Shown here: in pieces, positions 1 through 64,000 of the stretch
Layout of the letters: each line of letters opens with the position of its first letter
Position numbering within the stretch: the stretch's first letter is position 1
NCBI GenBank assembly: GCA_018830945.1
Contig: JAHJRD010000093.1
Coordinates: forward strand, 14,495-78,494
Length of the DNA stretch: 64,000 nt
Direction: 5' to 3'
DNA from: Nanobdellota archaeon
GTDB lineage: Archaea > Nanobdellota > Nanobdellia > SCGC-AAA011-G17 > GW2011-AR17
Program-made: the position numbers and the translations under genes
The notes under the pieces: model-generated
Database searches by the model: none
The model's input: only the letters and a program-made list of their open reading frames with translations
What the model was told of the DNA's origin: nothing

Positions 1-132
1 AAAGCCTTTTTCAAGGATTTCCGCGATATCATCCATGTCAAGCCCGCACTGCATAATCTCCGTTGCCGCTTCTTTTGTCGGGACTATCGGCTTGCCTTTA
101 CATTTCGGATAAACATTATCAATATTCATGTA
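1..132 (-). CDS. hypothetical protein, N-terminal part only (gene continues past window start)
   Basis: Minus-strand ORF beginning with ATG near 132 (MNIDNVYPKCKGKPIVPTKEAATEIMQCGLDMDDIAEILEKGF...) and running off the left edge. Absent from the supplied ORF list only because it is truncated. Confidence 0.25.
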
Positions 133-317
133 TATCCTTAAATATAGATGTGTTTATCTATATAAAGTTAACGGAGATTCACCTGCCAGCCTAAAAGAAG
201 GCGGCTTATAGAGAAGCTTTCTGCTTATTCTTAAGCGCTTTAAGTGATTTAAAGTATGGCGGAGCCCGGCCTTCTTTAGGATAAGCTTTATATTCTCTGC
301 AATATTCCTTTCTATCC

Positions 318-1265
318 ATGAGATACTCAAAGCAAACCCTTGTAAAGCAGATTGGGGCTGAAAACCAGAAAAAGATTGAGGCTGCAAGAGTTGTTATTGT
401 TGGGGTTGGAGCAACTGGCAGCTCTTCTGCTGAGATGCTTGCCCGCGCAGGCGTTGGAAACTTAGTTCTTATTGACAGGGATATTGTTGAATTGACTAAT
501 TTGCAAAGGCAGTCCTTGTTTACAGAAGCGGATATTGGAAAGCCCAAGGCAATAGCTGCAAAAGAGGCATTGCAAAAGATTAACAGCAGTGTAAACATAA
601 CAGCTTTTCCTAATGATTTGGATTATGACAATGTTAACCTGCTTGAAGCTGACTTGATACTTGACTGCACTGATAACTTATTTACAAGGTTTTTGATTAA
701 TGATTATTGCAAGAAGAATAAAAAGCCGTGGATTTATTCAGCTGTTGTCGGGGTTCAAGGCATGACAATGAATTTCCTGCCTTCTTCAAAAGTTTGCTTT
801 AACTGCATGTTCTCCCTTGTTGAAGGCATTGAGACATGCGAGACAGCAGGCATATTAAACACAGTTCCGACTGCTGTTACTGCGCTGCAAGTTACTGAAG
901 CATTCAAGATTCTCACAGCACAGAAAGCTAGGAAAAAGCTTTTGCACATTGACCTGTGGAAAGGCGCATTTGAAGAAATCACAGTAAAAGCAGACAGGAA
1001 GTGCAAAGCATGTAAAGGTGAATATGAGTATCTTGACGGGAAAAAACAGGAGATTATAAAGTTTTGCGGCTCAAGCACATTCCAAATGAAAGGCAAGTTT
1101 GATTATGAAGAATTAAAAAGAAAGCTTAATATGGTTGGCAAGGTTGTTGACATGGGAATCTGCTTCAAGTTCAGCTCAATGATAATATTCCCTGACAGGG
1201 TCCTGATAAAAGCCCAGAATGAGCAGGACGCCAAGGTATTGTATTCGCAGGTTGTTGGGAATTAG
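318..1265 (+). CDS. ThiF/MoeB/UbaA-family E1-like adenylyltransferase
   Basis: Rossmann motif VVIVGVGATGS, the DRD..NLQRQ adenylation region, and two CxxC pairs (CFNC..., CKACKG) typical of the E1-like zinc site. About 100 aa of C-terminal extension with no rhodanese domain. Confidence 0.75.
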   Translation: MRYSKQTLVKQIGAENQKKIEAARVVIVGVGATGSSSAEMLARAGVGNLVLIDRDIVELTNLQRQSLFTEADIGKPKAIAAKEALQKINSSVNITAFPNDLDYDNVNLLEADLILDCTDNLFTRFLINDYCKKNKKPWIYSAVVGVQGMTMNFLPSSKVCFNCMFSLVEGIETCETAGILNTVPTAVTALQVTEAFKILTAQKARKKLLHIDLWKGAFEEITVKADRKCKACKGEYEYLDGKKQEIIKFCGSSTFQMKGKFDYEELKRKLNMVGKVVDMGICFKFSSMIIFPDRVLIKAQNEQDAKVLYSQVVGN

Positions 1266-1309
1266 TTGTCTTCTGATAGTTACCATAAAAAGTATCTTCT
1301 TCCCTGCTT

Positions 1310-1897
1310 TCATTCATCAGGCACTATGAATTGCCCTGTCTTCCCGTCAATCCCGATTACAGGGGCAATATACGGATTTGTTATCTTTCCTGTTTCATCC
1401 TTTCTCAAAGGATTTTCGGCATCAACAAGATAAGGATTGCCATTCCTGTACACTATATTAAAAGCGTGGGCGCCTGCTCCGACAACATCTTCCTCTTCAA
1501 AAACCCCGTTGATAAGGAATGATGCTCCCCCTTTCTGGGCAGACAACTGCACAAGCACTGCTTTCTCAAGGCATTCTCCCAGCTTTGCATTAAATGCCTC
1601 TGAAAAAGGGATTCTTGCCCTTCCATTGAATAAATTAAAGACCTTGCCCATTGAAGATTCAAGAGCCCTGTGCGCAGGGCCGTAAGGCACTGTACCAACT
1701 GGATAATCCCCTAACTGCTTGTAAATATCAGGATCATCAATCTCATAGGAAAGCCCCATGCTTTTTTGTACAACAGAGCCTTTTTGCAATTTGCTTATCA
1801 CAACCCTTGGATGTGACTCGGCAAGCTCTTCAAGGCGCTGCCTGATTTCATTTGGATTTTGGTTATTTGCTTCCATTTTCATTAAACCGCTTTTCAA
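1310..1897 (-). CDS. hypothetical protein (last gene of minus-strand cluster 3516->1310)
   Basis: 195-aa ORF with no motif I recognise and a single Cys. Co-directional with the transglutaminase-like and JAB-like ORFs upstream. Confidence 0.35.
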   Translation of the reverse strand: MKSGLMKMEANNQNPNEIRQRLEELAESHPRVVISKLQKGSVVQKSMGLSYEIDDPDIYKQLGDYPVGTVPYGPAHRALESSMGKVFNLFNGRARIPFSEAFNAKLGECLEKAVLVQLSAQKGGASFLINGVFEEEDVVGAGAHAFNIVYRNGNPYLVDAENPLRKDETGKITNPYIAPVIGIDGKTGQFIVPDE

Positions 1898-1977
1898 GAA
1901 GCTCAGGCAGATTCTCAGCAGATGCTGCCATTCTTAATAAGGTAGCACTTTTTTCCACAAGCAATTTTTTCACGCTT

Positions 1978-2598
1978 TCACTGCTCATCAGGCCTCCTGT
2001 AATCCCAATTAACTGCTTTCTCCATTCTTCCCACGTAATTCTGCGCAACATCAAGAATATACACTTCTCCGCCTGAGTTTGTGTACCTGCACCACGCGTG
2101 CCCGCCTTTGTCAGTATTCCTGTCAATGCTTATATTTCCGCTTACAAAGCCGTCTTTCCTGAATAATTCCAAAAGAGCTCCGCAAGCCAAAGCCATGTGC
2201 CTGCACACGCCAACCTGATTCTCAATAAAAAGGTCCAAAGCAATTTTGCCGTCTTTTCCGCAGCGCGCAAGCCTTACAATCGCATCAACTGCTTTCTCAT
2301 CGCAGGCAGTCATTGTTTCTTTTACTGTTTCATATACAGCCCTAAGCACCATGCATTTTACTATATCCTTTTCAGCAAGCCCCACAAGGGCTTTTTCCTT
2401 TGCCTTTTCATAGAGTTTTCTTATTGCAGGATATTTATCAGAATCAACAACAATCGCTTCTCTTTCTCCTGCGCCAAGATAAACACCTTTATCTATTGGA
2501 GAATCCCTGTGAATTATCTTTCTTCCTAAGTAGGATTCGCCTTCAAGCACGTCTTCAAGGCGCTTTTCTGAAAACATAGTCCTGCTCCAGTCTGCCAT
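1978..2598 (-). CDS. transglutaminase-like (papain-fold) cysteine protease domain protein
   Basis: Cys-His-Asp triad in TGase-core spacing and context: GVCRHMALACG ... GGHAWCRY ... YILDVAQ. Confidence 0.45.
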   Translation of the reverse strand: MADWSRTMFSEKRLEDVLEGESYLGRKIIHRDSPIDKGVYLGAGEREAIVVDSDKYPAIRKLYEKAKEKALVGLAEKDIVKCMVLRAVYETVKETMTACDEKAVDAIVRLARCGKDGKIALDLFIENQVGVCRHMALACGALLELFRKDGFVSGNISIDRNTDKGGHAWCRYTNSGGEVYILDVAQNYVGRMEKAVNWDYRRPDEQ

Positions 2599-2599
2599 A

Positions 2600-3133
2600 T
2601 TATAGCCCTCCGCCAGTAGCTCGGAAATTTTCCAAATTGCATCCCAACTCTCTTGCTATTCTGTGCAATTCTGTGTTTACATTACTGCTCCCCCGCTGGT
2701 ATCCCGAAAGGCTTTCAACAGTAACCAGCGACGGGTTGTCAATGCCATACAAAAGCTTTGTTTCAGGAGTAACCAGCATTCCTATATAATTCGCATCAAA
2801 CCCTATCTGCCGCCTAAACTCATCAATATCCTGCTGAGAGAAATTCCTTGCAAAATAATTGCCATGCTTCCTTATCGTCCCTATAGTATGCGTGTGAAAC
2901 ATTACATAGCGGTAGTCCGGGTTTCTCTCAAAAAATTCATTTGCAACTTCTACCCTGTCTGTTTGAGGCCTGACATGCCCTTCACTTCCTATGCCTAACA
3001 TGAAAAGCGAATCTATCGGGCAGTATTCTCCCCTTTGCCTGTAGAATAAAACGCCGTCAACCTCTTCTGACAGCAATGCAAGGTTATCCAGCCTTTTTTC
3101 AATATCCCTTGGTAATACCACTGTTCTTGCCAT
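2600..3133 (-). CDS. putative metal-dependent hydrolase, possibly JAB/MPN-like
   Basis: An upstream Glu, then HTH (MFHTHT), then a downstream SQQD (SxxD-like). The spacing between HxH and SxxD is longer than canonical JAMM, so the call is tentative. Confidence 0.3.
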   Translation of the reverse strand: MARTVVLPRDIEKRLDNLALLSEEVDGVLFYRQRGEYCPIDSLFMLGIGSEGHVRPQTDRVEVANEFFERNPDYRYVMFHTHTIGTIRKHGNYFARNFSQQDIDEFRRQIGFDANYIGMLVTPETKLLYGIDNPSLVTVESLSGYQRGSSNVNTELHRIARELGCNLENFRATGGGL

Positions 3134-3135
3134 TT

Positions 3136-3516
3136 TTATTCCCTGAATTCCGGTCCTGCATACGACCTTGTCAAATCAAAAGGACGTACAGCAAGCTTAA
3201 GCCTTATACTGCCGTCAGGCCTGTACATTGCTTCATAATGATTTCCCTCTGCATCTTCACAAAGAGTCTCATACATTCCATTGCCGTTAATGTCTTCTGC
3301 CCTTGGGCTGCAGTTTTCTAATAGATGTTCAGCCTGATCCAGAGGCACATACCCTGGCTCTGTTGGCCTTGATTGATTCATATTGCATGTAATTGCTGCA
3401 AGAACAGCAACCACTAAAGCAGGAAGCCCTACAGCAACTCCTTTTGCAATTCTTGCATCTCTCCTTTCCTGCTCTGCTCTTAAATCATGGTTGTATATGT
3501 TTCTTTTTCTGAACAT
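3136..3516 (-). CDS. membrane-anchored hypothetical protein
   Basis: One N-terminal TM helix (VAVGLPALVVAVLAAI) followed by a Cys-containing extracytoplasmic region. Preceded by GGAGG 5 nt upstream of the ATG. Confidence 0.4.
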   Translation of the reverse strand: MFRKRNIYNHDLRAEQERRDARIAKGVAVGLPALVVAVLAAITCNMNQSRPTEPGYVPLDQAEHLLENCSPRAEDINGNGMYETLCEDAEGNHYEAMYRPDGSIRLKLAVRPFDLTRSYAGPEFRE

Positions 3517-3518
3517 TT

Positions 3519-3692
3519 TTATTCCTCCTTCAACTGCGTTGATAGTCCTGAAAAAGAGGCCACAATCCCCCGCTCTTTCAGCTCTTTAAGGAAATGCTCA
3601 ACATTGTTTGCAAGCTGCTCAGGATTTGTCTTGTCTGTAATGTTTACGTCAATGCTGATTCTGCTTGGCTTGAATTGTTTTGTTTGTTCCAT
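3519..3692 (-). CDS. small hypothetical protein (57 aa, not in ORF list)
   Basis: ATG near 3692, protein MEQTKQFKPSRISIDVNITDKTNPEQLANNVEHFLKELKERGIVASFSGLSTQLKEE. The stop lies 2 nt before the start of the next gene, so the two are tightly coupled. Confidence 0.3.
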   Translation of the reverse strand: MEQTKQFKPSRISIDVNITDKTNPEQLANNVEHFLKELKERGIVASFSGLSTQLKEE

Positions 3693-3694
3693 TT

Positions 3695-4030
3695 TTAGTC
3701 CCTTTTAGATCTCCCCATCTCAACTTGGCTTTTATATCCAATGCTTGAAGCGTAATCCCCCACTATCTGCTCTACCACGCTCTGCGGAGCTATGTTTTCC
3801 AAAAATGCATTGCTTGCGCTCGCCCTAATCTGCCTGCAGCCTGGATCTATTTTTATCTGCCCAAAACCAAGAGTTTCATCAAGTATAATTTTGTCAAGCA
3901 TCATTTGTTTCTGTATTCTGGAAAGAGTGTCTCCAGCCCTCAGCTGCAGTCTTCCTGTATTGTCTTTTATAACAACAAATGTATAAAGGCCATCAGGAGG
4001 CATTTCCTGTAGATATGGTTTAGTTTCCAT
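3695..4030 (-). CDS. hypothetical protein
   Basis: Start moved to the internal ATG (METKPYLQ...), which is preceded by AAGAGGA. No recognisable domain. Confidence 0.4.
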   Translation of the reverse strand: METKPYLQEMPPDGLYTFVVIKDNTGRLQLRAGDTLSRIQKQMMLDKIILDETLGFGQIKIDPGCRQIRASASNAFLENIAPQSVVEQIVGDYASSIGYKSQVEMGRSKRD

Positions 4031-4138
4031 TTTATTTTCCTCTTTATTGTTCCCAAAGCACAGGGTATCCCTGCGCATCGTATTTTAGCATGTAAATATG
4101 CCCGTCAAGTCCTTTCTGGTTTTTGTCTTTTGCCATTT

Positions 4139-4594
4139 TTATTTGCCTCCGACTGCATCTTCAACATCATCAACAAGCCTTCCAGCAAGATTATGTGTTT
4201 CTGCAAGCAGAGCCCTTCTTTCCTGGGGTGGATTGCCGCAGCCTCTTGAGCTTGGCTTCGGCGAATGGTTCCCGCCTTCAACAACCCTTCCGCTCGTAGT
4301 AATTCTAATCTGCCTTCCGTAATTCGGCTGCACAACTATGATGTACTGCACGCCCTGCGGACTTGTATAATTCCCGCTCTTCGGCGCAAGAACATGCTCA
4401 GGCTTGACAGAATGTTCCAGCGTTCTGTTTCTTGAACGCCTTCTGCCCGGGTTCCGCTGGCTTCCTGAATGATTCTGCCCTGCAGCATCCATTGGCGCAT
4501 TGTAATTGTTTTCGTCTTTTCCGCAGCCGTACTTGCATCCTGTAGAAAGTGCAAGCGCGACCACAATTGGTGTTATATATCTTTCGTAGCTCAT
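4139..4594 (-). CDS. putative lipoprotein
   Basis: Start at MSYERYITPIVVALALSTGC with a lipobox-like LSTGC. Strong SD (GGAGGGG) upstream. Confidence 0.4.
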   Translation of the reverse strand: MSYERYITPIVVALALSTGCKYGCGKDENNYNAPMDAAGQNHSGSQRNPGRRRSRNRTLEHSVKPEHVLAPKSGNYTSPQGVQYIIVVQPNYGRQIRITTSGRVVEGGNHSPKPSSRGCGNPPQERRALLAETHNLAGRLVDDVEDAVGGK

Positions 4595-4595
4595 T

Positions 4596-4940
4596 TTACA
4601 TCCCCTCCTGCGTTGCAGGAATTCCATATATTCCGTTTTCATCGCATGACAGCTTTTGAAGGCTTCCGTCAGGCAGCCTCACGCTTGGGCCTCTTTCAGC
4701 AAACCCCTCGCATGTCAGCTCAAGCTTGTTCAGCTCAGCAATTTGCCTGGATTGTTCTCTGGATTCTTGCCCAGATAGAAGAAGACCGCCTGCACCAAGC
4801 CCTGCTATGAGTATAGTATAAGCTGCTGCTTTTCTAAATGGCATATACAGTTTGCCGCCAATAGAATACAATCCGTCCCTCTCTGGTGTTGCTACCTCTG
4901 TCTTCACTTCCGGCTTATCGCCCTTCTTGTTGGATTCCAT
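4596..4940 (-). CDS. membrane hypothetical protein
   Basis: Central TM helix (AAAYTILIAGLGAGGLLL). SD AGGAGGGG upstream. Confidence 0.4.
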   Translation of the reverse strand: MESNKKGDKPEVKTEVATPERDGLYSIGGKLYMPFRKAAAYTILIAGLGAGGLLLSGQESREQSRQIAELNKLELTCEGFAERGPSVRLPDGSLQKLSCDENGIYGIPATQEGM

Positions 4941-5009
4941 TTTTTACCCCCTCCTGTGTTTTGAGAGTCAGGAAAACTCTTATTTGTTACTATTTAGTGA
5001 TACTAACTA

Positions 5010-5130
5010 GTATATAAAACTTTCTGTGAAAAGTTGCAAAAGTGCCCTCTAATCGCCGTATAAACCCTGAAAACAAAGTTTTATAGGCTAATAAATCTCC
5101 CCTCGTAAAAGCTCCCTTGAAGAATAGGCC
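5010..5130. promoter_or_regulatory. upstream element family 1, copy A (contains palindrome CTTTCTGTGAAAAG)
   Basis: Similar to sequences at ~5570-5700, ~7571-7700 and ~39275-39400. Lies 5' of minus-strand gene 4596..4940. Confidence 0.3.
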
Positions 5131-5132
5131 AT

Positions 5133-5558
5133 CTAGCTTTCCACAATCTCTTTCAGCTTTTGTATAATCCACTTGAATTCAAGCTCATTCTGCTTAAGGT
5201 AATTGCCGCTTACATTAAATCCCCTGTAGCCTATATCGTGCCTTACCCTTCTTAATTCGTCAATTTTCATTGTTTCATATTCAAAATCCGGCGCGTGTTC
5301 CACAAGGTAAGAAATGAGGCATATATGGTTTGAGCAGTCAAATCCTTTTTTGTAAAGCAGGGCAAACATAATCTCCTTCATTATTTCGTAATACGCTTCA
5401 ACTTTAAGCGCTGAAAATTTAGAATCAATCTGCCTGTCCCAGAATTCAAAGCGCAGCATTGCCATGCTAATAAGATGGCTGGCGCGCTCTGCATCAGGCA
5501 CAATGCGTGCAACAGCACCCTGCTCAATGCATTCTTTCCAATTCATCAGTTTTTCCAT
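5133..5558 (-). CDS. HEPN domain protein (toxin-like partner of upstream MNT)
   Basis: All-helical ~140 aa with an R..H-type motif (ELRRVRHDIGY), immediately downstream of a nucleotidyltransferase gene. Confidence 0.6.
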   Translation of the reverse strand: MEKLMNWKECIEQGAVARIVPDAERASHLISMAMLRFEFWDRQIDSKFSALKVEAYYEIMKEIMFALLYKKGFDCSNHICLISYLVEHAPDFEYETMKIDELRRVRHDIGYRGFNVSGNYLKQNELEFKWIIQKLKEIVES

Positions 5559-5569
5559 CGGGAAATTGC

Positions 5570-5700
5570 TTGTAAAAGCCCTTAATAAAGCTTTTCCATA
5601 AAATTCCGCAAATATTTCAGCAAAGCTGGAAAAGTTTCAGCATTGGCGGAAAATCAGCGCAAATATCTACTGCTTTCTGAAAGATTTACAGCCTGTCTAA
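5570..5700. promoter_or_regulatory. upstream element family 1, copy C
   Basis: TTCCGC...GGCGGAAAAT inverted repeat plus CTGCTTTCTGAAAG palindrome. About 70% identical to copy D. Confidence 0.3.
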
Positions 5701-6222
5701 TTTCACAAAACCATATAAGATTATTCCGTTAAGCACATTGTTTTGCAGCGGCGAGGCGAGATTCCCTATTTCAGGCTCAAAAATAACGTGGATTTCCCTG
5801 CCCAATGATTTTTCAAATTTTGCCAAATCCAGCTTTGCTTCATGCGCTTCAACAAAAAGGTCTATATCGCTCCCTTTCCGGTAATCGCCTTTTGCGCAGC
5901 TTCCGTAAAGGATTATGCAAGAGGGCAGCGCTTTTTCCCATACATATTGTATTAGCCCTGACTGGCTTATCTGAAATACAATCTCATTCTTCTTATAAAA
6001 GAGGTAATGCTTGTTTTCAGTGTTTGCGCGGTACGTAGGATAAAGGGTTGTCTTGTTGATTGTTACAAGTTCAAGTTTAACAAAAGGAGTTATATGGTTA
6101 AGCACAGTCGCATGGTTCTGCTTCAGCCTCCTTGCTATTTCCCTTATGGAAAAGCCTGCATCAGGCTCTTCTATAAACAGCTTCAGCATCCTGTAGTCCG
6201 TATTTTCAAAAATCTTATGCAT
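5686..6222 (-). CDS. wHTH-fused minimal nucleotidyltransferase (MNT, Pol-beta superfamily)
   Basis: GS-x9-13-DxD motif (GSCAKGDYRKGSDIDL) with an N-terminal winged-helix region. Confidence 0.7.
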   Translation of the reverse strand: MHKIFENTDYRMLKLFIEEPDAGFSIREIARRLKQNHATVLNHITPFVKLELVTINKTTLYPTYRANTENKHYLFYKKNEIVFQISQSGLIQYVWEKALPSCIILYGSCAKGDYRKGSDIDLFVEAHEAKLDLAKFEKSLGREIHVIFEPEIGNLASPLQNNVLNGIILYGFVKLDRL

Positions 6223-6319
6223 TTTAATTGGTTAATAAAATAACCACCTGGTTAGAATAATAACCATAAGTTAATAAGCTTTGCGGAAGCTGCTTTCCCT
6301 CGTAAAAGCCGCCTTCCAA

Positions 6320-6859
6320 TTACTGCAACAGCCCCTCAACCTTGGTTATAAACTCATCCGCATCTGCAAACGCAGACAAAGCATTCTGCCTTGCAATAGC
6401 AGGAGTCGCATCATACTGCGCAGATTCCCTGTTTGTTTTTGCCTGCGCGAGCTTTGTTATCATCGCCTCGCTTAATGAATAAGCATTTGAAAGGCTGTGC
6501 AGGTGCTTTGCATCAAGCTTCTTCTTAAGCACATAGGCATGTTCAAGCACTGCAAGCGTTGCTGCATGGCTTCTTGACTTGAATGAGATATTTGCGAGAG
6601 CAGCCAGTGCAGAAACATACATTGAATAATAAGCTATTATGACAACCCAGTCGTATGCCTCAAAATCCGAAGGCATGCTTAACATTTCCTTAAAATCATC
6701 TTTATTGGAAATATCCATAAGAAAGGCAGCAAGCGCAAAATTCTTTCTTGCTTTCTTAAGGAAAGGCTGTTTCAGCCTTATGAATGAAACATCTTTTTCC
6801 AGCTGTTCTTTCTTGAAATATATGCTGATTCTTCTCTTGAGCATATATTCCTTTTTCAT
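6320..6859 (-). CDS. HEPN-like domain protein
   Basis: Helical ~180 aa overlapping the upstream MNT by 4 nt. Conserved YY..Y and R-x-S-A-Q-Y region. Confidence 0.5.
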   Translation of the reverse strand: MKKEYMLKRRISIYFKKEQLEKDVSFIRLKQPFLKKARKNFALAAFLMDISNKDDFKEMLSMPSDFEAYDWVVIIAYYSMYVSALAALANISFKSRSHAATLAVLEHAYVLKKKLDAKHLHSLSNAYSLSEAMITKLAQAKTNRESAQYDATPAIARQNALSAFADADEFITKVEGLLQ

Positions 6860-7488
6860 GCAGCCATCTCCCAGAAAAGCTCAAGCCCGTACAGCGGAAG
6901 CCCATACCCCTTTGCCTCTTTTCCTATGTTAAGCCCTTTTGAAGCAAGCATTTTCCTGAATTCAGCAATATCCGCAATGACAGGGCTTACCTTGATGCTA
7001 TGAGAATAGCGGAAACCAGCGCACTGCCTTTCAATCTCTGCCCTTAATTGCTTGTTTTGAATGCTGTCTATTATGAAAAGCAAATCCACATCTGAATCTT
7101 TTGCCGCACCCCCCCTTGCATAGCTGCCAAAAAGTATTATTGAGCGGATGCCTGTTTGAAGATGGTTTTCCATGTTTAGCATCAAATTTTCAGATATTCC
7201 TTTCAGCTTTACATTGCTTTTGAATAACTCCTCTTTCCTTGCAATATCCGCTTCCTGCAGGAAATGCCTTGCCTTTTCGCTTTTTAAGTTAATGAAGCAC
7301 TGCTTTGCCCTGCCGACTTCATTTATTGTTATTATGCCTTCCTTGTGCATTGCTGTCAAATGGTTGTATGCAGGCCTGTACCCTATTTTCAGTGTTCTTG
7401 CAATTTCCAGCATTGTCATCCCCTTATCCAGATTTTTCCTGAACAGCCTGATTATTTTAATTAATGTCTCCCTTCTCATATTATTCAC
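6856..7488 (-). CDS. wHTH-fused minimal nucleotidyltransferase (MNT)
   Basis: GSYARGGAAKDSDVDL motif with an N-terminal wHTH (LEIARTLKIGYRPAYNHL). Confidence 0.7.
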   Translation of the reverse strand: MNNMRRETLIKIIRLFRKNLDKGMTMLEIARTLKIGYRPAYNHLTAMHKEGIITINEVGRAKQCFINLKSEKARHFLQEADIARKEELFKSNVKLKGISENLMLNMENHLQTGIRSIILFGSYARGGAAKDSDVDLLFIIDSIQNKQLRAEIERQCAGFRYSHSIKVSPVIADIAEFRKMLASKGLNIGKEAKGYGLPLYGLELFWEMAA

Positions 7489-7570
7489 TTAATGAATAAT
7501 GTTATTCACTTTTATAAATGTTTGCTTTTTCAGGCTGACTTTTTTAATAACAGATAGTTATTTCTTAACT

Positions 7571-7700
7571 GCTTAATAAGGGTTTTCCCTGAATTTCCGC
7601 AAAATTTCCACCAAAACCGGAAACTCTTATGGCTAAAGCGGAAAAGCATAAGCAGAAGCCATGTTTCAGGCAGTGATTTCCAAAGTTTCTGAAAGCGAAT
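7571..7700. promoter_or_regulatory. upstream element family 1, copy D
   Basis: TTTCCGC...GCGGAAAA inverted repeat plus GTTTCTGAAAGCG. Lies 5' of the MNT gene that starts at 7488. Confidence 0.3.
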
Positions 7701-7763
7701 TTTGCTTCCCCTCGGAAAAGCCGCCCTCGCTTCAATCAATAAAATGTTTTATTTGCAATAGAA

Positions 7764-9521
7764 TTACTTTCTGCCTTTTTTGGAAGCAATGTGGGCTCTT
7801 GTTTCTGTCCTTCTCACGCTTCTCGCCTCGCGCCTTGCCACTTTTTCTGCCATTTCTCTTTTCTTTTCCGCTTTCCTTGCCAGTTCCTCTGTATGCTGCG
7901 CAGCTTTTTCAGCAACCTCTCTCCTCATCCTCTCGCTCTCTTCTCTCTGTCTCAGTGCTTTTTGCTCAGCCCTTGCCCTTTCAGCTTGAACTCTTGCTTC
8001 CTGCGCAGCTAACTCTGTTCTGCGCTCAACTTCCTGCTCTCCCTTTTTAAGATGCTCTTCCAGTTCTTGCTTCTGCCTTGATTTTTCTTCTGCTGTTAAA
8101 ACTCTCTTTTCGCCAAACAAGCGCTTTACAATCCCTCTTCTTTCCTGGGTGCCCCTCTCCAATCTTGCCTTTGCTTCCTGCTCTTTCCTTAAGTATTCCT
8201 CGTGCGATTCCAATGCAGGCCTCTCCATTCCTTCTTTCCTCTGCCTCTCCAATTCCTGCCTTCTCTCATACTCAAGCTCGCTTCTTCTGAATTTCTCGCC
8301 GCGCAATCTTCCTTCTTCCCTTGCAAGATTATTTAATCTTCTTCTTTCTGCTCTTTCCTGCCTTGCCAGTCTTCGCCTTTCCCAGAAACCAGAAGCTTTT
8401 TCTCCAGGCTTTGGTTTTCCTTTCCCCTTTGCCTCGCGCCTTCTCTGCTTTGCCTCGCGTTTTTCCTGTTGCCTTTGCTGTTTGAGCCTTTCTTTTTGCA
8501 GTTTTGCCTTTTGTTTCTCCACTCTGATTCTTGCTCTTTCCAGCCTTCTTTCAGGGGCTGCCCAGTCTAAAATCCCCCTTCCTGCGCCCTTCACCTTGTC
8601 CTTTCCGGCTTCCCACCAGTTTCTTGTGCCATGCTTAAGCCAGTCTCCTGCCCTGCCAAGCCTGTCATGCCACCTTTGTCTCCTTGCAGCTATCCTCTCA
8701 GCCTTCCTGGCCAGCCTTGCCTGCCTTTTTTGAGCCTTTCTCTCCAGCCTTGCCTGCCTGTTTTCAGCCTTCCTTGCCTGCTTTGCTTCCAGCTTAAGCT
8801 TTACCTTCTCCTGCTTGCCTCCCAGCCTTGCCATCTTCTGCTCATGCCTTCTCTCTCTCCACCTGTCAAACAAGCCAGGCCCTTTCTCTGGCTTTGCGCC
8901 GCCTTCTCCGCCTTCCCCTCTCTTGCTCCCTGAGAGGAGATATATTATAAACAGCACAACAAGTGCAATAAGCAATAAAAGCCACCATCTCTGTGAAACC
9001 CAGTAAGTTGTGTCTTCCCACGCTTCAATATATCCGCCGCTCATTCCCATTGAGCGCAGCCAGTATGGGCTTTTCTTTACCTGCAAGACTGAAAATATAA
9101 GAACAGCATATGCAAGCAATGTGAATATCAGCTTTTTCTTTGACAATTTTCCTTCGGGGGTCACATCATCTTTTATGAATATTGTAACAATCGCATAAGG
9201 CAAAAGAGCCAGGGCAGCAATCCATATTACATTGCCCATGCCTGCAATCCACACCTCTGGCATGAACTTCATTGAAATCAGTGCAAGTATGAACGCGACA
9301 AGCATTGCAGCTGTCTGGTGCTCAGGCGGAAACGCCTTCTTAGCCCCAAGCATTAGGAATGAAAACAGTATTACAAACAATCCGATTTTTATGAAAATGC
9401 CGCTTTCTGTGCCTGCGCCAAAAAGCATCTCAGCGCCATCTTCTATAAATCCCTCACCAAGAACAGCTGGAATTGATGCAAGAACAGCGCTCCCTATTGT
9501 AATTGCTTTAATGGCTTTCAT
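7764..9521 (-). CDS. polytopic membrane protein with very long R/E/K/Q/A-rich charged helical tail
   Basis: The N-terminal ~250 aa hold several TM helices. The C-terminal ~330 aa is low-complexity charged (ERRRLNNLAREEGRLRGEKFRRSELEYERRQELERQRKE...). Start placed at the internal ATG (MKAIKAITIG) to avoid an 86-nt overlap with the 9550..10125 ORF. Confidence 0.5.
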   Translation of the reverse strand: MKAIKAITIGSAVLASIPAVLGEGFIEDGAEMLFGAGTESGIFIKIGLFVILFSFLMLGAKKAFPPEHQTAAMLVAFILALISMKFMPEVWIAGMGNVIWIAALALLPYAIVTIFIKDDVTPEGKLSKKKLIFTLLAYAVLIFSVLQVKKSPYWLRSMGMSGGYIEAWEDTTYWVSQRWWLLLLIALVVLFIIYLLSGSKRGEGGEGGAKPEKGPGLFDRWRERRHEQKMARLGGKQEKVKLKLEAKQARKAENRQARLERKAQKRQARLARKAERIAARRQRWHDRLGRAGDWLKHGTRNWWEAGKDKVKGAGRGILDWAAPERRLERARIRVEKQKAKLQKERLKQQRQQEKREAKQRRREAKGKGKPKPGEKASGFWERRRLARQERAERRRLNNLAREEGRLRGEKFRRSELEYERRQELERQRKEGMERPALESHEEYLRKEQEAKARLERGTQERRGIVKRLFGEKRVLTAEEKSRQKQELEEHLKKGEQEVERRTELAAQEARVQAERARAEQKALRQREESERMRREVAEKAAQHTEELARKAEKKREMAEKVARREARSVRRTETRAHIASKKGRK

Positions 9522-9549
9522 TTTGATGATATTGTTATATTGTTTGGAT

Positions 9550-10125
9550 TTAAAAACCTTCCGAGTAAATTCTCTTAAACCCGTAATCTGCTTTCCATGT
9601 GTCAAGGAAAGAGCGGGCTTTTTCAACAGACTCATTAGGGATAATCATTGCGCCCCTGCCGATTCTTTTTGCATTTATATCCTTAAGGAAACTTTCCCTG
9701 CCCCCTGTGCCGTTTAATGCATGAGAGAATATTTGCTTTTGTGATAAAGAAAGCCCCTTAAGGCTATATTCTGCAAGCACAAATGGCTCTAATCCCATCA
9801 GTTTTGCCACAAACCCCTTGTGCCTTATGCTGTAAGCTTCATGGAATATGCTTTTCCATAATTCCCTGTCTGCCAGCATAAGCGCAAACCGCGTGCGCGT
9901 GAAATGCGCGCTTAGGCCTGCCTCTTTTTTAAGAAAAGCCGCTATCTCTTCAGTAAGCGATCCATTGCTTCCTTCCATTGACAAGCAAATATCAATATCT
10001 CCCGGTGTATCTTTGCCCTTGACAAACGAGCCGAATATGAATATGTCTTCCACCCCAGGCCTTTTGAGGAAATGGCTCATTCCGTCAAAGAGCTTTTGCT
10101 TTTTCTTTAATTGCATTTGCTCCAT
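9550..10125 (-). CDS. nucleotidyltransferase (Pol-beta superfamily)
   Basis: GSFVKGKDTPGDIDI motif. Confidence 0.65.
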   Translation of the reverse strand: MEQMQLKKKQKLFDGMSHFLKRPGVEDIFIFGSFVKGKDTPGDIDICLSMEGSNGSLTEEIAAFLKKEAGLSAHFTRTRFALMLADRELWKSIFHEAYSIRHKGFVAKLMGLEPFVLAEYSLKGLSLSQKQIFSHALNGTGGRESFLKDINAKRIGRGAMIIPNESVEKARSFLDTWKADYGFKRIYSEGF

Positions 10126-10435
10126 CTTTTACCTTTTTCACATCCTCTTTAGTTACAACCTGCGAATAGCTTTTCCTGTAAACTGCAAACAAAGGGCTTG
10201 CAATTTTATATATGTCAGGGAAGAATCTTTGAAGCAGTTCATACCTTTCTGTATGGTTTGACGGCACTTTCAAAATTTTGTCATATAAAAGAAGATCGCA
10301 GCCTTCAACAAGCGCTTTGAAGTAAAGAGTAAGCGCCGCGCGAAGCCTCATCTTATCTTCATTTTCTTTTGCTGAAACAACATACTCCTCCAGCGCGTCT
10401 ATTATAACCTGCCTTCCCATGTCAATATATGACAA
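10085..10435 (-). CDS. HEPN-like helical protein paired with downstream NTase
   Basis: 116-aa helical protein overlapping the NTase start, in HEPN->NTase order. Confidence 0.45.
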   Translation of the reverse strand: MSYIDMGRQVIIDALEEYVVSAKENEDKMRLRAALTLYFKALVEGCDLLLYDKILKVPSNHTERYELLQRFFPDIYKIASPLFAVYRKSYSQVVTKEDVKKVKDGANAIKEKAKAL

Positions 10436-11159
10436 ACTAAGAGTATTTAAGCTTTTCCGTCAATTATTGATAAAACTCCCCTTTTAAGGCGATTTTGTCA
10501 ATAGATGACAAAAGAATAAAAACAAGCAAAAAGTTTGCATCCCATCAGCCATTGGAAGGGAATAAGACCTGAAGGCAAAGTTTTTATTTGTATTCTCGCG
10601 TATTTGCTAAGAAAAGTTATGAAAATCATACCCAATGAGAATCGCATTTAGGATTCAGTTTCTTAGGTTCTTGATGTGCTAAGTGAAGATGAAGAAGTGG
10701 AAATCTCTGCTGAAAACAGAAGTGTGCAAAAGCTTATACGATTTACCGCCGAAAAAGAGAATTTATTCAAAATATTTCAAATCAAGTCTGAAATTTAAGA
10801 TAAAAGAGCTTAAGGTATTCTCAAAAAAACCTTACTTCAGCGTGAGAAAAGAGCGGGAGATAGGCAGGAATTGCTGTCATTTATGGAAAAGTTTAATGTA
10901 AACATTGGCATTGTTGTCACAAAAGACATGCTGAAACAAGAGCGCATAAAAAACAGAAAAATTCTGTTTGTGCCTGCATGGCTGTTTGCCGCGGCAATGT
11001 AGCGGCTTTATGTAATGCCTGTTATCAAAAAACCCCTTGCTCTTCCTGACCTTTGCTGTAAGCCATGAAATGCATGCCGCAGGCTGGCTTTCTTTATTGC
11101 TGTTTTTAAAAATTCCTCGCAGAAAGGTTTATAAACCACCCCATTTTCACAAAGGAGAT

Positions 11160-11771
11160 ATGGGAATCAACAAGTACCTCGCCAAGATATGGGAACAGCC
11201 AAAGGCAACTTTAGGGGATGTATGGAGAGGCAGGCTTATACAATGGAGAAAGCAGCCTGCTGTTGTCAAGGTTGAGCACCCTTTAAGATTGGATAGGGCG
11301 CATGCCTTGGGATACAGGGCTAAGAAAGGATACACTGTATTAAGAGTAAGACTCGGCAGGGGCGGAAGAAAAAGAGAGCAGATAAAGAGCGGCAGAAAAA
11401 GCAAGAACCAGCGCACAATGAAGATTGTTGAAAAGAATTATCGTGTAATTGCAGAAGTAAGGGCGCAAAAACAATTCACAAACCTCGAGGTTTTAAATTC
11501 ATACTATGCAGGAGAAGACGGAAAGTTTTTCTGGTTTGAAGTAATAATGGTTGACCCTGAAATGCCCGAGATAAAGGCTGACAAGAGAATCAGCTGGATT
11601 GGCAGCCAGAAAGGAAGAGTCTATCGCGGATTGACAGGAGCTGGCAGAAAATCAAGAGGGCTTTTGAAGAAAGGCAAGGGCGCTGAGAAAGTCAGGCCAA
11701 GCAAAGCTTCAAACAAGGCAAGGCGCTTTAGAAGGGCTGGCCAAAGAAGGGACTTTATTCAAGGACTTTAA
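11160..11771 (+). CDS. rpl15e: ribosomal protein eL15 (L15e)
   Basis: MGINKYLAKIWEQPKA...RLIQWRKQPAVVKVEHPLRLDRAHALGYRAKKGYTVLRVRLGRGGRKR is a classic L15e sequence. Start moved to the internal ATG, preceded by AGGAG. Confidence 0.85.
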   Translation: MGINKYLAKIWEQPKATLGDVWRGRLIQWRKQPAVVKVEHPLRLDRAHALGYRAKKGYTVLRVRLGRGGRKREQIKSGRKSKNQRTMKIVEKNYRVIAEVRAQKQFTNLEVLNSYYAGEDGKFFWFEVIMVDPEMPEIKADKRISWIGSQKGRVYRGLTGAGRKSRGLLKKGKGAEKVRPSKASNKARRFRRAGQRRDFIQGL

Positions 11772-11789
11772 GAATGGGGTTAGTGCAAA

Positions 11790-12190
11790 TAAAATTTAGG
11801 GCATCGGATGTGTTCAAGGTAGATTTAGAAAGTACCCTGATATTAAATAACCAAAGCAGTAGATACAGCGACGGCATTGTTGCGCAGGATTTAAGGAATT
11901 TTCTTGAGGCTTATTGCATTTCCGTTCGCAATCCAAGTGGCGAGCCTTTACATGGAGCATGCGCTGACTGCCAAGACTGGAGGGGGAATAAGCATGTTCG
12001 GACGAGAAGCACCAGTATACGCCCGCCAACAAACGGACACATCTATCGTGTTGAGGCAAGGCAGGGTGCGGCAAGGGATGTATGCGAAGCTTATCATTTT
12101 AGCTTTGTCAATGATGCTGAAGCAAGGTTTGTATCAGAGAATGGAGAATATTATGTCTACATACGCCCGGACCTCCGGGGTGTAGTTTCT
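11790..12190 (+). ncRNA. candidate structured ncRNA, possibly SRP (7S) RNA; alternatively a 140-aa hypothetical CDS (11774..12196)
   Basis: Locally GC-rich compared with its surroundings. Three long ORFs in different frames and strands overlap here (11774..12196+, 11904..12185+, 11814..12074-). It contains CAAGGCAG ... GGGATGTA, which are the same 8-mers in the same order as SRP RNA domain IV (E. coli 4.5S CCAAGGCAGA...CCGGGAUGUAGC), plus a GAAGCA motif. Confidence 0.3.
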
Positions 12191-12199
12191 CAGTGAGAA

Positions 12200-12556
12200 T
12201 TAATTGATTATTTTAACTTTCGGCTTTTTTTTCGGATTTTTACTCTTCACTATGGACTCTTTTCCTGAAATCCTGTAAAACCTTGCCCTGCCGAAGATCC
12301 AGAGTATTGTAAAGATGATTATTGCAAATAAGATTATCCCCAAAAGCGCAAAGATTAATACAGAGCCTACAATAAATCCAATAATAATGATTCCAACAAA
12401 CAGCGCAATTGAGATTACTGCTGACACAACAGGAATCCTTCTCCATAAGCCTGACTTCAAAAGCAGGTAAAGAAAGAACACTGCAGATATAATCAATGCT
12501 ATTTTCAGCAAATCCATATTAATATAATTGCTTTGGTTGTTTTTAAGGGTTACCAA
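12200..12556 (-). CDS. small polytopic membrane protein
   Basis: Three hydrophobic helices and a K-rich C-terminus. Confidence 0.4.
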   Translation of the reverse strand: MVTLKNNQSNYINMDLLKIALIISAVFFLYLLLKSGLWRRIPVVSAVISIALFVGIIIIGFIVGSVLIFALLGIILFAIIIFTILWIFGRARFYRISGKESIVKSKNPKKKPKVKIIN

Positions 12557-13455
12557 TCAAAGTCAACCATTTTTTTATTGCCCTTATGGTACAATGCCTT
12601 TGCAACGCCTTGCTTTGCAATATAATCGCCAAGCAATAATGAGCGTTCAGCGGCATTTGAAGGATATCTCTTTCCATTTTTGGTTTTAATAACCTGCTTC
12701 CGCATCTTGCTCCAGAACTCAACAGCCTCTTCTGAAAACATTGGGAAAGGCACAGCCCATCTTGGCGTGTCCAATCCCCTCTTAAGTGATTCAGCAGCAA
12801 CTGCGTAATACGCGGCAATTATATGCTGGCAGCAAACCTTTTCCTTAATGTACCTGCTTGTTCTCCACCACCTTCTAAAATCGCAGTCGCATTCAGCGCC
12901 AATATCTGTCCACAGCCGTTTTTTGCTGTAGGCATCATATACAGGAATATTAGAAAAGCTGACCTTATGCCTTTTCAATTTCTCCTTTTCAGAAGGCACT
13001 GACACAACAAAATCAGAGCCATTCTCCGGGGCAGCGCTCTTGAAGCGTGACGGCCATTCAACATCTATCAGCGCATTATTGCATGCATAGGCATAAATCT
13101 TCATCCCTTCAATGCAGGTATCCAGCAAGGTCCTTGTTACAGTAACATTGTCTATTCTTGATGTTACCACAATGCTTCCGAAAGGTGTCTGCGCCTCATG
13201 CAGAGCCCTTGCAATTGCTTCCCTTGGAGATATCTGCAATGCTTTTCCCACTCTTGCCTCATTGCCGTATTTTAAGAAATGCCTTGCATCATTAAAGCGG
13301 TTAGGCAGCAGAGGAAACTCAACATGCACTGCAAAGCTTTGAGTCATGTTATTGATAATCGCAACAAGATCATCGCCCCTGTTTGGCTTAAGCAGGCTCC
13401 TGCCTTGTATTATCTCAGATACTCTTTGCTGCCTGAAAAAACTCTTCTTTGCCAT
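12550..13455 (-). CDS. SWIM zinc-finger domain protein
   Basis: CxCx(n)CxH pattern: AECDCDFRRWW...VCCQHI. Confidence 0.5.
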   Translation of the reverse strand: MAKKSFFRQQRVSEIIQGRSLLKPNRGDDLVAIINNMTQSFAVHVEFPLLPNRFNDARHFLKYGNEARVGKALQISPREAIARALHEAQTPFGSIVVTSRIDNVTVTRTLLDTCIEGMKIYAYACNNALIDVEWPSRFKSAAPENGSDFVVSVPSEKEKLKRHKVSFSNIPVYDAYSKKRLWTDIGAECDCDFRRWWRTSRYIKEKVCCQHIIAAYYAVAAESLKRGLDTPRWAVPFPMFSEEAVEFWSKMRKQVIKTKNGKRYPSNAAERSLLLGDYIAKQGVAKALYHKGNKKMVDFDW

Positions 13456-13488
13456 AGCCCTAAAAGCAAAATACCTTCTTTATATACC

Positions 13489-14391
13489 TTATGATTGCAA
13501 TGCATTAAACGCATTAAGAAAAGAAGCAGCTATTGTCTTATCCCTTATAATTACCATATTCTCGTCATTGTTCTCATTGCCGTTCTGAGTTGGGTTATAG
13601 CTTCCTGTAATGACAGTCTCATTGTCAATAATGAAAACCTTGTGGTGCAGTACGGCCTTTTCATAGACTTTAACATCAAGCCCTGCTTTTTCCAGTTTAT
13701 TATAAACACTCCACTTGCTGTTCTGCGCCTTGTCAAAAAAGCCCCTTACAATAACGCCTTCCTCTTTCTCCAGCAATTTATCAGCTATTTCATTGTCAGT
13801 AAAGCTGTACACCATGAAGTAAATGCTTTTTTCAGCCTTTTCTATTTCTTCAAGCAGATGCTTTTGGCAGTTGTCTTCAGGGCAGAAAAATACTATTTTG
13901 CTTTTCCCTTTTTTTCCAGCGCCAAATTCCCCTTCCCACAATTCCTCAAATTCATCAGCATATTCTTCAGCTAAACCAGTTGAATGCAATACAACAACAT
14001 TATTCAGGTATGATTTGCTCTTTTCATTAGGGTTAAAGCTGCCTGTAACCACAACTGAATCATCCAATACGCAAAACTTGTTGTGCATTAATCCTCTTTG
14101 ATAAGAAGGTTTTGATTGGCAGTTATCAACAGGGCATTTCTCATCAGCAACAACCCTTGCATTCACTGCTGTCAATGCATTTTGAATTTTATCAGAGTTC
14201 AAAGTGTAGAAAGCGCAATCTGCCTTTTGTGATGAAGCAATTAAAGATGCAATAATTGAAAAGCAGTCATCTGCAGGGCAGAAATATGCTTCTGTCTTGA
14301 TTTGCTCTTCATCTGCATTAAAAGAGCCATATGCAAAAAAGGCAGCTGCAATAAAAACCATAGCTGCAATTACAAACCATAAGAGTTTCAT
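13489..14391 (-). CDS. phospholipase D-superfamily protein with two HKD motifs, membrane anchored
   Basis: LMHNKFCVLDDSVVVTGSFN and LHHKVFIIDNETVITGSYN (HxK..D..GSxN, twice), with an N-terminal TM helix. Confidence 0.65.
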   Translation of the reverse strand: MKLLWFVIAAMVFIAAAFFAYGSFNADEEQIKTEAYFCPADDCFSIIASLIASSQKADCAFYTLNSDKIQNALTAVNARVVADEKCPVDNCQSKPSYQRGLMHNKFCVLDDSVVVTGSFNPNEKSKSYLNNVVVLHSTGLAEEYADEFEELWEGEFGAGKKGKSKIVFFCPEDNCQKHLLEEIEKAEKSIYFMVYSFTDNEIADKLLEKEEGVIVRGFFDKAQNSKWSVYNKLEKAGLDVKVYEKAVLHHKVFIIDNETVITGSYNPTQNGNENNDENMVIIRDKTIAASFLNAFNALQS

Positions 14392-14551
14392 GCAAACACA
14401 TACAGAACTGCTCTTTAAATGCATTTCCCAAAAATTCCATGTGTTTTTTCAGGAAACCAGTAAACTTTCCATAAAGATTGAAACATTTCCAACATCCCCG
14501 GAAAAACGCGTGTTTTTTTGCAGCAACCCATATAAAGCCAGGTTTCACATT

Positions 14552-15751
14552 ATGCGCATGCTCACAGAGATACTTATTGCAACAATCGCAGGATTCATAT
14601 TAGGTTTGACAGCAGCATTAATACCAGGCGTGCATTCAAACACAATCTCAGCAATGATGTTTGCAATATCCCCTTTGCTTTTGAATTATTTTCCTCCAAT
14701 AGCAATAGCAGTAATCATAATCTCAATGGGAATTAGCCAGAGCTTTCTTGACTGCATACCCTCTATATTTTTAGGCGCGCCAGAAGCAGACACTGCATTA
14801 TCAGTCCTTCCAGGGCATAAATTATTACTGGAAGGGAACGGCTGCGAAGCAATCCTATTGTCAGCGTCAGGCTGCTTTTTTGCATTAATCTTTTCAATAG
14901 CATTCACAGTCCCAACAATCGGGCTCTTCACATTTGTCTATCCTTTAATCAAGGATTATATCGGCTGGATGATACTTGCTGTTGTTGTTTACCTCATTGC
15001 AAAGGACAATAAGAAACTGCTTTCAATCACAATTTTCATTGCCTCAGGCGTTCTTGGCTGGTTTGTGCTTAACATGCATACATTGAAAGAGCCATTGATG
15101 CCTTTGCTTTCAGGATTGTTTGGAACAAGCATGCTTTTATTGAGCCTTGAGACAAACACAAAGATTCCAAAGCAGAATCCTCCCAAGCTTGAACTGAAAA
15201 AAGATTCAATAATGCACACAATAACAGCTTCAGTCACCGGCTGGCTCTGCGCATTCATGCCAGGGTTAGGGCCTTCGCAGGGAGCTATACTAACATCTCA
15301 GTTCACTAAGACAGACACTAAAAGCTTTCTTTTTCTTATGGGCGGAATCGGAGCTGCAAACTTTGTTGTCAGCCTGGTGACATTGTACGCAATTCAAAAG
15401 GCAAGGAACGGAGCTGTTGTTGTAATGGCAAAGATAATAGAAACAATAACAGCAAAAGAGCTTTTCTTGTTGATGAGTGTCTCTTTACTTGTTGGAGGAA
15501 TTTGCATACTGATTGCATCTCCATTGTCAAAGGCATTCGCAGGGCTTGTTGTCAGGGTTAAATACAGCATACTCTGCATTTCAGTGATAGGGATAATCCT
15601 GGCAGGTGTTTTTGCATTAAGCAGCTGGCTTGGATTATTAGTGCTGTTTGCATCGACATCTCTTGGAATAGTTGCCAACCTGAAAGGCGTGAGAAAGAGC
15701 AACATGATGGGGTGTTTGTTGGTTCCTGTCTTGATTTACTTTTTGCTTTAA
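14552..15751 (+). CDS. TctA/DUF112-family polytopic membrane transporter-like protein
   Basis: About 400 aa with >10 TM helices. Each half carries a PG(V/L)G motif (LIPGVHS ; MPGLGPSQGAIL). Start moved to the internal ATG to remove the overlap with the PLD gene. Confidence 0.5.
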   Translation: MRMLTEILIATIAGFILGLTAALIPGVHSNTISAMMFAISPLLLNYFPPIAIAVIIISMGISQSFLDCIPSIFLGAPEADTALSVLPGHKLLLEGNGCEAILLSASGCFFALIFSIAFTVPTIGLFTFVYPLIKDYIGWMILAVVVYLIAKDNKKLLSITIFIASGVLGWFVLNMHTLKEPLMPLLSGLFGTSMLLLSLETNTKIPKQNPPKLELKKDSIMHTITASVTGWLCAFMPGLGPSQGAILTSQFTKTDTKSFLFLMGGIGAANFVVSLVTLYAIQKARNGAVVVMAKIIETITAKELFLLMSVSLLVGGICILIASPLSKAFAGLVVRVKYSILCISVIGIILAGVFALSSWLGLLVLFASTSLGIVANLKGVRKSNMMGCLLVPVLIYFLL

Positions 15752-15790
15752 AGCACAAGATATTTAAGCAAATAAAGCCAATTTAAATTC

Positions 15791-16936
15791 ATGCACAAAG
15801 TCTCAATTGTCAAATGCAAAACTTATAATGAAAATGAGGTTTTCAAAGCAGTTGAGAAAGCAATAAAAGATATTGGCTTTAATATAAAACCAAACTCTAA
15901 GGTGCTTCTAAAGCCGAATGTTTTAATGGGTGCAAAGCCTGAAAAGGCAATAACAACTAATCCTGCAATTTTAGATGCAGTATGCAAAATCCTCAAGAAA
16001 AAGAAATGCAAAATCTTAATCGGCGAGAGCTGCGGCCTTGTTAAAGAAGGGGGTGTATTGGAAGCGTATGAAGAGGCAGGAATAACTAAAGTAGCAAACA
16101 AATACAATGCAAAGCTCTTAAGCTTCAGCAAGGAGAAATTAAGAAAAGTGCATAATAATGCAGCGGCTTTTGCAAAAGAAATGTATCTGCCTGAGATATT
16201 ATTCAATGTTGACTTGGTGATAAGCCTTCCAAAGATGAAGACACACACATTAATGCTTTACACAGGCGCTGTAAAAGTATTGTTTGGCTGCATACCAGGC
16301 GGGAAAAAGCAGGAATACCACGCGCTTGCAAAAAAGAAAGAGGATTTTGCCAATCTTTTGCTTGACATATGGCAGAATGTAAAGCCTGGATTGACAATAA
16401 TGGATGGAATAAAAGGCATGGATGGCAATGGTCCTTCAAACGGCAATATTGTAAAGCCGGGAATAATAATGGCTTCTGAATATGCAGTTGCAATGGACAT
16501 TGTTGCTGAGCGCATTATTGGATTTGAGGGAGAAGTGCTGACAAATTCAATGGCTTTAAAACGAGAACTGATAGACAAAAAAGACGTGAAAGTGATTGGA
16601 GATGAGCCGCGGTTCAAGTTCAGAAAGCCGTCTTCAGCAGCGTCAGGCCTGCCGCCATGGCTGACTGGATTTTTCCTGAAAAAAGCAATGGCTTACCCTT
16701 ATCCAAATCCGAAAAAATGCAAAAAATGCTGGAACTGCGTTAAGGTGTGCCCTGTAGCAGCAATGAAAAAAACAAGTGAGAAAGATGCGCCTTACTGCGA
16801 CAAAAAGCTGTGCATTGCCTGCTACTGCTGCCACGAAATGTGCCCGTTTGATGCAATTGAATTAAAGAGAAGCTTCTTGTTTGCATTGCCAATAAAAGCA
16901 TACAACAGAATTCTTAACCTGATTGGAAAGAAATAG
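15791..16936 (+). CDS. DUF362 domain protein with C-terminal 2x[4Fe-4S] ferredoxin domain
   Basis: N-terminal KVLLKPNVL motif and C-terminal CKKCWNCVKVCP plus CIACYCCHEMCP. Confidence 0.65.
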   Translation: MHKVSIVKCKTYNENEVFKAVEKAIKDIGFNIKPNSKVLLKPNVLMGAKPEKAITTNPAILDAVCKILKKKKCKILIGESCGLVKEGGVLEAYEEAGITKVANKYNAKLLSFSKEKLRKVHNNAAAFAKEMYLPEILFNVDLVISLPKMKTHTLMLYTGAVKVLFGCIPGGKKQEYHALAKKKEDFANLLLDIWQNVKPGLTIMDGIKGMDGNGPSNGNIVKPGIIMASEYAVAMDIVAERIIGFEGEVLTNSMALKRELIDKKDVKVIGDEPRFKFRKPSSAASGLPPWLTGFFLKKAMAYPYPNPKKCKKCWNCVKVCPVAAMKKTSEKDAPYCDKKLCIACYCCHEMCPFDAIELKRSFLFALPIKAYNRILNLIGKK

Positions 16937-17051
16937 AATCGTCTCTGTGGGCTAAGCGAAGCGCATGCCCGCACTGTTGATCAAACAATCGAAAATCACA
17001 GATTTTCGGTGTGCCGAGAACTGATGTTCTCGAGCACTGACTGCAGTTTGC

Positions 17052-17166
17052 ATCGGAATGTGCCCGTTTGATGCAATTGAGTTGAAGAGAAGCTTGTTGT
17101 TCTCTATTCCAATAAGCATTTATTATAAAGTTCTCAACTTGATTGGAAAAAAGAAGACACCATAAG
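17052..17166 (+). repeat. displaced duplicate of the last ~100 nt of the DUF362 gene
   Basis: About 80% identical to 16836..16936 and still in frame (..MCPFDAIELKRSLLFSIPISIYYKVLNLIGKKKTP*). Separated from the gene end by ~115 bp of unrelated sequence. Confidence 0.6.
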
Positions 17167-17175
17167 CTGCCTTTA

Positions 17176-17958
17176 TTACATCAGCCAAAGCTCATACACA
17201 AACATTGCAATCTCAACAGCAATAAGAATAATAATTATCCACTCAAGCATTGCGTCCCTTCTGCCGCGCAGCACTTCAAGCATTAGCTCTGAATTGTTCT
17301 GGACAAAGCCCAGCTTGTATTGAACGTGCTTGAAGCGTTCCTCAATCTCAAACATGTAATGGAGCCTGTTGAAAAGCCATTCCATCTCCTCGCTCTCCCA
17401 GGCAGAAGCCGGCTCCTCAAGCAGGGAAAGCTTTGATACAATAACCTCTATGATAGCGTTGTTGCTGCCGACTACTTTCAATATCTGCTTGTCCCTTGCA
17501 GAAAGCTTGCCTTTTTCGCTCAGCTGCCTGTTCAGCGGCGAAAACTGGGTAACCATTGAATCAACCTGATTTTCATAAAACTCAAGAGCAACAGACTGCG
17601 CAAGCACAAGCGCTACAAGACTTATGTGCTCAATGTCAGATGATTTCATCCTTATCAGGTTAAACTCAATAGAATTCTTAACATGGTCTATAACTTTATA
17701 CTCATCCCATATCTTTTCCTTTAATATCTCAACCTTTAATCCGCGCAGGTTCTTTATAGTGGCGCTTACCATAAGATCTTCAACATCATAAAACACAAGA
17801 GCGCCGAATGAATAAACAAAAACATATTTCTTGGGCGCAATCTCAAAAACAGCCCTGTCTCTTTTTTCAGAAACAAGCTTGTATTTCAAAACATCTTTTA
17901 TTTTAACTATTGGAAGTTCTTTAGCCAGAAATACTGCTTTAAACAAATGCTCTGCCAT
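17176..17958 (-). CDS. DUF155/RMD1-family protein with C-terminal TM helix
   Basis: YVFVYSFGALVFYDVED resembles the DUF155 core. C-terminal TM helix (IIIILIAVEIAMFVYELWL). Confidence 0.45.
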   Translation of the reverse strand: MAEHLFKAVFLAKELPIVKIKDVLKYKLVSEKRDRAVFEIAPKKYVFVYSFGALVFYDVEDLMVSATIKNLRGLKVEILKEKIWDEYKVIDHVKNSIEFNLIRMKSSDIEHISLVALVLAQSVALEFYENQVDSMVTQFSPLNRQLSEKGKLSARDKQILKVVGSNNAIIEVIVSKLSLLEEPASAWESEEMEWLFNRLHYMFEIEERFKHVQYKLGFVQNNSELMLEVLRGRRDAMLEWIIIILIAVEIAMFVYELWLM

Positions 17959-18100
17959 ATTCTCACTTCGTTCGATATGGCACTTCACTATCCGCTCGTG
18001 CCATATTATTCATATGCTTGGAGGGTATATAAGGGTTTTGAGTGCTTTTTAAATGACTGCTTAATAATCTATTTAAACCTTAATTTAATCACTTTAACGC

Positions 18101-19351
18101 ATGGCATACAAAGTAAAAGACATTTCTTTAAAAGACGCGGGCAAAAAGAAGATTGAATGGGCAGAGGCGCACATGCCTGTGCTTATAGCTTTGAAAGAAG
18201 AATATGAAAAAGAGCAGCCTTTGAAAGGCTTGAAGATAGCAGGCGCAATACATGTTACAAAAGAAGTGGCTGTTCTTTTGAGGACATTAACAGCATTAGG
18301 CGCTTCTGTTGCATGGGCTGGCTGCAATCCATTAAGCACCCAAGATGATGTTGCTGCTGCATTGGCTGACGAAGGCATTGAAGTTTATGCATGGAGAAAC
18401 AATCATGATGAATACTACTGGTGCATTGACCAGATTATTGCAACAAAGCCTAACTTGACAATGGATGACGGCGGAGATGTTGTTTTCAGATTGCACACTG
18501 ATTTTCCCCAGATGATGACAGATGTAATTGGAGGCACTGAAGAGACAACTACAGGCGTGCATAGATTGAAAGCAATGGCAAAAGACGGAAAATTAAAATA
18601 TCCAATAATTGCAGTTAACAATGCAGAGACAAAGTGGGACTTTGACAATATTTATGGAACAGGCCAGGGAACAATTGACGGCATTTTAAGAAGCACTTCT
18701 GTGTTATTGGCTGGAAAAAATTTTGTTATTGCCGGCTATGGCCACTGCGGCAAGGGGCTTGCAATGCGGGCAAAAGGAATGGGCTCGCATGTAATCGTGA
18801 CCGAGGTTGACCCTATACAGGCATTGAAGGCAAGGATGGAAGGATTTGATGTGATGCAGATGGATGAGGCAGTCAAGATTGGCGATATTTTTGTGACTGC
18901 AACAGGCTGCAAGGATGTTATTGTTGAAAAGCATTTCAAGCATTTAAAAGAAGGGGCTGTATTATCAAACACAGGGCACTTCAATGTTGAGGTTGATGTG
19001 AAAGCGCTTGAAAAGCATGCAAAGTCAAAAGAGGAAATAAGGGATAACTGCATGAAATATGTTTTGCCAAATGGCAAGAATGTTTACCTGCTTGCAGAGG
19101 GAAGGCTGGTTAATTTGTCAGCTGCAGAAGGCCACCCCAGCGAGGTTATGGACTTGAGCTTTGCAAACCAGGTATTGGCTTTATTGCAGATAGTGAAATT
19201 CCATAAGGACATGAAGCCTGAAGTGTATGAGATTCCTGCTGAGCAGGACCAGAGGATTGCAATGCTGAAATTAAAGTCAATGGATGTTAATCTTGATTCT
19301 TTGACAGAAGAGCAGAAAAAGTACCTTGGCTCTTATGCAGAAGGGACTTAA
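18101..19351 (+). CDS. ahcY: S-adenosyl-L-homocysteine hydrolase
   Basis: Full-length match to AdoHcyase hallmarks: HMPVL, GxGxxG NAD site (IAGYGHCGKG), and the C-terminal ...YLGSYAEGT. Confidence 0.9.
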   Translation: MAYKVKDISLKDAGKKKIEWAEAHMPVLIALKEEYEKEQPLKGLKIAGAIHVTKEVAVLLRTLTALGASVAWAGCNPLSTQDDVAAALADEGIEVYAWRNNHDEYYWCIDQIIATKPNLTMDDGGDVVFRLHTDFPQMMTDVIGGTEETTTGVHRLKAMAKDGKLKYPIIAVNNAETKWDFDNIYGTGQGTIDGILRSTSVLLAGKNFVIAGYGHCGKGLAMRAKGMGSHVIVTEVDPIQALKARMEGFDVMQMDEAVKIGDIFVTATGCKDVIVEKHFKHLKEGAVLSNTGHFNVEVDVKALEKHAKSKEEIRDNCMKYVLPNGKNVYLLAEGRLVNLSAAEGHPSEVMDLSFANQVLALLQIVKFHKDMKPEVYEIPAEQDQRIAMLKLKSMDVNLDSLTEEQKKYLGSYAEGT

Positions 19352-19359
19352 GAAGAGCA

Positions 19360-19881
19360 TTAACTTTCTGTGTATATCTCTTCTTTTGTAATATCTATTG
19401 CCTCTTTGCATATTTCCAGCAATTTCTTAATCTTATCTTTTTCTTCTATCTCTTTTTTAACGCCATACTGGTAATCTTCCCTTAAGTCTATGACATTATG
19501 CTCATGAATTTCCTTAAATTCCTCCTGATGCTGCAATGCCATAATGAACTTATTGCCCATTTTAACTTTCCCCTGCGCTTTCAGGTAAAGAATAGCAGAA
19601 ATAGTGCATTCCTGGTTCCTGCTTTCATAGCCTTGCTTGGCTAAAATAGCAAGGAAGCAATGGTAGATTGTATAAAATGCCGCGCTTGCAGACCAGTCGC
19701 TGAAGCCGCCTTTATGAAAATAAGAAATTGCCTTAAAATTATGCTCTGCTTTTCCCAAATGTGAAACTGCCAGTTCCAAATCAGGCTTAATCTCCACAAG
19801 ACCGCGGTGCTTTTTGCCTTCTGCTATTTCTTTCTTTGCCTTGTTTAAGCACCATCTTACATGATTATACGCCTGCGGCAT
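19360..19881 (-). CDS. HEPN domain protein
   Basis: Shares the YHCFLAILAKQGYESRNQ block with HEPN 41352..41831. Overlaps the upstream NTase by 17 nt. Confidence 0.6.
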   Translation of the reverse strand: MPQAYNHVRWCLNKAKKEIAEGKKHRGLVEIKPDLELAVSHLGKAEHNFKAISYFHKGGFSDWSASAAFYTIYHCFLAILAKQGYESRNQECTISAILYLKAQGKVKMGNKFIMALQHQEEFKEIHEHNVIDLREDYQYGVKKEIEEKDKIKKLLEICKEAIDITKEEIYTES

Positions 19882-20524
19882 CTGCTATTGCCTCCACTGC
19901 CTTATTTTGCCCTTTTAATACAATGCCTGTTTTAAGCGCATCAAATACAATCTTGTCCCTGGAAGCAAGATTTTCCTTTAAATCTTTCAAAGTCTGGAAT
20001 ACAGGGTGTACCATCTTAGGCAGTATTTCATTCTTTTGTTCTATCTTCTTCTTCAAAGAGCCATATTGCTCCTTGCTGACAACTATAAGCAAATCAATGT
20101 CATTATAAGGCTTATCTTTTTTAAGAGCTGAGCCGAACAGGATTATTATGTCTGCTTCATTGAACCCTTTAAATTCTTCAACCCACCGCTTATGCTTCAT
20201 TTCCGCCTCTTCCAGCAAAAGAAGCTCTATATTCTTTCGGGTTAGCGTATTGAAGTCGACCCTGAACAGTATAGCCCTGCCAAAAGCAGTTGCAGTTACA
20301 AAATGCTGCTTCTCAAGATTCTTCAATGATTTTAATGCTCCCCTTGGAGTCATGCCTACAAGCTTGCTTATCATCCTCGCATTATACCTGCTGCTGAAAT
20401 CCTTGAAAAGCAGTAGCAGTATGTTCTTTTCTTTTTCTGTTAATGCCATGGGAACCACTAGTTCATATATAGGAACTAATAGTTCTATATAAGCTTTGTG
20501 GTAGAGCAAAGGTCCATTTTGCAT
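19865..20524 (-). CDS. wHTH-fused nucleotidyltransferase (MNT)
   Basis: GSALKKDKPYNDIDL motif. Confidence 0.65.
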   Translation of the reverse strand: MQNGPLLYHKAYIELLVPIYELVVPMALTEKEKNILLLLFKDFSSRYNARMISKLVGMTPRGALKSLKNLEKQHFVTATAFGRAILFRVDFNTLTRKNIELLLLEEAEMKHKRWVEEFKGFNEADIIILFGSALKKDKPYNDIDLLIVVSKEQYGSLKKKIEQKNEILPKMVHPVFQTLKDLKENLASRDKIVFDALKTGIVLKGQNKAVEAIADAAGV

Positions 20525-20554
20525 TCCTTCTTGTCCTTAAGCCAAAGCCGCCAG

Positions 20555-21145
20555 TCAGGCTTCCTCATGCTCCATCTGCCTCCACCATTCTATCCCTGTT
20601 AGAATTATCTTTCCCTTCTTAAGGTTTTTGTAAAACTCTTTGGTAGAGTTGTGAAATGATTCCTTAAATGAAGCATAATCAAGGTAAACAGGGCTTATTT
20701 TTGTGATTGTTCTCATGCTAATCCTATTGGCTGTGTTTTCTATGCCCTTTGCATTTTCTATTTTTTGAAATACAAGCAGTATGTCAATATCCGAATCTTT
20801 TGTATAATCTCCCCTTGCATACGAGCCAAAAATCACTGCTATAACTGGCTTTTCCTCCAATTCCCGCAAAAAATCAATTATCGCTATCCTTGCTTTTGCA
20901 GGAAGCCCCTCAAGCCTTGAATATTCCACTGCATAAAGCATAGGCGTAAGGGCTTCTTTTGAATAATCTATAAAATATCTTATCTGATTGCCTGCTTTCT
21001 GCATTTTTAGCAGCTTGCTTATTTTTTTCAGGGCATAATCAACAGAGGGCATGCTTATCTTAAGCTGCTTGGACAGTTCCCTCTTGTGAATGCCTGGGTT
21101 CCTGTAAACCTGCTTCAATATCCTTATTTCTGTATTGTCATACAT
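20555..21145 (-). CDS. wHTH-fused nucleotidyltransferase (MNT), no HEPN partner
   Basis: GSYARGDYTKDSDIDI motif. Confidence 0.65.
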   Translation of the reverse strand: MYDNTEIRILKQVYRNPGIHKRELSKQLKISMPSVDYALKKISKLLKMQKAGNQIRYFIDYSKEALTPMLYAVEYSRLEGLPAKARIAIIDFLRELEEKPVIAVIFGSYARGDYTKDSDIDILLVFQKIENAKGIENTANRISMRTITKISPVYLDYASFKESFHNSTKEFYKNLKKGKIILTGIEWWRQMEHEEA

Positions 21146-21210
21146 TATATTTCAATTGGTATATAGTCTATTACAATTAGTATTTAAGCTTTTCTGTTGT
21201 TCAGGATAAT

Positions 21211-21250
21211 GCAGATGAAGTGCCTTGGCTCATATGCAGAAGGCACTTAA
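21211..21250 (+). repeat. displaced duplicate of ahcY 3' end
   Basis: CAGATGAAGTGCCTTGGCTCATATGCAGAAGGCACTTAA compared with CAGAAAAAGTACCTTGGCTCTTATGCAGAAGGGACTTAA at the ahcY terminus. It encodes ..LGSYAEGT* identically. Confidence 0.6.
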
Positions 21251-21322
21251 TCTGTAACCACCATTTAATAGAAACATTTATATAGGCAGGCATTACTGGA
21301 AAAGTAAGTATAGGGGGAAATT

Positions 21323-22339
21323 ATGTTAGATAAAGCAATTGAGATGGAAGAAGATTTTGAAGGTTTCTTTAAAGAGATAAAACCAAGAAAAAAGCCATGG
21401 TTTGGAAAAGGGCTTGCTGCGCTCGCTGCAGCTGCTTCATTGACAATGGCAGTGCCTGAAGAAGCCCGGGCTTACCATGATGACAGGATAGGCACATTGG
21501 TTGAAGTCGAAGAAGGAGAATATACCCAGATAAGAGATCCAAACCCTAATATTTTTCCTGACGAATACATGTTTATAACACTTGCAGGCACATTGATTCT
21601 TGACGGCCCTGTAAAATGCGGATTAGGCGCATTAATACTTGACACTGACTTTGAGGAATGCATAGGCCCTGCGTTATTGGGCGGGCTTTTGGATTTTACA
21701 GGCATGGCAATCGCAAGATATGATTATCCTTTTATGGGCGGCTTGGGAAAATTAACACATGACTGGGGTGTTTCAATATCAAACAATGTAATGATTGGAA
21801 TTCCAATGTTTGACAGGTTCCAGACAGATTTTGGCCCAGTGCTTTTCAGCATTGAGCACATGACAACAGACCCTGAACTGAATGTCTATGTCCAGCCAGG
21901 GGGCATTGCAGGAATTCTTGCAAATTTTGCATTAGGCAATAGGTTTGAGGTGCTTGAAACACTTTACAATCTTACTCCAACATTTACATTTCCAAACCAG
22001 AATGCATTCTTGTTTGGTTCTCGTGTAAGAGGCTTTACTCTTGGCAGCGTTATTGCATATGGAAGAGGAGAAGATACAGACGGGCTTTATTATGTGCCGC
22101 AAACAAGAGCACATGAATTAAACCATGCATTAATGTACCAGAGCATTGGAAGAATGGTTGATGACTTATTGTACCCTGAGGTTCTTATGGAAGCAGGGTT
22201 CAGCCTTGGGCCTGACCTTGCAATGATTTTGCTGCAGGCAGCTCCAACCTTAATGTATGCAATAGACAGCAGCACAACAGACATCCACAGGTATTTCCCA
22301 TTGGAGTTTGCAGCATACTCAATGGAGCAAGACCCTTAG
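21323..22339 (+). CDS. secreted/anchored HExxH (HELNH) putative zinc metallopeptidase, paralog 1
   Basis: N-terminal hydrophobic segment, HELNHAL motif, and long blocks shared with the next gene (LDRFQTDFGPVLFSIEHMTT). Confidence 0.5.
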   Translation: MLDKAIEMEEDFEGFFKEIKPRKKPWFGKGLAALAAAASLTMAVPEEARAYHDDRIGTLVEVEEGEYTQIRDPNPNIFPDEYMFITLAGTLILDGPVKCGLGALILDTDFEECIGPALLGGLLDFTGMAIARYDYPFMGGLGKLTHDWGVSISNNVMIGIPMFDRFQTDFGPVLFSIEHMTTDPELNVYVQPGGIAGILANFALGNRFEVLETLYNLTPTFTFPNQNAFLFGSRVRGFTLGSVIAYGRGEDTDGLYYVPQTRAHELNHALMYQSIGRMVDDLLYPEVLMEAGFSLGPDLAMILLQAAPTLMYAIDSSTTDIHRYFPLEFAAYSMEQDP

Positions 22340-22374
22340 GGAAAGCTATATTAATGTGTAGATAAAAAAGGCGA

Positions 22375-23274
22375 TTGATGAAATCAATAGCAGCGCTTGC
22401 AGCAGCAGCTTCTTTAGGCATTGCTTCTTATGCAGATGAAGCAAAAGCAGACTGGTATGACGAGCAGGTTGCTGAGCAGATGTCTGAAAATGTATACCCT
22501 GATGAATACCGCTTAATAACATTGGCAAGCACACTTGTAATGGACGGGTCTTTGAAATGCGGATTAGGCGCATGGATTAACGGCACTGATTTTGAAGAAT
22601 GCATAGGGCCTGCTCTTTTCGGCGGGCTTGTTGATTACATGGGCATGGAAATAGCGCGATATAATGATACTCCTTTTGTAGGAGCCGCTGGCAAGCTTGT
22701 TCATGACTTGGGTGTTTCAATGTCAGACAACGCAGCCCTCGGCATTCCTGCCTTAGACAGGTTTCAGACTGATTTCGGGCCAGTGCTTTTCAGCATTGAG
22801 CATATGACAACTAATCCAACATTTAACATGTATTTCCAGATAATGCCTGCTGTAGGCATAATAACAAACTTTGCAGAAGGAAACCGCTTTGAGTTTTTAG
22901 AAAGCATTTCAAACCTTACTCCTGTATTTTCATTTGAAAATGCAACAAGGGAGCATTTTGGAACAAGGTATGTAGGCTATACAATGGGAAATGTGATGGC
23001 TTATGGAAGAGGGGAAAATGTTGAGGGGTATGAACCAGGAGTTGTACGCTCGCATGAATTCAACCATACTTTAGCCTATGGCAATTTCAGGTTTATCAAT
23101 GACTTATTGCCTTCCTATCCAATGGAAAGATTGCATTTAAGCTTTGGGCCTGACTTGGCAACGCTGGTTCTTGCGCTGCCTTCAAATATCTGCTTCTGGG
23201 CAGAAGGCGACTGCTATGGCTTGTACATGTCAAACCCTCTTGAGTTCTTTGCATATAGTATGCAGAATGACTGA
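22375..23274 (+). CDS. secreted HExxH (HEFNH) putative zinc metallopeptidase, paralog 2
   Basis: Signal peptide AALAAAASLGIASYA, HEFNHTL motif, tandem paralog of 21323..22339. Confidence 0.5.
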   Translation: MMKSIAALAAAASLGIASYADEAKADWYDEQVAEQMSENVYPDEYRLITLASTLVMDGSLKCGLGAWINGTDFEECIGPALFGGLVDYMGMEIARYNDTPFVGAAGKLVHDLGVSMSDNAALGIPALDRFQTDFGPVLFSIEHMTTNPTFNMYFQIMPAVGIITNFAEGNRFEFLESISNLTPVFSFENATREHFGTRYVGYTMGNVMAYGRGENVEGYEPGVVRSHEFNHTLAYGNFRFINDLLPSYPMERLHLSFGPDLATLVLALPSNICFWAEGDCYGLYMSNPLEFFAYSMQND

Positions 23275-23286
23275 AAAAAGGCCCCT

Positions 23287-23916
23287 TTATATTCTTACCC
23301 CTAAGGTTTCTTTTCTGAGCTCTTCAATCTCCTTCTTCAAGCTTTCTTCATTCATTTGCTTCTTTCTTTGTCTCTTTTCCTTGGTGCAAGCATAATTGAT
23401 AAAGGGCAATATTCTGCTATACAAGGGATTGCTTGCAATAATACATAGCCCCCCAATCTGCAAAACCCCGTCTGCTTCTACAACAAGATTTAACCCCCCT
23501 ACCTGGAGCCCTGTTGCAGGTCCAGCAACATTAACAGCTCCTACCTGGAGTCCTTTAAAGTTCGTTGCGCCATTTATGAATCCTGCAATCTGCGCGCCGC
23601 ACATGCCATTTCCTGTAAAAGCTATATTCATAAAACCACTTAATTGCAAACCATATGCCTTATCATCCTCTGATATAGTGTCTAATCCATTACAAAATCC
23701 TGCAATCTGCGCTCCGTAAAGAGTCCTCTCAGCCATATTGATAAAACCAGACTGCAGATTTACATTCGGAAGTTCATACCTATCAGAGTGAGGATCAGGA
23801 GATCTCGGCCGAGCATAAGTTACAGGAAACATCTTGACACGGCAGACCAGCTCTCTCCCGCATCTTCCAACTTTATTAAAGCAATCTTCAAGTGTTAATT
23901 TTTCTTCTTTCTGCAT
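23287..23916 (-). CDS. Gly-rich repeat protein (GAQIAGFxNG / GLQVGG repeats)
   Basis: Internal repeats GAQIAGFCNG...GAQIAGFING, GLQVGAVNVAG, GLQVGGLNL. Shared leader motif upstream. Confidence 0.4.
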   Translation of the reverse strand: MQKEEKLTLEDCFNKVGRCGRELVCRVKMFPVTYARPRSPDPHSDRYELPNVNLQSGFINMAERTLYGAQIAGFCNGLDTISEDDKAYGLQLSGFMNIAFTGNGMCGAQIAGFINGATNFKGLQVGAVNVAGPATGLQVGGLNLVVEADGVLQIGGLCIIASNPLYSRILPFINYACTKEKRQRKKQMNEESLKKEIEELRKETLGVRI

Positions 23917-24049
23917 TTTTACCCCCTGCGCTTTAAGCCCGCTCGGCTTGTTACTATGATATAGAAGATACCAGCTATATTAAACTAATCTTTATATTTT
24001 TAATGAAAACCGATATATTTATATATAAAGTAAGGTATATATTAAAAAC

Positions 24050-25021
24050 ATGGAAAAGCTGGACAAAAAAGACAAACTAATCCTCTATGAGCTTGACAGG
24101 AACGCAAGGCAGCCGCTGTCAGCAATAGCAAAGAAAGCAAATCTCTCAAGGGAAAGCATCCTTTACAGGCTGAAAAGATATCTCTCAGCAGGCATCATAA
24201 GGAATTACCTCACTGTTGTTGACATGCCAAAACTAGGCTACAGCTATTATAAAGTATATGTCAAGCTGCATAACATAACTGAGAAAGAGGAAAAATCTTT
24301 TATCCAGTCGCTCTGCAAAAACTACTATATCTCATGGGTTGCAAGCTGCGACGGCGAGTATTCTTTGATTTTCGGAGCAAAGGCAAAAGACCTATTAGAG
24401 CTTAATTCAGTGCTTAAGGAAATAAGCGGCAAATACTGGAAGTTCATATTAAGGCAGGAAGTCTGCCCCATAATCTCAGCAAGGCACTTCTACAGGGATT
24501 ATCTCATAGGGGCAAAGGCGACAACAGAAAGAAAGATAATATGGGGTGGGAAACAGGAAACAGTGAAGCTTGACGAGAAGAACCTGTTGATACTTGATGC
24601 GCTGTGCGAGAATGCAAGGGCAAGCGCTGTTGAAATAAGCAGGAAAGTAAAGCTGTCTCCGGATTCTGTCCTGCAGCGGATAAAGCAGCTTGAGAAGTCA
24701 GGAATAATAGGGCATTACATGCTTTGGCCTGACGTTGCAAAGCTGAAAGGCATCTACTACAAGGTGCTTGTTTCATTGCATTCAGTTACAGAGGAGAAAG
24801 AAAAGGAGCTTGCCGCATACTGCCATGCAATCCCCAATATTGTTTACATGGTAAATACTTTAGAGCCCTGGCAGCTTGAGATGGACATTGAGGTTGAAAG
24901 CGTGGAAGAGTTCAGGAAGCTGATAAGGGAGTTCATGGCAAGGTTTGCGGATATTGTTTCTGATTACAAGCCCTTGAGCATCTACCGGGAATATAAGTTC
25001 AGGTTCTTTGAAAGGGTCTAA
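24050..25021 (+). CDS. tandem-duplicated Lrp/AsnC-family transcriptional regulator
   Basis: Two consecutive HTH+RAM-like modules (LDKKDKLILYELDRNARQPLSAIAKKANLSRESILYRLKRY... and LDEKNLLILDALCENARASAVEISRKVKLSPDSVLQRIKQLEKSG...). Confidence 0.7.
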   Translation: MEKLDKKDKLILYELDRNARQPLSAIAKKANLSRESILYRLKRYLSAGIIRNYLTVVDMPKLGYSYYKVYVKLHNITEKEEKSFIQSLCKNYYISWVASCDGEYSLIFGAKAKDLLELNSVLKEISGKYWKFILRQEVCPIISARHFYRDYLIGAKATTERKIIWGGKQETVKLDEKNLLILDALCENARASAVEISRKVKLSPDSVLQRIKQLEKSGIIGHYMLWPDVAKLKGIYYKVLVSLHSVTEEKEKELAAYCHAIPNIVYMVNTLEPWQLEMDIEVESVEEFRKLIREFMARFADIVSDYKPLSIYREYKFRFFERV

Positions 25022-25037
25022 AAAAGAAAAAAACCCT

Positions 25038-25421
25038 TTACTGCTCATACAGCACAAGATTCCGGTCCTTGTCGCACTGCAGCGTGTACTGTTTCCCGAG
25101 ATATCTTATTGTTAGCTTTTCCCTGTTCAGGTCATTGCACTTGTCTTCGAGAGCTTCTGCGCACTCCGCTTTTGCATCACTCTCTTTTGTCGTATTTTTA
25201 GGGGACATTTTCATTAAATTGTAGTCGAATAATGTATAGCTTACAACATGTGCACCGAGATAGCCCGGTGCGAGGGCGCCCCCTAACATCATAGAACCAC
25301 CCACTATAAGACCAATTATTTCTCCAACGCGTGTTTCCAGCAATGGATCGAACGGCCCTCCTGTCATAAAGCTTCCGCTCATTTTATTTACCCTCCTGTG
25401 GCTTAAAGCCCCACATCTCAT
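25038..25421 (-). CDS. hypothetical small protein (shared leader motif)
   Basis: ORF preceded by GGGGCTTTAAGCCACAGGAGGG. Gly-rich hydrophobic N-terminus. Confidence 0.35.
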   Translation of the reverse strand: MRCGALSHRRVNKMSGSFMTGGPFDPLLETRVGEIIGLIVGGSMMLGGALAPGYLGAHVVSYTLFDYNLMKMSPKNTTKESDAKAECAEALEDKCNDLNREKLTIRYLGKQYTLQCDKDRNLVLYEQ

Positions 25422-25674
25422 CAGCTCTTAAAGCCTCATTTACACTGCGTATTCCCTTCCGATACAGCCTTGCAGTAAGTTCGTCTGTTATGCTATACAG
25501 GTTTAATGCGTCACACCTGTCTCTTAGCTCCTCTGCCCTTGCACACTGTGGTTTATACGTACAATCCGGGCAATACCAAAGATATCCCGGAAGACCGGGC
25601 CCGCCGTTATTCATTCCAACTCCGGCAATTTCACATCTTTTTACCAATTTCTTTTCCAATGTTTTTGTTTCCAT
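25384..25674 (-). CDS. hypothetical Cys-containing small protein (shared leader motif)
   Basis: Start at METKTLEKK, preceded by GGGCTTTAAGCGCAGGGG. Contains CPDC...C...C. Confidence 0.35.
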   Translation of the reverse strand: METKTLEKKLVKRCEIAGVGMNNGGPGLPGYLWYCPDCTYKPQCARAEELRDRCDALNLYSITDELTARLYRKGIRSVNEALRADEMWGFKPQEGK

Positions 25675-25813
25675 TTTCAATACCCCTGCGCTTAAAGCCC
25701 GCACGGCTGTTTTGATATACTAGTAGTAACATAAAACCATTATATTAACATATATCCTCCCAAAAAGGACTATAAATAGAAACACTTAAATACCTGCTTT
25801 AACACTGCCTTTT

Positions 25814-26545
25814 ATGAACACTTCAATCCTTGAGGACCTGGGGCTTACGCAGGCTGAGATAAAGGTGTATATGTCGCTCCTTGAGCTTGGCGCAAGCACC
25901 GCAGGAAAAGTGCTGGAAAAGTCAGGCTTGCAGAACTCGGTTGTGCATCGCGCCTTGAACAGCCTCATAGAAAAAGGCTTGATTAGCTTTGTGCTTGAAG
26001 GCAAAAGAAAAGCTTACCATGCAGCAAACCCCGAAAACTTCCATGATTTCATTGAAAGCAAGAAAAAGCGGTTTGATGAAATATTGCCTGAGCTGAAAAA
26101 AAAGCAGATGCTTGCTAAAAAAGCAAATTTTGCAGAGGCTTTCAAGGGGAAAAGAGGCATAAGCCAAATGTACATGACATTGTTGAACTCAAAAGGAAAG
26201 GAGTACAACACCTTTGGCGGCGGCTCTGAAGTTACCTATGATGTTATGGGCGAAACATGGTGGAAAAACCTGCATGCAAAAAGGATTGCAATGAAAATCC
26301 CGTGCAGGCAGATATTTGACGAGACAATAAGGGGCTTTGGCAATGAGCTTAACAAGAAGCCGAAAACAAGCATCCGCTTCCTGCCAAAAGAATATGCCCA
26401 GCTGCAGGAAACAGTAATCACAGGCGATTATGTGGGCATAGCAATCTTCACCGGGAATCCCTACGGTGTATTAATAAAAGATAAGATTGTTGCTGACGGC
26501 TACAGAAAGCAGTTTGAAATTCTCTGGAAAAGGGCAAGGAAGTAG
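25814..26545 (+). CDS. TrmB-family transcriptional regulator
   Basis: N-terminal TrmB-type HTH (LGLTQAEIKVYMSLLELGASTAGKVLEKSGLQNSVVHRALNSLIEKGLIS). Confidence 0.65.
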   Translation: MNTSILEDLGLTQAEIKVYMSLLELGASTAGKVLEKSGLQNSVVHRALNSLIEKGLISFVLEGKRKAYHAANPENFHDFIESKKKRFDEILPELKKKQMLAKKANFAEAFKGKRGISQMYMTLLNSKGKEYNTFGGGSEVTYDVMGETWWKNLHAKRIAMKIPCRQIFDETIRGFGNELNKKPKTSIRFLPKEYAQLQETVITGDYVGIAIFTGNPYGVLIKDKIVADGYRKQFEILWKRARK

Positions 26546-26565
26546 CCGCTGAATCCGCTCTTTTA

Positions 26566-28323
26566 CTAATCCTTAAGCAATTTCTCAGCAATAGCCGCAA
26601 ACGCAGGCCTTGTTATGAAAACGCCTATTGTAATGCCTAATATTGTTGTAACTGCAAAGCCCCTTACCAATCCTGCGCCTGCATTCCACAACGGCACCAT
26701 TGCAGCAACATTTGTAGCGTAAGCTGCAAATATTATGAAGAAAGCCCGTTTCATCCTCAGCTTCCAGTTTGAGTACATCTCTTTCTTGCCCTTCATGACT
26801 TCATCAATAATAACTATCTGGTCATCCACTCCAGTGCCTACAGCAGCTATGATGCCTGCAATTGCAGCCATGTCAAGGTTCCACTGTATCAACGCTGCAA
26901 ATCCCAATAATATGATAATCTCGCTTGCGCTTGTAATCATCATAGGCACAAGAATCTTCAATGACCTATACCTTACCAAGATAACAGCAGCAACGCCAAG
27001 CAAGGCAACAAGCACAACACTAAATGAATTTCTTACGAATTGTTTCCCAAGCACAGGGGATATTGTGTCAAGCTTCATTATCTCCAAATCAAAAGGCAAA
27101 GAGCCTGTAATCAATACTGTCTGCAGCTTGTTCATGTTATTAACAGCAGCTTCAATCGCGGCATTCCTGTTCGCGCCTGTTCCAGGCCCTGATATTGCAA
27201 TTGCAGTTGTCTCGCTTCCCTTTAAGTCAGTGCCAATCTGCAGGCTGTCAACCATCTTGTCATCAAGATAAAAGTCAATATGCTCGCTAAGTATTTCCTT
27301 GCCTTCCTCTGATGCAATCACATCAAGCTTATTTGTTATCTCAGCGTGCCTTTTTGCAGCCTCAGGAGTGATATGTATTACAAACTCAAACCTGCAGTAC
27401 TCTCCGCCTGATATTGTGCTGCAGCTTCTTATGCCTGAGCAGCTGCCGTCATCCCTGCATACAAATGTAATATCCCTCTCTCCTCCGATAAACACAGTCT
27501 CGTTTCCAATCCTTGCCTCAAACCTTCCCTGCTTTGCAATCAGGTCCTTTACTTCTTCCTTTGAAACGCCTGCAATCTCAATAAGTATGAATGTCTCGCC
27601 CATCCAGTCAGCAGCAGACCTTATCCTCATGTCACTAAGCCCGTACACATTCAGCCTGTTGCTCAACACGCTTATCAAATCAGAAATATCCTTGTCAGAC
27701 ACAGTGCCGTTCTCTGCTATTGGCTTAAGCAAAACCCTTGTTCCGCCTTCCAAATCAAGCCCTTTCTTAAGATTGCTTTTTGCAGCAACCCCCACTGTAA
27801 TCTTTGGCGCGCCCCTTGCTAAAAAAGCCGCCTGCGCCTTGTCTGTTGTGATTTTTATTATTTTCTTTGGGAGTATCCTGTTAAGCTCATCATCAAGCCC
27901 TGTCTTGTTTGAAACATTCAGATTATTCACAGAAAGCACAATATCATCATTCTGCAGCATTGAAACCATTTCAGATGAAATTACAGTAAGATTCTCATCA
28001 ACTGCAAACCCAAAGCTGTCAGTGATATTATATTCAAGCAAGATAGTTTCATTGCGCCTGCTTACTTCTGCTGAAAAAACCTGCTGCTCATTTTCAAACT
28101 GCAGCATGGCATTCTTGAAATCCATTACAGATGTTATAGGCTGCTCATTCACGCTTTGCACAATCTGCCCCACTGCAATTCCTGCAAGCGCAGCATCAGA
28201 GCCCGGCTCAACAGTTTTTACCTGCACGCCCACTGCATAAGGTGAAGGCTTTATTGCCATTACTGCAAATAAAAGAAAAGCTATTAATATCCACACTCTG
28301 ATGGGCATCTTCCATTTTCCCAC
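26566..28323 (-). CDS. secD: protein-export membrane protein SecD (with N-terminal PDZ-like extension)
   Basis: C-terminal 6-TM SecD/SecF core (GVDDQIVIIDEV..., AAYATNVAAMVPLW). Start overlaps the secF stop. Confidence 0.8.
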   Translation of the reverse strand: MGKWKMPIRVWILIAFLLFAVMAIKPSPYAVGVQVKTVEPGSDAALAGIAVGQIVQSVNEQPITSVMDFKNAMLQFENEQQVFSAEVSRRNETILLEYNITDSFGFAVDENLTVISSEMVSMLQNDDIVLSVNNLNVSNKTGLDDELNRILPKKIIKITTDKAQAAFLARGAPKITVGVAAKSNLKKGLDLEGGTRVLLKPIAENGTVSDKDISDLISVLSNRLNVYGLSDMRIRSAADWMGETFILIEIAGVSKEEVKDLIAKQGRFEARIGNETVFIGGERDITFVCRDDGSCSGIRSCSTISGGEYCRFEFVIHITPEAAKRHAEITNKLDVIASEEGKEILSEHIDFYLDDKMVDSLQIGTDLKGSETTAIAISGPGTGANRNAAIEAAVNNMNKLQTVLITGSLPFDLEIMKLDTISPVLGKQFVRNSFSVVLVALLGVAAVILVRYRSLKILVPMMITSASEIIILLGFAALIQWNLDMAAIAGIIAAVGTGVDDQIVIIDEVMKGKKEMYSNWKLRMKRAFFIIFAAYATNVAAMVPLWNAGAGLVRGFAVTTILGITIGVFITRPAFAAIAEKLLKD

Positions 28324-29222
28324 TAATTCTCACCTGCCTTTCGCTTTACCCACCAGACAAGAACCCCTGTGTTAAACAGGTAAGTCACAACCATGTCATA
28401 CAAAAGCCCCAATATTAATATAAGGAATATTTCCTTGATAACATAGCTCTGGGATATGAAATATCCTGCAGTAAGCGCAACAATGGTTGTCGTTGTCATT
28501 GTCAGCCCTGTTTTCATGCCGTCAAACATCCTTTCAAAGATATTTCCCTCTTCCCTTCTTTTCAGCGCCTTTGTTGTTATGAGAATGTCAGTGTCAATTG
28601 AATAGCCAATAAGCATTAGCAAGGCAGCTATGCCTGCTGTTGAAAGCCTCAGCCCCAATATGTTCAGCATTGCCACTGCAAATGCCATGTCGCAGAATGC
28701 GCAGAACACTACAGTAAGCGAAGGGATTAATGAGCGAAATGTAATCAGGACAACAATGCCCATGAAGACAAAGGCAAGCATTATCGCAGTAAGCATCTGC
28801 CTGTAAAACGATTCTCCAAGGCTGCTTCCAACCTGCTCTGATGAATAATTGTCAGAGGTAAGCAAAAACCCGCTTTGTTTTTCCTGCATGTTTTCCTCAA
28901 CAGCTTTTTTCAAAACTTCTTCTTCCAAATCAGAAGCTTCCACTAATATTCCTGTCTGCTCTTCAGTGCCGAACTCAGTAAGCGTCCTTACAAGAATATC
29001 AGAGGCAGGGAATTGCTGCGCAAGCGAGTCCTGCATACTGGGAACCTTAATATTAGTGGAAATTGTTATTGTGATGCCGCCTTTCAGCGTAACATCCCTG
29101 TCAACAAAATCCCCTGTCCTCGCGTAATGCATGCCGATTATTGCCAATGAGAACACTAGCACGATAAGCGGAACAAAAAACAGTTTTTTGTAATGATTTG
29201 CATACCACTCTTTAACATCCAT
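28323..29222 (-). CDS. secF: protein-export membrane protein SecF
   Basis: SecF topology and motifs (LIGYSIDTDILITTKAL). Translationally coupled to secD. Confidence 0.8.
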   Translation of the reverse strand: MDVKEWYANHYKKLFFVPLIVLVFSLAIIGMHYARTGDFVDRDVTLKGGITITISTNIKVPSMQDSLAQQFPASDILVRTLTEFGTEEQTGILVEASDLEEEVLKKAVEENMQEKQSGFLLTSDNYSSEQVGSSLGESFYRQMLTAIMLAFVFMGIVVLITFRSLIPSLTVVFCAFCDMAFAVAMLNILGLRLSTAGIAALLMLIGYSIDTDILITTKALKRREEGNIFERMFDGMKTGLTMTTTTIVALTAGYFISQSYVIKEIFLILILGLLYDMVVTYLFNTGVLVWWVKRKAGEN

Positions 29223-29402
29223 CTGGAAAAGAAATAAGGTTAAGATTTATATATGTTTGCATAAAAGCCGAAATCTGTATTACCCAAAATAAGAGCTGCC
29301 TTTCTCTGCTAATTCCCTGCATCCAGTTTGTTCAGCGCTTTCGGAAAGCACCTTCACTTCGTTCGGAAAGCTTTATTAATCCAATTGCCATTAGTTTTGT
29401 TG

Positions 29403-30335
29403 ATGGAAGAAGAGGCGATTATCAAATTTGAAAATATATCCAAATCTTTTGGCAGGAAAAAAGTGCTTAACAATGTCAGCATTTCAATTCCAAGAGGAAG
29501 CTATTTCGGAATTATAGGACTGAGCGGCTCTGGAAAGACAACCCTGCTTAACATTCTTTTAGGATACTGGAAGCAGAGCAGCGGAAAGGTTTTTTTCAAT
29601 GGCAAGCAGATAAAGCACAACAAGTCAGCAATACACACAAACATCGGCTTTGCAACGCAGGGCATTTCAGTCTACCCATTGCTGACAGTAAAAGAGAACC
29701 TTGCGTATTTTGGAAGGCTGTACGGAATGAAGGAAGAGAGCATAAATAAAAGGTCAAAGGCGCTTCTTGATCTCATAGACCTTACAGATGATGAGGATCT
29801 TCTTGCAAAAGAGCTTTCAACAGGGATGTTAAGGCGGCTTGACATTGCATGCTCTTTAATACACAACCCTATGGTTCTTGTGCTTGACGAGCCGACAGAG
29901 GACCTTGACCCTGTATTAAGAAAAGAAATGCTTGCATTAATCAAGAAAATAAATGACTCTGGAAAGACAATCATGATGACATCGCACATGCTAGATGAAG
30001 TTGAGGTTGTGTGCTCTAAGATAGCGATAATCCATAACGGCGAAATAATAGAAACAGGCAGCCCTGAAGAGCTGAAAAACAGGTATTCAAAGAATGATGA
30101 GATACACCTTTCAACAAAGCCGGGCAATTACGAGGAAATGCTGAAAAAGCTCGGCAAGCTCAACCTTTCCAATATTGTCCTGAAAAGGAATAAGATTGTG
30201 CTTTACACGCCGTCTGCGGAAAAAGTTCTCAAGCACCTGCTCGCCATTATTAATACCGGCAGGGAAAAGATTATCAGCCTGAAAGTGCACAGGCCAACAA
30301 TGGAGGAAGTGTTTGAATACATAACAAAAAGATGA
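29403..30335 (+). CDS. ABC transporter ATP-binding protein
   Basis: Walker A GLSGSGKTT, signature LSTGMLRRL, Walker B LVLDEPT. ATGA overlap with the permease gene. Confidence 0.8.
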   Translation: MEEEAIIKFENISKSFGRKKVLNNVSISIPRGSYFGIIGLSGSGKTTLLNILLGYWKQSSGKVFFNGKQIKHNKSAIHTNIGFATQGISVYPLLTVKENLAYFGRLYGMKEESINKRSKALLDLIDLTDDEDLLAKELSTGMLRRLDIACSLIHNPMVLVLDEPTEDLDPVLRKEMLALIKKINDSGKTIMMTSHMLDEVEVVCSKIAIIHNGEIIETGSPEELKNRYSKNDEIHLSTKPGNYEEMLKKLGKLNLSNIVLKRNKIVLYTPSAEKVLKHLLAIINTGREKIISLKVHRPTMEEVFEYITKR

Positions 30336-32017
30336 AAGCAAGCGAACTCTACAGCAAAAGTGAAGATGATGAAGGAAGGAATGTCAAGAAATTGATGGAC
30401 GCCAAACGGCAGGGCGGCAGAAGGGATTATTCAGCGCTTATGGACAATGTGCAGATGCGCGGCAGGCTCAACCCATTATCAAAGCTGTTTCGCATCATTA
30501 TAAAAAATTACAAGATTCTTATAAGGACCAGAACCTCTGCTCTTATCTTCCTGCTTGGGCCGCTTCTCATCATGGCGCTTGTGAGCATAGGATTTAACAC
30601 ATCCACATTGTATGGGGTTAACATAGCATCATACTCAGAATCATACTCGCCGCTTGCAGAGGCGCTTATCTCAAATTTGAGCAGCGGAGAATACATAATA
30701 CAGAAGGTTGAAACCCAGGATAAATGTATGAATGCTGTCAAGCTTGGAGAATACCCTGTATGCATCCTGTTTCCAAATGACATGGCTGTTGACAACAGCG
30801 CAAGGAATGTCATCACGCTTTACATTGATGAATCAAGGCTGAACATTGCAAATGCAATAACTGAGAAATTAAGCAGCAAGGTTGCTGTGCAGGCTGATGC
30901 GCTAAGCATGGGCGCAGTAAGCCAGATACTTAACGCGCTTGACAATATTAACAGGGAAGCAGAAGCTGCAAAAAGCGGAAGCGCAATACTTTCATCAAAC
31001 AATGCTGAAGAAGCAAGCACGCTGGCAACCGCGCTTTCAAGCATTGAGGATTTTGACTTGACAGCCAGCGCTATTGACACATCAGGGCCTGCAAGTGAAA
31101 TCAGCAGCATCCAGAGCAGGCTGAACCTAAGCTCAAGCGAATTCACTGCGCTGACTGCCAGCGTTAACACAGTCATCAATGAGTATAACAGCATCCGCGG
31201 AAAGCTTGACACTGCAAAAACAAACGCAGGCGCTGTGCAGGAGAACACAGTATCTGCAAAAAACAAGGTTAATGCTGACACAGCAATAATCAGGGATGTG
31301 AATGCAAAAATTGATACCATCAAGACAAATGTAGGCTCAGTCAAGATTACCAATGTTGAATCAATTGTAAGCCCGATAAAGATTTCAGTTCAGCCGCTTA
31401 CAAAAACAAAGAATTATTTCATATACATACTTCCTGCGCTCCTCATACTGCTTATAATGCTTGTCAGCCTGCTTATCAGCTCAACAGGCGTTATCCGCGA
31501 GAAAGAATCATCTGCATCATTAAGGAACTTTATCACCCCGACAAGCCCGGGCACATTCCTGCTCGCGCATTACCTTACTTACATAAGCATAATAGGGCTG
31601 CAGTCAGCAATAATGCTCGGAGTGACAAGGATTTTCATTAAAGATGTTCCTTTCACGACTTACCTGCTTGCCTTGGCTTTGTTAGTTATATTCGCAACAC
31701 TCTTTATATTCATAGGAATGTTCATAGGCACAATCTTCAATACAGGCGAAAGCGCAACAGTTGCTTCTGTGTCAATAGCAATAATCACCCTTGTGTTCTC
31801 AAACAGCATACTGCCTCTTGAGACACTTTCAGGGTTCCTCAGGCTTGTGGTTGAGTATAATCCGTTTGTGATGATGGAGAAGATGCTGAAAGGGCTGTTC
31901 CTGTTTGAAGCATCTATTGCAAGCATGACAAACCTTTATCTTATTCTCGGGTTCATAGGCGGAGCTGCGCTGATTACAATAGTTCTGCAGATAATGAGAG
32001 AAAAATTGATGAGGTAA
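30332..32017 (+). CDS. ABC-2-type permease with large extracytoplasmic loop
   Basis: N-terminal TM helix, ~300-aa loop, then five C-terminal TM helices. Coupled to the ATPase gene. Confidence 0.55.
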   Translation: MKASELYSKSEDDEGRNVKKLMDAKRQGGRRDYSALMDNVQMRGRLNPLSKLFRIIIKNYKILIRTRTSALIFLLGPLLIMALVSIGFNTSTLYGVNIASYSESYSPLAEALISNLSSGEYIIQKVETQDKCMNAVKLGEYPVCILFPNDMAVDNSARNVITLYIDESRLNIANAITEKLSSKVAVQADALSMGAVSQILNALDNINREAEAAKSGSAILSSNNAEEASTLATALSSIEDFDLTASAIDTSGPASEISSIQSRLNLSSSEFTALTASVNTVINEYNSIRGKLDTAKTNAGAVQENTVSAKNKVNADTAIIRDVNAKIDTIKTNVGSVKITNVESIVSPIKISVQPLTKTKNYFIYILPALLILLIMLVSLLISSTGVIREKESSASLRNFITPTSPGTFLLAHYLTYISIIGLQSAIMLGVTRIFIKDVPFTTYLLALALLVIFATLFIFIGMFIGTIFNTGESATVASVSIAIITLVFSNSILPLETLSGFLRLVVEYNPFVMMEKMLKGLFLFEASIASMTNLYLILGFIGGAALITIVLQIMREKLMR

Positions 32018-32100
32018 AGGCCTGCCTCTGGCGCACATTGATTAATTTTATTTTTTCAAAACATTAAAAGCAGTTGAATTCCAGCGAAGCTCAGCTTTTC
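32018..32100. repeat. intergenic repeat family 2, copy R1
   Basis: AGGCCTGCCTCTGGCGCACATTGATTAATTTTATT...CCAGCGAAGCTCAGC is ~80% identical to 35738..35825. Confidence 0.45.
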
Positions 32101-32864
32101 TACTTAGTCAATGTCCGCCACAAATACACAAGGAAGAAAACGCCGGACATGGCAAGAGCCATTATCAATGCAGGCAGCGCGCCAAGGAAATACAAAAGTA
32201 TTGCTGTTCCCAAGATAAAAACAAAACTGAACGCGTAAAGAGGAGTTGAGCCAATCATTACCTTCAACCCGTCAAGCCCCAACAAAGGAAGCATGTCAAA
32301 CACAGGCATTATTGAATTTATCAATACAAGCTCTGCAAACATTCCGGAGGGGCTTATCAATTTGAAGAATATTGCAAGCAGGATGTTTGCCATTGGCCCT
32401 GCCAAAGCAATCTTTGCCTCTTCAAAATCAGTAACCTCTATTATCTTGTGCCCGAACCTGTGCTCTTTTTTTATGACAAGCCCGTATGAACTCACTGCTG
32501 TAAAAAACAGTCTTCCGTTTGACAAAAGCATTACAAGCAGGCACAATACTATTCCAATTGGAAATGAATGAATTGTAATGTCCCTGCCGAATATATGAAC
32601 TTTTTTTGGGAATCTCTCTCTCAAGAAAAATCTCTTTATGCCCCATATCCTGTATTCGCTTATGAAGCCGTACTTCTTTGCCATTAAGTCATGCGCAAAG
32701 TCATGCACAAAAACACTTATTGTGACAAACACCAGCATTTTAACGAAATTCAAAAGCCAGTTTGCCAGGACAAACTCCTGGCTCTTGTCATTGAATGCAA
32801 ATGCAAGCCCAAGCGTAAGTATGATTACTGCAAAATACTTTAATTCGTTTTTTGTGTATTCCAT
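32100..32864 (-). CDS. site-2-protease (M50)-like membrane protein with HDxxH variant motif
   Basis: VHDFAHDL where S2P has HExxH. FDMLPLLGLDG matches the S2P NxxPxxxLDG motif. Polytopic. Confidence 0.5.
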   Translation of the reverse strand: MEYTKNELKYFAVIILTLGLAFAFNDKSQEFVLANWLLNFVKMLVFVTISVFVHDFAHDLMAKKYGFISEYRIWGIKRFFLRERFPKKVHIFGRDITIHSFPIGIVLCLLVMLLSNGRLFFTAVSSYGLVIKKEHRFGHKIIEVTDFEEAKIALAGPMANILLAIFFKLISPSGMFAELVLINSIMPVFDMLPLLGLDGLKVMIGSTPLYAFSFVFILGTAILLYFLGALPALIMALAMSGVFFLVYLWRTLTK

Positions 32865-33577
32865 GTTTTTTCCATAGATTTTATCTCTTTTATTATCCCT
32901 GCTTCGTGACCCGCGCCAACAACAGCAACAATACAATCATATTTCACCATAAGGTTATATAAATGTTTTGCCATGACAGTGTTCCGCTCTGCAATCAATG
33001 CATTGTACACAGAAGGGTACCTTTTTCTTACATGGCTTATCATTTTGGTTATAATCCCTGCATCAGGCACTTTCCTTAAATCAAACGCCATCCTGTTGCT
33101 GTTTGAAAAAACTCCGAATAGCAAATCCCACAGGAACCTGAATTTCTCTTTCCATGTAATCTGCCTGAAAAGGCTTTTCAGTGTATCCCTTATATCACGG
33201 TCAATCAAGGCAATCTCTGCATTGCACTCTTTTGCCACTTTAGCAGCTGCTTTCATCTCATCTCCAGGAGAAGTGCCAACCACCTTTCCCAGCTTGTTCT
33301 CAACCCATGCCCCTATTAAAGTGAATATGAATGCTTTAACCCCCAATGCATAAATATCCTTTAATGAAGGCTTTTTCCGCTTTTTGTGCATCAGACCATA
33401 AAACCTACCCTCATCAAGCTCCAGGGCAACTATTTGCGGCTTGTGCACTGTAATGGCCTTTACAACCTCCTTTATGCTTTCAACAGCAATGTGCGAAGTG
33501 CCGATGAGATAAAGCCCTTTATATTTAAGCATAGTATCCGGAATGGCGGAAACTATATAAATATGTTTTAACTTCAC
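32840..33577 (-). CDS. TraB/PrgY-family protein
   Basis: LIGTSHIAVESI ... ALELD ... AVVGAGH blocks typical of the TraB family. Confidence 0.5.
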   Translation of the reverse strand: MKLKHIYIVSAIPDTMLKYKGLYLIGTSHIAVESIKEVVKAITVHKPQIVALELDEGRFYGLMHKKRKKPSLKDIYALGVKAFIFTLIGAWVENKLGKVVGTSPGDEMKAAAKVAKECNAEIALIDRDIRDTLKSLFRQITWKEKFRFLWDLLFGVFSNSNRMAFDLRKVPDAGIITKMISHVRKRYPSVYNALIAERNTVMAKHLYNLMVKYDCIVAVVGAGHEAGIIKEIKSMEKTWNTQKTN

Positions 33578-33621
33578 CAGTAATATATAGTATTCATGTT
33601 ACATGAAAAGGAGGAATTGAT

Positions 33622-33906
33622 ATGTTAAAGATAAAGCAGATAACAGACGTTTTCGACATGCAAGTCTTCACAGACACCGGGGACTATTTCGGCGATGTGG
33701 AAGAGGCGATACTCCAGGCAAACAAGATTTACGGCTGGAGAATAAGGGCTACAAGGAACTCTTTCCTTACAAAGCTGCTCGGCGGGGCAAAGGGCGTTGT
33801 CGTGCCCCACAACCTTGTCAAGGCAATCGGCGATGTAATGGTGGTTTCAAAATCAGCTGTACCCTCATATGAAGAGGAAGAAACAGCGCAGGGTTCTGAG
33901 TATTAA
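33622..33906 (+). CDS. PRC-barrel domain protein
   Basis: About 90 aa with a PRC-barrel-like pattern (VFTDTGDYFGDVEEAIL...GWRI). SD GGAGG upstream. Confidence 0.5.
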   Translation: MLKIKQITDVFDMQVFTDTGDYFGDVEEAILQANKIYGWRIRATRNSFLTKLLGGAKGVVVPHNLVKAIGDVMVVSKSAVPSYEEEETAQGSEY

Positions 33907-33989
33907 GCATTTTTCTATTTTTATTTTCTTCTCGAAAAGTTTATATATTGAAGTGTTCTCTTCATTAGTAGTCTTAACAAGGTAGAACA

Positions 33990-34541
33990 ATGGCAGACAC
34001 AGCATTTGGAGTTGTAATTGAATTTCTTGAGAAACTTGGATTTTTTGATGTAATCCTTCCGTTCCTGCTTGTATTCACAATTGTATTCGGCATACTTGAA
34101 AAAACAAGGATATTCGGCGTTGAAAAGATTGGGGACAAGGATTACCCAAAGAAAAGCATAAACTCAATGGTTGCATTTGCAATAGCCTTTTTCACAGTGG
34201 CTGCAAAGCAGGTGGTAACATCACTGCAAGTCTCTTTGCCTAATGTAGCATTAGTGCTTATCATAGTTGTCTGCTTTTTAATGCTGGCAGGCTCATTCAT
34301 GGGAGACAAGGAGTTCAGCCTTGAGGGAAGGAAAGGATGGGTTGCATTCCTCACAATTGTGATGTTCATAGCAGTCATCTTGATTTTCCTTAATTCATTC
34401 GGCTGGCTTGAGCCGATTACAGGCTATATAATGCAGCATACAGATACAGTCCTTATTCCGTTTGTATTAATCGCAGTAATTGTGGGGGCAATGTTCTATG
34501 TTATAGGAAGAGGCCCGAAGGAGAAGAAGGAGGAGAAGTAA
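33990..34541 (+). CDS. 4-TM membrane protein, tandem paralog 1 of 3
   Basis: Shares the ILPFLLVFTIVFGILEK block with the next two genes. Confidence 0.45.
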   Translation: MADTAFGVVIEFLEKLGFFDVILPFLLVFTIVFGILEKTRIFGVEKIGDKDYPKKSINSMVAFAIAFFTVAAKQVVTSLQVSLPNVALVLIIVVCFLMLAGSFMGDKEFSLEGRKGWVAFLTIVMFIAVILIFLNSFGWLEPITGYIMQHTDTVLIPFVLIAVIVGAMFYVIGRGPKEKKEEK

Positions 34542-35138
34542 ATGGTATTTGAAAATGTTGATTTCACTGACATGATAACTACATTGGAGGACATGGGGTT
34601 TTACCAGGTAATACTTCCTTTCATGCTTGTCTTCACAATAATGTTTGCAATTCTTCAAAAGGTAAAGCTGTTTGGCGCAGAAACTAAAAATATTAATGTG
34701 GTTGTTGCTGTAATCATAGCATTCTTTTTCGTCAGGGTTACGTCAATTGTTGCAATCATCAACCAGTTTCTGCCTAAAGTTTCAATGATAGTGCTTGTAT
34801 TATTGATGTTCATGCTGGTATTGGGCATATTCGGCTCAGGCGAGTCAACAGGATGGAGTGGATGGCCTTTCTTTGTAGGCATGGTTGGAGCTGTGTTAGG
34901 AATTGTATGGGCTCTTGTCTCATCATTCCCAGGAATGGGCGGCTCTGGCGGAAGCCTTCTTCCAAGCTGGCTGGTTATCAGCTCGCAGGACAAGGCAATA
35001 CTTTTGGCAGTCGGCATTTTCGTGCTGCTTCTGTGGGTATTCAAGGACAAGAAAGATAACGAGCCTTCATTTATGGGAAAGTTTAAAGAAGGCACAAAAC
35101 CTGAATTCTTTGGGTTTGGCGGGGGAGGCAAGAAGTAG
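34542..35138 (+). CDS. 4-TM membrane protein, tandem paralog 2 of 3
   Basis: VILPFMLVFTIMFAILQKVKLFG, with a Gly-rich C-terminus. Confidence 0.45.
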   Translation: MVFENVDFTDMITTLEDMGFYQVILPFMLVFTIMFAILQKVKLFGAETKNINVVVAVIIAFFFVRVTSIVAIINQFLPKVSMIVLVLLMFMLVLGIFGSGESTGWSGWPFFVGMVGAVLGIVWALVSSFPGMGGSGGSLLPSWLVISSQDKAILLAVGIFVLLLWVFKDKKDNEPSFMGKFKEGTKPEFFGFGGGGKK

Positions 35139-35193
35139 AAATGGTCTGCAAGCGAAGTGAGTGGACCCTCGAACGAAGGGGGACTGAGTAAGA

Positions 35194-35739
35194 ATGGCTT
35201 CAATCATGGATATTGGGCTTTTGGATTATTTTGTGCCTGTGTTCATATTCATCTTCATATTTGCAATACTTTTTGCCCTGCTTGAGAAAGTCAAGGTATT
35301 TGGGGAGAACAAGGGGCTTAATGCACTGATTTCATTTGCAATAGCCTTTCTTTTTGTATTGACTCCTGACTTGCTGGGCGTTGTCAAGATAATGACTCCC
35401 TGGTTTACAATACTGTTTGTGTTTGTCATAATGATTGTTCTATTATTCATGTTTGTCGGCGTTAAAGAAGGTGATATCACAGAGGCATTTACTGAAAAAG
35501 GCATGGTATGGATTATTGTAATCGTATGCCTGATAATCATGATTTATGCCCTGACACAGGTTTACGGCGCGCAGATACAGAACATAACTGTTGACGGGAA
35601 TACGACTGCTGATGCTTCTTCTCCGACAATGACATCGCAGGTTGGAAAGATTCTGTTCCATCCAAGGGTTTTGGGCATGTTGCTACTGCTTCTGATTGCA
35701 GCCCAGGCAGTCAGGTTTCTTGCAGGGCATGCGAAATAG
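35194..35739 (+). CDS. 4-TM membrane protein, tandem paralog 3 of 3
   Basis: FIFIFAILFALLEKVKVFGENKG. Preceded by a family-2 spacer element. Confidence 0.45.
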   Translation: MASIMDIGLLDYFVPVFIFIFIFAILFALLEKVKVFGENKGLNALISFAIAFLFVLTPDLLGVVKIMTPWFTILFVFVIMIVLLFMFVGVKEGDITEAFTEKGMVWIIVIVCLIIMIYALTQVYGAQIQNITVDGNTTADASSPTMTSQVGKILFHPRVLGMLLLLLIAAQAVRFLAGHAK

Positions 35740-35825
35740 GCAGACCTCCGGCGCACGTTAATTAATTTTATTCTTTCAAAATATTAAAAACAATAGAATT
35801 CACAGCGAAGCTCGGCTTATTTCAT
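35738..35825. repeat. intergenic repeat family 2, copy R2
   Basis: AGGCAGACCTCCGGCGCACGTTAATTAATTTTATT...CACAGCGAAGCTCGGC, lying between convergent genes. Confidence 0.45.
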
Positions 35826-38108
35826 CGCCTGCTTTCTAACTTCTTTCTTCAGCCAGTCTTCCCACTCAAACAGAATCCTTTTTGTATCAATATGCCCTTC
35901 ATCCTCCAAAACACTTTCAGAAATCCTGTGGAACATGTCATTTGCCTGTATTACAAATGCTGCCTCAAGCATCCTCGGATTTTTTGATCTTGCAGCATAC
36001 TCAACAACCAGCTTTTTGGTGTCAGCCCTGAGCATTATGTTGTCCCAGATGCCGTCCCAGTTTCCTGTCCACTCCTTTACATTCGCGCCAACTGCTTTCA
36101 AAATCTCTGACTCGCCGTTAATCAATTCAGGAGTCGGCTCAAGCTGGTCTGTCTGCGAATTATATCTCATTAAGTCAACAAAACCGCCTTCTGTCAATGG
36201 ATCATTCTCCCACTCTTTCCTTACTTCAGTAATCTGCGTAACCCTTCTCCATGTATGCAAGCCGTCAGGGCTTTTCAATGGGTTTGCCACAATTATCACG
36301 TCAGTTGCCTTGAATGATGTCTTTGGAACGCCCAAGTCATTCACAACCCTGTCGTATACGCCGTAAGGGGAATCGCCGTGTATTGTTCCTGCAACAGTAT
36401 TTGCCATTGCGCCTATTCTCATTGCCTCATACAATGCAAGCGCTTCCTTGCTTCTTACTTCTCCAATAATCAATGCGCTGTTCCCCAATCTTAATGATGT
36501 CCTTATGCCTTCTGTGGCTGACATCTCAGTGCCGCCTTCCATCAATGCAGACCTTACTTTCAAGGGCTGGATGTCATAGTTAAGTTTTCTTAGAGCATTA
36601 GTGGGTAATTCTAACGTGTCCTCTACCGTTATAATGCGGGAATTTCTCATTATGTCAATCATGCATGCGCCCAATAATGATGTCTTACCGCTTGACCTTG
36701 TTCCTGCAACAAGCATTGTCCTTGTGCCGTCAATCAGGAAGCTTATCAATCCCGCTGCCAATGGATTAATCATCCTGTTCTTAACAAACAATGGAAGTGT
36801 CCACGGCTCATCCCTGTGCCTTCTGAAAGAGAACGCAAGCCCGAATGGGTTTAACGGCCTTGAGACTATTGAAACCCTTGATGTTGAATCAGGGAGGTGC
36901 AGTTCAGTGTCAAGTATCGGGTTTGCCTCATCCAGCGGCCTTCCGCTTAATAATCTGAACTTTGTTGCCCAGCTGTCAGTGTCAGTTCTTGCAGGTATTA
37001 AGTTTGATGTGCAGTTGCCGTAGTTTGCATGCAAGACAAATATTGGCACTTCTCCGTTTGGCGAGTTAATCTGCGCATCCTGCACTTTGGTATCCTTAAG
37101 CACAAGCTCCATGAACCCAAACCCTATTGTGTGCCTTATGAGGATTTCAGTCAGAAGCTTTATGTCTTTCATATTGATTTCAATGCCCTGCTCCTCCGCA
37201 AGCTCCCTTAAAAGATCCTTTCCAATGTTTGAGAATGTGTTTCTTAATTTATGCGGGTCAAGAAAATGCTCTTCCTTTGGCTGGTGCTCAGCCAGCACTG
37301 TCTTTGCTAAATCAACAAGCGTATACTTGTCCTCGCTTATCTTGAACTCAGGAGGAGTCATGTGGTACATGAATTTAATGTCATCTGTCACCCTGAATAT
37401 TGTCACTTCAGTGTCCTTGTCAACTGTGTAAACCTCCATCTCTTCGCCTTCAAGAGGCGGGCTTGCCATCACTCTTGTGAACATGAAGTCAGGCGCAATC
37501 ACAGGCCTGAAGAATAACCTGTAAACACCCCTGTCGCCAAGAGTGTATCCTGCAAGGTATTCTTTTGCAGCCTTTATCAGCTTAAGCTCTGCAAGCATGT
37601 TAAAGATTGCAGTTAAAAGCGAGATGAATATCCTTCTTGAATCAGCCATTCTCGGGTCTGCTGTTGATTCCAGCTTTGCCTCTTCAGCCCTTAACATTCT
37701 TTTTAGCTCAACATATGCTCCCAAAGGGTCTGAGCGCAATAAGTTAAATACAATTGAATGCACAATAGCATATCTCTCTGCCAAAATCCCCTGCGCCTCG
37801 TAAGAAGCGCCCAAAGAGTCAGGGCTTAATACCTTCTTTGACTTGATTAAATAGCTGTAAAGATTTGCAACCTCAACAAGCATCTGCGTCTGGTCATAGG
37901 GGTACTCGTAAAACCTTCTTTGTATGAAAATGATTCTTGCAACAGAAGGGTTCTCAGCAAGCTTGTCAATGGCATCCATCATCACAATGGCTTCTCCCTC
38001 CACTGAAGGCGAGTAAGGGGCCTGCTCATAGTTTACTCTTATTACTTCTTCATTGCCCTCTTTTATAATTTCATATCCCCCTGGCGGGACTTTGTGTGAT
38101 TCTGCCAT
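35817..38108 (-). CDS. FlaI/VirB11/GspE-family secretion/pilus-assembly ATPase with long N-terminal extension
   Basis: Walker A GTRSSGKTS, RIITVEDTLEL, and the His-box region of type II/IV secretion ATPases. About 350 aa of extra N-terminal sequence. Confidence 0.75.
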   Translation of the reverse strand: MAESHKVPPGGYEIIKEGNEEVIRVNYEQAPYSPSVEGEAIVMMDAIDKLAENPSVARIIFIQRRFYEYPYDQTQMLVEVANLYSYLIKSKKVLSPDSLGASYEAQGILAERYAIVHSIVFNLLRSDPLGAYVELKRMLRAEEAKLESTADPRMADSRRIFISLLTAIFNMLAELKLIKAAKEYLAGYTLGDRGVYRLFFRPVIAPDFMFTRVMASPPLEGEEMEVYTVDKDTEVTIFRVTDDIKFMYHMTPPEFKISEDKYTLVDLAKTVLAEHQPKEEHFLDPHKLRNTFSNIGKDLLRELAEEQGIEINMKDIKLLTEILIRHTIGFGFMELVLKDTKVQDAQINSPNGEVPIFVLHANYGNCTSNLIPARTDTDSWATKFRLLSGRPLDEANPILDTELHLPDSTSRVSIVSRPLNPFGLAFSFRRHRDEPWTLPLFVKNRMINPLAAGLISFLIDGTRTMLVAGTRSSGKTSLLGACMIDIMRNSRIITVEDTLELPTNALRKLNYDIQPLKVRSALMEGGTEMSATEGIRTSLRLGNSALIIGEVRSKEALALYEAMRIGAMANTVAGTIHGDSPYGVYDRVVNDLGVPKTSFKATDVIIVANPLKSPDGLHTWRRVTQITEVRKEWENDPLTEGGFVDLMRYNSQTDQLEPTPELINGESEILKAVGANVKEWTGNWDGIWDNIMLRADTKKLVVEYAARSKNPRMLEAAFVIQANDMFHRISESVLEDEGHIDTKRILFEWEDWLKKEVRKQAMK

Positions 38109-38231
38109 ACACCCTCTTTTGTTAATCATAGAAAAGGGATTAAGGTATATAAAGATTGTTAGTGGAAAGTTGCTTATTGCTTATTAGTTGGAAAGCAAAG
38201 AAAGGCAGGCCTCCGGCATTATTATTTTGTT

Positions 38232-39248
38232 TTATTTAGGTTTATATGATATTCCTTTTTTCGTTTCTTCAACCACTTTTTTCAGGTCTTCCTTGGAAGG
38301 CAGATTAAGCTGGTATTTTGAAGCAAAAATCCTGCTGCTCATACCGCCAAGCGCGTATTTTACAAATGTATTGTCCTTTTCAGTGCAAAGCACAATGCCT
38401 ATCGGATCATTTTCCCCTTTCAGTGTTTCATTCTCCCTGAAATAGTTAACGTAAAAGTTCATCTGCCCTGCATCAGCATGCGTAAATTTCCCGCTTTTGA
38501 CATCAATCAGGACAAGGCAATTCAAAAACCTGTTGTAAAAGACAAGGTCAACATGATAATGCTCATTATTTATTGAGATTCTTTTCTGCCTTGCAACAAA
38601 TGCATATCCTTTCCCAAGCTCCAATAAAAACTCCTGCAAATGGTCAATCAATGCCTGCTCTATCTGGCTTTCTGTGTATTGGCTTTCTTGCTTGAGATTA
38701 AGGAATTCAAGCACATAAGGGTCTTTTATTTGCTCATCGGGACTTGTTTGGCTGACTTTTGTTTTTGCAAGCAAGGGCTTTTTATTTTTGCTTAAAGCAA
38801 GCCGTTCATATAGCAATGAATGAATCTGCCTTTCGAGTTCCCTGGAATTCCATCCTTGTTTTTCTGCTTCGTTTAGGTAAAATCCTATTGCTTCTTTATT
38901 TTTAATGTAGAGAACGCTGCGATAATGCGTCCATGACAATTTCCTCCGCACTGCGGAGGAATTCCGGAACAGGCAATAAAAGCGCCTCATTCTTTCAAGG
39001 TTTTCCACGCCAAATCCCCTCCCATATTTCAAAGTTAAATCTACTGATAGCTTTTCCAGCAACCTGCTTCCATAGTCAGCCTTTATCTTTCCTTTCTGCT
39101 CAAACTCTATGATTCTTCTCCCTATTTGCCAGTAAGTGCGGGTTATGGCTGTGTTAACAGCAGATGCAGCCTGCCTTCTTCCTTGTTCAAGCAGTTTTCC
39201 TATGTCTGATATGAGCCTGTTATATCCTGCTTTTTGCATTATTTTCAT
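38232..39248 (-). CDS. DUF1016/YhcG-family PD-(D/E)xK nuclease
   Basis: C-terminal HVDLVFYNRFLNCLVLIDVK(SGKF) PD-ExK core, and an N-terminal DUF1016-like helical region. Confidence 0.6.
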   Translation of the reverse strand: MKIMQKAGYNRLISDIGKLLEQGRRQAASAVNTAITRTYWQIGRRIIEFEQKGKIKADYGSRLLEKLSVDLTLKYGRGFGVENLERMRRFYCLFRNSSAVRRKLSWTHYRSVLYIKNKEAIGFYLNEAEKQGWNSRELERQIHSLLYERLALSKNKKPLLAKTKVSQTSPDEQIKDPYVLEFLNLKQESQYTESQIEQALIDHLQEFLLELGKGYAFVARQKRISINNEHYHVDLVFYNRFLNCLVLIDVKSGKFTHADAGQMNFYVNYFRENETLKGENDPIGIVLCTEKDNTFVKYALGGMSSRIFASKYQLNLPSKEDLKKVVEETKKGISYKPK

Positions 39249-39274
39249 TGCTGAAACTGGCTATCAGCTGCTAT

Positions 39275-39400
39275 TCATAAAGCTTTCTGTGAAAAAACGT
39301 GCCTTTTTTCCTAAAAGTTGTAAAAGTGAATGTGTTTGGCGGAAAATCAATAGGAAAAGTGATGAAAAGCAATGAAATTTTCCGCCTTGCCGAAATAGGT
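39275..39400. promoter_or_regulatory. upstream element family 1, copy B
   Basis: GCTTTCTGTGAAAAAAC plus GGCGGAAAAT...ATTTTCCGCC inverted repeat. Lies 5' of the YhcG gene. Confidence 0.3.
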
Positions 39401-39496
39401 TTTTGGCTTTCCGTCGTCAAAGCTGGCATATATACATTAAATGCCACCAACAAAACAGTGAATAGATTTATATCATATTACTTCCTTATTTAGAAT

Positions 39497-40093
39497 ATGA
39501 TTAAGGCAATACTTTTTGATGCAGGCGGAGTAATAATAAAATCAGGGAACCAAATAAATATATTTGCCAAAATTTTCAGGGCAAAAAACAAGCATAAGCT
39601 ATGGGAGAAGATTAACCATTACGTCGGCCCGCTATGCGCCGGGAAAATGTCTGAGAAAGAATACTGGAAAATTATAGCCAAATCAGAAGGAATTGATCCT
39701 AAAAACATACCTGATAATCTTTGGGCCAAAAACTATGGAAAAACAACCAAGATAGACCATAAGATGATGGCATTGATAAAAAGCCTAAGAAAGCAATACA
39801 AAACCATCCTCATCTCCAACACAATCAGGCCCCATGTAATTATCAATAAAAAGAGAGGGCTGTTTGATAATTTTGATGATGTCATAAACTCAAATGAAGT
39901 GCATCTTTCAAAGGATACAAAATCAATTTTTCAGCTTGCCCTGAAAAGAAACCATCTTAAAGCCGAAGAATGCATTTTTATTGATGATATCCAAAAATTT
40001 GTGGATATCGCAAAGTCTGCCGGAATACCTGGAATTTGTTTTAGGAATGTAAGTCAATTAAAAAAAGAGCTTTCCCGTTTGGGAATGTTATAA
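39497..40093 (+). CDS. HAD-superfamily hydrolase
   Basis: Motif I ILFDAGGVI, with a downstream S/T and K, D..D motifs in HAD order. Confidence 0.6.
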   Translation: MIKAILFDAGGVIIKSGNQINIFAKIFRAKNKHKLWEKINHYVGPLCAGKMSEKEYWKIIAKSEGIDPKNIPDNLWAKNYGKTTKIDHKMMALIKSLRKQYKTILISNTIRPHVIINKKRGLFDNFDDVINSNEVHLSKDTKSIFQLALKRNHLKAEECIFIDDIQKFVDIAKSAGIPGICFRNVSQLKKELSRLGML

Positions 40094-40233
40094 ACCTTAA
40101 TGCAGCTTGCTAAAATGGCATTAAATAATGCCGGAGGCCGCTCCTTTCCCTATACCATTAACCAACAACTCACTACAATAAACACCAACCATTAACCATT
40201 AGATATATAAAGATATTTGCCATAAGATAACAT

Positions 40234-40755
40234 ATGCCAGAGGAACAAGAACAGCAGGGGCAGGACATTGTTGTTGAGCTTGTCAACAGGGTGAGGATTC
40301 TTGAGAGCAAGTACAGCCTGATGAGCGAGAGGCTTCTTATAGTAAACCAGAACATGATTGAGCATCATAAAAAGCTGATGAAGGATTTCAGGGCAGGCGA
40401 GATGGAGATAAAAGACATCAAGAATGACCTTGAGAAGGTGAAGAATATCCTAAAGCATTTGTCAGAGGAAGCTGCTAATTTCGCAAGAAAAGACGAGATA
40501 AAGCTATTGGAAAAGTATATTAAGATGTGGAACCCTATTAATTTTATTACTGAAACTGATGTTAAAAACCTGCTTCAGAGGGAGCTGCGCAGGATTGAAG
40601 AGGGGAAACCCGAGCCTGTTGAAGTTAAAAAAGAGGCAGCAGTTCCTAAGCAGTTAAAAAAGGAGAAGAGCAAGAATGGTTTCCGAGCTAAAGGCGAAGG
40701 TGCTCGAAACTATGTTTCGGCACACCGGGATGAGAATCCCGATTGGAACCCTTGA
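40234..40755 (+). CDS. coiled-coil protein, paralog 1
   Basis: Heptad-rich. The N-terminal MPEEQEQQ resembles the start of the next gene. The 3' end runs into a family-2 spacer element. Confidence 0.4.
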   Translation: MPEEQEQQGQDIVVELVNRVRILESKYSLMSERLLIVNQNMIEHHKKLMKDFRAGEMEIKDIKNDLEKVKNILKHLSEEAANFARKDEIKLLEKYIKMWNPINFITETDVKNLLQRELRRIEEGKPEPVEVKKEAAVPKQLKKEKSKNGFRAKGEGARNYVSAHRDENPDWNP

Positions 40756-40770
40756 ACGAAACGGAGTGAA

Positions 40771-41262
40771 GTGAAAATGCCTGAAGAAGAAACACCGCAG
40801 GAGGATATGCAAGTTTCTGCCCTTAGCAGGGCTGAAGAAGAGATACCAGTGCCGTCTCCTGTTTCAGCGCCACAAATGTCAATGACGCCTTCTGCTGAGA
40901 TGCCTTCAATGCCAACTCCTCCTTCAATGGGATATGATGAGATGCAGTCAATTGTTGAGGAAATCATTGAGGAGAAATGGAAAGAGATGCTTACAAGCAT
41001 GGGTGACTTGACAACATGGAAAGTGCAGGTTGAGGATGACATGGAAGCTTCAAAGCAGGAGATTCTGAGATTGCAGTCAAGGTTTGACACAATGCAGGCA
41101 GCTATTGTCGGCAAGGTTGGGGAATATGAAGGCTCAATGAGGGACTTGTCAACTGAGATGAAGGCTTTGGAGCAGGTAATGCAGAAGATACTGGAGCCGC
41201 TGACTTCTAATATTAAGGAATTGGGAAGGATAACAGAAGATTTAAGAGGCAGGAAGAAGTAA
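40771..41262 (+). CDS. coiled-coil protein, paralog 2
   Basis: MKMPEEETPQ..., a Pro/Ser/Met-rich linker, then coiled coil. Confidence 0.4.
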   Translation: MKMPEEETPQEDMQVSALSRAEEEIPVPSPVSAPQMSMTPSAEMPSMPTPPSMGYDEMQSIVEEIIEEKWKEMLTSMGDLTTWKVQVEDDMEASKQEILRLQSRFDTMQAAIVGKVGEYEGSMRDLSTEMKALEQVMQKILEPLTSNIKELGRITEDLRGRKK

Positions 41263-41345
41263 AAGCCGGCCTCTGTCACTCCGCAAGCTGCGTTCCGAGG
41301 TCCACTTCATTGCATTCGCAGACCTCCGGCATAATTCTATTGAGA
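41263..41345. repeat. intergenic repeat family 2, copy R5 (inverse orientation)
   Basis: The reverse complement (GGTCTGCGAATGCAATGAAGTGGACCTCGGAACGCAG) matches the 35140..35193 spacer. Shares the GCAGACCTCCGGC core. Confidence 0.45.
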
Positions 41346-41351
41346 TACGGA

Positions 41352-41831
41352 CTATCCTAACACCCTTATCGTTTCCCTCTGAACCTTGAGTATCAGTTCT
41401 TTTACCCTCTTCAGCTGCTGCAAATCAATGCTTGTTTCCACGCCGTATGTGGAAATCTCCCTGGTTTCCCTTATAGTCAGGCTGGTAAGGCTGTTCTCAA
41501 CATCAAGAGTGTCAAATTGGGCAATCAAGTCCTTATCCAAATCCAGCTTATGTTCTTTTATCAAAGCAAGCATGGCGGTGATTGTGCAGGACTGATTTCT
41601 GGATTCATAGCCGTATTTGGCAAGTATTGCCAGAAAGCAGTGATAAATGGCATAAAACCCCACATTTAAAGCCCAGTCATATATCTTCAGCCTTTCAAGG
41701 GTTAATACAACACCATAATTATATTCAGACTTTTTAAGGTGCTTTTGCGCTAAATCCATGTCAGCTTTTGCCTTTACCAGCCTTTTTGCATCTTTCAGGT
41801 GCCATTTCAAATGATTGTCTATTTGCGGCAT
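41352..41831 (-). CDS. HEPN domain protein
   Basis: YAIYHCFLAILAKYGYESRNQSCT block shared with 19360..19881. Confidence 0.6.
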   Translation of the reverse strand: MPQIDNHLKWHLKDAKRLVKAKADMDLAQKHLKKSEYNYGVVLTLERLKIYDWALNVGFYAIYHCFLAILAKYGYESRNQSCTITAMLALIKEHKLDLDKDLIAQFDTLDVENSLTSLTIRETREISTYGVETSIDLQQLKRVKELILKVQRETIRVLG

Positions 41832-42421
41832 TTTTTTATTACCTCCACATATTTCTCAGGGTTATGAAATACAAGATTATCTGACATAATGCTATAAAAT
41901 GCCTTATCTTCCTTGTTTTTTAAAATATCTTTTTCAGTTATATCAACATACCTTATTGGCTGTTCAACCAGCCCTGATTTTCTTATTTCATCTTTTATGC
42001 TTTTAACCCCTGCGGATTTCCCAGCAGGGTACATAAGTAAAATGTCTATGTCATTAAAATGCCTGCTTTTTATGGACGAGCCGAATACCAACCCAAGCTC
42101 TATGCTCTCTTTAAATTTTTTCAAGCTGTGCATCAGGACAGACAGCCATTTGGGAAACTCTTCCTGGCTCAGCATGTATTCCATAAACTTTATTGCCAGC
42201 TTGCTATTGTAAGCATAAGAAAAGAAAGCGGAATTTCCTATTTCCTCTTTTACGAGCAGATTTTTGCCTGCCAAAAGGTTGCAGAGCTTATTGGCGTGGG
42301 CATGGTTGATGCCTAATATTCTTGCTAATTGCCGCGGGTTATGCCTCTCTTTGTAGCGCTTAAAAAGAAATTTGGCTATCTGGATTTCGGTCTTTGTGAA
42401 TTGTATGTTATTAACATCCAT
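41819..42421 (-). CDS. wHTH-fused nucleotidyltransferase (MNT)
   Basis: GSSIKSRHFNDIDIL motif. Start moved to MDVNNIQF because the upstream part of the listed ORF is the R6 repeat. Confidence 0.65.
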   Translation of the reverse strand: MDVNNIQFTKTEIQIAKFLFKRYKERHNPRQLARILGINHAHANKLCNLLAGKNLLVKEEIGNSAFFSYAYNSKLAIKFMEYMLSQEEFPKWLSVLMHSLKKFKESIELGLVFGSSIKSRHFNDIDILLMYPAGKSAGVKSIKDEIRKSGLVEQPIRYVDITEKDILKNKEDKAFYSIMSDNLVFHNPEKYVEVIKKCRK

Positions 42422-42467
42422 GTGTATTCTGATAGCATACAGCATATATAAGCTTTGCGTTTTGGAA

Positions 42468-42552
42468 AAGCCAGCCTCTGTCACTCCGCAAGCTGCGTTC
42501 CGAGCCCCACTTCTCTCCGCTCGCAGGACTCCGGCGCACTTCACTCAATTCC
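42468..42552. repeat. intergenic repeat family 2, copy R6
   Basis: AAGCCAGCCTCTGTCACTCCGCAAGCTGCGTTCCGAG...GCAGGACTCCGGCGCAC is ~80% identical to R5. Confidence 0.45.
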
Positions 42553-42580
42553 ATGCATTAATTACCTTTTGCATGCGTTG

Positions 42581-42790
42581 CTAGAATTTAGGGTTCAGCT
42601 TTTTGAACCAGGGGCAATCACTGCAGCTTTCAAATTCGTTTTTAACCTTAGGGCAGCCCGGCTCCCTGAAAGAGCTCGCAGCCAGCCAGCAGTCCCTGCC
42701 TGAATTATAGTTGTATGCCGGGCATTTTTTCTTTATATCTTCGGCGCAATTCCAGAATTCCCAGCAATTCTTCGGCTCTACTTTAGGCAT
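42581..42790 (-). CDS. small Cys-rich protein (69 aa, 7 Cys), probably leaderless
   Basis: MPKVEPKNCWEFWNCAEDIKKKCPAYNYNSGRDCWLAASSFREPGCPKVKNEFESCSDCPWF. TATATA lies ~25-30 nt upstream of the ATG with no SD. Confidence 0.4.
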   Translation of the reverse strand: MPKVEPKNCWEFWNCAEDIKKKCPAYNYNSGRDCWLAASSFREPGCPKVKNEFESCSDCPWFKKLNPKF

Positions 42791-42887
42791 TATAAAAGAG
42801 ACGCATAAACAGCATATATAGCTTATTTGCAATTTGGGATAAACCTGTGCCTGAAACCTTTAAAAGGCTGAATGAATTCCCCTGATT

Positions 42888-43373
42888 ATGGAGCAGTACT
42901 GGATGCCAAGAAGGCTTGACTTCAAAAATTTAAGAATGTGCCTTGACAATTACACTGCAGAAAGATTGTTAATAAGGGATGCCGGCTCAAGAGGCGGCAA
43001 AATCCATGTTGATGAAAATCTTGAAGGAAGAACTTTAGATTTCAGGAAAGATAAGTCAGGATTGTATTTTCTTATTGATTCAAATGAAGCATTTCATTTC
43101 CCGCTGAAACAGCGCGGCACAAGAAAAGGAGACGGCTTTTCACTTGCATACGAAAGAATAGGAATTATTAACGGCGTCGAAAGGCAGGTAATGCTCGGCA
43201 CAGGCATTGACCCTTATGATGAAAAGCTTCCAGAGCCGAGAAGGTCAATATTAGTTCATGACATTGATAATTATTTTGTCCAGATATTTTTCAAAGGAAG
43301 AATCCACCTGAAGTTCCATTCATGGTACCAGAAGCCGCACTGGAAATACTGGACAATCGCAAAAGAGCGTTAG
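42888..43373 (+). CDS. hypothetical protein
   Basis: 161-aa ORF with no recognisable motif. Confidence 0.4.
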   Translation: MEQYWMPRRLDFKNLRMCLDNYTAERLLIRDAGSRGGKIHVDENLEGRTLDFRKDKSGLYFLIDSNEAFHFPLKQRGTRKGDGFSLAYERIGIINGVERQVMLGTGIDPYDEKLPEPRRSILVHDIDNYFVQIFFKGRIHLKFHSWYQKPHWKYWTIAKER

Positions 43374-43496
43374 AATTCCAGCGGCCTTTTTAGTTCATAT
43401 CACACAGCACTACCCATAATCCAACACCACTAACTAACTTTATAAATCATAAAACCCTATAAAATCATATATTTAGAACTATAAAAGAGGGAATAA

Positions 43497-45728
43497 ATGG
43501 TTATAGGCTTCGGCCCTACAAAGGGCGCAAAAAACATCATGGGCAAGTATGGCCTTAAGATGGGAGAAAGGTTCAAGCCAAGCATGATGGACCTTCCAGG
43601 CCCTGAAAAGGTTTTCTCAAAGGATTACAGCATATTCAGGGAAGAAACATTAAGGGCAAGCACCGGATTCTATGAAGAAGCCTGCAGGTTTGCTGAAAAA
43701 ATAATCAAAGTAGACCCTAAAGAGGAAGACAGGAAAAAGCTGGAGGTTGCAATAGAAAGAGCCCACATCAGCGTTACGCCGACAGGAGCATATTCATTAG
43801 GCGTTATTGCAATGATTTTATTCATCGCATTAGGAGGGCTGATACTTCTTATCTCATATTTCCTTTCAGAGGCAGGGCTTATAGCAGGCACGCAGTTCAT
43901 GCTTCCCATAATCCTTATTCTTGGAGGAATAATTGTGTTAAAGCCAATCAGCAAATACCCTGTCCATCTTGCAATGAAATGGAGGCTGCAGGCATCAAAC
44001 CAGATGGTTTTGTGCATTCTCTACATTGTGATGTACATGAGGCATACATCAAACCTTGAGCATGCAATAAAGTTCGCAGGCGAACACATTGGCAACCCAT
44101 TGGCTCTTGACTTAAGAAAAATCATGTGGGATGTTGAAACAAGAAAATACTCAACAATAAAGGAAGCAATAGACATCTATCTTGAGCAGTGGAAGGATTA
44201 CAACCTTGAGTTTGTCGAATCATTCCACCTTATTGAATCATCATTGTTTGAAAGCAGCGAGCAAAGAAGGGTTGAGCTTTTGGAAAAAGCTTTGGAAGTA
44301 ATGCTTGAAGGCACTTACAACAACATGATGCACTATGCGCAGGAAACAAAAAGCCCAATCACAACGCTTCACATGCTTGGAGTCATACTTCCTGTATTGG
44401 GCTTAATCATACTTCCATTAATGGGAGCTTTTCTCGGGGTAAAATGGTACCAGCTTGCCATAATCTATAACATAGCTTTGCCAATAGGAGTGTATTTCAT
44501 GGGATACAGGATAATGGCAAAAAGGCCTGTTGGATATGCGCAGTCAAACATCTATGAGACAAGCGCAAAATATAGGAGCATGCGAATGTTCTCTTTTGGA
44601 GGAAAAGATATTGAGCCAAAGAATGCAGCTTTAATGATTGGCACGGCAATAGTTCTTATCGGGCTTCTTCCTCTTCTGCTGCACCTTATAGTCCCGGGCC
44701 AGGACATACCGATTGGAAGCGCTGCCCAGCCGCTTGGCATGCTGCTTGACTACAAGCTTGCTGACTTTGAAGTTGGAGGTAAAATAGTGGAGAAATCCAT
44801 AGGCCCCTTTGGAATCGGCGCTTCATTGTTAAGCTTGTTCATAACATTGGGAATCGCAATAGGGATTGGATTTTATTTCAAGACAAGGTCAACCAAGCTC
44901 ATGAAAGTAAGGGATGAAACAAAAAAGCTTGAGGCAGAGTTTCAGGGCGCATTGTTCCAGCTTGGCAACAGGCTTGGTTCTGGAATACCAACTGAAATGG
45001 CTTTCAGCTCTGTTGCTGAAACACTGCATGGCACGCCAACAGGAAACTTCTTCACATTGGTTGACAGCAACATAAGAAGAGGGGGAATGAGCTTAAGGGA
45101 TGCAATATTTGATGAAAAGCACGGCGCAATAAACTCATACCCAAGCTCATTGATTGACAGCTCAATGAGGGTTCTTGTTGAGACATCAGAGAAAGGGCCG
45201 TCTGTTGTGTCAAAAGCAATGATTAACATCTCAACATACCTTGACAGGATAAACAAGGTAAATGAAAGGTTAAAGGATTTGCTTTCTGAAACAGTCAGCT
45301 CAATGAAAGCGCAGGTTTCATTTTTATCGCCTGTTATTTCAGGCATTGTTGTCGGCATTGGCACGATGATAACAACAATCATAGGCGGGCTGACAACTGC
45401 GTTTGCCCTTGCAGGAGACGAAGGAGGCGGGGAAGCAATGGGGATTGCAGGCGGGCCTGCTTCAATGCTTGAATTTTTTGACATAAAAACACTTATGCCA
45501 CCTTATTTTTTCCAGATAGTTGTCGGGATATACCTTATAGAGGTTGTTTACATACTTACTGTGCTGGGAAACGGCATTGAAAACGGGGTTGACACGCTTA
45601 ATGAGGAAGACAAGCTTGGCAAAAACTTATATAAAAGCGCTGTCTTTTACATAATAGTCGCGGCAATAACAATGATAGTGTTTAACATGCTTGCTACAAT
45701 GATTTCATCAAGAGTGGCAGGCGTTTAA
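43497..45728 (+). CDS. FlaJ/TadC/GspF-like polytopic platform protein (two T2SS-F-like repeats)
   Basis: Twofold architecture of a TM pair followed by a cytoplasmic helical domain (…HAIKFAGEHIGNPLALDLRKIMWDVE… and …LGNRLGSGIPTEMAFSSVAETLHGTPTGNFFTLVDSNIRRG…). SD AAGAGGGA upstream. Confidence 0.55.
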   Translation: MVIGFGPTKGAKNIMGKYGLKMGERFKPSMMDLPGPEKVFSKDYSIFREETLRASTGFYEEACRFAEKIIKVDPKEEDRKKLEVAIERAHISVTPTGAYSLGVIAMILFIALGGLILLISYFLSEAGLIAGTQFMLPIILILGGIIVLKPISKYPVHLAMKWRLQASNQMVLCILYIVMYMRHTSNLEHAIKFAGEHIGNPLALDLRKIMWDVETRKYSTIKEAIDIYLEQWKDYNLEFVESFHLIESSLFESSEQRRVELLEKALEVMLEGTYNNMMHYAQETKSPITTLHMLGVILPVLGLIILPLMGAFLGVKWYQLAIIYNIALPIGVYFMGYRIMAKRPVGYAQSNIYETSAKYRSMRMFSFGGKDIEPKNAALMIGTAIVLIGLLPLLLHLIVPGQDIPIGSAAQPLGMLLDYKLADFEVGGKIVEKSIGPFGIGASLLSLFITLGIAIGIGFYFKTRSTKLMKVRDETKKLEAEFQGALFQLGNRLGSGIPTEMAFSSVAETLHGTPTGNFFTLVDSNIRRGGMSLRDAIFDEKHGAINSYPSSLIDSSMRVLVETSEKGPSVVSKAMINISTYLDRINKVNERLKDLLSETVSSMKAQVSFLSPVISGIVVGIGTMITTIIGGLTTAFALAGDEGGGEAMGIAGGPASMLEFFDIKTLMPPYFFQIVVGIYLIEVVYILTVLGNGIENGVDTLNEEDKLGKNLYKSAVFYIIVAAITMIVFNMLATMISSRVAGV

Positions 45729-45744
45729 AAAAAGAGGAAAACAT

Positions 45745-45843
45745 ATGGCAATGAAAAGTCTTGTGCTGGTTATCCTGGCATTAATGCTTGGAGTAATTAT
45801 TATAATCGCAATAATGGGAATGAAAAAAGGTATAGGAATATGA
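45745..45843 (+). CDS. 32-aa single-TM peptide (not in ORF list)
   Basis: MAMKSLVLVILALMLGVIIIIAIMGMKKGIGI. AAGAGGAAA SD, and ATGA overlap with the next gene. Confidence 0.3.
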   Translation: MAMKSLVLVILALMLGVIIIIAIMGMKKGIGI

Positions 45844-46568
45844 TTTCAAAAAAAGGCTCAATTGACATACAGGTTGTTGTCGGAGTGATACTGCTGCTTG
45901 CAGCGCTTATAGTAATAGGCATTATCATAGCAAGCGCTGTGTTTGGTGTATCATCCACAGACATGAAAAAATTCTCCTGCTGGGCTTCAAACGGAATGAA
46001 GTCAAGCAATTTTGTGTTCAAGAGCCAGCTGCCTTCAACCTGTGAAATCAATAATATTGAAGAGCCTGCTGATGTTGAAGCCATTGCAAAGATGATGACA
46101 GAAACCTGGTGGATGTACGGCAAGGGAACATGGGACTTTGGAAAAGAGGACCATGAAATTGCCGTGTTTTATTTTGAAGCTGCCAAAGACATAAAGTTTG
46201 ATGAAGTTCTTAACTTTCTTACAGCGACAAAAGACGGCAAGCGCGTCAGCGATATAGCTGACTCTGATTATAATTATCTTGCAAAAGGCTCAAATGATCC
46301 AACAATATGCACTGGCAAAACACTTGGGGACCAAGGCATGACTCCGACAATGAAAAAAGGAGAAAGGTATTTCATAATGTTCTGGGATGATGCAAGCATT
46401 TTGGGCCAGGGCAGGGAATATGGGGACAAGGTGGCTATTGCAGGAAAGCCGCAGCTTGGGCAGGAAGGAGCGTATTACTGCTTTTCAAAGCCAAGAGGGG
46501 AATGGCTCAGCATCTCAAATGACAACAGGCGGATATGGATGCCTGTTATAGGAGATGTGTCATTATGA
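45840..46568 (+). CDS. pilin-like protein with putative class-III (prepilin-type) signal peptide
   Basis: MISKKG|SIDIQVVVGVILLLAALIVIGIII: a KG-type cleavage context followed by a hydrophobic helix. Confidence 0.45.
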   Translation: MISKKGSIDIQVVVGVILLLAALIVIGIIIASAVFGVSSTDMKKFSCWASNGMKSSNFVFKSQLPSTCEINNIEEPADVEAIAKMMTETWWMYGKGTWDFGKEDHEIAVFYFEAAKDIKFDEVLNFLTATKDGKRVSDIADSDYNYLAKGSNDPTICTGKTLGDQGMTPTMKKGERYFIMFWDDASILGQGREYGDKVAIAGKPQLGQEGAYYCFSKPRGEWLSISNDNRRIWMPVIGDVSL

Positions 46569-46810
46569 TGAAAAACTTAAACAAAGGTATAATGACAGGT
46601 GTTAAGTTTCTCAAATATGCCTGCTGTAAAGATGAAAAGACTTATGCCCGCAGGCATATGAGCCGGAAAGGAAAGCTTGCTCTTGAGTATCTTGCAGTAA
46701 TAGCTCTTGCGCTGATTGTGCTTATTGTGGTGCTCATATTCAGCAGCAAGATAAGGGAAAAGGCGTTTGACGCAGGAAGAAGTTTCCTGGGGATAATAGG
46801 GAGAAGATAA
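46565..46810 (+). CDS. small protein with class-III signal-peptide-like motif
   Basis: Internal RKGKLALEYLAVIALALIVLIVVLI resembles PF04021-like KGxxxLEYLL. The preferred start is 46565 (AGGAG upstream), with 46658 as an alternative. Confidence 0.4.
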   Translation: MMKNLNKGIMTGVKFLKYACCKDEKTYARRHMSRKGKLALEYLAVIALALIVLIVVLIFSSKIREKAFDAGRSFLGIIGRR

Positions 46811-46960
46811 ATGACAGGCGATATAGCAAAAGAGATACTGCTGAAAGCAGCTTGTGAAGAAGTGCAAGTCCCGGAAAAGTGTCTAGAAGGATGCGGGCTG
46901 AAACAGAGTGAAATGCCCGCACGGGTTGATAAGGGCGAAGCCCTTATAGGTAGAAGGTAA
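46811..46960 (+). CDS. small hypothetical protein (49 aa, not in ORF list)
   Basis: GGGAG SD. It sits tightly between flanking genes (MTGDIAKEILLKAACEEVQVPEKCLEGCGLKQSEMPARVDKGEALIGRR). Confidence 0.25.
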   Translation: MTGDIAKEILLKAACEEVQVPEKCLEGCGLKQSEMPARVDKGEALIGRR

Positions 46961-46961
46961 A

Positions 46962-48734
46962 ATGGAAGTACCAGAGTGGCTGACAAATGCAATCATCGTG
47001 CTTGTTGTGATATTCATCATAGGCGCCATTATATACCTCATTGCTCCTGAAACCTATAAGGACATATTCAGCATTGCAGAGGAAACATTTGAGATAGGAG
47101 AAGAGCAAAAAAAAGCAGAGGCTGCGCAGGAAATAATAGGCACAACAGTAGAGGCATTTAACCTGTGCATTGAAAATGCTGTTGAGGGATGCAGCTGCGC
47201 GCTTGATGAAAGCAGCCTGCCAAACGGCTATATAATCTGGCTCAAAAATACTAAAGATGATGAAGGCAAAAAAATACTCAAGATGCAGGCATTTACCCCT
47301 CAAGGCGCTGCAATAAGCAATGCAAGAGACTTCTCAAACATTAATGTGAGGCTTGCGGTTGCAGGCACTGCAAAAACAAAAAATGATATTGAAAAAGAAG
47401 GGGTAATCTGCGCAGAAAGCGACATGCGCATATGGAACAATAACGGCAAAATCAGGATTGGCGCAGAAACAGGCGGCGCAGGTGAAGTGCAGTGGTTTGA
47501 CTTTTACCATGAAACACATTCTAACCAGATACTGAAGCAGGGAAGCAATGTATGCTTCCTTACAAATACTGTTGAATCAGGCATAGTGGGAATGGCAGGA
47601 ACAATAGAAGACACAGAGAGATTTAACTTTATTGCAGAGGTTGACTTACCAAGCAATCCTACTGAAGCAGGAAGAATCGCTGCAGAAGCATTGAGAAGCC
47701 TGCCTGCCTGCACAGGCACTGACAGGTCAAACTATCTGGTTTTATGGCCTGTTTTGCCGCAAAACATAATCTCAGTCGACTCATGCAAGGACAGGCCGCG
47801 CGAGCTGGCTTCAAGCATGGGCACAAACATCCCGCTTACTGCAACTGAAGACAGCGATGTTATAGTGCCTGTCAATAAAGGGGCTGTAACTGATTATTGC
47901 CTGGAAAACTGCGGTGATGAAGGCAAGAGCGTGACAATGTATGAAGTATATGATACAGGAATAAACTGGCCCACAAGCAGGCGCATAAAGATTGCAGGAT
48001 TAAAGGAGATTGATGAAAAATACCAGGTTAAGGGCGTTATAGAATCAACAAAAATAACAAAAGGCGCTAATGTATCTGCAGGCGATATTCTCGGGAAGGC
48101 AACAGCAAAGATCAGCTATATCCAGGACTTCCCAATGCAGGTAAGCAGGCCTGCAAATCCCGGGGCATTATTGCCGTTTGGAATTATTGAGGAAGAAGGC
48201 ATATTAGATACCTTGTCAAGAAATGCATTGGAAGAAAGGTTCTGCTCACTTCCAAGATTATCAGCTGAAAAATACAAAGGAGAAGGATGCGAAAGAATCA
48301 CATCAATCAACGGATGCAGCAGGGCCTTAACAAGAGGCTCGCTGCAGGAGATAGCAGACAAGATATCCCAGCTTAAGAACGGAGAAAGCGATAAAACAGT
48401 TCTTTCATTTATCCAGGGCGGAAGGCATTATGGATATCTTTTTGTGTTCGCAAGAGGGGCTAATGCTTATACAGACGAATGGATTGGAATAGATGTACTT
48501 GCAGAAGACACTCCAAGGCCTGCAATATGCAACATGGACAAGCACTGCATCTGCCTTTGTATGAATGAAAATTCCTGCAGCAGCGGGCTGTGCCAAGAAC
48601 TGCCTGAATACGGATTTAACCCGACAACAGTTAATACTGCAATGATTGGAAGCGATAACGCAAGAGAAAAGACAATACATTTCCAGAGGCTTGGGGAAAG
48701 GCTGGGCATATGCACAAGCACGCCCTGCATATAA
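46962..48734 (+). CDS. N-terminally anchored, Cys-rich extracytoplasmic protein
   Basis: N-terminal hydrophobic helix (EWLTNAIIVLVVIFIIGAIIYLIA) followed by a 560-aa Cys-rich domain. Confidence 0.45.
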   Translation: MEVPEWLTNAIIVLVVIFIIGAIIYLIAPETYKDIFSIAEETFEIGEEQKKAEAAQEIIGTTVEAFNLCIENAVEGCSCALDESSLPNGYIIWLKNTKDDEGKKILKMQAFTPQGAAISNARDFSNINVRLAVAGTAKTKNDIEKEGVICAESDMRIWNNNGKIRIGAETGGAGEVQWFDFYHETHSNQILKQGSNVCFLTNTVESGIVGMAGTIEDTERFNFIAEVDLPSNPTEAGRIAAEALRSLPACTGTDRSNYLVLWPVLPQNIISVDSCKDRPRELASSMGTNIPLTATEDSDVIVPVNKGAVTDYCLENCGDEGKSVTMYEVYDTGINWPTSRRIKIAGLKEIDEKYQVKGVIESTKITKGANVSAGDILGKATAKISYIQDFPMQVSRPANPGALLPFGIIEEEGILDTLSRNALEERFCSLPRLSAEKYKGEGCERITSINGCSRALTRGSLQEIADKISQLKNGESDKTVLSFIQGGRHYGYLFVFARGANAYTDEWIGIDVLAEDTPRPAICNMDKHCICLCMNENSCSSGLCQELPEYGFNPTTVNTAMIGSDNAREKTIHFQRLGERLGICTSTPCI

Positions 48735-48735
48735 A

Positions 48736-51099
48736 ATGGACGAATATCCCACTGCTTCAATTGTTTTTGTTGTTCTGACAATATTAGGGCTGGGACTTGC
48801 CATGTTTCTTGCAATAGAACTCATGTACAACACTGAAAAGCCCGCGCCTGAGAAAAGCGCAGATTTCTACAAGGGAAAGCAGGATGTTGCAAACGCGTTC
48901 CACAACCTTGCAAAGGCATACCAGGACTGTGTTGCTGAAACCAACTGCATGTGCGACATCTACAGTGTTTATTTTCCTGCGAAGTATTCAATCAGGATGG
49001 AAAATGCAGGAAGAAGCCTCAAGCTGACGCTTATGGAGCGCGGAAACCCCCTACTTTCTGAAACAATAAATAATATCAATACAGGGATTATGAAAAGCAG
49101 GAATGACAGGGCCTGCGGCATGGATGAGCCCATTGAAATCAATGCAGAAAAAAAAGGATGGTATGCTTCTCAGGGGGAAAGCATAGACAGGCACTACTTC
49201 TTAGATTCAATTGAAGAAATCTACAAGCCATCGCAGGGAGTTTCCTGCATTATCACTGAATCAATGATTATTGACAGCAATGAAACATTAAGAAGCATTG
49301 AAGACTATTTTGGCAACCTGCCAAGATGCACATTCAAGCGCAAGAAAAAAGAAGAGCTTGCCTTAACAGCATTCCGCACTTTTGTTGAAGAGTTCAACAA
49401 GTGCGGTGAAAAGGAAGAAACATGCATGTGCGAGTTCAGCAGGCTTTCAATGCCTGATGAATACTTCATAAAAGCTGAAACAGGGGATGAAAATACAATC
49501 TTTACTCTTGCAAAATCAAAGCAGGGGTTTGAGGCTGAGAAAGAAATCCTGAAGCTGGAAGGAGAGGCAGGGCTTATGGTTGAAGACAAAAGCATACCAG
49601 AGTTCAGGCAAGAGCCAGGATGCATCTACACAAAAGATAATGAAGCAGGATTTTATGCAGGATGCGATATTGCAAAAAAGCCTGCCAAGATACAGGCTGT
49701 TTTTTATGATGCAAAAGCAGGGTTTGTCATAAGCAACGGCGGAATACTCAGGCTTGGCGCTGAAAGAGTGAACAGGGCAAACATTGAACTCTGCAGCATA
49801 TCAAGGAAAAAGGCCTATGAATACATCTGGCCTGCTGATAAAATGAACAATGTGTATTATGCAGGTGAATGCTTTGGATCTGGGGAAGAGCAGTGCAGCA
49901 AGGGCATATTTATCCCGCAGAACCCGGGCTCAGGCGTGTATGCTGCAGAAGAAGGCATTGTTGAATATGTCGGCTCTGGAATAATCAGGCTCAGGCACAA
50001 GAATGGCGTAAGAACGCAGTATGAAAATGTTGAAGCAGATGAATCACTAAAAGCAAGAAACGCAGTCACAAGAGGGCAGAAGATTGGCAAGGCAAGCGGA
50101 AAGAAAGGATTGTTATTTTCTCTTTCTGATAATACAGCGCACGCAGAGCTGTTTGAAGACAAGGAGATATGCAGGGAACGCGAGAACAAGGCAGAAGCAA
50201 TCAGCGTGCTTAAGTATGGAATGCATTACCTTAATCCTGCCTGCTATTTCAGCGAGAATATACGCAATTCAATTGTTTATCCAAAGAAATGCGAAACAAT
50301 TTTCAAGGGCTGTGATGTTTACGGCAATGAAGAGCAGCCAAGGTATGATATACGGCTTAAGGTGCTTGTAATGCCAGTGAATTGGGAAAGGCAGCTGTCG
50401 TATCTTTTATATGCCAATAATGCGCTTGACAAATTCCTAAAGGCAACGCCTCTTGCTGACTGCCCGCAAAGGTTTGAAAAAGCTTTTGTTGACGGTGTTA
50501 CTGATTTCGGGGATAAATGGAAAGGCGGAAGCTGCATGATAGAAGGCAACAAGAACTGCCTTGCTGATGCACTGCAGGGTGTAAAGCAGTGCGCAGAACA
50601 GTACAAGGAAAGAACAGGCGAGAGCTTTGACTTTGTTGTGGGTGTTGAGGACTCTGACATTGCCAATTACCCTGAATGCAACTTTGCTGACAGGGGCTGG
50701 ACATCTGAGAATTCCGACTCAGCCATAGTGGAAGCGCAGTATGCAGCCGATGTACTGCACGAGCTCGGGCACAAGTTCGGGCTGAAGGACCAGTACTGCG
50801 ACTGCTCAGGAACTGATGCAGAAGATGTATGCGGGTTTAATGCAAATCCAAACCCTTTGAGAAAAGAGCTGGGGTGCGGAGACAAGTGCTGTGTCTTGTC
50901 AGAAGGATATTCGCCTTACACAGAAGGGTGCATGTGGTGCTCAGGAAATTTAGACATAAAGGCAAAGGATACAAATGATGATAAGATGCTTGACTCTGGA
51001 AAAAGGACAGTAATGTCAAACCTTATAGACTCTGAAAGCTACAGCATAGATGAATACCTGTTATTAAAAGCAAGCACAAAATTGCAGTGCACACGATGA
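48736..51099 (+). CDS. anchored HExxH..D-x-Y zincin-like metallopeptidase (M64-like motif)
   Basis: HELGHKFGLKDQYCDC followed by several Cys pairs, with an N-terminal TM anchor. taaaATG coupling to the upstream gene. Confidence 0.5.
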   Translation: MDEYPTASIVFVVLTILGLGLAMFLAIELMYNTEKPAPEKSADFYKGKQDVANAFHNLAKAYQDCVAETNCMCDIYSVYFPAKYSIRMENAGRSLKLTLMERGNPLLSETINNINTGIMKSRNDRACGMDEPIEINAEKKGWYASQGESIDRHYFLDSIEEIYKPSQGVSCIITESMIIDSNETLRSIEDYFGNLPRCTFKRKKKEELALTAFRTFVEEFNKCGEKEETCMCEFSRLSMPDEYFIKAETGDENTIFTLAKSKQGFEAEKEILKLEGEAGLMVEDKSIPEFRQEPGCIYTKDNEAGFYAGCDIAKKPAKIQAVFYDAKAGFVISNGGILRLGAERVNRANIELCSISRKKAYEYIWPADKMNNVYYAGECFGSGEEQCSKGIFIPQNPGSGVYAAEEGIVEYVGSGIIRLRHKNGVRTQYENVEADESLKARNAVTRGQKIGKASGKKGLLFSLSDNTAHAELFEDKEICRERENKAEAISVLKYGMHYLNPACYFSENIRNSIVYPKKCETIFKGCDVYGNEEQPRYDIRLKVLVMPVNWERQLSYLLYANNALDKFLKATPLADCPQRFEKAFVDGVTDFGDKWKGGSCMIEGNKNCLADALQGVKQCAEQYKERTGESFDFVVGVEDSDIANYPECNFADRGWTSENSDSAIVEAQYAADVLHELGHKFGLKDQYCDCSGTDAEDVCGFNANPNPLRKELGCGDKCCVLSEGYSPYTEGCMWCSGNLDIKAKDTNDDKMLDSGKRTVMSNLIDSESYSIDEYLLLKASTKLQCTR

Positions 51100-51779
51100 A
51101 ATCAATAAAAATCACAATGTTGGTTATCCTGCTAGTTATGATGCTGCAGTTTGTTTCAGCTGCAGTGCTTGAGGCTGACATTATTATTGGAAGGGAAAAG
51201 ACAGCTGCTTCTTTGAAAGTTGATGAAGGCAGGGCTTCTGATTACTCAAATGAAAGCGGGAACTACAGGCTTGAGATAAAGGATGCCGCAGGCGCTGCAT
51301 TATGGGCAAGAAACTATGATGTTAAGTTTGTTATACTGACAAACCCGCCGCAAATTACTGATTATGAGATTATCACTGAGAAAATAGAATATGATTCTAA
51401 GATGTATGAAATGTACTTCTACAGGGATTCAGATGTTTTGCTGCACAGGTATCTTGATTTCTGTGATGCAAATGGCTTCTGTGACAGGAAAGAGAATGCA
51501 GTATCATGCCCTGCTGACTGTTCTGTCGCTGACTATGATGGTATATGTATTGCAAAAGATGATGGAATCTGCGACCCTGACTGCATTGCTGATAATGATT
51601 GTATGCGGCTTGAGCAGAAAAGAAAAAAGCTTTGGGTATCTGCCCTTATTGCATTTGCTGTTTCTGTGATTGGAGGCATATGCTTTGTGCATTTTGAAAA
51701 GAAGAAGGTAAAGACAGCAATAGGGAAGGTCTTGTCTGCATGGAAGCGCTTTCAAAAGCAATGGAAAGGAAAGCAATAA
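51096..51779 (+). CDS. secreted Cys-rich protein with C-terminal TM anchor
   Basis: Sec-type signal peptide, CDANGFCD...CPADC...CDPDC, and a C-terminal helix WVSALIAFAVSVIGGICFV. Confidence 0.45.
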   Translation: MKSIKITMLVILLVMMLQFVSAAVLEADIIIGREKTAASLKVDEGRASDYSNESGNYRLEIKDAAGAALWARNYDVKFVILTNPPQITDYEIITEKIEYDSKMYEMYFYRDSDVLLHRYLDFCDANGFCDRKENAVSCPADCSVADYDGICIAKDDGICDPDCIADNDCMRLEQKRKKLWVSALIAFAVSVIGGICFVHFEKKKVKTAIGKVLSAWKRFQKQWKGKQ

Positions 51780-51811
51780 GCTTTTAATACCTCTTATACA
51801 ATATATAGCAT

Positions 51812-54079
51812 ATGAAGAAAAAAGCCCCTATGGCGCTGCTCTTTATTTTATCTATTCTGCTGTTTGCATTAAGCAGCCTTGCCATAACTGAAGAAGCGGG
51901 GCCTGCAGGATTCACTATGTATTACAATGATGCAGGAAACCTGCTTTTGGGGATCAACCCTGATGATTTAAATGCAGTGTTTGGAGCTGATTATTGGGAG
52001 GCTGCAAACGGGTTTCTTAATGTTTATTATGATGAACTGGGCGCAAGAAGAAATTTTGGGCAGCTTTCAGGGCTTGTTGTTGTTGACAGAGACAGGAAAG
52101 CCATCGAAGTCAGCAACGGGGCCTATAATGCACCAACAAGCCAATCCAACCCAATAAGAATTGAAGGTAAAGAGTTTGCATTTCAATTCCTTGCTCCTGA
52201 TCGCGGGACAATATTCAGCATAACCGGCGGGATTTACGTGCAGGGAAAATATTTTATTGGATGCATGCCAACAACCAGCAATGACCCTGAATGCGCAATG
52301 AAGGTTTTTGTTGTATCATATGATTCGCTTATGTCTATTGAAGGCAATGGGTTTATAACGCATTCTGACAACCGGGGCTTGTTCCTTAATGAGGGATATG
52401 AAGCATTAAAAGCATCCATTGAAGAAAAGAAAGCAGAGGGGGAGGATGTAAGCGAAGAGGATGTTTATCCCATAAGCAATATGCAAAGCGTGCAGATTCT
52501 TGATTCGGAAATATTTTCAATGATTGCAACGCCGAAAGAAAATGCGGTTTTGGGGGAATGGGCTATTGCGTCAGAAGAGGTTGTGCATATTTTTGCAGTA
52601 AAAATGGGGGAATTTGCATTTACCAGCGATGATTTATATGCTTCTGCAAATTCTGCACAGCCAGTGCCATCTATTTTAGCTAAAACAAAAACAAGGAACG
52701 CTAATGTGCTCATCGAAACCCCTGGCTATGACGCAACAATTGAGCTTGAAAGCGGCTTTATAATGGTTACAGGGGAAGAAGAAAAATATAACAGGTGCGA
52801 GCAGGGCATTGCGTGCTTTTTGTTTAAAGGAGATACATTAAGGATAAAGCCGCAGGCTTTCAGAGGCGAGGAATATGAGCCTTTATGGGTTACTGTGACA
52901 ATACCAGAAAGGATTACAAATGTTGAGCTAGATGCATTTGACACAGCCGGCTCTGAATCATGGATTAACCATGTCAAAATAAGGAGAGCAGGTGTGTCAG
53001 AGCTATTGGCTTTTTATAATGGTGAGATTATTGTCAGCCCAGGCGGCAACTGGTTCAACTTAAGAACTGATTTCAAGGCCCACATTGAGGGGCAAAGAGA
53101 GCTTTATGAAGGAGAATTATCATTCACTGAAACAGTTCGCTCAGGCTTTTATGATGTTTTTGAATGCACTTACCGCGACCAGAAATGCTATTTGAATGGC
53201 GTGCAGGTGCAGGGATTTACTGAGCAGCATGCTATTCATTTCTGCAAAAGAGATTCTGAGTGCGATGCAGAAAGGAGATGCATTAAGGAAGAGGGAAATA
53301 CAATCGGATTCTGCGTCAGAAGAGCAATATGCACTGACACAGCATATGCTTTCCCTTTAATGGAGATTCCAGGATTACCAGAAGCTGTAAAAAGGAACAT
53401 ACGTTCTGCTTCAAAGCTGGATATTGTTTTTATTGCTGATGAATATGGTTCAGAAACTGAATTTGACAGAGACTTAAAAAAGGCAGTAGACAGCGGCCTG
53501 TTTGCTGTTTCGCCTTTTAAGGAGAATGTTCAGAAGTTTCTGATATACAAGATGAACGGCGGGTCAATGCCATTTCTCATTACCAATATAGGATTGTCTT
53601 TTTTATATGAAGCAAGAGAAATGAAAAAGCAGTGTGCAGGCGCAGAATATGCAATTGTAATTTCAAAGAAAAATTTTGGTTCATTTGAAACGGACGGATT
53701 TGTATCAATATCACAAAGAGATTTATATAATGAAAAAGAAGGCGGGGCGTTGGTTGTTCCGCACGAGTTCGGGCACGCCTTTGGAAATCTGTATGATGAG
53801 TATTATCTCTATGACAGCACTGATCCTTCCTGCCTGACAGGCTTCCCTAACTGCCTTGAATATGATGATGCAAAAACCTCGTGGGGGGAGGATTTGGCTA
53901 ACCAGGCAAGAAGAAACGTATGGAAAGGATGCGGTGGATACTGCAATGACCGCAGCTATGCAGAATACCTGAAGCCTGCCGCAAACTCAATAATGGGTAT
54001 CTTAAGCAAGCCAGGTCATACTGAATTCAGCCCGCCTGGAAAGCAGTGGCTGGCAAACTTGCTTTTGCGATATACATGA
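51812..54079 (+). CDS. secreted HExxHxFGxLxDEY zincin (peptidase M64-like motif)
   Basis: Signal peptide MKKKAPMALLFILSILLFALSSLA, and HEFGHAFGNLYDEYY near the C-terminus. Confidence 0.55.
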   Translation: MKKKAPMALLFILSILLFALSSLAITEEAGPAGFTMYYNDAGNLLLGINPDDLNAVFGADYWEAANGFLNVYYDELGARRNFGQLSGLVVVDRDRKAIEVSNGAYNAPTSQSNPIRIEGKEFAFQFLAPDRGTIFSITGGIYVQGKYFIGCMPTTSNDPECAMKVFVVSYDSLMSIEGNGFITHSDNRGLFLNEGYEALKASIEEKKAEGEDVSEEDVYPISNMQSVQILDSEIFSMIATPKENAVLGEWAIASEEVVHIFAVKMGEFAFTSDDLYASANSAQPVPSILAKTKTRNANVLIETPGYDATIELESGFIMVTGEEEKYNRCEQGIACFLFKGDTLRIKPQAFRGEEYEPLWVTVTIPERITNVELDAFDTAGSESWINHVKIRRAGVSELLAFYNGEIIVSPGGNWFNLRTDFKAHIEGQRELYEGELSFTETVRSGFYDVFECTYRDQKCYLNGVQVQGFTEQHAIHFCKRDSECDAERRCIKEEGNTIGFCVRRAICTDTAYAFPLMEIPGLPEAVKRNIRSASKLDIVFIADEYGSETEFDRDLKKAVDSGLFAVSPFKENVQKFLIYKMNGGSMPFLITNIGLSFLYEAREMKKQCAGAEYAIVISKKNFGSFETDGFVSISQRDLYNEKEGGALVVPHEFGHAFGNLYDEYYLYDSTDPSCLTGFPNCLEYDDAKTSWGEDLANQARRNVWKGCGGYCNDRSYAEYLKPAANSIMGILSKPGHTEFSPPGKQWLANLLLRYT

Positions 54080-54209
54080 ACAGCCCGAAACCTTTAGCCA
54101 CTCTTGTTCCTGACCTCACGCAAAGCGTAAGGTTTATAAATAACCCCAGTCTACCATTATCCAATCGAAAACCCGTCAGACTCCACCATTGGGTGCAGAA
54201 GGGGATATT

Positions 54210-54872
54210 ATGGACAAGAAAACAATATTATCCGCAATAGAAGCATTACGCAAAGAAAGCCCTAAGCGCGGCTTTAACCAAAGCGTTGACATGATTCTTA
54301 ACTTAAAAGGGCTTAACCTTAAAGATCCTACACACAAGGTAGAGGTTTTTCTGCCACTGCCCCACCCGCGAAGCAGGAAAGTGGAGGTATGCGCAATTGT
54401 TGATGATTCTTTAGTGCTTGAGGCAAAAAAGGCCTGCGATGTTGTAATAGCATTGGACAGGCTGCAGGAAGAGGCAAAGAAAAAGAGAGAAATGAAAAAG
54501 CTTGCAAGAAGGATGGAGTTTTTCATTACCCAGCCCCACCTTATGAAAGAGGTTGCAGGAGCATTAGGTAAGATTCTCGGAGTAAAAGGCAAGATGCCAA
54601 ACCCAAAGTCAGGCTGCATCATACCGCCAAAAGCTCCTTTAGCGCCGATTGTTGAGAGACTAAGAAAAACAGTAAGGCTGATAACAAAGAATGACGCAAT
54701 CATAAAATGCTCTGTCGGCGATGAAAACATGAAAGATGATGCGCTGGCAGACAACATAAGCGCTGTTTACAATGCAGTTCTTAATGCGCTTCCGCAAAAG
54801 GAGAACAACCTTAAGTCAGTGCTGCTCAAGCTTACAATGAGCGCTCCTGTCAAAGTGAGGGATAAGCAATGA
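54210..54872 (+). CDS. rpl1: ribosomal protein uL1
   Basis: Typical archaeal L1 length and sequence (NQSVDMILNLKG..., KVEVCAIVDD). Start at the internal ATG (MDKKTIL). Confidence 0.85.
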   Translation: MDKKTILSAIEALRKESPKRGFNQSVDMILNLKGLNLKDPTHKVEVFLPLPHPRSRKVEVCAIVDDSLVLEAKKACDVVIALDRLQEEAKKKREMKKLARRMEFFITQPHLMKEVAGALGKILGVKGKMPNPKSGCIIPPKAPLAPIVERLRKTVRLITKNDAIIKCSVGDENMKDDALADNISAVYNAVLNALPQKENNLKSVLLKLTMSAPVKVRDKQ

Positions 54873-55738
54873 CAGCTGAAAAAAAGCACAAGGCTCATAT
54901 TGCTGATGACAAGAAAACAGAAGTCAAGGAGCTTGTAAAGCTTTTGAAAGAATATCCAATCATAGGCATTGTTGACCTTGAGAACCTGCCTTCTGCGCAG
55001 TTCCAGAAAATTAAGAAACAGTTAAGCAGCATGATGCTCGTAAGGATGAGCAAGCTAAGGCTTATCAAAATCGCATTTGAGCAGGTCAAGGATAACTTTC
55101 CAGGCATAGAAGAATTGTCTGCCAAGATAAAAGGCATGCCTGCAGTCATATTCACAAAGGAAAATCCGTTCAGGCTTGCAAAAGCAATGAACAAGAGCAA
55201 GTCAACAGTGCCAATCAAGGCAGGCCAGAAAGCCCCTTATGATTTAATCATACCAGCAGGCCCTACTCCTTTTGCGCCAGGCCCTATCTTAAGCGAGCTT
55301 GGGGCAGCAGGAATCAAGGCAGGCATTGAAGGCGGCAAGGTTGCTGTCAAGGCAGAAAAGGTTGTTGCAAAGGAAGGAGTCCTTGTTGACAATAAAACAG
55401 CAGGCCTGCTTGCAAAATTCGGCATTGAGCCCATGGAAATAGGGCTGAACCTTGTTGCAGTGCTTGAAAACGGAATTGTGCTGACAAATAAAGTGCTGTT
55501 CATTGATGAAGCAAAGACAAAGGCAGACATTGCGCAGCTTGCTGCAGAAGCAATGAACCTTGCTGTCTACATCGCATATCCCTCAGAAGGGACAATTAAG
55601 CTGCTTGTTGCAAAAGCCCACAGGGAAGCAAGGGCAATTGCATCTTCACAGGACATACTCACAGATGACAACTTAAAGGAGATTCTTGCCAAGGCAGAGT
55701 CCCAGGCATCGTCTGTGAAAAGCAAAGCAGGATTATAA
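54869..55738 (+). CDS. rplP0: ribosomal protein uL10 (acidic P0)
   Basis: ATGA-coupled to L1. [23 protein letters not shown] is characteristic of archaeal P0. Confidence 0.85.
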
Positions 55739-55799
55739 AGTATTGGAGGTATCGGAACTGATGTTCCGGACCTCCCGGAAAACTAGGGAGGAGCTAAAA

Positions 55800-56096
55800 A
55801 TGGAGTACATATACGCAGGAATGTTGCTGCACAGGGCAGGCAAGCCAGTCACTGAAGAAGCAGTGAAAAAGGTTTTGGAAGCTGCAGGAGTCAAAGTTGA
55901 CGATGGCAGGGTAAAGGCGCTTGTCGCAGCTCTTGAGGGAGTTGACATTGACGCAGCCATAAAGGAAGCAGCTGTGTCAGCAGCGCCAGTAGCAGCAGCG
56001 CCGGCAGCAGAAGCAAAGAAGGAAGAAAAGAAGCCAGAAGAGAAAAAGGTTTCAGAAGAGCAGGCTGCGGCAGGGCTCGGAGCATTATTCGGATAA
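55800..56096 (+). CDS. rpl12: ribosomal stalk protein P1 (L12)
   Basis: [30 protein letters not shown]..., an Ala/Pro hinge, and C-terminal GLGALFG. Confidence 0.8.
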
Positions 56097-56183
56097 AATA
56101 GCTTATGATTAGCAAGCGGTTTGCGGCTTTACGCCGCGAACTTGCTTTCTATCAAGGCTATTAAAAACGAGGTACGCTGCTTA

Positions 56184-57068
56184 ATGGCAGAAAAAACGCT
56201 AAACAAGGAAGAGCTTAAATCCAGCATAAGAGAGCTAAGGGAAAAGCTTAATGACTTAAACCAGAAGAAAGAAGAATGGTTTAAGAAGAAGGAAGAGCTG
56301 AAAGCCCAGATTGGGCAGACTATTTCTAAGATTAAGGAAGCAAAAGGACAGAACGACACCCTTAACAAGGACATTTCCGGGTTTAAGAAAAACAGGGATG
56401 AATTTAATACAAAAGTAAAAGAGCTTATTGCAAGGATTAAAGAGCTTAACAAGCAGAAGGAAGACATGCTTGCCAAGGCAAAGTTCCAGGGAAACCCTGC
56501 TGAACTCAAGTTAAGGATGGACAGGCTTGAGGAATCGCTTGAAACACAGGCATATTCTTTTGACAAAGAGAAAAAAATCATGAAGGAGATTAATGGCTTG
56601 AAAAAGCAGTATGATTCAGTTAAGGGTGTTGATGGAATCTTTAAGGAAATAAATGATGTGTCAAGGCAGATAACAGATGCTAAAAAGAAAGGTGATGAGT
56701 TTCATAAAAAATTGCGTGATAATACATCCTCAAACAGGGAAAGCTATGAGCAGTTCATGAAGCTTTCAAAGGACATTGCCAAGTTAAAGAAAACCCAGGA
56801 AGAGGCTTTTAACACATTTATTAAATTTAAACAGGAATACGCAGATGTCAGCAGGGAGCTAAAGGAAAAGCTTGAGGCAATGAGCGGCGTGCATGAGACA
56901 GAGGGCAATGAGCGAAAGGAGCATAGGCGCGATAAAAAAGCAGAGATGTCAAGGCAGCTCAAGAAGAAAGCGCAGGAAGTTGAGGAAAAGTTCAAGAAGA
57001 GCAGGGTTCTTACAACAGAAGACTTGATTACACTGCAGGGCGAGATAGAGGATACTGAGGAGTTCTAA
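56184..57068 (+). CDS. archaeal coiled-coil protein
   Basis: Almost entirely K/E heptad sequence. Start at MAEKTL with GAGGT upstream. Confidence 0.4.
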   Translation: MAEKTLNKEELKSSIRELREKLNDLNQKKEEWFKKKEELKAQIGQTISKIKEAKGQNDTLNKDISGFKKNRDEFNTKVKELIARIKELNKQKEDMLAKAKFQGNPAELKLRMDRLEESLETQAYSFDKEKKIMKEINGLKKQYDSVKGVDGIFKEINDVSRQITDAKKKGDEFHKKLRDNTSSNRESYEQFMKLSKDIAKLKKTQEEAFNTFIKFKQEYADVSRELKEKLEAMSGVHETEGNERKEHRRDKKAEMSRQLKKKAQEVEEKFKKSRVLTTEDLITLQGEIEDTEEF

Positions 57069-57094
57069 GATTGTCTAGCATAAAAAAAGGCGGC

Positions 57095-57109
57095 AAGGGG
57101 ACACCCCTT
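57095..57109. terminator. palindrome AAGGGGACACCCCTT
   Basis: Perfect 6-bp stem just after a plus-strand stop codon. The same GGGG-ACA-CCCC core recurs at ~58969. Confidence 0.35.
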
Positions 57110-57175
57110 GAAACCCCACGTTGATGCATATCTTTAACAGCAACATTTAAGAATACATTATTCATTACAAGCATC

Positions 57176-58072
57176 ATGGATAAATTGGATAATTTTTTGC
57201 AGACATTAAAGCAATTGCCTGAGGATGAACAAAAAATCATTCAATCCAAAAATATTGAAGAATTGGATGCTGCAGAAAGGGAACACCAAGAATTTCAAAA
57301 CTCATTTGTTCGGGGTAATTGTTATCTATGCCATTTGCCTCTTACAGCTTTTGACATTTCTAAATCTTGTTTACATTGGCTACTTAACCCAGAAGGATTT
57401 AAAAAGAGATATTTTGAGTTTATTTATGCGCATTATAGCTATTTTCAGATAGAATCATATCTTCGATGGGTTGCCAATCAAGAAATACCACTCCAAAATA
57501 TAAATGCTTTATCACAAGAAGACACTAAAAACAAGCCCATTGAATTAACAATATGCTATAAGTCTCTTGAATGGTCATTCTCTTGTTCAGAGTCTGATTT
57601 GCAAGGTCATAAGGCATCTAGATATGGGCAGTTTTCGCACTATCATTTTCAAATGAGAATAGCAGAAAAACCATTTATTAATTATACTGATTTTCATATA
57701 CCTTTCACAGAGGGGGATCTTTTCAAACTAGGAATTATCCGCAAGAATTACCCTGCACTGCGGCATGTATTCCCTTTTGGTGATGGTATGAAAGAAGCTC
57801 TTAATGCGGAACCGGATAAATTATTAGAAAATATGCAGCTTACAACAGATGAGAATAAATCCTCTTTTCATCTTCAAACTGTAGTTACTACAGAACCGGG
57901 TAAACCTATATCTATTGATAAAATTGAAGCAATGATAAAAGAAAGTCAAAAGACGAGAAAGCCTCTTGCTGCATTAGCACATAAGTACATTAATGACGCT
58001 TCCGTTAAGGTAATGATTTCTCCAGGAGAAAGTGTACCTGAAATTGCAAAAAGAACCATTAGGCATCGTTAA
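57176..58072 (+). CDS. hypothetical protein in low-GC islet
   Basis: Noticeably more AT-rich than its flanks. Contains a CYLCH..C..H motif. Confidence 0.45.
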   Translation: MDKLDNFLQTLKQLPEDEQKIIQSKNIEELDAAEREHQEFQNSFVRGNCYLCHLPLTAFDISKSCLHWLLNPEGFKKRYFEFIYAHYSYFQIESYLRWVANQEIPLQNINALSQEDTKNKPIELTICYKSLEWSFSCSESDLQGHKASRYGQFSHYHFQMRIAEKPFINYTDFHIPFTEGDLFKLGIIRKNYPALRHVFPFGDGMKEALNAEPDKLLENMQLTTDENKSSFHLQTVVTTEPGKPISIDKIEAMIKESQKTRKPLAALAHKYINDASVKVMISPGESVPEIAKRTIRHR

Positions 58073-58091
58073 TACTTATTCTTATCTTATT

Positions 58092-58925
58092 TTAGGGACA
58101 CTCGGGTCCGACACATATCTTACAATGTGCACAATTAGCAGTATGTGAATTAAACCAATCATTTGTGCTAGAATCTCCGTCATCACACTTAGGAATATGT
58201 TCACAAGTTTGATTCTCTGCATCATATCTATCATAGGTTGTAATATCGCCATCGTCACATGTTGAAGGACAATCTGTATTTATTTCTCCAGGATTCTTAT
58301 TTGGGAAATTACATTCCCCTACACCAGCGCTACCCGCACTTACTGAAGAACCTCCACAGATTAATTCTCCGGTTGAAGGAATTTCTATAGAACTATATTC
58401 TGTTGGCATGCCCTGATTTAAATCCAAACAGTCTGCTTCGTTGTCATCACAATATCCATCATTTTGACAGGGTTTTATTGGGCGATTAGAACATGAAAAT
58501 TCTAAGCCCTCTATCATTTCCTGTCCGCCCCATCCTTCACAGTTATCAGAAGTACAAATGTTATTATCATTACATGAGATAAAGGTGCCATCTTTACATG
58601 TAGATGTTTTATTTAAACAATTATTTTGTACTGGCTCATGAGTACATTTATAGTCTGTTTTTTTTGAGCATATATCTTGTGTGCAAGGATCACCATCATC
58701 TTCACATGTTTGATTGCAAGTGCCACACTTAATCGGACAACAATAGGATTCTATCACATCTAAGTAAGGAACCGCACAATCGTCGGGAGCTGAACACAAA
58801 TATCCGTTAAATGCTGAGCACCTATTTTCTTTTACCATCTCTCTTGCTCGTGCTTCCTGTTCAGGTGTGCAGCCGACTACTGCAAGAAGTAAAATACCTA
58901 AGATTATTGCGATATATGCTTTCAT
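58092..58925 (-). CDS. Cys-rich repeat lipoprotein (bacterial-type lipobox LLAVVGC)
   Basis: Start at MKAYIAIILGILLLAVVGC. Repeated D-x-C-T-x-D-x-C ... C-x-H units (DGDPCTQDICS, DNNICTSDNCEG, etc.). Confidence 0.5.
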   Translation of the reverse strand: MKAYIAIILGILLLAVVGCTPEQEARAREMVKENRCSAFNGYLCSAPDDCAVPYLDVIESYCCPIKCGTCNQTCEDDGDPCTQDICSKKTDYKCTHEPVQNNCLNKTSTCKDGTFISCNDNNICTSDNCEGWGGQEMIEGLEFSCSNRPIKPCQNDGYCDDNEADCLDLNQGMPTEYSSIEIPSTGELICGGSSVSAGSAGVGECNFPNKNPGEINTDCPSTCDDGDITTYDRYDAENQTCEHIPKCDDGDSSTNDWFNSHTANCAHCKICVGPECP

Positions 58926-58968
58926 ATAGCTTCTAAGAGGGTATTGGATTATAAGCTTTTCGTGGGGT

Positions 58969-58984
58969 TTGGGGTACACCCCAA
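58969..58984. terminator. palindrome TTGGGGTACACCCCAA
   Basis: Lies ~18 nt downstream of the lspA stop on the minus strand. Same core as ~57095. Confidence 0.35.
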
Positions 58985-59000
58985 CTGCCTTCTTTGCTGC

Positions 59001-59417
59001 TTACTTTCCCTTAACAAGCGCATACACAATCAAAGCAGCGCCAACCACATTAAAAGAATCAGCGAGATTAAAGTTAGGCCATATCCATACTGCAATAAAA
59101 TCCCTTACATAGCCGTAGAATATCCTGTCTATTAAGTTTCCAAAAGTGCCTGCAAGGATTAAAGTGAAAGCCGCCTTTATTAATTTGTTTTTTTCTCTTG
59201 CATAGAAATAAGCCACCCCTATCAAAACAATTACGCTTAAAGCTATGAAAAGCCAGCCAAAGCCCTGCATTATCCCGAATGCAGCTCCCCTGTTTTCAGC
59301 GTATTGAACGCCTATAGAACCTAACATGTATATTTTCCCTGTAAATAAAAGCTTTGAAACCTGGTCAAGAATGATTAATGCAATAACCACAAATACAGCT
59401 TTAATGGCTTTTTTCAT
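59001..59417 (-). CDS. lspA: lipoprotein signal peptidase (signal peptidase II)
   Basis: Four TM helices with the LspA boxes ENRGAAFG, GNLIDR and FNLADS. Confidence 0.75.
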   Translation of the reverse strand: MKKAIKAVFVVIALIILDQVSKLLFTGKIYMLGSIGVQYAENRGAAFGIMQGFGWLFIALSVIVLIGVAYFYAREKNKLIKAAFTLILAGTFGNLIDRIFYGYVRDFIAVWIWPNFNLADSFNVVGAALIVYALVKGK

Positions 59418-59510
59418 GATAAAATAAAGCATAAAGATACTTAAATAACTTATCAGGCAAAAGCCATAGTTGCCAATACATTTTTATATCCAGAAATCCC
59501 TTTTAAACAT

Positions 59511-62165
59511 ATGAAAAAAAGAGTGATTTGGCTATTTGGATTAATGCTAATTCTCTTTGCAGCTAATGCTTTTGCGCTTGAAATTAATTTTAGAGATAAA
59601 AGCTACCCAGGATACTTGTTTATCCCTCTTTTGCTTATTGCAGTAATCTGGGTTGTAATAGTTACAATGTGGCTGTTCAGGCATTTCAAGGGATTGTCGC
59701 TTTTCTTTTTTAATGTAGGCAAGTTTGTCTCGCAATTTGGGATAGGAGCAGGATTAAAAAAGCTAAAGGAAAAAATAAAGGAAAGCGGCAAAAAAGATGG
59801 AGAGGAAACTGTTGTCAAGAAGGCTGAAATAAAGGAGGAAGAGGCAAAGCGCGATTTGACAGGATTTGTTGCAAAAGTTGATGCACTTGAAAAAAAGCTT
59901 GAGAAAACAAAAGATACCAATGAAGTTCTTAAGGAATTTGGCCCCATGGTCAAGGATTTCCTTACCGCATTATTAAATATCCACTATGAGTTCACTGACG
60001 CTGAGATTGCCGAGGTGCTTGAGAAAAAGAAAAAGCATCTTGTTGATTTTGCGCAGAAGATTTCTGACATGAAGTTCAGCGGCAAAAAAGTGTCCAGGAA
60101 GGAAATTGAAACAAGTGTAAAGGAGTTCAAGAGCATTGTCCACAAATATGTTGAAACAGGATGGAAGCCAAAAAAGGTTGCAAGGGGCATTATTGAACGC
60201 CTGGCTGAGCAGGACAAGAGAATACTCACGAATGTAAAACAGTATGTTGATTTCCTCAAGCACGAAAACAGGAAAAAGCAGATTGAATCCCTGCTTGCTG
60301 ATGAAGAGGAGATACTTAAGAGAAACGTCCGCTCAATGAAGCATACATACAACAGGATACTGAAGATGTATGTCCAGCTTACGCCTAATGACAAGGCTGT
60401 TGTCTATCCGCAGCTTGTTGAGTTTTACAACAATGCAAACAAGGCAATATTCTCAAGCGTTTACGGCAAGAAAAGCAAGAAAGAGCTTGAATATTTTGTA
60501 AGGGAATTGAAAAGGCTTAAAGAGATGCCGAAAAGAGAGCCGTGGCTGCTGAGGATGAAGCACAGGATTTCAATGCCTTCAAAAGAGCTCAAGATCAAGG
60601 CGCCAAAAGCGCCTGCTGTGAAAGCTAATAAGAAAGTAAGGGAAAAAGTAAAGCTTCCATCAATAAAGCCGCTGTTTGTAAAGCTTGTCAAGGTGTTCAG
60701 GCCGTCGGAAATAAGCGAAAAAAGAGCAAAGAGAATGTTCAAGCCAAAGAAGGCTGAGAAAATAAAGCTTAAAGAGCCTACATTAAAGCCATTGCTTGAA
60801 AAGATAAGCAGTGTCAAGGAGATTGGAGAATCATTCAAGGCATCGTTCAGGGAAAGGTTTGGCAAGAAAATACCAACAATCACAGAAAAGCTCATCGCGC
60901 CAAAGCCGCCAGAGAGCAGCGAAAAAGTATTTGAAAAGCAAGTTCCAAAGCCAGGCAAAACAATGCCTGAAGCAGGGGCAATAGCAGAAATAGGCAGGCT
61001 GCTTGAGCAGACTCAGACAATAGAAAAAGTGAATTATGCAGAAAAGCTCAGGCAGAAGATGTCAGAGGGATGGAACCTGATTGCTGTTTCCAACTTCAAG
61101 GCATTTGACGAGCTGTATGAAAAAATAAAGATTGATTATGTAAACCTTAGCAAGGAAGAGCAAACAGTGCTTGGACCGAAGATAATAACATTGCATGACG
61201 CTTCAATCAATGCAAGGACGCAGAATACAAGGAATGCGCTTTTGGAAAAAGAAAAGGCAGTGGAGGGCGCTTTAATAAAGCGCGCAGAAGCAAAGGAAAA
61301 AAGAAAAACACAGACAGAAGCCCATAAAATCCTTTCTGCCATAGAAGCAGAGTTTGACGAGGAAGCGGAGCTGAGAAAGGAGGAAGATGAGCTGCTAAGG
61401 CTTAAGGAGGAGAGAAATAGAAGGCATGAGTATGATTTAAGGAAAAAAGAGCAGCATAAGGTGCAGGCAGGGCTTAAGAAAATTGACTGGCTCTTCAGGG
61501 AAAGGGCAAGGCTTGACAGGCAGCAGGAGAAAAAGAGAAAAGAGGAAGAGGAAGTAAGATTCCAGGAAGAGCGCAGAAGAATCCGGCTTGAGGCTGAAAA
61601 AAAGAAAAAAGAGCAGGCTGCTGCAAAGCAGGAGATTGCATATATTGACAGGATGTTCATGGAGAAGGCTGAGGCTGAAAGAAAAGCAGAAAGGCAAAGG
61701 AGAGATGAGGAAAAGCTGAGGCTTGAGGCGCTGCAGCAGGTTAAGCAAGAGAACACTGCAAGGCAGCGCAGCGAATGGCTTATCAAGAGGGAAGAGGAAA
61801 GAAAAAGAAAAGATATTGAAAGCAGAAAGAAAGAGACTGAAAAGTTCAGGCTTCAAAAGGAAAGAGAGATAAAGGCTGCAATGCGCGAGACGAGCCTTCC
61901 GGCGCTTGAATCCCTTGAGGATGAATTGCGCAGGCGGATAAGTGAAATAAGCAAATCTTCTGCGCCTGGCGAGAACATGAAAGAAAGGGTTATGAAGGAA
62001 GCTGAGATTGTCAGGAGAGAGGCTGAGATTAAAAGGAGCATTGAGGAAAGGAAGAGAAAGCTGCTTGCGCAGAAAAAGAGAAAGAAAGAGGATGTTGTTT
62101 CTCCATTAGAGCAGGAGCAGCTGAAATTATTATTGGAATTGGAAAGGATAAAAGAAGGATTATAA
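59511..62165 (+). CDS. signal-peptide/TM-anchored protein with ~750-aa K/E/R-rich charged helical region
   Basis: Signal peptide plus one TM helix, then extreme charged low-complexity sequence (…RKKEQHKVQAGLKK…EKKRKEEEEVRFQEERRRIRLEAEKKKKEQ…). Confidence 0.5.
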   Translation: MKKRVIWLFGLMLILFAANAFALEINFRDKSYPGYLFIPLLLIAVIWVVIVTMWLFRHFKGLSLFFFNVGKFVSQFGIGAGLKKLKEKIKESGKKDGEETVVKKAEIKEEEAKRDLTGFVAKVDALEKKLEKTKDTNEVLKEFGPMVKDFLTALLNIHYEFTDAEIAEVLEKKKKHLVDFAQKISDMKFSGKKVSRKEIETSVKEFKSIVHKYVETGWKPKKVARGIIERLAEQDKRILTNVKQYVDFLKHENRKKQIESLLADEEEILKRNVRSMKHTYNRILKMYVQLTPNDKAVVYPQLVEFYNNANKAIFSSVYGKKSKKELEYFVRELKRLKEMPKREPWLLRMKHRISMPSKELKIKAPKAPAVKANKKVREKVKLPSIKPLFVKLVKVFRPSEISEKRAKRMFKPKKAEKIKLKEPTLKPLLEKISSVKEIGESFKASFRERFGKKIPTITEKLIAPKPPESSEKVFEKQVPKPGKTMPEAGAIAEIGRLLEQTQTIEKVNYAEKLRQKMSEGWNLIAVSNFKAFDELYEKIKIDYVNLSKEEQTVLGPKIITLHDASINARTQNTRNALLEKEKAVEGALIKRAEAKEKRKTQTEAHKILSAIEAEFDEEAELRKEEDELLRLKEERNRRHEYDLRKKEQHKVQAGLKKIDWLFRERARLDRQQEKKRKEEEEVRFQEERRRIRLEAEKKKKEQAAAKQEIAYIDRMFMEKAEAERKAERQRRDEEKLRLEALQQVKQENTARQRSEWLIKREEERKRKDIESRKKETEKFRLQKEREIKAAMRETSLPALESLEDELRRRISEISKSSAPGENMKERVMKEAEIVRREAEIKRSIEERKRKLLAQKKRKKEDVVSPLEQEQLKLLLELERIKEGL

Positions 62166-62188
62166 TCAACCTGCAGATTGGTTGGTAA

Positions 62189-63208
62189 TTATTCTGATTT
62201 CTTAGGGCTTCTTGGCGCCCTTTTTGCTCTTTTGGCGCGGCGTTCGTCTTTTTCCTTTTCGCGCTGCTGGTTTGCCTCTATTGAAGCCCAGCGTTTTGCA
62301 TTAATCTTTGCAAAGTTCACAGGATTTCTTATCTTTGAGCATAAAGGCAATGGGCTGCAGAATTGTAATTCTTTATAATATTCAACCTTGTCGCAGTTTG
62401 GCGGCAAAACAATTATTTTCTGCTTCTTGTGCCAGTTTATCTGCTCCAGCACATAGTTTTCCCTCAACGGCTCAGAATGGTTATTGTTCCACTCATAAAG
62501 CTTTTTCTCAATATCTTCCCAGCTCCATCCGCAGTGTATGAGGAATTTCAACAAAAGGAACAACGCCCTCTTTTTGCCGTCATCAAGCTTTGAGCTTAGA
62601 ATCTTTTTCATGCACGGCGGGAAGCACTCTTCTTTTACAACAATCTTTTCATCCTCAATGCCTGATGATTTCTTTCTCTCAGCAGCTAAGTTTAATTTAT
62701 CCTCTGCCCTGCCGTCCCTTTTTGCTTTTTTATCCCAGTCAAATGCCTGTATTATTAATGAAGATGCCTCATTCTGCTTTGCAGCTTCCCTGTCAATGAA
62801 TTTTAATACTGGCTTTACTGCAAACGGCTTTGCCTTTTCTTTTTCAAATGTTAAAATCTCATCCTGCTTTATGGGCAAAGAAACCAGTCCTGCCTTTTCA
62901 TGCAATGAGTATGGCGCCCTGAACATGTGCCTGCTTGAAATCAAGACAGTGTCAATGTCAACTATCTTGAAAGGGTCAAAGGAACCGTCCAATATAAGTT
63001 CATCAATTCTTTTCCCTGCTTTTTCCGCTATCTGCGATATATGCTCCTTGCTTAATATTGCTTCTGACAAGTGCCCTTTTATCATGTTTTGGAGGTAAGC
63101 AGCAATCACTCTCAGGCTTTCAGGGAACAGGTCTTTTGTTTTTATGCCGTTGACTTCGTCAGGGAATGCCTCAAAAGGCACTGCAATATGAAACCCCTTG
63201 TTTCCTGA
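62189..63208 (-). CDS. C-extein downstream of an intein junction; provisionally archaeo-eukaryotic primase small subunit (two short PriS-like motifs only) with a Cys-rich C-terminal domain
   Basis: The intein ends at ...LLLHN and the host sequence resumes at S230 (SGNKGFHI). SGNKGFHI resembles PriS motif II and VDIDTVLISSRHMFRAPYSLHEKAGL resembles motif III; these two short stretches are the whole basis for the primase call. The C-terminal Cys-rich stretch (CFPPC...HCGWSWED...NCD...C..C) is unassigned, a PriL-like Fe-S domain being one guess. The protein N-terminus lies beyond the window. Confidence 0.35.
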   Translation of the reverse strand, partial: SGNKGFHIAVPFEAFPDEVNGIKTKDLFPESLRVIAAYLQNMIKGHLSEAILSKEHISQIAEKAGKRIDELILDGSFDPFKIVDIDTVLISSRHMFRAPYSLHEKAGLVSLPIKQDEILTFEKEKAKPFAVKPVLKFIDREAAKQNEASSLIIQAFDWDKKAKRDGRAEDKLNLAAERKKSSGIEDEKIVVKEECFPPCMKKILSSKLDDGKKRALFLLLKFLIHCGWSWEDIEKKLYEWNNNHSEPLRENYVLEQINWHKKQKIIVLPPNCDKVEYYKELQFCSPLPLCSKIRNPVNFAKINAKRWASIEANQQREKEKDERRAKRAKRAPRSPKKSE

Positions 63209-64000
63209 ATTATGCAGGAGAAGAGGATAATAATTCCCAAAAAAAGCCTCTGTTCCTTTAACAGAAATGTCATAAACTTTAGCAGAACTTTTTTTGGTTA
63301 TGGATTTTACTTGTAAAATACCCACATCAGAATCTAATAATAACTCATAATTTGCAATAATCTCCTTTGAATGAGCATCAAATTCATTAGAATTAAATCT
63401 CTTGAACCATTTTATTACATTCCATATTCTTTCTGCATTGGCTCTTTTCTTGCGTAATGTCACCTGTTCAAGGCGATGATAATTAAAAAATTTAGGTTTA
63501 ATTTGCAAATAGACTCTTTTAAGCCCGTCAACTGGAAAGGTCCTATCTCTTGGGAATGGAGAAAATTTATTCCTACCCCTGAAAAATTCCTGTAAATTAA
63601 GCTCAGATTTCGGTATATTGAGTATATAAACAAAACTTCCTTTGAATATATTACCCTGCGGCAGTTTATGGGGCTTATTTTGTTCACAAGAAAGGGAGCA
63701 AGAAATCCCGTTTAATTTACAAAGCCAGAGCAGTTCAGTAATGAGCTTATGCGCAACAGATTTAATAGCGATATGGTATTTGCCCAGCTTATAACCATCG
63801 CCCCTTATATAGCCCTTTAAAAGTTCCATAAAAAGGGGTTTAGGAAGATTCCAAGCAAATTCAGGTATATGCTTATTCTTTTTTTTACCGCACAAATTCT
63901 CAAAAAAAGAAGCCCATTCTTTGGAATGGATTAATATTTGTGTAGAACCAGCATTAGGGTGCCTTATTGAGATATGCCTTTTCGTTACGCTTAAAAGAAG
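63209..64000 (-). mobile_element. intein (LAGLIDADG homing-endonuclease type), C-terminal part; continues past window end
   Basis: Block F/G VYDISV...FGNYYPLLLHN|S, LAGLIDADG-like LLKGYIRGDGY. The reading frame stays open through 64000. Confidence 0.6.

Follow-up and report, generated by a model that had tools for sequence, protein, structure and literature searches.

A bacterial-type signal peptidase II conserved in Woesearchaeota-type archaea, its likely lipoprotein substrate and a mobile gene with probably separate histories at one locus

AliA and AliB are the lipidation enzymes of lipoprotein biogenesis in Haloferax volcanii, and lipoproteins are predicted to be prevalent in DPANN archaea, where AliA is predicted as well, with gaps (PMC12462473). 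According to two papers, no archaeal homolog of signal peptidase II (SPII, Lsp) is known, and the archaeal lipoprotein signal peptidase is treated as an open question both in reviews and in the 2025 paper describing AliA/AliB (PMC6098224, PMC12462473). Among variable loci, P2-like prophages are known to carry accessory 'moron' and defence genes in variable hot spots (PMC9122126).

The 64-kb stretch of DNA analysed here (termed the window) carries a bacterial-type lspA gene next to a gene for a lipobox protein, at the edge of a low-GC islet. A preliminary description of this DNA had called LspA-type processing unusual for archaea, in agreement with the two papers on archaeal signal peptidases cited above. 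The two genes are as follows.

59001..59417, minus strand: lspA, encoding a minimal signal peptidase II of 138 aa; probably resident, outside the islet.
58092..58925, minus strand: Cys-rich lipoprotein gene, encoding 277 aa, of which 31 are Cys, with LLAVVG-C as lipobox; identified by ORF and lipobox reading.

The locus is probably best explained by three distinct histories: lspA would be a resident gene, the lipoprotein gene would encode its likely substrate and a mobile gene of 298 codons would have been inserted separately.

The product of lspA is, by its sequence, a genuine Peptidase_A8 protein (PF01252; E=4.5e-31, 108.4 bits for a cut-off of 25), as its earlier identification beside the lipoprotein gene implied; with the stricter NCBIfam equivalog TIGR00077 it reaches 72.8, narrowly below the cut-off of 73.95. 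The solved LspA structures 6RYO, 9EMZ and 5DIR could be aligned to it, including the GNxxDR and FNxAD motifs, the alignment covering residues 35-176 of 6RYO, and a crude hydropathy count gave 2-3 segments only, for a family with a membrane core of four helices. Seven residues which we take, from published mutagenesis and structures, to be critical in LspA, namely D18, N42, N94 and D97 (GNLIDR), N117, A119 and D120 (FNLAD), are invariant in 18/18 archaeal copies and kept in essentially all 137 aligned sequences. With these catalytic residues present, the enzyme is predicted to be catalytically intact.

The genes on either side of lspA and of the islet are the following.

56121..57068, plus strand: DUF7121 coiled-coil gene (Pfam DUF7121, E=4.7e-11), the last of a resident L1-L10-L12-DUF7121 block and the left flank of a variable slot.
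59511..62165, plus strand: gene for a protein of 884 aa that is rich in Lys/Glu and has a hydrophobic segment in its N-terminal part, divergent from lspA; the resident right flank.

The DUF7121 gene is syntenic with relatives L005, L010 and L045, and homologs of the 884-aa protein, for which no Pfam match was found, adjoin LspA in L004 (74% identity) and L005 (43%). The position of LspA beside the ribosomal protein block, the 884-aa gene or both is kept in all four relatives (L004, L005, L010 and L045), and the L045 enzyme is 71% identical to that of the window. At the species level, 14 of the 15 nearest LspA matches belong to Woesearchaeota or Nanoarchaeota, the complete AR20 chromosome (CP010426) included, and in a neighbour-joining tree of ~130 residues, which carries no support values, the archaeal copies cluster together and are separated from the named bacteria. 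The GC3 of lspA (0.367) is ordinary for genes of the window. Given this normal GC3, the conserved synteny and the Woesearchaeota-wide clade, LspA did not arrive with the islet and was probably inherited vertically in Woesearchaeota-type DPANN archaea.

Most of the initial reading is consequently wrong. It had postulated one recently acquired, possibly bacterial module which brought LspA along with its substrate lipoprotein, the palindromes at the edges of the islet being the insertion ends, and had itself pointed to an archaeal, vertical clustering of LspA, such as is seen here, as the outcome that would speak against it. Such a module would account for the low GC and the foreign codon usage between the palindromes and for the absence of the segment from L045, and LspA is otherwise a bacterial enzyme family. 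LspA, however, lies outside the palindromes, has a normal GC3, is syntenic in four relatives including L045, in which the site is empty, and groups with Woesearchaeota-wide homologs; the lipoprotein homologs look archaeal and the 298-aa gene has a history of its own, as detailed below. We therefore regard a single module as very improbable.

The islet itself contains two genes, as had been proposed: the lipoprotein gene and the 298-aa ORF, which belongs to a longer unit. Both lie between a pair of hairpin elements.

57176..58072, plus strand: 298-aa ORF of an uncharacterised family.
57119..58085, plus strand: mobile unit of ~965 bp (archaeal-type promoter region plus the 298-aa ORF), delimited by blastn, with the type A hairpin on one side and the stop codon of the lipoprotein gene on the other.
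57094..57120, plus strand: type A hairpin element on the left, with CAAGGGG-ACA-CCCCTTG ahead of AAACCCCACG, from sequence and motif searches.
58961..58984, minus strand: type B hairpin element on the right, with TTGGGG-TGTA-CCCCAA ahead of ACCCCACG; it separates the LspA stop codon from the lipoprotein promoter.

The drop in GC initially reported between ~57.1 and 59.0 kb was recovered by windowed GC, at a smaller amplitude than the ~30% versus mid-40s first given: 57100-58999 has a GC content of 36.4% for 41.8% over the window. This is the lowest-GC stretch of all 1.9-kb windows, ~2.7 SD under their mean, with 0.08% of windows lower. On a finer scale comparable values are found elsewhere, since 300-bp stretches with GC ≤33% also occur at ~10 other places in a window-wide scan, yet at 1.9 kb the islet is still the lowest. 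The anomaly stands out more in the codon usage of single genes, with GC3 values of 0.247 for ORF 57176-58072 and 0.24-0.26 for the lipoprotein gene, the two lowest of ~80 window ORFs (mean 0.435, SD 0.056), and a ratio of TGT to TGC Cys codons of 26:5 in the lipoprotein gene versus 5:70 in eight neighbouring genes. The segment between the palindromes is thus supported as compositionally foreign, which applies to the 298-aa ORF and the lipoprotein gene, LspA excepted. Lateral acquisition, as first suggested, holds in part: the foreign composition and the presence/absence pattern relative to L045 agree with it, whereas the GC3 and synteny of LspA do not. As to other marks of an acquired islet, no integrase or transposase domain was found in the islet ORFs or the scanned neighbours, the window has no tRNA, and the repeats flanking the islet are inverted, not direct.

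The presence/absence pattern was examined in the slot delimited by the convergent lspA and DUF7121 genes. L045 represents an empty site, in which the two stop codons are 2 nt apart and the equivalent of window positions 57069-59000 is absent. The slot measures 2 bp in L045, ~430 bp in L005, 2.4 kb in L010 and 1.9 kb here, and in L010 an AlbA_2/HATPase_c_4/HTH gene lies next to the hairpin elements together with a degenerate third copy of their motif. This slot is probably a hot spot.

Within the islet, it is the 298-aa gene whose mobility is demonstrable, since it occurs independently in unrelated contexts. By blastn the unit is 86% identical to L001 and L002 over 57128-58072 and 83% identical to L003 over 57119-58085. 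These contexts contain neither the lipoprotein nor LspA, the copies being found beside a ResIII helicase and a methyltransferase, or beside a tRNA-splicing endonuclease, and so the two islet genes do not form the one module that had been assumed. The closest archaeal copies adjoin ResIII helicase, methyltransferase and AlbA_2-type genes, and the GC3 of the gene is steady at 0.25-0.28, the genes around it having values from 0.22 to 0.59 according to host. Distant homologs (35-41% identity) are single genes of lower GC than their hosts, with tail, Ogr-type regulator and integrase genes of prophages as neighbours; members of the family occur in DPANN archaea as well as in bacteria and prophage accessory regions.

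Residues C49, C52, C65, H67, E132, W133, D141, G144, H145, H155-Y-H157, Q159, M160 and H174 are invariant in the 298-aa family, and the protein is probably a metal-binding enzyme. Judging from its gene neighbourhood, it may act in conflict or defence. Searches of the protein gave no family match, and its confident structure model matches no known fold. An HUH endonuclease or transposase was considered, because the H-Y-H motif and the flanking hairpins recall IS200/IS605, and was rejected on account of that model.

The history of the lipoprotein gene is less straightforward. Its product begins with the signal peptide MKAYIAIILGILLLAVVG in front of the lipobox C and fits the N-terminal pattern [LVI][ASTVI][GAS]C, which confirms the Cys-rich lipoprotein with an LLAVVGC lipobox described initially. 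A conserved N-module is followed by a variable C-terminal part; the lipobox Cys and the Cys-rich N-module are kept in all 14 inspected homologs (15 found), some of which are fused to DsbA/Thioredoxin_4. The family is probably a fast-diversifying one, with a shared lipobox and Cys-rich stalk and changing C-terminal domains. An organism name is attached to two of the 15 homologs, both Nanoarchaeota, and from the sequences compared the family looks DPANN-restricted, not bacterial, contrary to the origin first envisaged.

In L010 an ortholog lies directly downstream of LspA, between two equivalent hairpin elements, and an unbroken DNA homology of 78% runs across the LspA-lipoprotein junction of the two genomes. 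The GC3 of this ortholog is 0.263, and all family members show values of 0.23-0.28 in every context; the AT-rich codons are therefore a property of the whole family, which could be due either to exchange between DPANN lineages or to selection acting on this gene. It could be argued from these data that the lipoprotein gene is an old resident that never underwent lateral transfer, its codons resulting from family-specific selection or mutation bias and the 298-aa gene being the only foreign one, all the more since the L010 ortholog occupies the same position in a genome whose flanking proteins are 60-72% identical to those of the window. However, at the DNA level the N-module is 72-77% identical to copies located in unrelated contexts on lower-GC contigs (L007 and L008). 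The ribosomal protein genes of the syntenic relative, with 72% DNA identity, are no more similar than that, which suggests exchange. In addition, the lipoprotein gene is absent from the syntenic relatives L045 and L005. Permanent residence thus appears unlikely to us, and the Cys codon usage of the gene, so different from that of its neighbours, is better fitted by a lateral origin than by simple vertical descent. Its absence from these two relatives also implies that the lipoprotein is not an obligatory partner of LspA.

A putative archaeal promoter element precedes the lipoprotein gene.

58949..58954, minus strand: TTATAA, read from the sequence as a putative archaeal TATA box and placed 24 nt before the ATG of the lipoprotein gene.

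This spacing would imply a leaderless lipoprotein mRNA. The promoter region (58929-58970) has conserved counterparts in L010, L007 and L008; when its conserved 19-mer TTGGATTATAAGCTTTTCG was scanned in a metagenome collection, the six matches obtained were all due to chance, with no homology.

The palindromes noticed at both edges of the islet, GGGGACACCCC at 57097-57107 and GGGGTACACCCC at 58971-58982, are real and are the only GGGG-N2-5-CCCC sites of the window, a count that is not significant alone (0.9 expected, and at least two in 23/100 shuffles). The 9-mer AACCCCACG comes next on the respective strand of each palindrome; its exact copies in the window are confined to these two sites, and types A and B together constitute an inverted repeat of ~25 nt with the palindromes as cores. 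Searching 516 kb with the whole-element pattern returned four matches, two here and two at the equivalent places of L010 (type A at 6694-6716, 55 nt past the lipoprotein stop codon, and type B at 5944-5965). Relative to type A, the stem of type B displays a paired swap from AA..TT to TT..AA, which is kept across the window and L010. A match to AACCCCTCG at 4702, near another lipobox-like gene, was discarded as it is part of a coding sequence and lacks a hairpin.

On the minus strand, type A reads as a 7-bp G+C-rich hairpin followed by CCGCCTTTTTTT, with a run of seven T on the lipoprotein strand, and it is listed on this strand by a terminator scan; it looks like an intrinsic terminator of the lipoprotein gene. 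Type B has no T-run on the LspA sense strand, and a terminator role hence fails to explain both copies or their conserved AACCCCNCG tail. RNA folding of the single hairpin regions yielded weak z-scores (-0.6 to -2.1), so that the hairpins are not singled out by thermodynamics alone. A dispersed repeat family (REP elements, MITEs) was dismissed, the element occurring only at this locus in the window and at the equivalent L010 locus. Integron attC sites measure 57-141 bp and possess RYYYAAC and GTTRRRY core sites, with an IntI integrase nearby. The present elements, of ~25-36 nt, did not match the core consensus on reading, no integrase was found among the scanned ORFs, and an attC identity was likewise rejected.

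The paired elements raise the question of whether the whole segment 57094-58984 moves or recombines as a single cassette, with the ~25-nt inverted elements as recombination sites (terminal inverted repeats, invertase sites or attC-like sites). Excision, inversion or exchange would then involve the entire cassette, and further genes could be gained. Two diverged genomes indeed retain the exact 9-mer tail and the hairpin with its paired stem swap, the site in L045 is cleanly empty from one stop codon to the other, different mobile-type genes lie beside the elements here (298-aa) and in L010 (the AlbA_2/HATPase_c_4/HTH gene with the degenerate third motif), and in L001 and L003, too, the 298-aa gene has hairpins in front of it. 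Against this, neither the islet ORFs nor the scanned neighbours and candidate-sized ORFs encode a recognisable recombinase, transposase or integrase domain, and no target-site duplication was seen. Lipoprotein paralogs in L007 and L008 lack the elements, which in 516 kb are confined to this locus and which are much shorter than attC. Finally, the homology between the window and L010 extends without a break from LspA, across the element, and into the lipoprotein gene, as fits descent in place. We consequently hold a cassette of this kind to be improbable. A more specific proposal, that the hairpin-plus-AACCCCNCG pairs are recombination sites of an undescribed DPANN cassette-exchange system at a fixed slot beside lspA, is a long shot; if true, it would account for the cleanly empty site, for the conservation of the inverted pair and for a cargo that changes from genome to genome, the latter consisting of single genes for surface lipoproteins, the 298-aa family and AlbA_2-type proteins.

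In the three-part explanation that we prefer, the lipoprotein gene would carry its own archaeal promoter and be bracketed by the conserved inverted hairpin pair, the far hairpin (type A) serving at least as a terminator-like hairpin for this gene, and the 298-aa single-gene unit would have been inserted recently between the lipoprotein stop codon and that hairpin. LspA would most likely cut the signal peptide off lipobox proteins once their Cys is lipidated. A lipobox was detected in only 6/423 ORFs of 18 archaeal LspA loci, and 5/6 of these ORFs immediately adjoin LspA (binomial P≈1e-4). Such neighbours are found in three separate groups of the LspA tree (window/L010, L015 and L017/L022), and the lipoproteins concerned are unrelated. 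The Cys-rich lipoprotein, whose gene lies just downstream of lspA, is a likely substrate of LspA. In contig L006, whose LspA falls within the archaeal clade, a Lit homolog (PF07314, E=6e-19) is encoded ~5.5 kb from LspA.

Woesearchaeota-type DPANN archaea, a large archaeal lineage, thus carry a conserved bacterial-type LspA that is predicted to be catalytically intact. The contigs bearing lspA are plainly archaeal, with L1/P0/P1 ribosomal protein genes alongside, and one of the genomes is complete. This makes LspA a concrete candidate for the missing archaeal lipoprotein signal peptidase in this lineage and raises the question of how a bacterial-type enzyme acts on substrates with presumably archaeal lipids. 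The gene is not new, as database annotation pipelines already label it "signal peptidase II"; recognition of the archaeal LspA clade and of its lipoprotein linkage appears to be new, no discussion of either having been found in the open-access papers checked. The 298-aa family, in which no domain or fold is recognised, would be worth including in functional screens.

Compared to described systems, the hairpins resemble intrinsic terminators and repeated extragenic palindromes in being short, G+C-rich, intergenic and located just past stop codons, but they form one inverted pair with a non-palindromic conserved tail, AACCCCNCG, at this locus only. The distant homologs of the 298-aa gene share with P2-like prophage accessory genes the status of single low-GC genes beside tail, Ogr and integrase genes, whereas the window copy lies in an archaeal chromosome and not in a prophage. 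Known defence, phage and plasmid sets leave it unmatched: the protein had no match in PADLOC-DB at E of 0.1 or less, and none by tblastn against GenBank phage records and PLSDB plasmids. The Haloferax volcanii AliA/AliB system handles the same substrate class as the one encoded here, with Sec or Tat signal peptides and a lipobox, but leaves the signal peptidase unidentified (PMC12462473), whereas the present locus has a bacterial-type Lsp. In contrast to the bacterial Lgt-LspA pathway, in which a globomycin-sensitive LspA cuts lipidated prolipoproteins ahead of the +1 Cys and normally depends on the preceding lipidation step, no Lgt partner (PF01790) was found for the archaeal enzyme among the ten largest membrane proteins of the window and the genes of the 10 kb upstream (~74 kb of the genome covered). 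LspA from Pseudomonas aeruginosa (5DIR) and Staphylococcus aureus (6RYO) belongs to the same family and has the same catalytic Asp motifs and conserved Asn/Ala, and the membrane core of the solved enzymes aligns along its full extent with the window LspA. The archaeal enzymes differ from these in their host, in a clade that spans Woesearchaeota, in a substrate lipid that is presumably archaeal and in their size, 115-145 aa versus 150-190 aa in bacteria, the TM1-TM2 loop and the last extracellular loop being trimmed, so that their specificity may differ as well.

The window is archaeal; among its genes are those for ribosomal proteins L1, L10/P0 and L12/P1 (54189-56096), for an archaeal DNA primase and for SecD/SecF. 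The genes in and around the islet are as follows.

56121-57068, + strand: DUF7121 coiled-coil gene
57176-58072, + strand: 298-aa ORF
58092-58925, - strand: Cys-rich lipoprotein gene (277 aa)
59001-59417, - strand: lspA, signal peptidase II
59511-62165, + strand: 884-aa gene, divergent to lspA

The preliminary description had presented the islet as a drop to 30% GC from a background in the mid-40s. This contrast proved too strong: GC content is 36.4% at 57100-58999 as compared to 41.8% for the whole window, and 33% or less is also reached by short stretches at other places. The segment is nevertheless the minimum among all 1.9-kb windows, about 2.7 SD under the mean. Codon usage gave a sharper signal per gene, both islet genes being atypical: the GC3 values of the 298-aa ORF (0.247) and of the lipoprotein gene (0.24-0.26) are the two lowest among about 80 window ORFs (mean 0.435, SD 0.056). 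Cys codons of the lipoprotein gene are TGT or TGC in a ratio of 26:5, against 5:70 in eight neighbouring genes. The GC3 of lspA, 0.367, is ordinary for the window.

Three further observations concern other genes. A 568-aa protein (62189-63895, - strand) with weak matches to small and large DNA primase subunit domains and to an intein-splicing domain may, judging from these matches, be a fused primase. Three tandem genes at 33990-35739 (+ strand) encode similar proteins of 181-198 aa with similar N-termini and 5-7 predicted membrane segments, without significant family match. Finally, a compared contig, L046, encodes the same protein as the window's first gene (318-1265) and, about 1 kb upstream of it, a 641-aa RelA/SpoT-type protein (L046:7039-8964; HD, RelA_SpoT, TGS and ACT domains). 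Long bifunctional (p)ppGpp synthetase/hydrolases are unusual in archaea.

The LspA protein matches Peptidase_A8 (E=4.5e-31), and its alignment with the solved enzymes 6RYO, 9EMZ and 5DIR covers both catalytic motifs. Residues D18, N42, N94, D97, N117, A119 and D120, which correspond to residues with a demonstrated critical role in the bacterial enzymes, are invariant in 18/18 collected archaeal copies. The position of LspA is kept in four related contigs.

LspA and its surroundings in four related contigs; the slot is the gap between convergent LspA and DUF7121 (1,932 bp in the window)
L004: LspA identity 74%; LspA divergent from a homolog of the 884-aa gene
L045: LspA identity 71%; LspA convergent on DUF7121; slot of 2 nt
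L010: LspA identity 60%; order L1-L10-L12-DUF7121, AlbA_2 gene, lipoprotein, LspA; slot of 2,388 bp
L005: LspA identity 52-53%; L1-L10-L12-DUF7121 facing LspA, then an unassigned gene for a 6-TM membrane protein and a homolog of the 884-aa gene; slot of ~430 bp

When one genome per species was scanned, 15 LspA loci were retrieved: one, at 37% identity, comes from a cyanobacterium, and the other 14 come from Woesearchaeota or Nanoarchaeota, among them archaeon GW2011_AR20 with a complete chromosome. Neighbour joining of 137 sequences, without support values, placed the named archaeal LspA in one group, the most divergent copy excepted, and left the named bacterial LspA (Omnitrophica, Riflebacteria, Peregrinibacteria, Peptoniphilus) outside that group. 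Ordinary GC3, conserved position and archaeal grouping thus argue that LspA is a resident gene and lead us to reject the proposal that it came in together with the islet; the grouping is an outcome that the preliminary description itself had named as a refutation. That this archaeal lineage acquired the gene from bacteria in an ancient transfer is plausible. Many Woesearchaeota display another conserved LspA neighbourhood, unlike that of the window, with genes for proteins of ~470-530 aa, ~200 aa and ~600-670 aa, the largest carrying a xylose-isomerase-like TIM barrel / AP_endonuc_2 domain; this set lies upstream of LspA in six contigs (L013, L015, L016, L019, L020, L023) and downstream in four (L006, L011, L014, L018).

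The lipoprotein had likewise been suspected to be a bacterial import, an origin not borne out by its homologs: 15 were found, and the two with an organism name are both from Nanoarchaeota. The 14 homologs inspected all begin alike, with a lipobox signal peptide, CTPEQE and a Cys-rich module (RCxAFNGYLCSAPDDC...YCCPIKCxTCNQSCDD), and continue into variable C-terminal parts, DsbA/Thioredoxin_4 domains among them. The ortholog in L010 lies directly after LspA with 75% identity over the N-module, and the window and L010 are continuously homologous at the DNA level (58696-59200, 78%), from the interior of LspA across the intergenic stretch and on into the lipoprotein gene. GC3 of the family is 0.23-0.28 in every context examined, and the N-module and promoter recur at 72-77% DNA identity in unrelated contexts on contigs L007 and L008, indicating that the odd composition is a family property. 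It may reflect exchange among lower-GC DPANN lineages, or selection on the gene. A TTATAA box 24 nt 5' of the lipoprotein ATG suggests that the gene has its own promoter and a leaderless mRNA. On L007, two lipoprotein genes sharing the lipobox and Cys-rich N-module stand in tandem (L007:3062-4354 and L007:4401-4583), showing family expansion by duplication.

A lipobox census with a fixed pattern over the 423 ORFs called across 18 archaeal LspA loci flagged six ORFs, five of which directly adjoin LspA (in the window, L010, L015 (AR20), L017 and L022), the sixth being 2 kb off. The probability of this adjacency is about 1e-4 under a binomial model that treats phylogenetically non-independent loci as independent. 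The proteins next to LspA are of unrelated families (the Cys-rich family, twin-arginine lipoproteins and a small protein), and in the LspA tree their loci are spread over three separate groups. This adjacency supports a functional link between LspA and lipobox proteins as its predicted substrates. The protein encoded at 4139-4594 (- strand), which begins MSYERYITPIVVALALSTGC and had been put forward as a second lipobox protein, has only a loose lipobox, as its Cys follows S-T-G where the canonical residues are [LVI][ASTVI][GAS]; the census pattern did not flag it. No Lgt was found among the ten largest membrane proteins of the window, nor in the 10 kb upstream, within about 74 kb of available genome sequence. 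Contig L006, whose LspA (L006:6001-6420) clusters with the archaeal copies, encodes DsbD and thioredoxin-like proteins and, about 5.5 kb from LspA, a homolog of the bacterial lipoprotein intramolecular transacylase Lit (L006:1-577, - strand; PF07314, E=6e-19); DPANN may therefore possess a second lipoprotein-modifying enzyme of bacterial type.

The 298-aa gene is a mobile unit separate from LspA and the lipoprotein. The segment at 57119-58085 shares 83-86% DNA identity with three contigs in which its neighbours are unrelated: in two, an AlbA_2-type gene lies upstream and the neighbours are an N6/N4 methyltransferase and a ResIII helicase, and in the third the gene stands beside a tRNA-splicing endonuclease. 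GC3 of the gene is 0.25-0.28, with other host genes at 0.22 to 0.59. A word-seeded search returned more than 522 family members and an exhaustive profile search 420 clusters at 50% identity, all members being about 300 aa long and free of fusions; the protein had no match in Pfam, PHROGs, NCBIfam, PADLOC or PDB sequences. The invariant residues suggest a putative zinc knuckle (C49, C52, C65, H67) and a putative metal or catalytic cluster (E132, D141, H145, H155-Y-H157, H174). Homologs in IMG/VR (35-41% identity) are single low-GC genes beside tail and tape-measure proteins, Ogr-type regulators and integrases. As P2-like prophage accessory regions are known reservoirs of anti-phage genes (PMC9122126), a role in conflict or defence is a reasonable guess from gene neighbourhood only. 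Three contigs (L010:6916-8238, L008:3314-4660, L001:2-256) have a gene combining AlbA_2 (Schlafen-like), HATPase_c_4 and winged-helix domains next to the 298-aa cassette or the lipoprotein. Upstream of the 298-aa gene in its two other archaeal copies (L001:600-690, L003:3125-3200), two hairpins (GCAAAGCC-CGCA-GGCTTTGC and CTGAAAACCC-GGA-GGGTTTTCAG) are kept between these copies with pairing-preserving changes; the opening GGCAA(A)G and the closing CTTG of the first recall the left hairpin of the window.

The window has no GGGG-N2-5-CCCC sites other than the two near-identical palindromes reported at the islet edges, a count that by itself is within chance (0.9 expected, at least two in 23 of 100 shuffles). 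However, the 9-mer AACCCCACG follows both hairpins without mismatch and is absent, as an exact copy, from the rest of the window, so that the two sites form a ~25-nt inverted repeat (57094-57120, + strand; 58961-58984, - strand). The whole-element pattern has four matches in 516 kb, namely the two window sites and their two equivalents in L010; this confinement and the shared 9-mer make the pair non-random. Aligned, the four elements resolve into two orthologous pairs. In both the window and L010, type A, CAAGGG(G)-loop-(C)CCCTTGAAACCCC[AG]CG, lies on the far side of the lipoprotein gene (55 nt beyond its stop codon in L010) and type B, TTGGGG-loop-CCCC[AT]AACCCC[AT]CG, just past the LspA stop codon. 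Loops differ, and the stems of the two types show a paired swap of AA..TT to TT..AA that keeps base pairing. On the lipoprotein strand, the window's type A forms a 7-bp hairpin followed by seven T's and was picked up by a terminator scan; a terminator role explains the left copy, but neither the right copy nor the conserved tail. The elements might conceivably be recombination sites, but a domain search of the islet ORFs and of other candidate-sized ORFs revealed no recombinase. In the simplest reading, the hairpin pair would have bracketed the lipoprotein gene before the window and L010 split; the 298-aa unit would later have inserted between the lipoprotein stop codon and type A in the window lineage, and an AlbA_2/HATPase_c_4/HTH gene beyond type A in L010.

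The preliminary observation was thus largely real, whereas its interpretation as a recently imported module of LspA plus substrate is not supported, LspA being resident and the 298-aa gene having a separate history. Of secondary interest is an orphan-fold mobile gene found in bacteria and archaea, here in a variable slot bounded by conserved hairpins. The main interest is that archaeal LspA form a conserved clade with a link to lipobox proteins. Literature searches yielded no paper that connects Woesearchaeota or DPANN with lspA or signal peptidase II, and a 2018 review states that no SPII/Lsp homolog has been identified in archaea (PMC6098224). A 2025 paper, which predicts many lipoproteins in DPANN, likewise reports no archaeal homolog and considers the archaeal lipoprotein signal peptidase still to be found (PMC12462473); annotation pipelines already call these archaeal genes "signal peptidase II".

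Follow-up and report, generated by a model that had tools for sequence, protein, structure and literature searches.

A LAGLIDADG intein before catalytic motif II of a probable fused replicative primase in a Nanobdellota archaeon

Layout of the locus

The window, a stretch of 64,000 nucleotides from a contig assigned to a Nanobdellota archaeon, ends inside a gene on its minus strand. Followed from position 64000, the frame runs through 603 sense codons, none of them a stop, and it is still open at the window end (Table 1), as a sequence-only reading of this DNA had stated. The ORF that had been listed here (568 aa, with a TTG start at 63895) is an ORF-lister artefact: the frame extends further upstream. 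Residues 1-264 of the open frame are the C-terminal part of a LAGLIDADG intein and residues 265-603 are the C-extein. The earlier estimate of about 230 intein residues holds for the listed ORF, where we counted 229; the open frame has 264. Along the frame the Pfam domains follow one another in the expected order, with the intein-splicing, PriS and PriL domains all detected.

Five elements lie off the window: the N-extein, primase motif I, the intein block A nucleophile, block B and the first LAGLIDADG motif. In relatives the N-extein spans ∼126 aa and the inteins 440-447 aa, and the missing 5′ part of the gene would amount to about 0.9 kb beyond the window end. The window's last bases, searched as an exact 40-nt string, had no match in collections of genome, metagenome and viral contigs. 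The window's protein is not among the members of a 5.8-billion-protein collection, in which the best match is 88% identical. Judged by its relatives only, the gene as a whole would be intact. Among the large ORFs that were sampled along the window are genes for housekeeping and transport (SecD/F, ABC-2, TctA), and scans of the window for tRNAs and Rfam families detected none.

Table 1. Features of the primase precursor gene. Positions are those of the window; residues (aa) are counted from the start of the open frame at 64000.
Feature	Position	Strand	Basis or remark
Primase precursor gene, 3′ part	62189..64000	-	603 codons and stop 62189-62191
Intein, C-terminal 264 residues: part of the LAGLIDADG homing-endonuclease domain, blocks F and G	63209..64000	-	Pfam Intein_splicing aa 198-264
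Second LAGLIDADG motif LFMELLKGYIRGDGY, aa 56-70, with the catalytic Asp of RGDG	63791..63835	-	R66, G67, D68, G69 invariant in alignment A2
Intein blocks F and G VYDISVKGTEAFFGNYYPLLLHN, aa 242-264, penultimate His and terminal Asn	63209..63277	-	
C-extein start, AEP/PriS motif II SGNKGFH, aa 265-271	63188..63208	-	+1 Ser codon TCA at 63206-63208
PriS catalytic (AEP) domain, C-terminal half	62831..63208	-	Pfam PF01896 aa 262-377
PriS motif III region DIDTVLISSRHMFRAPYSLHEK, aa 348-369	62894..62959	-	D212, R219, H220, R223, K231 invariant in alignment A3
End of PriS domain and long linker helix to the PriL-like domain	62636..62830	-	Model secondary structure
PriL C-terminal-domain-like module	62309..62635	-	
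Conserved Cys: C463, C536, C548, C554	62612-62614, 62393-62395, 62357-62359, 62339-62341	-	
C-terminal helical tail, Lys/Arg/Glu-rich	62192..62308	-	Variable among homologues

PriS and PriL-like domains of the host protein

The sequence-only reading had tentatively proposed a PriS-like primase on the strength of two short motifs, and the wider family of the protein bears this out. The C-extein alone retrieves 2716 homologues (best E=1.9e-191) in a family that carries PF01896, and those of full length (420-480 aa) bear the labels Nanoarchaeota, Woesearchaeota or Nanoarchaeia. Motifs II (SGxxGxH) and III (RxPxSxHxK) are both found in the window, are invariant columns of alignment A3 and can be aligned with human Pri1. 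The stretch that had been singled out as a motif-III-like RxPxSLHxK aligns with motif III of human Pri1, and motif I (DxD; D94, D96) is invariant in 60 family members.

On the window fragment, which holds half of the domain, PF01896 reaches 21.3 bits (cut-off 26.8). The earlier reading had suggested aligning a spliced product to PriS profiles. A chimera spliced in silico from the window C-extein and the N-extein of P0001, an intein-free homologue that is 88% identical, scores 29.3 bits, above the same cut-off. The AEP fold was examined on P0001 only. Its predicted model (pLDDT 90.7) has AEP structures as top matches and aligns with the LigD polymerase domain, Prim-PolC, human and yeast Pri1 and Pyrococcus PriS (E 1e-5 to 1e-7).

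Beyond the linker helix the C-extein ends in a Cys-rich tail (residues 459, 463, 490, 536, 548 and 554), for which a PriL-like Fe-S domain had been offered as one guess. That guess now has profile and structural support. PF04104 matches aa 434-539 at 28.8 bits, over its cut-off of 22.4; the best E value among NCBIfam PriL models is 2.4e-8, with scores far under the full-length cut-offs, as expected of a single domain; and the family profile matches P. abyssi PriL (9f26_B) through its FPPC and PPNC..C..C stretches. The pattern FPPC...PPNC...C...C is present in the window, with three of its Cys invariant in 60 homologues and the fourth conserved in the consensus. C463, C536, C548 and C554 are predicted to be the ligands of a [4Fe-4S] cluster. 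A model of the window's C-terminal domain has the PriL-CTD/PriX helical fold and finds PriX and the PriL Fe-S domain as its best match. The proteins that provide the best structural and sequence matches (5of3_C, 6di2_A, 9f26_B) are separate subunits of a heterodimer or heterotrimer, whereas the window's domain is fused to PriS. The PriL N-terminal domain that docks on PriS was not found, the match to PF04104 covering profile positions 86-191 of 266, and between PriS and the CTD there is a linker helix only. This architecture fits the fused NEQ395 type, not a stand-alone PriL.

Fused PriS-PriL primases are already known from NEQ395 and from DPANN cluster 2. NEQ395, the only replicative primase that N. 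equitans has, binds a [4Fe-4S] cluster through its four Cys, and a helix linking its domains has been described (PMC10250227). More broadly, Undinarchaeota and DPANN cluster 2 share the priS-priL fusion as a synapomorphy (PMC7414124). NEQ395 and the window protein are alike in being single chains with an AEP domain, a linker helix, a four-Cys PriL CTD and no PriL N-terminal domain. Compared by positions, their Cys are spaced 75/12/8 (C289, C364, C376, C384; PMC10250227) and 73/12/6, respectively. The suggestion of a compact fused primase as reported for some nano-sized archaea agrees with what has been described for NEQ395 and DPANN cluster 2. In contrast to NEQ395, the window gene is broken by a ∼445-aa intein before motif II, and the word "intein" is absent from PMC10250227. 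PolpTN2 of plasmid pTN2 (PMC3973330) is a PriS-PriL-CTD fusion primase-polymerase built on the same logic; unlike the window's gene it is plasmid-encoded and, in the words of that paper's title, "highly divergent".

The intein and its insertion site

The window holds the second LAGLIDADG motif and intein blocks F and G (VYDISV...LLLHN), and the intein part of the frame finds homologues with E values down to 2.3e-118, confirming the LAGLIDADG intein that had been read from the ORF. Block G ends in YYPLLLHN and is followed directly by SGNKGFH, giving the His, the Asn and the +1 Ser. Profile scores on the window fragment are low: TIGR01443 (intein_Cterm) scores 14.6 bits at aa 241-265 (cut-off 15.6), and PF14890 (Intein_splicing), of which only the C half is present, scores 21 bits (cut-off 35.8). 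Both Intein_splicing and PF01896 fall under their cut-offs here because each domain is only half present. In two complete relatives PF14890 exceeds its cut-off (L024, 45.1 bits; L013, 133.5 bits), as does PF14528, which is unreported for the window fragment.

Alignment with intein-free homologues, up to 88% identical, places the insertion point at VKF/SGNKGFH, directly in front of motif II. The same boundary emerges from L032, a syntenic relative whose site is empty. Its DNA is 85% identical to window positions 63205-62230, a similarity that ends 3 nt (one codon) short of the intein/extein boundary, and translated similarity begins exactly at 63208; beyond the boundary no similarity between L032 and the window was detected. 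The C-side insertion is precise and in frame at both the protein and the DNA level, and the earlier placement of the intein at motif II, with the extein resuming at SGNKGFH, proved exact. A free-standing homing endonuclease ORF beside the primase gene was considered and rejected, since the frame is continuous and HN/S falls exactly at the homology boundary.

Homologous inteins are present in 30 reference DPANN genomes, where all 30 occupy the same site in uninterrupted ORFs and carry HN and a +1 Ser. The window intein is 58-68% identical to these same-site inteins over all 264 aa. In every one of the 27 relatives open to an automated check of the N-junction, the intein has Ser1, a block B TxxH and an acidic first LAGLIDADG motif (LIGYFLAEGH, pattern L.GY[FY]L[AS]EG); the second LAGLIDADG motif keeps the strict RGDG pattern in 22 of them. 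On the N side the junction in relatives reads ...KF then SV.GDT. Ser is an accepted class-1 intein nucleophile. The sequence-only reading had counted the lack of a Cys at the intein N-terminus as a refutation, and given Ser in all 27 relatives this was too narrow.

Splicing, origin and distribution

Taken together, the results make it very probable that this gene codes for a primase precursor: that of the cell's monomeric replicative enzyme, a DPANN cluster 2 primase in which a linker helix joins PriS to the C-terminal Fe-S domain of PriL and a full-size class-1 LAGLIDADG intein lies before AEP motif II. The precursor would have ∼910 aa (N-extein ∼126 aa, intein ∼445 aa, C-extein 339 aa). Its splicing can be outlined from standard intein chemistry and the residues of the window and its relatives. 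The Hint domain would fold first, Ser1 would undergo an N-O acyl shift and the +1 Ser would then take over the ester; the terminal Asn would cyclise with the help of the penultimate His, and an O-N shift would reseal the peptide bond, restoring a continuous motif II. Before splicing, motif I in the N-extein stands apart from motifs II and III, and therefore the precursor should be inactive and splicing obligatory. By homology the mature enzyme would resemble NEQ395, with the primer made by PriS and initiation supported by the PriL-like domain. Homing would begin when the endonuclease cuts the conserved sequence that encodes motif II in alleles lacking the intein, and the intein would be copied in during repair from an intein-bearing copy.

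The intein DNA is compositionally foreign. Its GC content is 34.0% and its GC3 29.2%, against 41.7% and 46.6% in the C-extein and a GC of 42% in the remainder of the window. A GC as low as that of the intein occurs in 0.16% of equal-sized windows, and composition outside the intein agrees with the rest of the window. Trees of inteins and exteins were bootstrapped with a numpy implementation. The five closest exteins form one clade with 100% support, all of them without an intein and the closest four 73-88% identical, while the sister of the window intein (84% support) is that of L030, whose extein belongs to the other major extein clade. Identity between inteins (58-68%) exceeds that between the corresponding C-exteins (38-52%). 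This looks like a fairly recent horizontal gain of the intein in the window's lineage. Several sub-clades are common to the two trees (e.g. L004/L009/L010/L017/L020); therefore much of the intein's history is vertical, and the recent gain is limited to the window's lineage.

These shared clades would also suit an intein that was ancestral to the primase family, passed on vertically and lost by precise deletion from the close intein-free relatives. We consider this unlikely. Codon usage at the junctions gives it some support, as Ser1 is encoded by AGY and the +1 Ser by TCN in 30 of 30 intein-bearing alleles, and AGC stands at the single Ser of three of the five empty alleles, as expected if precise deletion keeps the Ser1 codon. 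However, the pattern comes from five empty alleles only, two of which use TCA. Moreover, the intein stands out strongly from the window in GC and GC3, all five nearest exteins are without it, and its grouping with L030 crosses between the major extein clades.

A horizontally gained intein in a working primase also has to be weighed against decay, in which the window copy would be non-functional, through lost splicing or a break upstream, with priming left to another gene. The 5′ third of the gene is off-window, and decayed copies of intein alleles exist, because the related allele L001 has two frameshifts. Nevertheless, decay of the window copy appears very improbable: its 603 codons are uninterrupted, all C-side catalytic and invariant primase residues are intact, and the ORFs of the 30 relatives are uninterrupted as well. 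As for another priming gene, DPANN cluster 2 genomes are reported with the fused version, not with separate priS and priL (PMC7414124), and N. equitans is without any other archaeo-eukaryotic primase domain (PMC10250227).

Compatible with a functional, intein-bearing replicative primase, and in our view highly improbable, is the co-option of the intein as a conditional switch that gates the primase by splicing. A location in the catalytic core would make the precursor inactive, and other replisome inteins are known to splice conditionally (PMC6195587). Against this, the distribution of the intein is sporadic, the closest relatives manage without it, and there is no obvious redox-sensitive Cys, because both junction nucleophiles are Ser.

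It is extremely improbable that the gene instead belongs to an integrated virus or plasmid and encodes that element's AEP primase: homologous inteins do occur in divergent AEPs, one of them (L033) on a virus-like contig, and a plasmid-borne fused PriS-PriL is known (PolpTN2, PMC3973330), but the C-extein falls within a large DPANN fused-primase family, some of whose members are labelled Nanoarchaeota and Woesearchaeota, synteny links the locus to a relative, housekeeping and transport genes share the window, and composition apart from the intein is that of the window.

As a replicative primase with an intein, the window's gene combines two ordinary types, and its intein is not unique; the understanding of how primases or inteins work is unchanged. 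Like the class-1 LAGLIDADG inteins of archaeal MCM and PolC/DP2 (PMC4760082), the window's intein sits in a conserved active-site motif of a replication protein and is sporadic; it also has HN with a +1 nucleophile and, judging by its relatives, the Hint blocks and two LAGLIDADG motifs. It differs from them in its host protein and in having Ser as both nucleophiles (Ser1 from relatives only). DnaG, the bacterial primase, is a TOPRIM enzyme unrelated to AEP/PriS. The inteins of DnaG, 14 of which are listed (PMC4760082), share with the window's intein a host whose function is primer synthesis.

Replisome proteins are where inteins concentrate, and in a broad 2016 survey archaeal primase and PCNA were the critical archaeal replisome proteins without inteins (PMC4760082), in line with the earlier remark that primase is not a commonly listed host. 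A search of the literature on inteins in archaeal or AEP primases found no published description; the candidates concern inteins of polymerase, RNR, MCM and dCTP deaminase. The window locus, its relatives in 30 reference DPANN genomes and about 25 clusters of related inteins in motif II of other AEP-type primases show that archaeal primase is an intein host too, with the insertion in its most conserved catalytic motif. Such genes are named "LAGLIDADG homing endonuclease" or "hypothetical", and their PriS and PriL HMM scores lie under cut-off, which is of consequence for annotation. For protein engineering, they offer a natural Ser1/Ser+1 intein.

We tentatively suggest, at somewhat less than even confidence, that these inteins may form an undescribed clade specific to AEP motif II, circulating in DPANN fused primases, canonical Zn-knuckle PriS and virus- or plasmid-borne AEPs, probably carried by mobile elements. 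When IMG/VR was scanned with the intein alignment, using patterns specific to the DPANN subclade, 41 pattern matches resulted, none of which was confirmed. If true, such a clade would close the primase gap in the archaeal replisome intein network of the 2016 survey. The intein could mark DNA exchange among DPANN archaea and their mobile elements. Some alleles carry a second intein, in motif III.

A fused primase interrupted directly before motif II

On the minus strand, 603 codons can be read without interruption from position 64000 down to a stop at 62189-62191. The frame is still open at the window end, and for this reason alone the ORF as listed (568 aa) begins further in, at a TTG at 63895. 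The intein motifs, SGNKGFH, the motif-III-like stretch and the Cys-rich tail described in the sequence-only reading were all found at their reported places. By analogy with relatives, some 0.9 kb of the gene would lie outside the window, encoding ~180 residues of the intein and the ~126-residue N-extein. The source contig had no match in three DNA collections, and tRNA and Rfam RNA scans of the window gave none.

Features of the open frame (residue numbering, aa) and of neighbouring genes (window positions, nt)
Feature	Position	Strand	Remarks
Intein part	aa 1-264	-	contains LFMELLKGYIRGDGY, terminates in VYDISVKGTEAFFGNYYPLLLHN
Intein_splicing (Pfam)	aa 198-264	-	score below cut-off
DNA_primase_S (Pfam)	aa 262-377	-	score below cut-off
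Motif II, SGNKGFH	begins at aa 265	-	sequence reading
Motif III region, DIDTVLISSRHMFRAPYSLHEK	aa 348-369	-	sequence reading
DNA_primase_lrg (Pfam)	aa 434-539	-	28.8 bits versus cut-off 22.4
Cys residues	aa 459, 463, 490, 536, 548, 554	-	sequence reading
884-aa protein	nt 59511-62165	+	Lys/Glu-rich; hydrophobic N-terminal segments
295-aa ORF	nt 58092-58979	-	Cys-rich; hydrophobic N-terminal segment

Three Pfam domains lie along the fragment in the order Intein_splicing, DNA_primase_S and DNA_primase_lrg, the first two below cut-off because the fragment holds only half of each. NCBIfam matches comprised PriL models (E=2.4e-8), PriS models and intein-containing models. A protein search with the 339-aa C-extein returned 2716 homologues (E≤1e-3); among the 120 listed, lengths were 254-513 aa (mostly 420-480 aa), source-named entries were Nanoarchaeota, Woesearchaeota or Nanoarchaeia, and Pfam annotation gave PF01896 in most and also PF04104 in some. 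The best homologue, P0001, is an intein-free protein of 457 aa with 88% identity. In an alignment of 60 family members (P0001 numbering), the invariant residues included D94 and D96 of motif I, S127, G128, G131 and H133 of motif II, D212, R219, H220, R223 and K231 of the motif III region, and the cysteines C325, C398 and C416. Compared with solved structures, the alignment profile matched Pyrococcus abyssi PriL (9f26_B, E=1e-4) via the FPPC and PPNC..C..C stretches and human Pri1 via motif III. An in-silico spliced chimera, in which the N-extein of P0001 (not the window's own) was joined to the window C-extein, exceeded both cut-offs (PF01896, 29.3 versus 26.8; PF04104, 29.5 versus 22.4).

Taken together, these results identify the window protein as a DPANN-type fused PriS-PriL-CTD primase. 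The PriS-like identity, at first tentative, is supported by the family-wide invariance within motifs II and III and by the PF01896 score of the chimera with the P0001 N-extein; that this chimera passes both profiles also bears on the proposed comparison of the spliced product with PriS and PriL. The guess of a PriL-like Fe-S tail is supported by the fragment's own PF04104 score and the alignment to P. abyssi PriL. Elsewhere in the window, five of ten sampled large ORFs had Pfam matches, all typical cellular genes (e.g. SecD/F, ABC-2 and TctA transporters, a T2SSE-type ATPase and an M23 peptidase).

P0001 reads ...ALKFHNITCMGVKF-SGNKGFHISVPFEAF... without interruption across the site, which places the insertion between Phe and Ser, directly before AEP motif II, as had been proposed. 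Its contig, the empty-site locus L032, is syntenic with the window and shares the large, probably coiled-coil gene downstream. The two are 85% identical in DNA across window positions 63205-62230, translated similarity starts exactly at 63208 (the +1 Ser codon), and none was detected between them beyond 63208. The architecture, C-side boundaries and conserved residues of the window protein are observed here, and the folds come from models, that of the PriS domain from the 88%-identical P0001.

Distribution of the intein among AEP primases

The 264-residue intein part had few close relatives in a word-indexed protein search (12 matches), the majority being truncated intein-containing primases in which an N-extein ending ...G(I/V)KF meets an intein starting SV(S/T/A)GDTP. 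An intein alignment used to scan the species representatives of GTDB recovered 30 loci. Their labels are those of archaeal MAGs throughout, in most cases Pacearchaeota, Woesearchaeota or Nanoarchaeota. All 30 have uninterrupted ORFs, inteins of 440-447 aa and the same insertion site (...KF↓S...LLHN↓SG(N/S/G)KGFH). The automated N-junction check was applicable to 27 relatives. Each of these has Ser1, T-x-x-H in block B and Glu-Gly at the end of the first LAGLIDADG motif, and 22 of them show the strict ...RGDG pattern of the second LAGLIDADG motif. Source labels read 'Candidatus Paceibacterota bacterium' for P0129 and 'uncultured Methanosarcinales archaeon' for L023, L026 and L027; these are likely mis-binned or mis-classified, since all encode a DPANN-type fused primase with this intein.

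The primase of L013 (CAZSNJ010000006.1, Woesearchaeota MAG; ORF 3011-7183) has one intein at motif II and a second LAGLIDADG intein within motif III (...RAPY↓SVDFNEPVC...ILLHN↓SLHEK), with two Intein_splicing and three LAGLIDADG_3 stretches in Pfam. In L001 (ENA ERZ25039515 contig_34079, 6001-8612) the intein-containing primase spans three frames, changing near 7400 and 7990, which would reflect either decay of the allele or an error of assembly. Upstream of it, in divergent orientation, is a PCNA gene.

When 1.84 billion cluster representatives were searched exhaustively by HMMER with the intein part, 261 matched at E≤1e-3, of which 21 reached E≤1e-30. The strongest (roughly E≤1e-26, ~25 clusters) lie almost all at motif II of AEP primases. 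Besides DPANN fused primases, the hosts include canonical, Zn-knuckle-bearing PriS (P0143, P0152) and divergent AEP or prim-pol proteins (P0139, P0140, P0144, P0145, P0148, P0150, P0153, P0154). P0140, a divergent AEP primase with a homologous intein at 48% identity, is encoded at L033 8001-10229 (JGI 3300080917) on a 54-kb contig that looks like a virus or plasmid, with dozens of small co-directional ORFs and almost no Pfam matches (HNH, DUF932, IS605 OrfB). An IMG/VR scan with DPANN-specific patterns gave no confirmed match. Weaker matches include inteins in FtsH-type proteins and, judging by junction motifs, putative secretion-type ATPases and RFC. P0149 (895 aa) carries a homologous intein (38% identity; ...DFYAF↓SVSGDTP...LLHN↓SAHKMLGPTG); the host, inspected by eye, looks like a class-V aminotransferase or a cysteine desulfurase, and its N-side residues are like those of the primase insertion site.

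The fused primase itself is already established, being biochemically characterised in Nanoarchaeum equitans (PMC10250227) and a synapomorphy of Undinarchaeota and DPANN cluster 2 (PMC7414124), which fits the suggested compact primase of nano-sized archaea; the intein is of ordinary class-1 LAGLIDADG type. What appears new is the host, with its insertion site. A figure of Novikova et al. places 'Pri, primase' among critical archaeal replisome proteins without inteins, and their only primase hosts are bacterial DnaG (PMC4760082), in agreement with the earlier remark that primase is not a commonly listed host. Our literature searches, with subscription journals and intein databases lying outside their reach, turned up no paper that describes a PriS intein or one in another AEP; an AEP primase host appears unreported, an earlier description being possible. 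The mechanism is ordinary, and the interest of the case, for those who study inteins or DPANN archaea, is modest.

History and proposed chemistry of the intein

The intein DNA has a GC content of 34.0% (GC3 29.2%) and the C-extein DNA 41.7% (GC3 46.6%), the whole window being 41.8%; an AT content as high as that of the intein DNA occurs in only 0.16% of windows of its size. Inteins are 58-68% identical to that of the window, whereas the corresponding C-exteins are 38-52% identical. In neighbour-joining trees the window C-extein groups with five intein-free proteins at 100% support, and its intein pairs (84%) with that of L030, whose extein belongs to the other major clade. Because the empty-site relative, composition, identity contrast and trees point the same way, we favour a fairly recent horizontal gain in the window's lineage. 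Several sub-clades are congruent between intein and extein trees, so vertical inheritance occurs too.

Ser1 is encoded by AGY in every intein-bearing allele whose N junction could be read (27 among L002-L031), and the +1 Ser by TCN in 30 of 30 intein-bearing alleles and the window (63206-63208); the single Ser codon of five empty alleles (L032, L035-L038) is AGC in three and TCA in two. This pattern may record precise deletions or co-conversion, five empty alleles being too small a sample.

From intein chemistry, splicing would proceed by an N-O shift at Ser1, transesterification to Ser+1, Asn cyclisation assisted by the penultimate His, and an O-N shift, restoring a continuous ...VKF-SGNKGFH.... 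The intein divides the catalytic motifs, with I in the N-extein and II and III in the C-extein, so an unspliced precursor is expected to lack activity and splicing to be required. In empty alleles, the expected target of the LAGLIDADG enzyme is the conserved sequence that encodes motif II. The mature enzyme should act like NEQ395, the monomeric N. equitans primase, whose PriS domain polymerises, whose PriL-like domain is needed for initiation, and whose four Cys bind a [4Fe-4S] cluster dispensable in vitro (PMC10250227).

Variation among fused primases and neighbouring genes

Five fused primases (L009, L020, P0133, P0134, P0136) have PriL-CTD Cys replaced, with FPPI, FPPV, YPPS or FPPA for FPPC and PPNY or PPNF for PPNC; the PriL-like domain therefore seems to be cluster-less in some DPANN lineages. 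Many relatives, among them these five, L002 and L012, carry a Zn-ribbon-like insert between PriS motifs II and III, ~80-100 residues long and containing several CxxC pairs, which is absent from the window protein and its close relatives.

The 884-aa protein had no Pfam match and is probably coiled-coil. Its gene and the primase gene converge, with 23 bp between them. L032 has it too, in syntenic position, with two extra small genes between it and the primase gene. The product of the 295-aa ORF is possibly secreted or surface-exposed.
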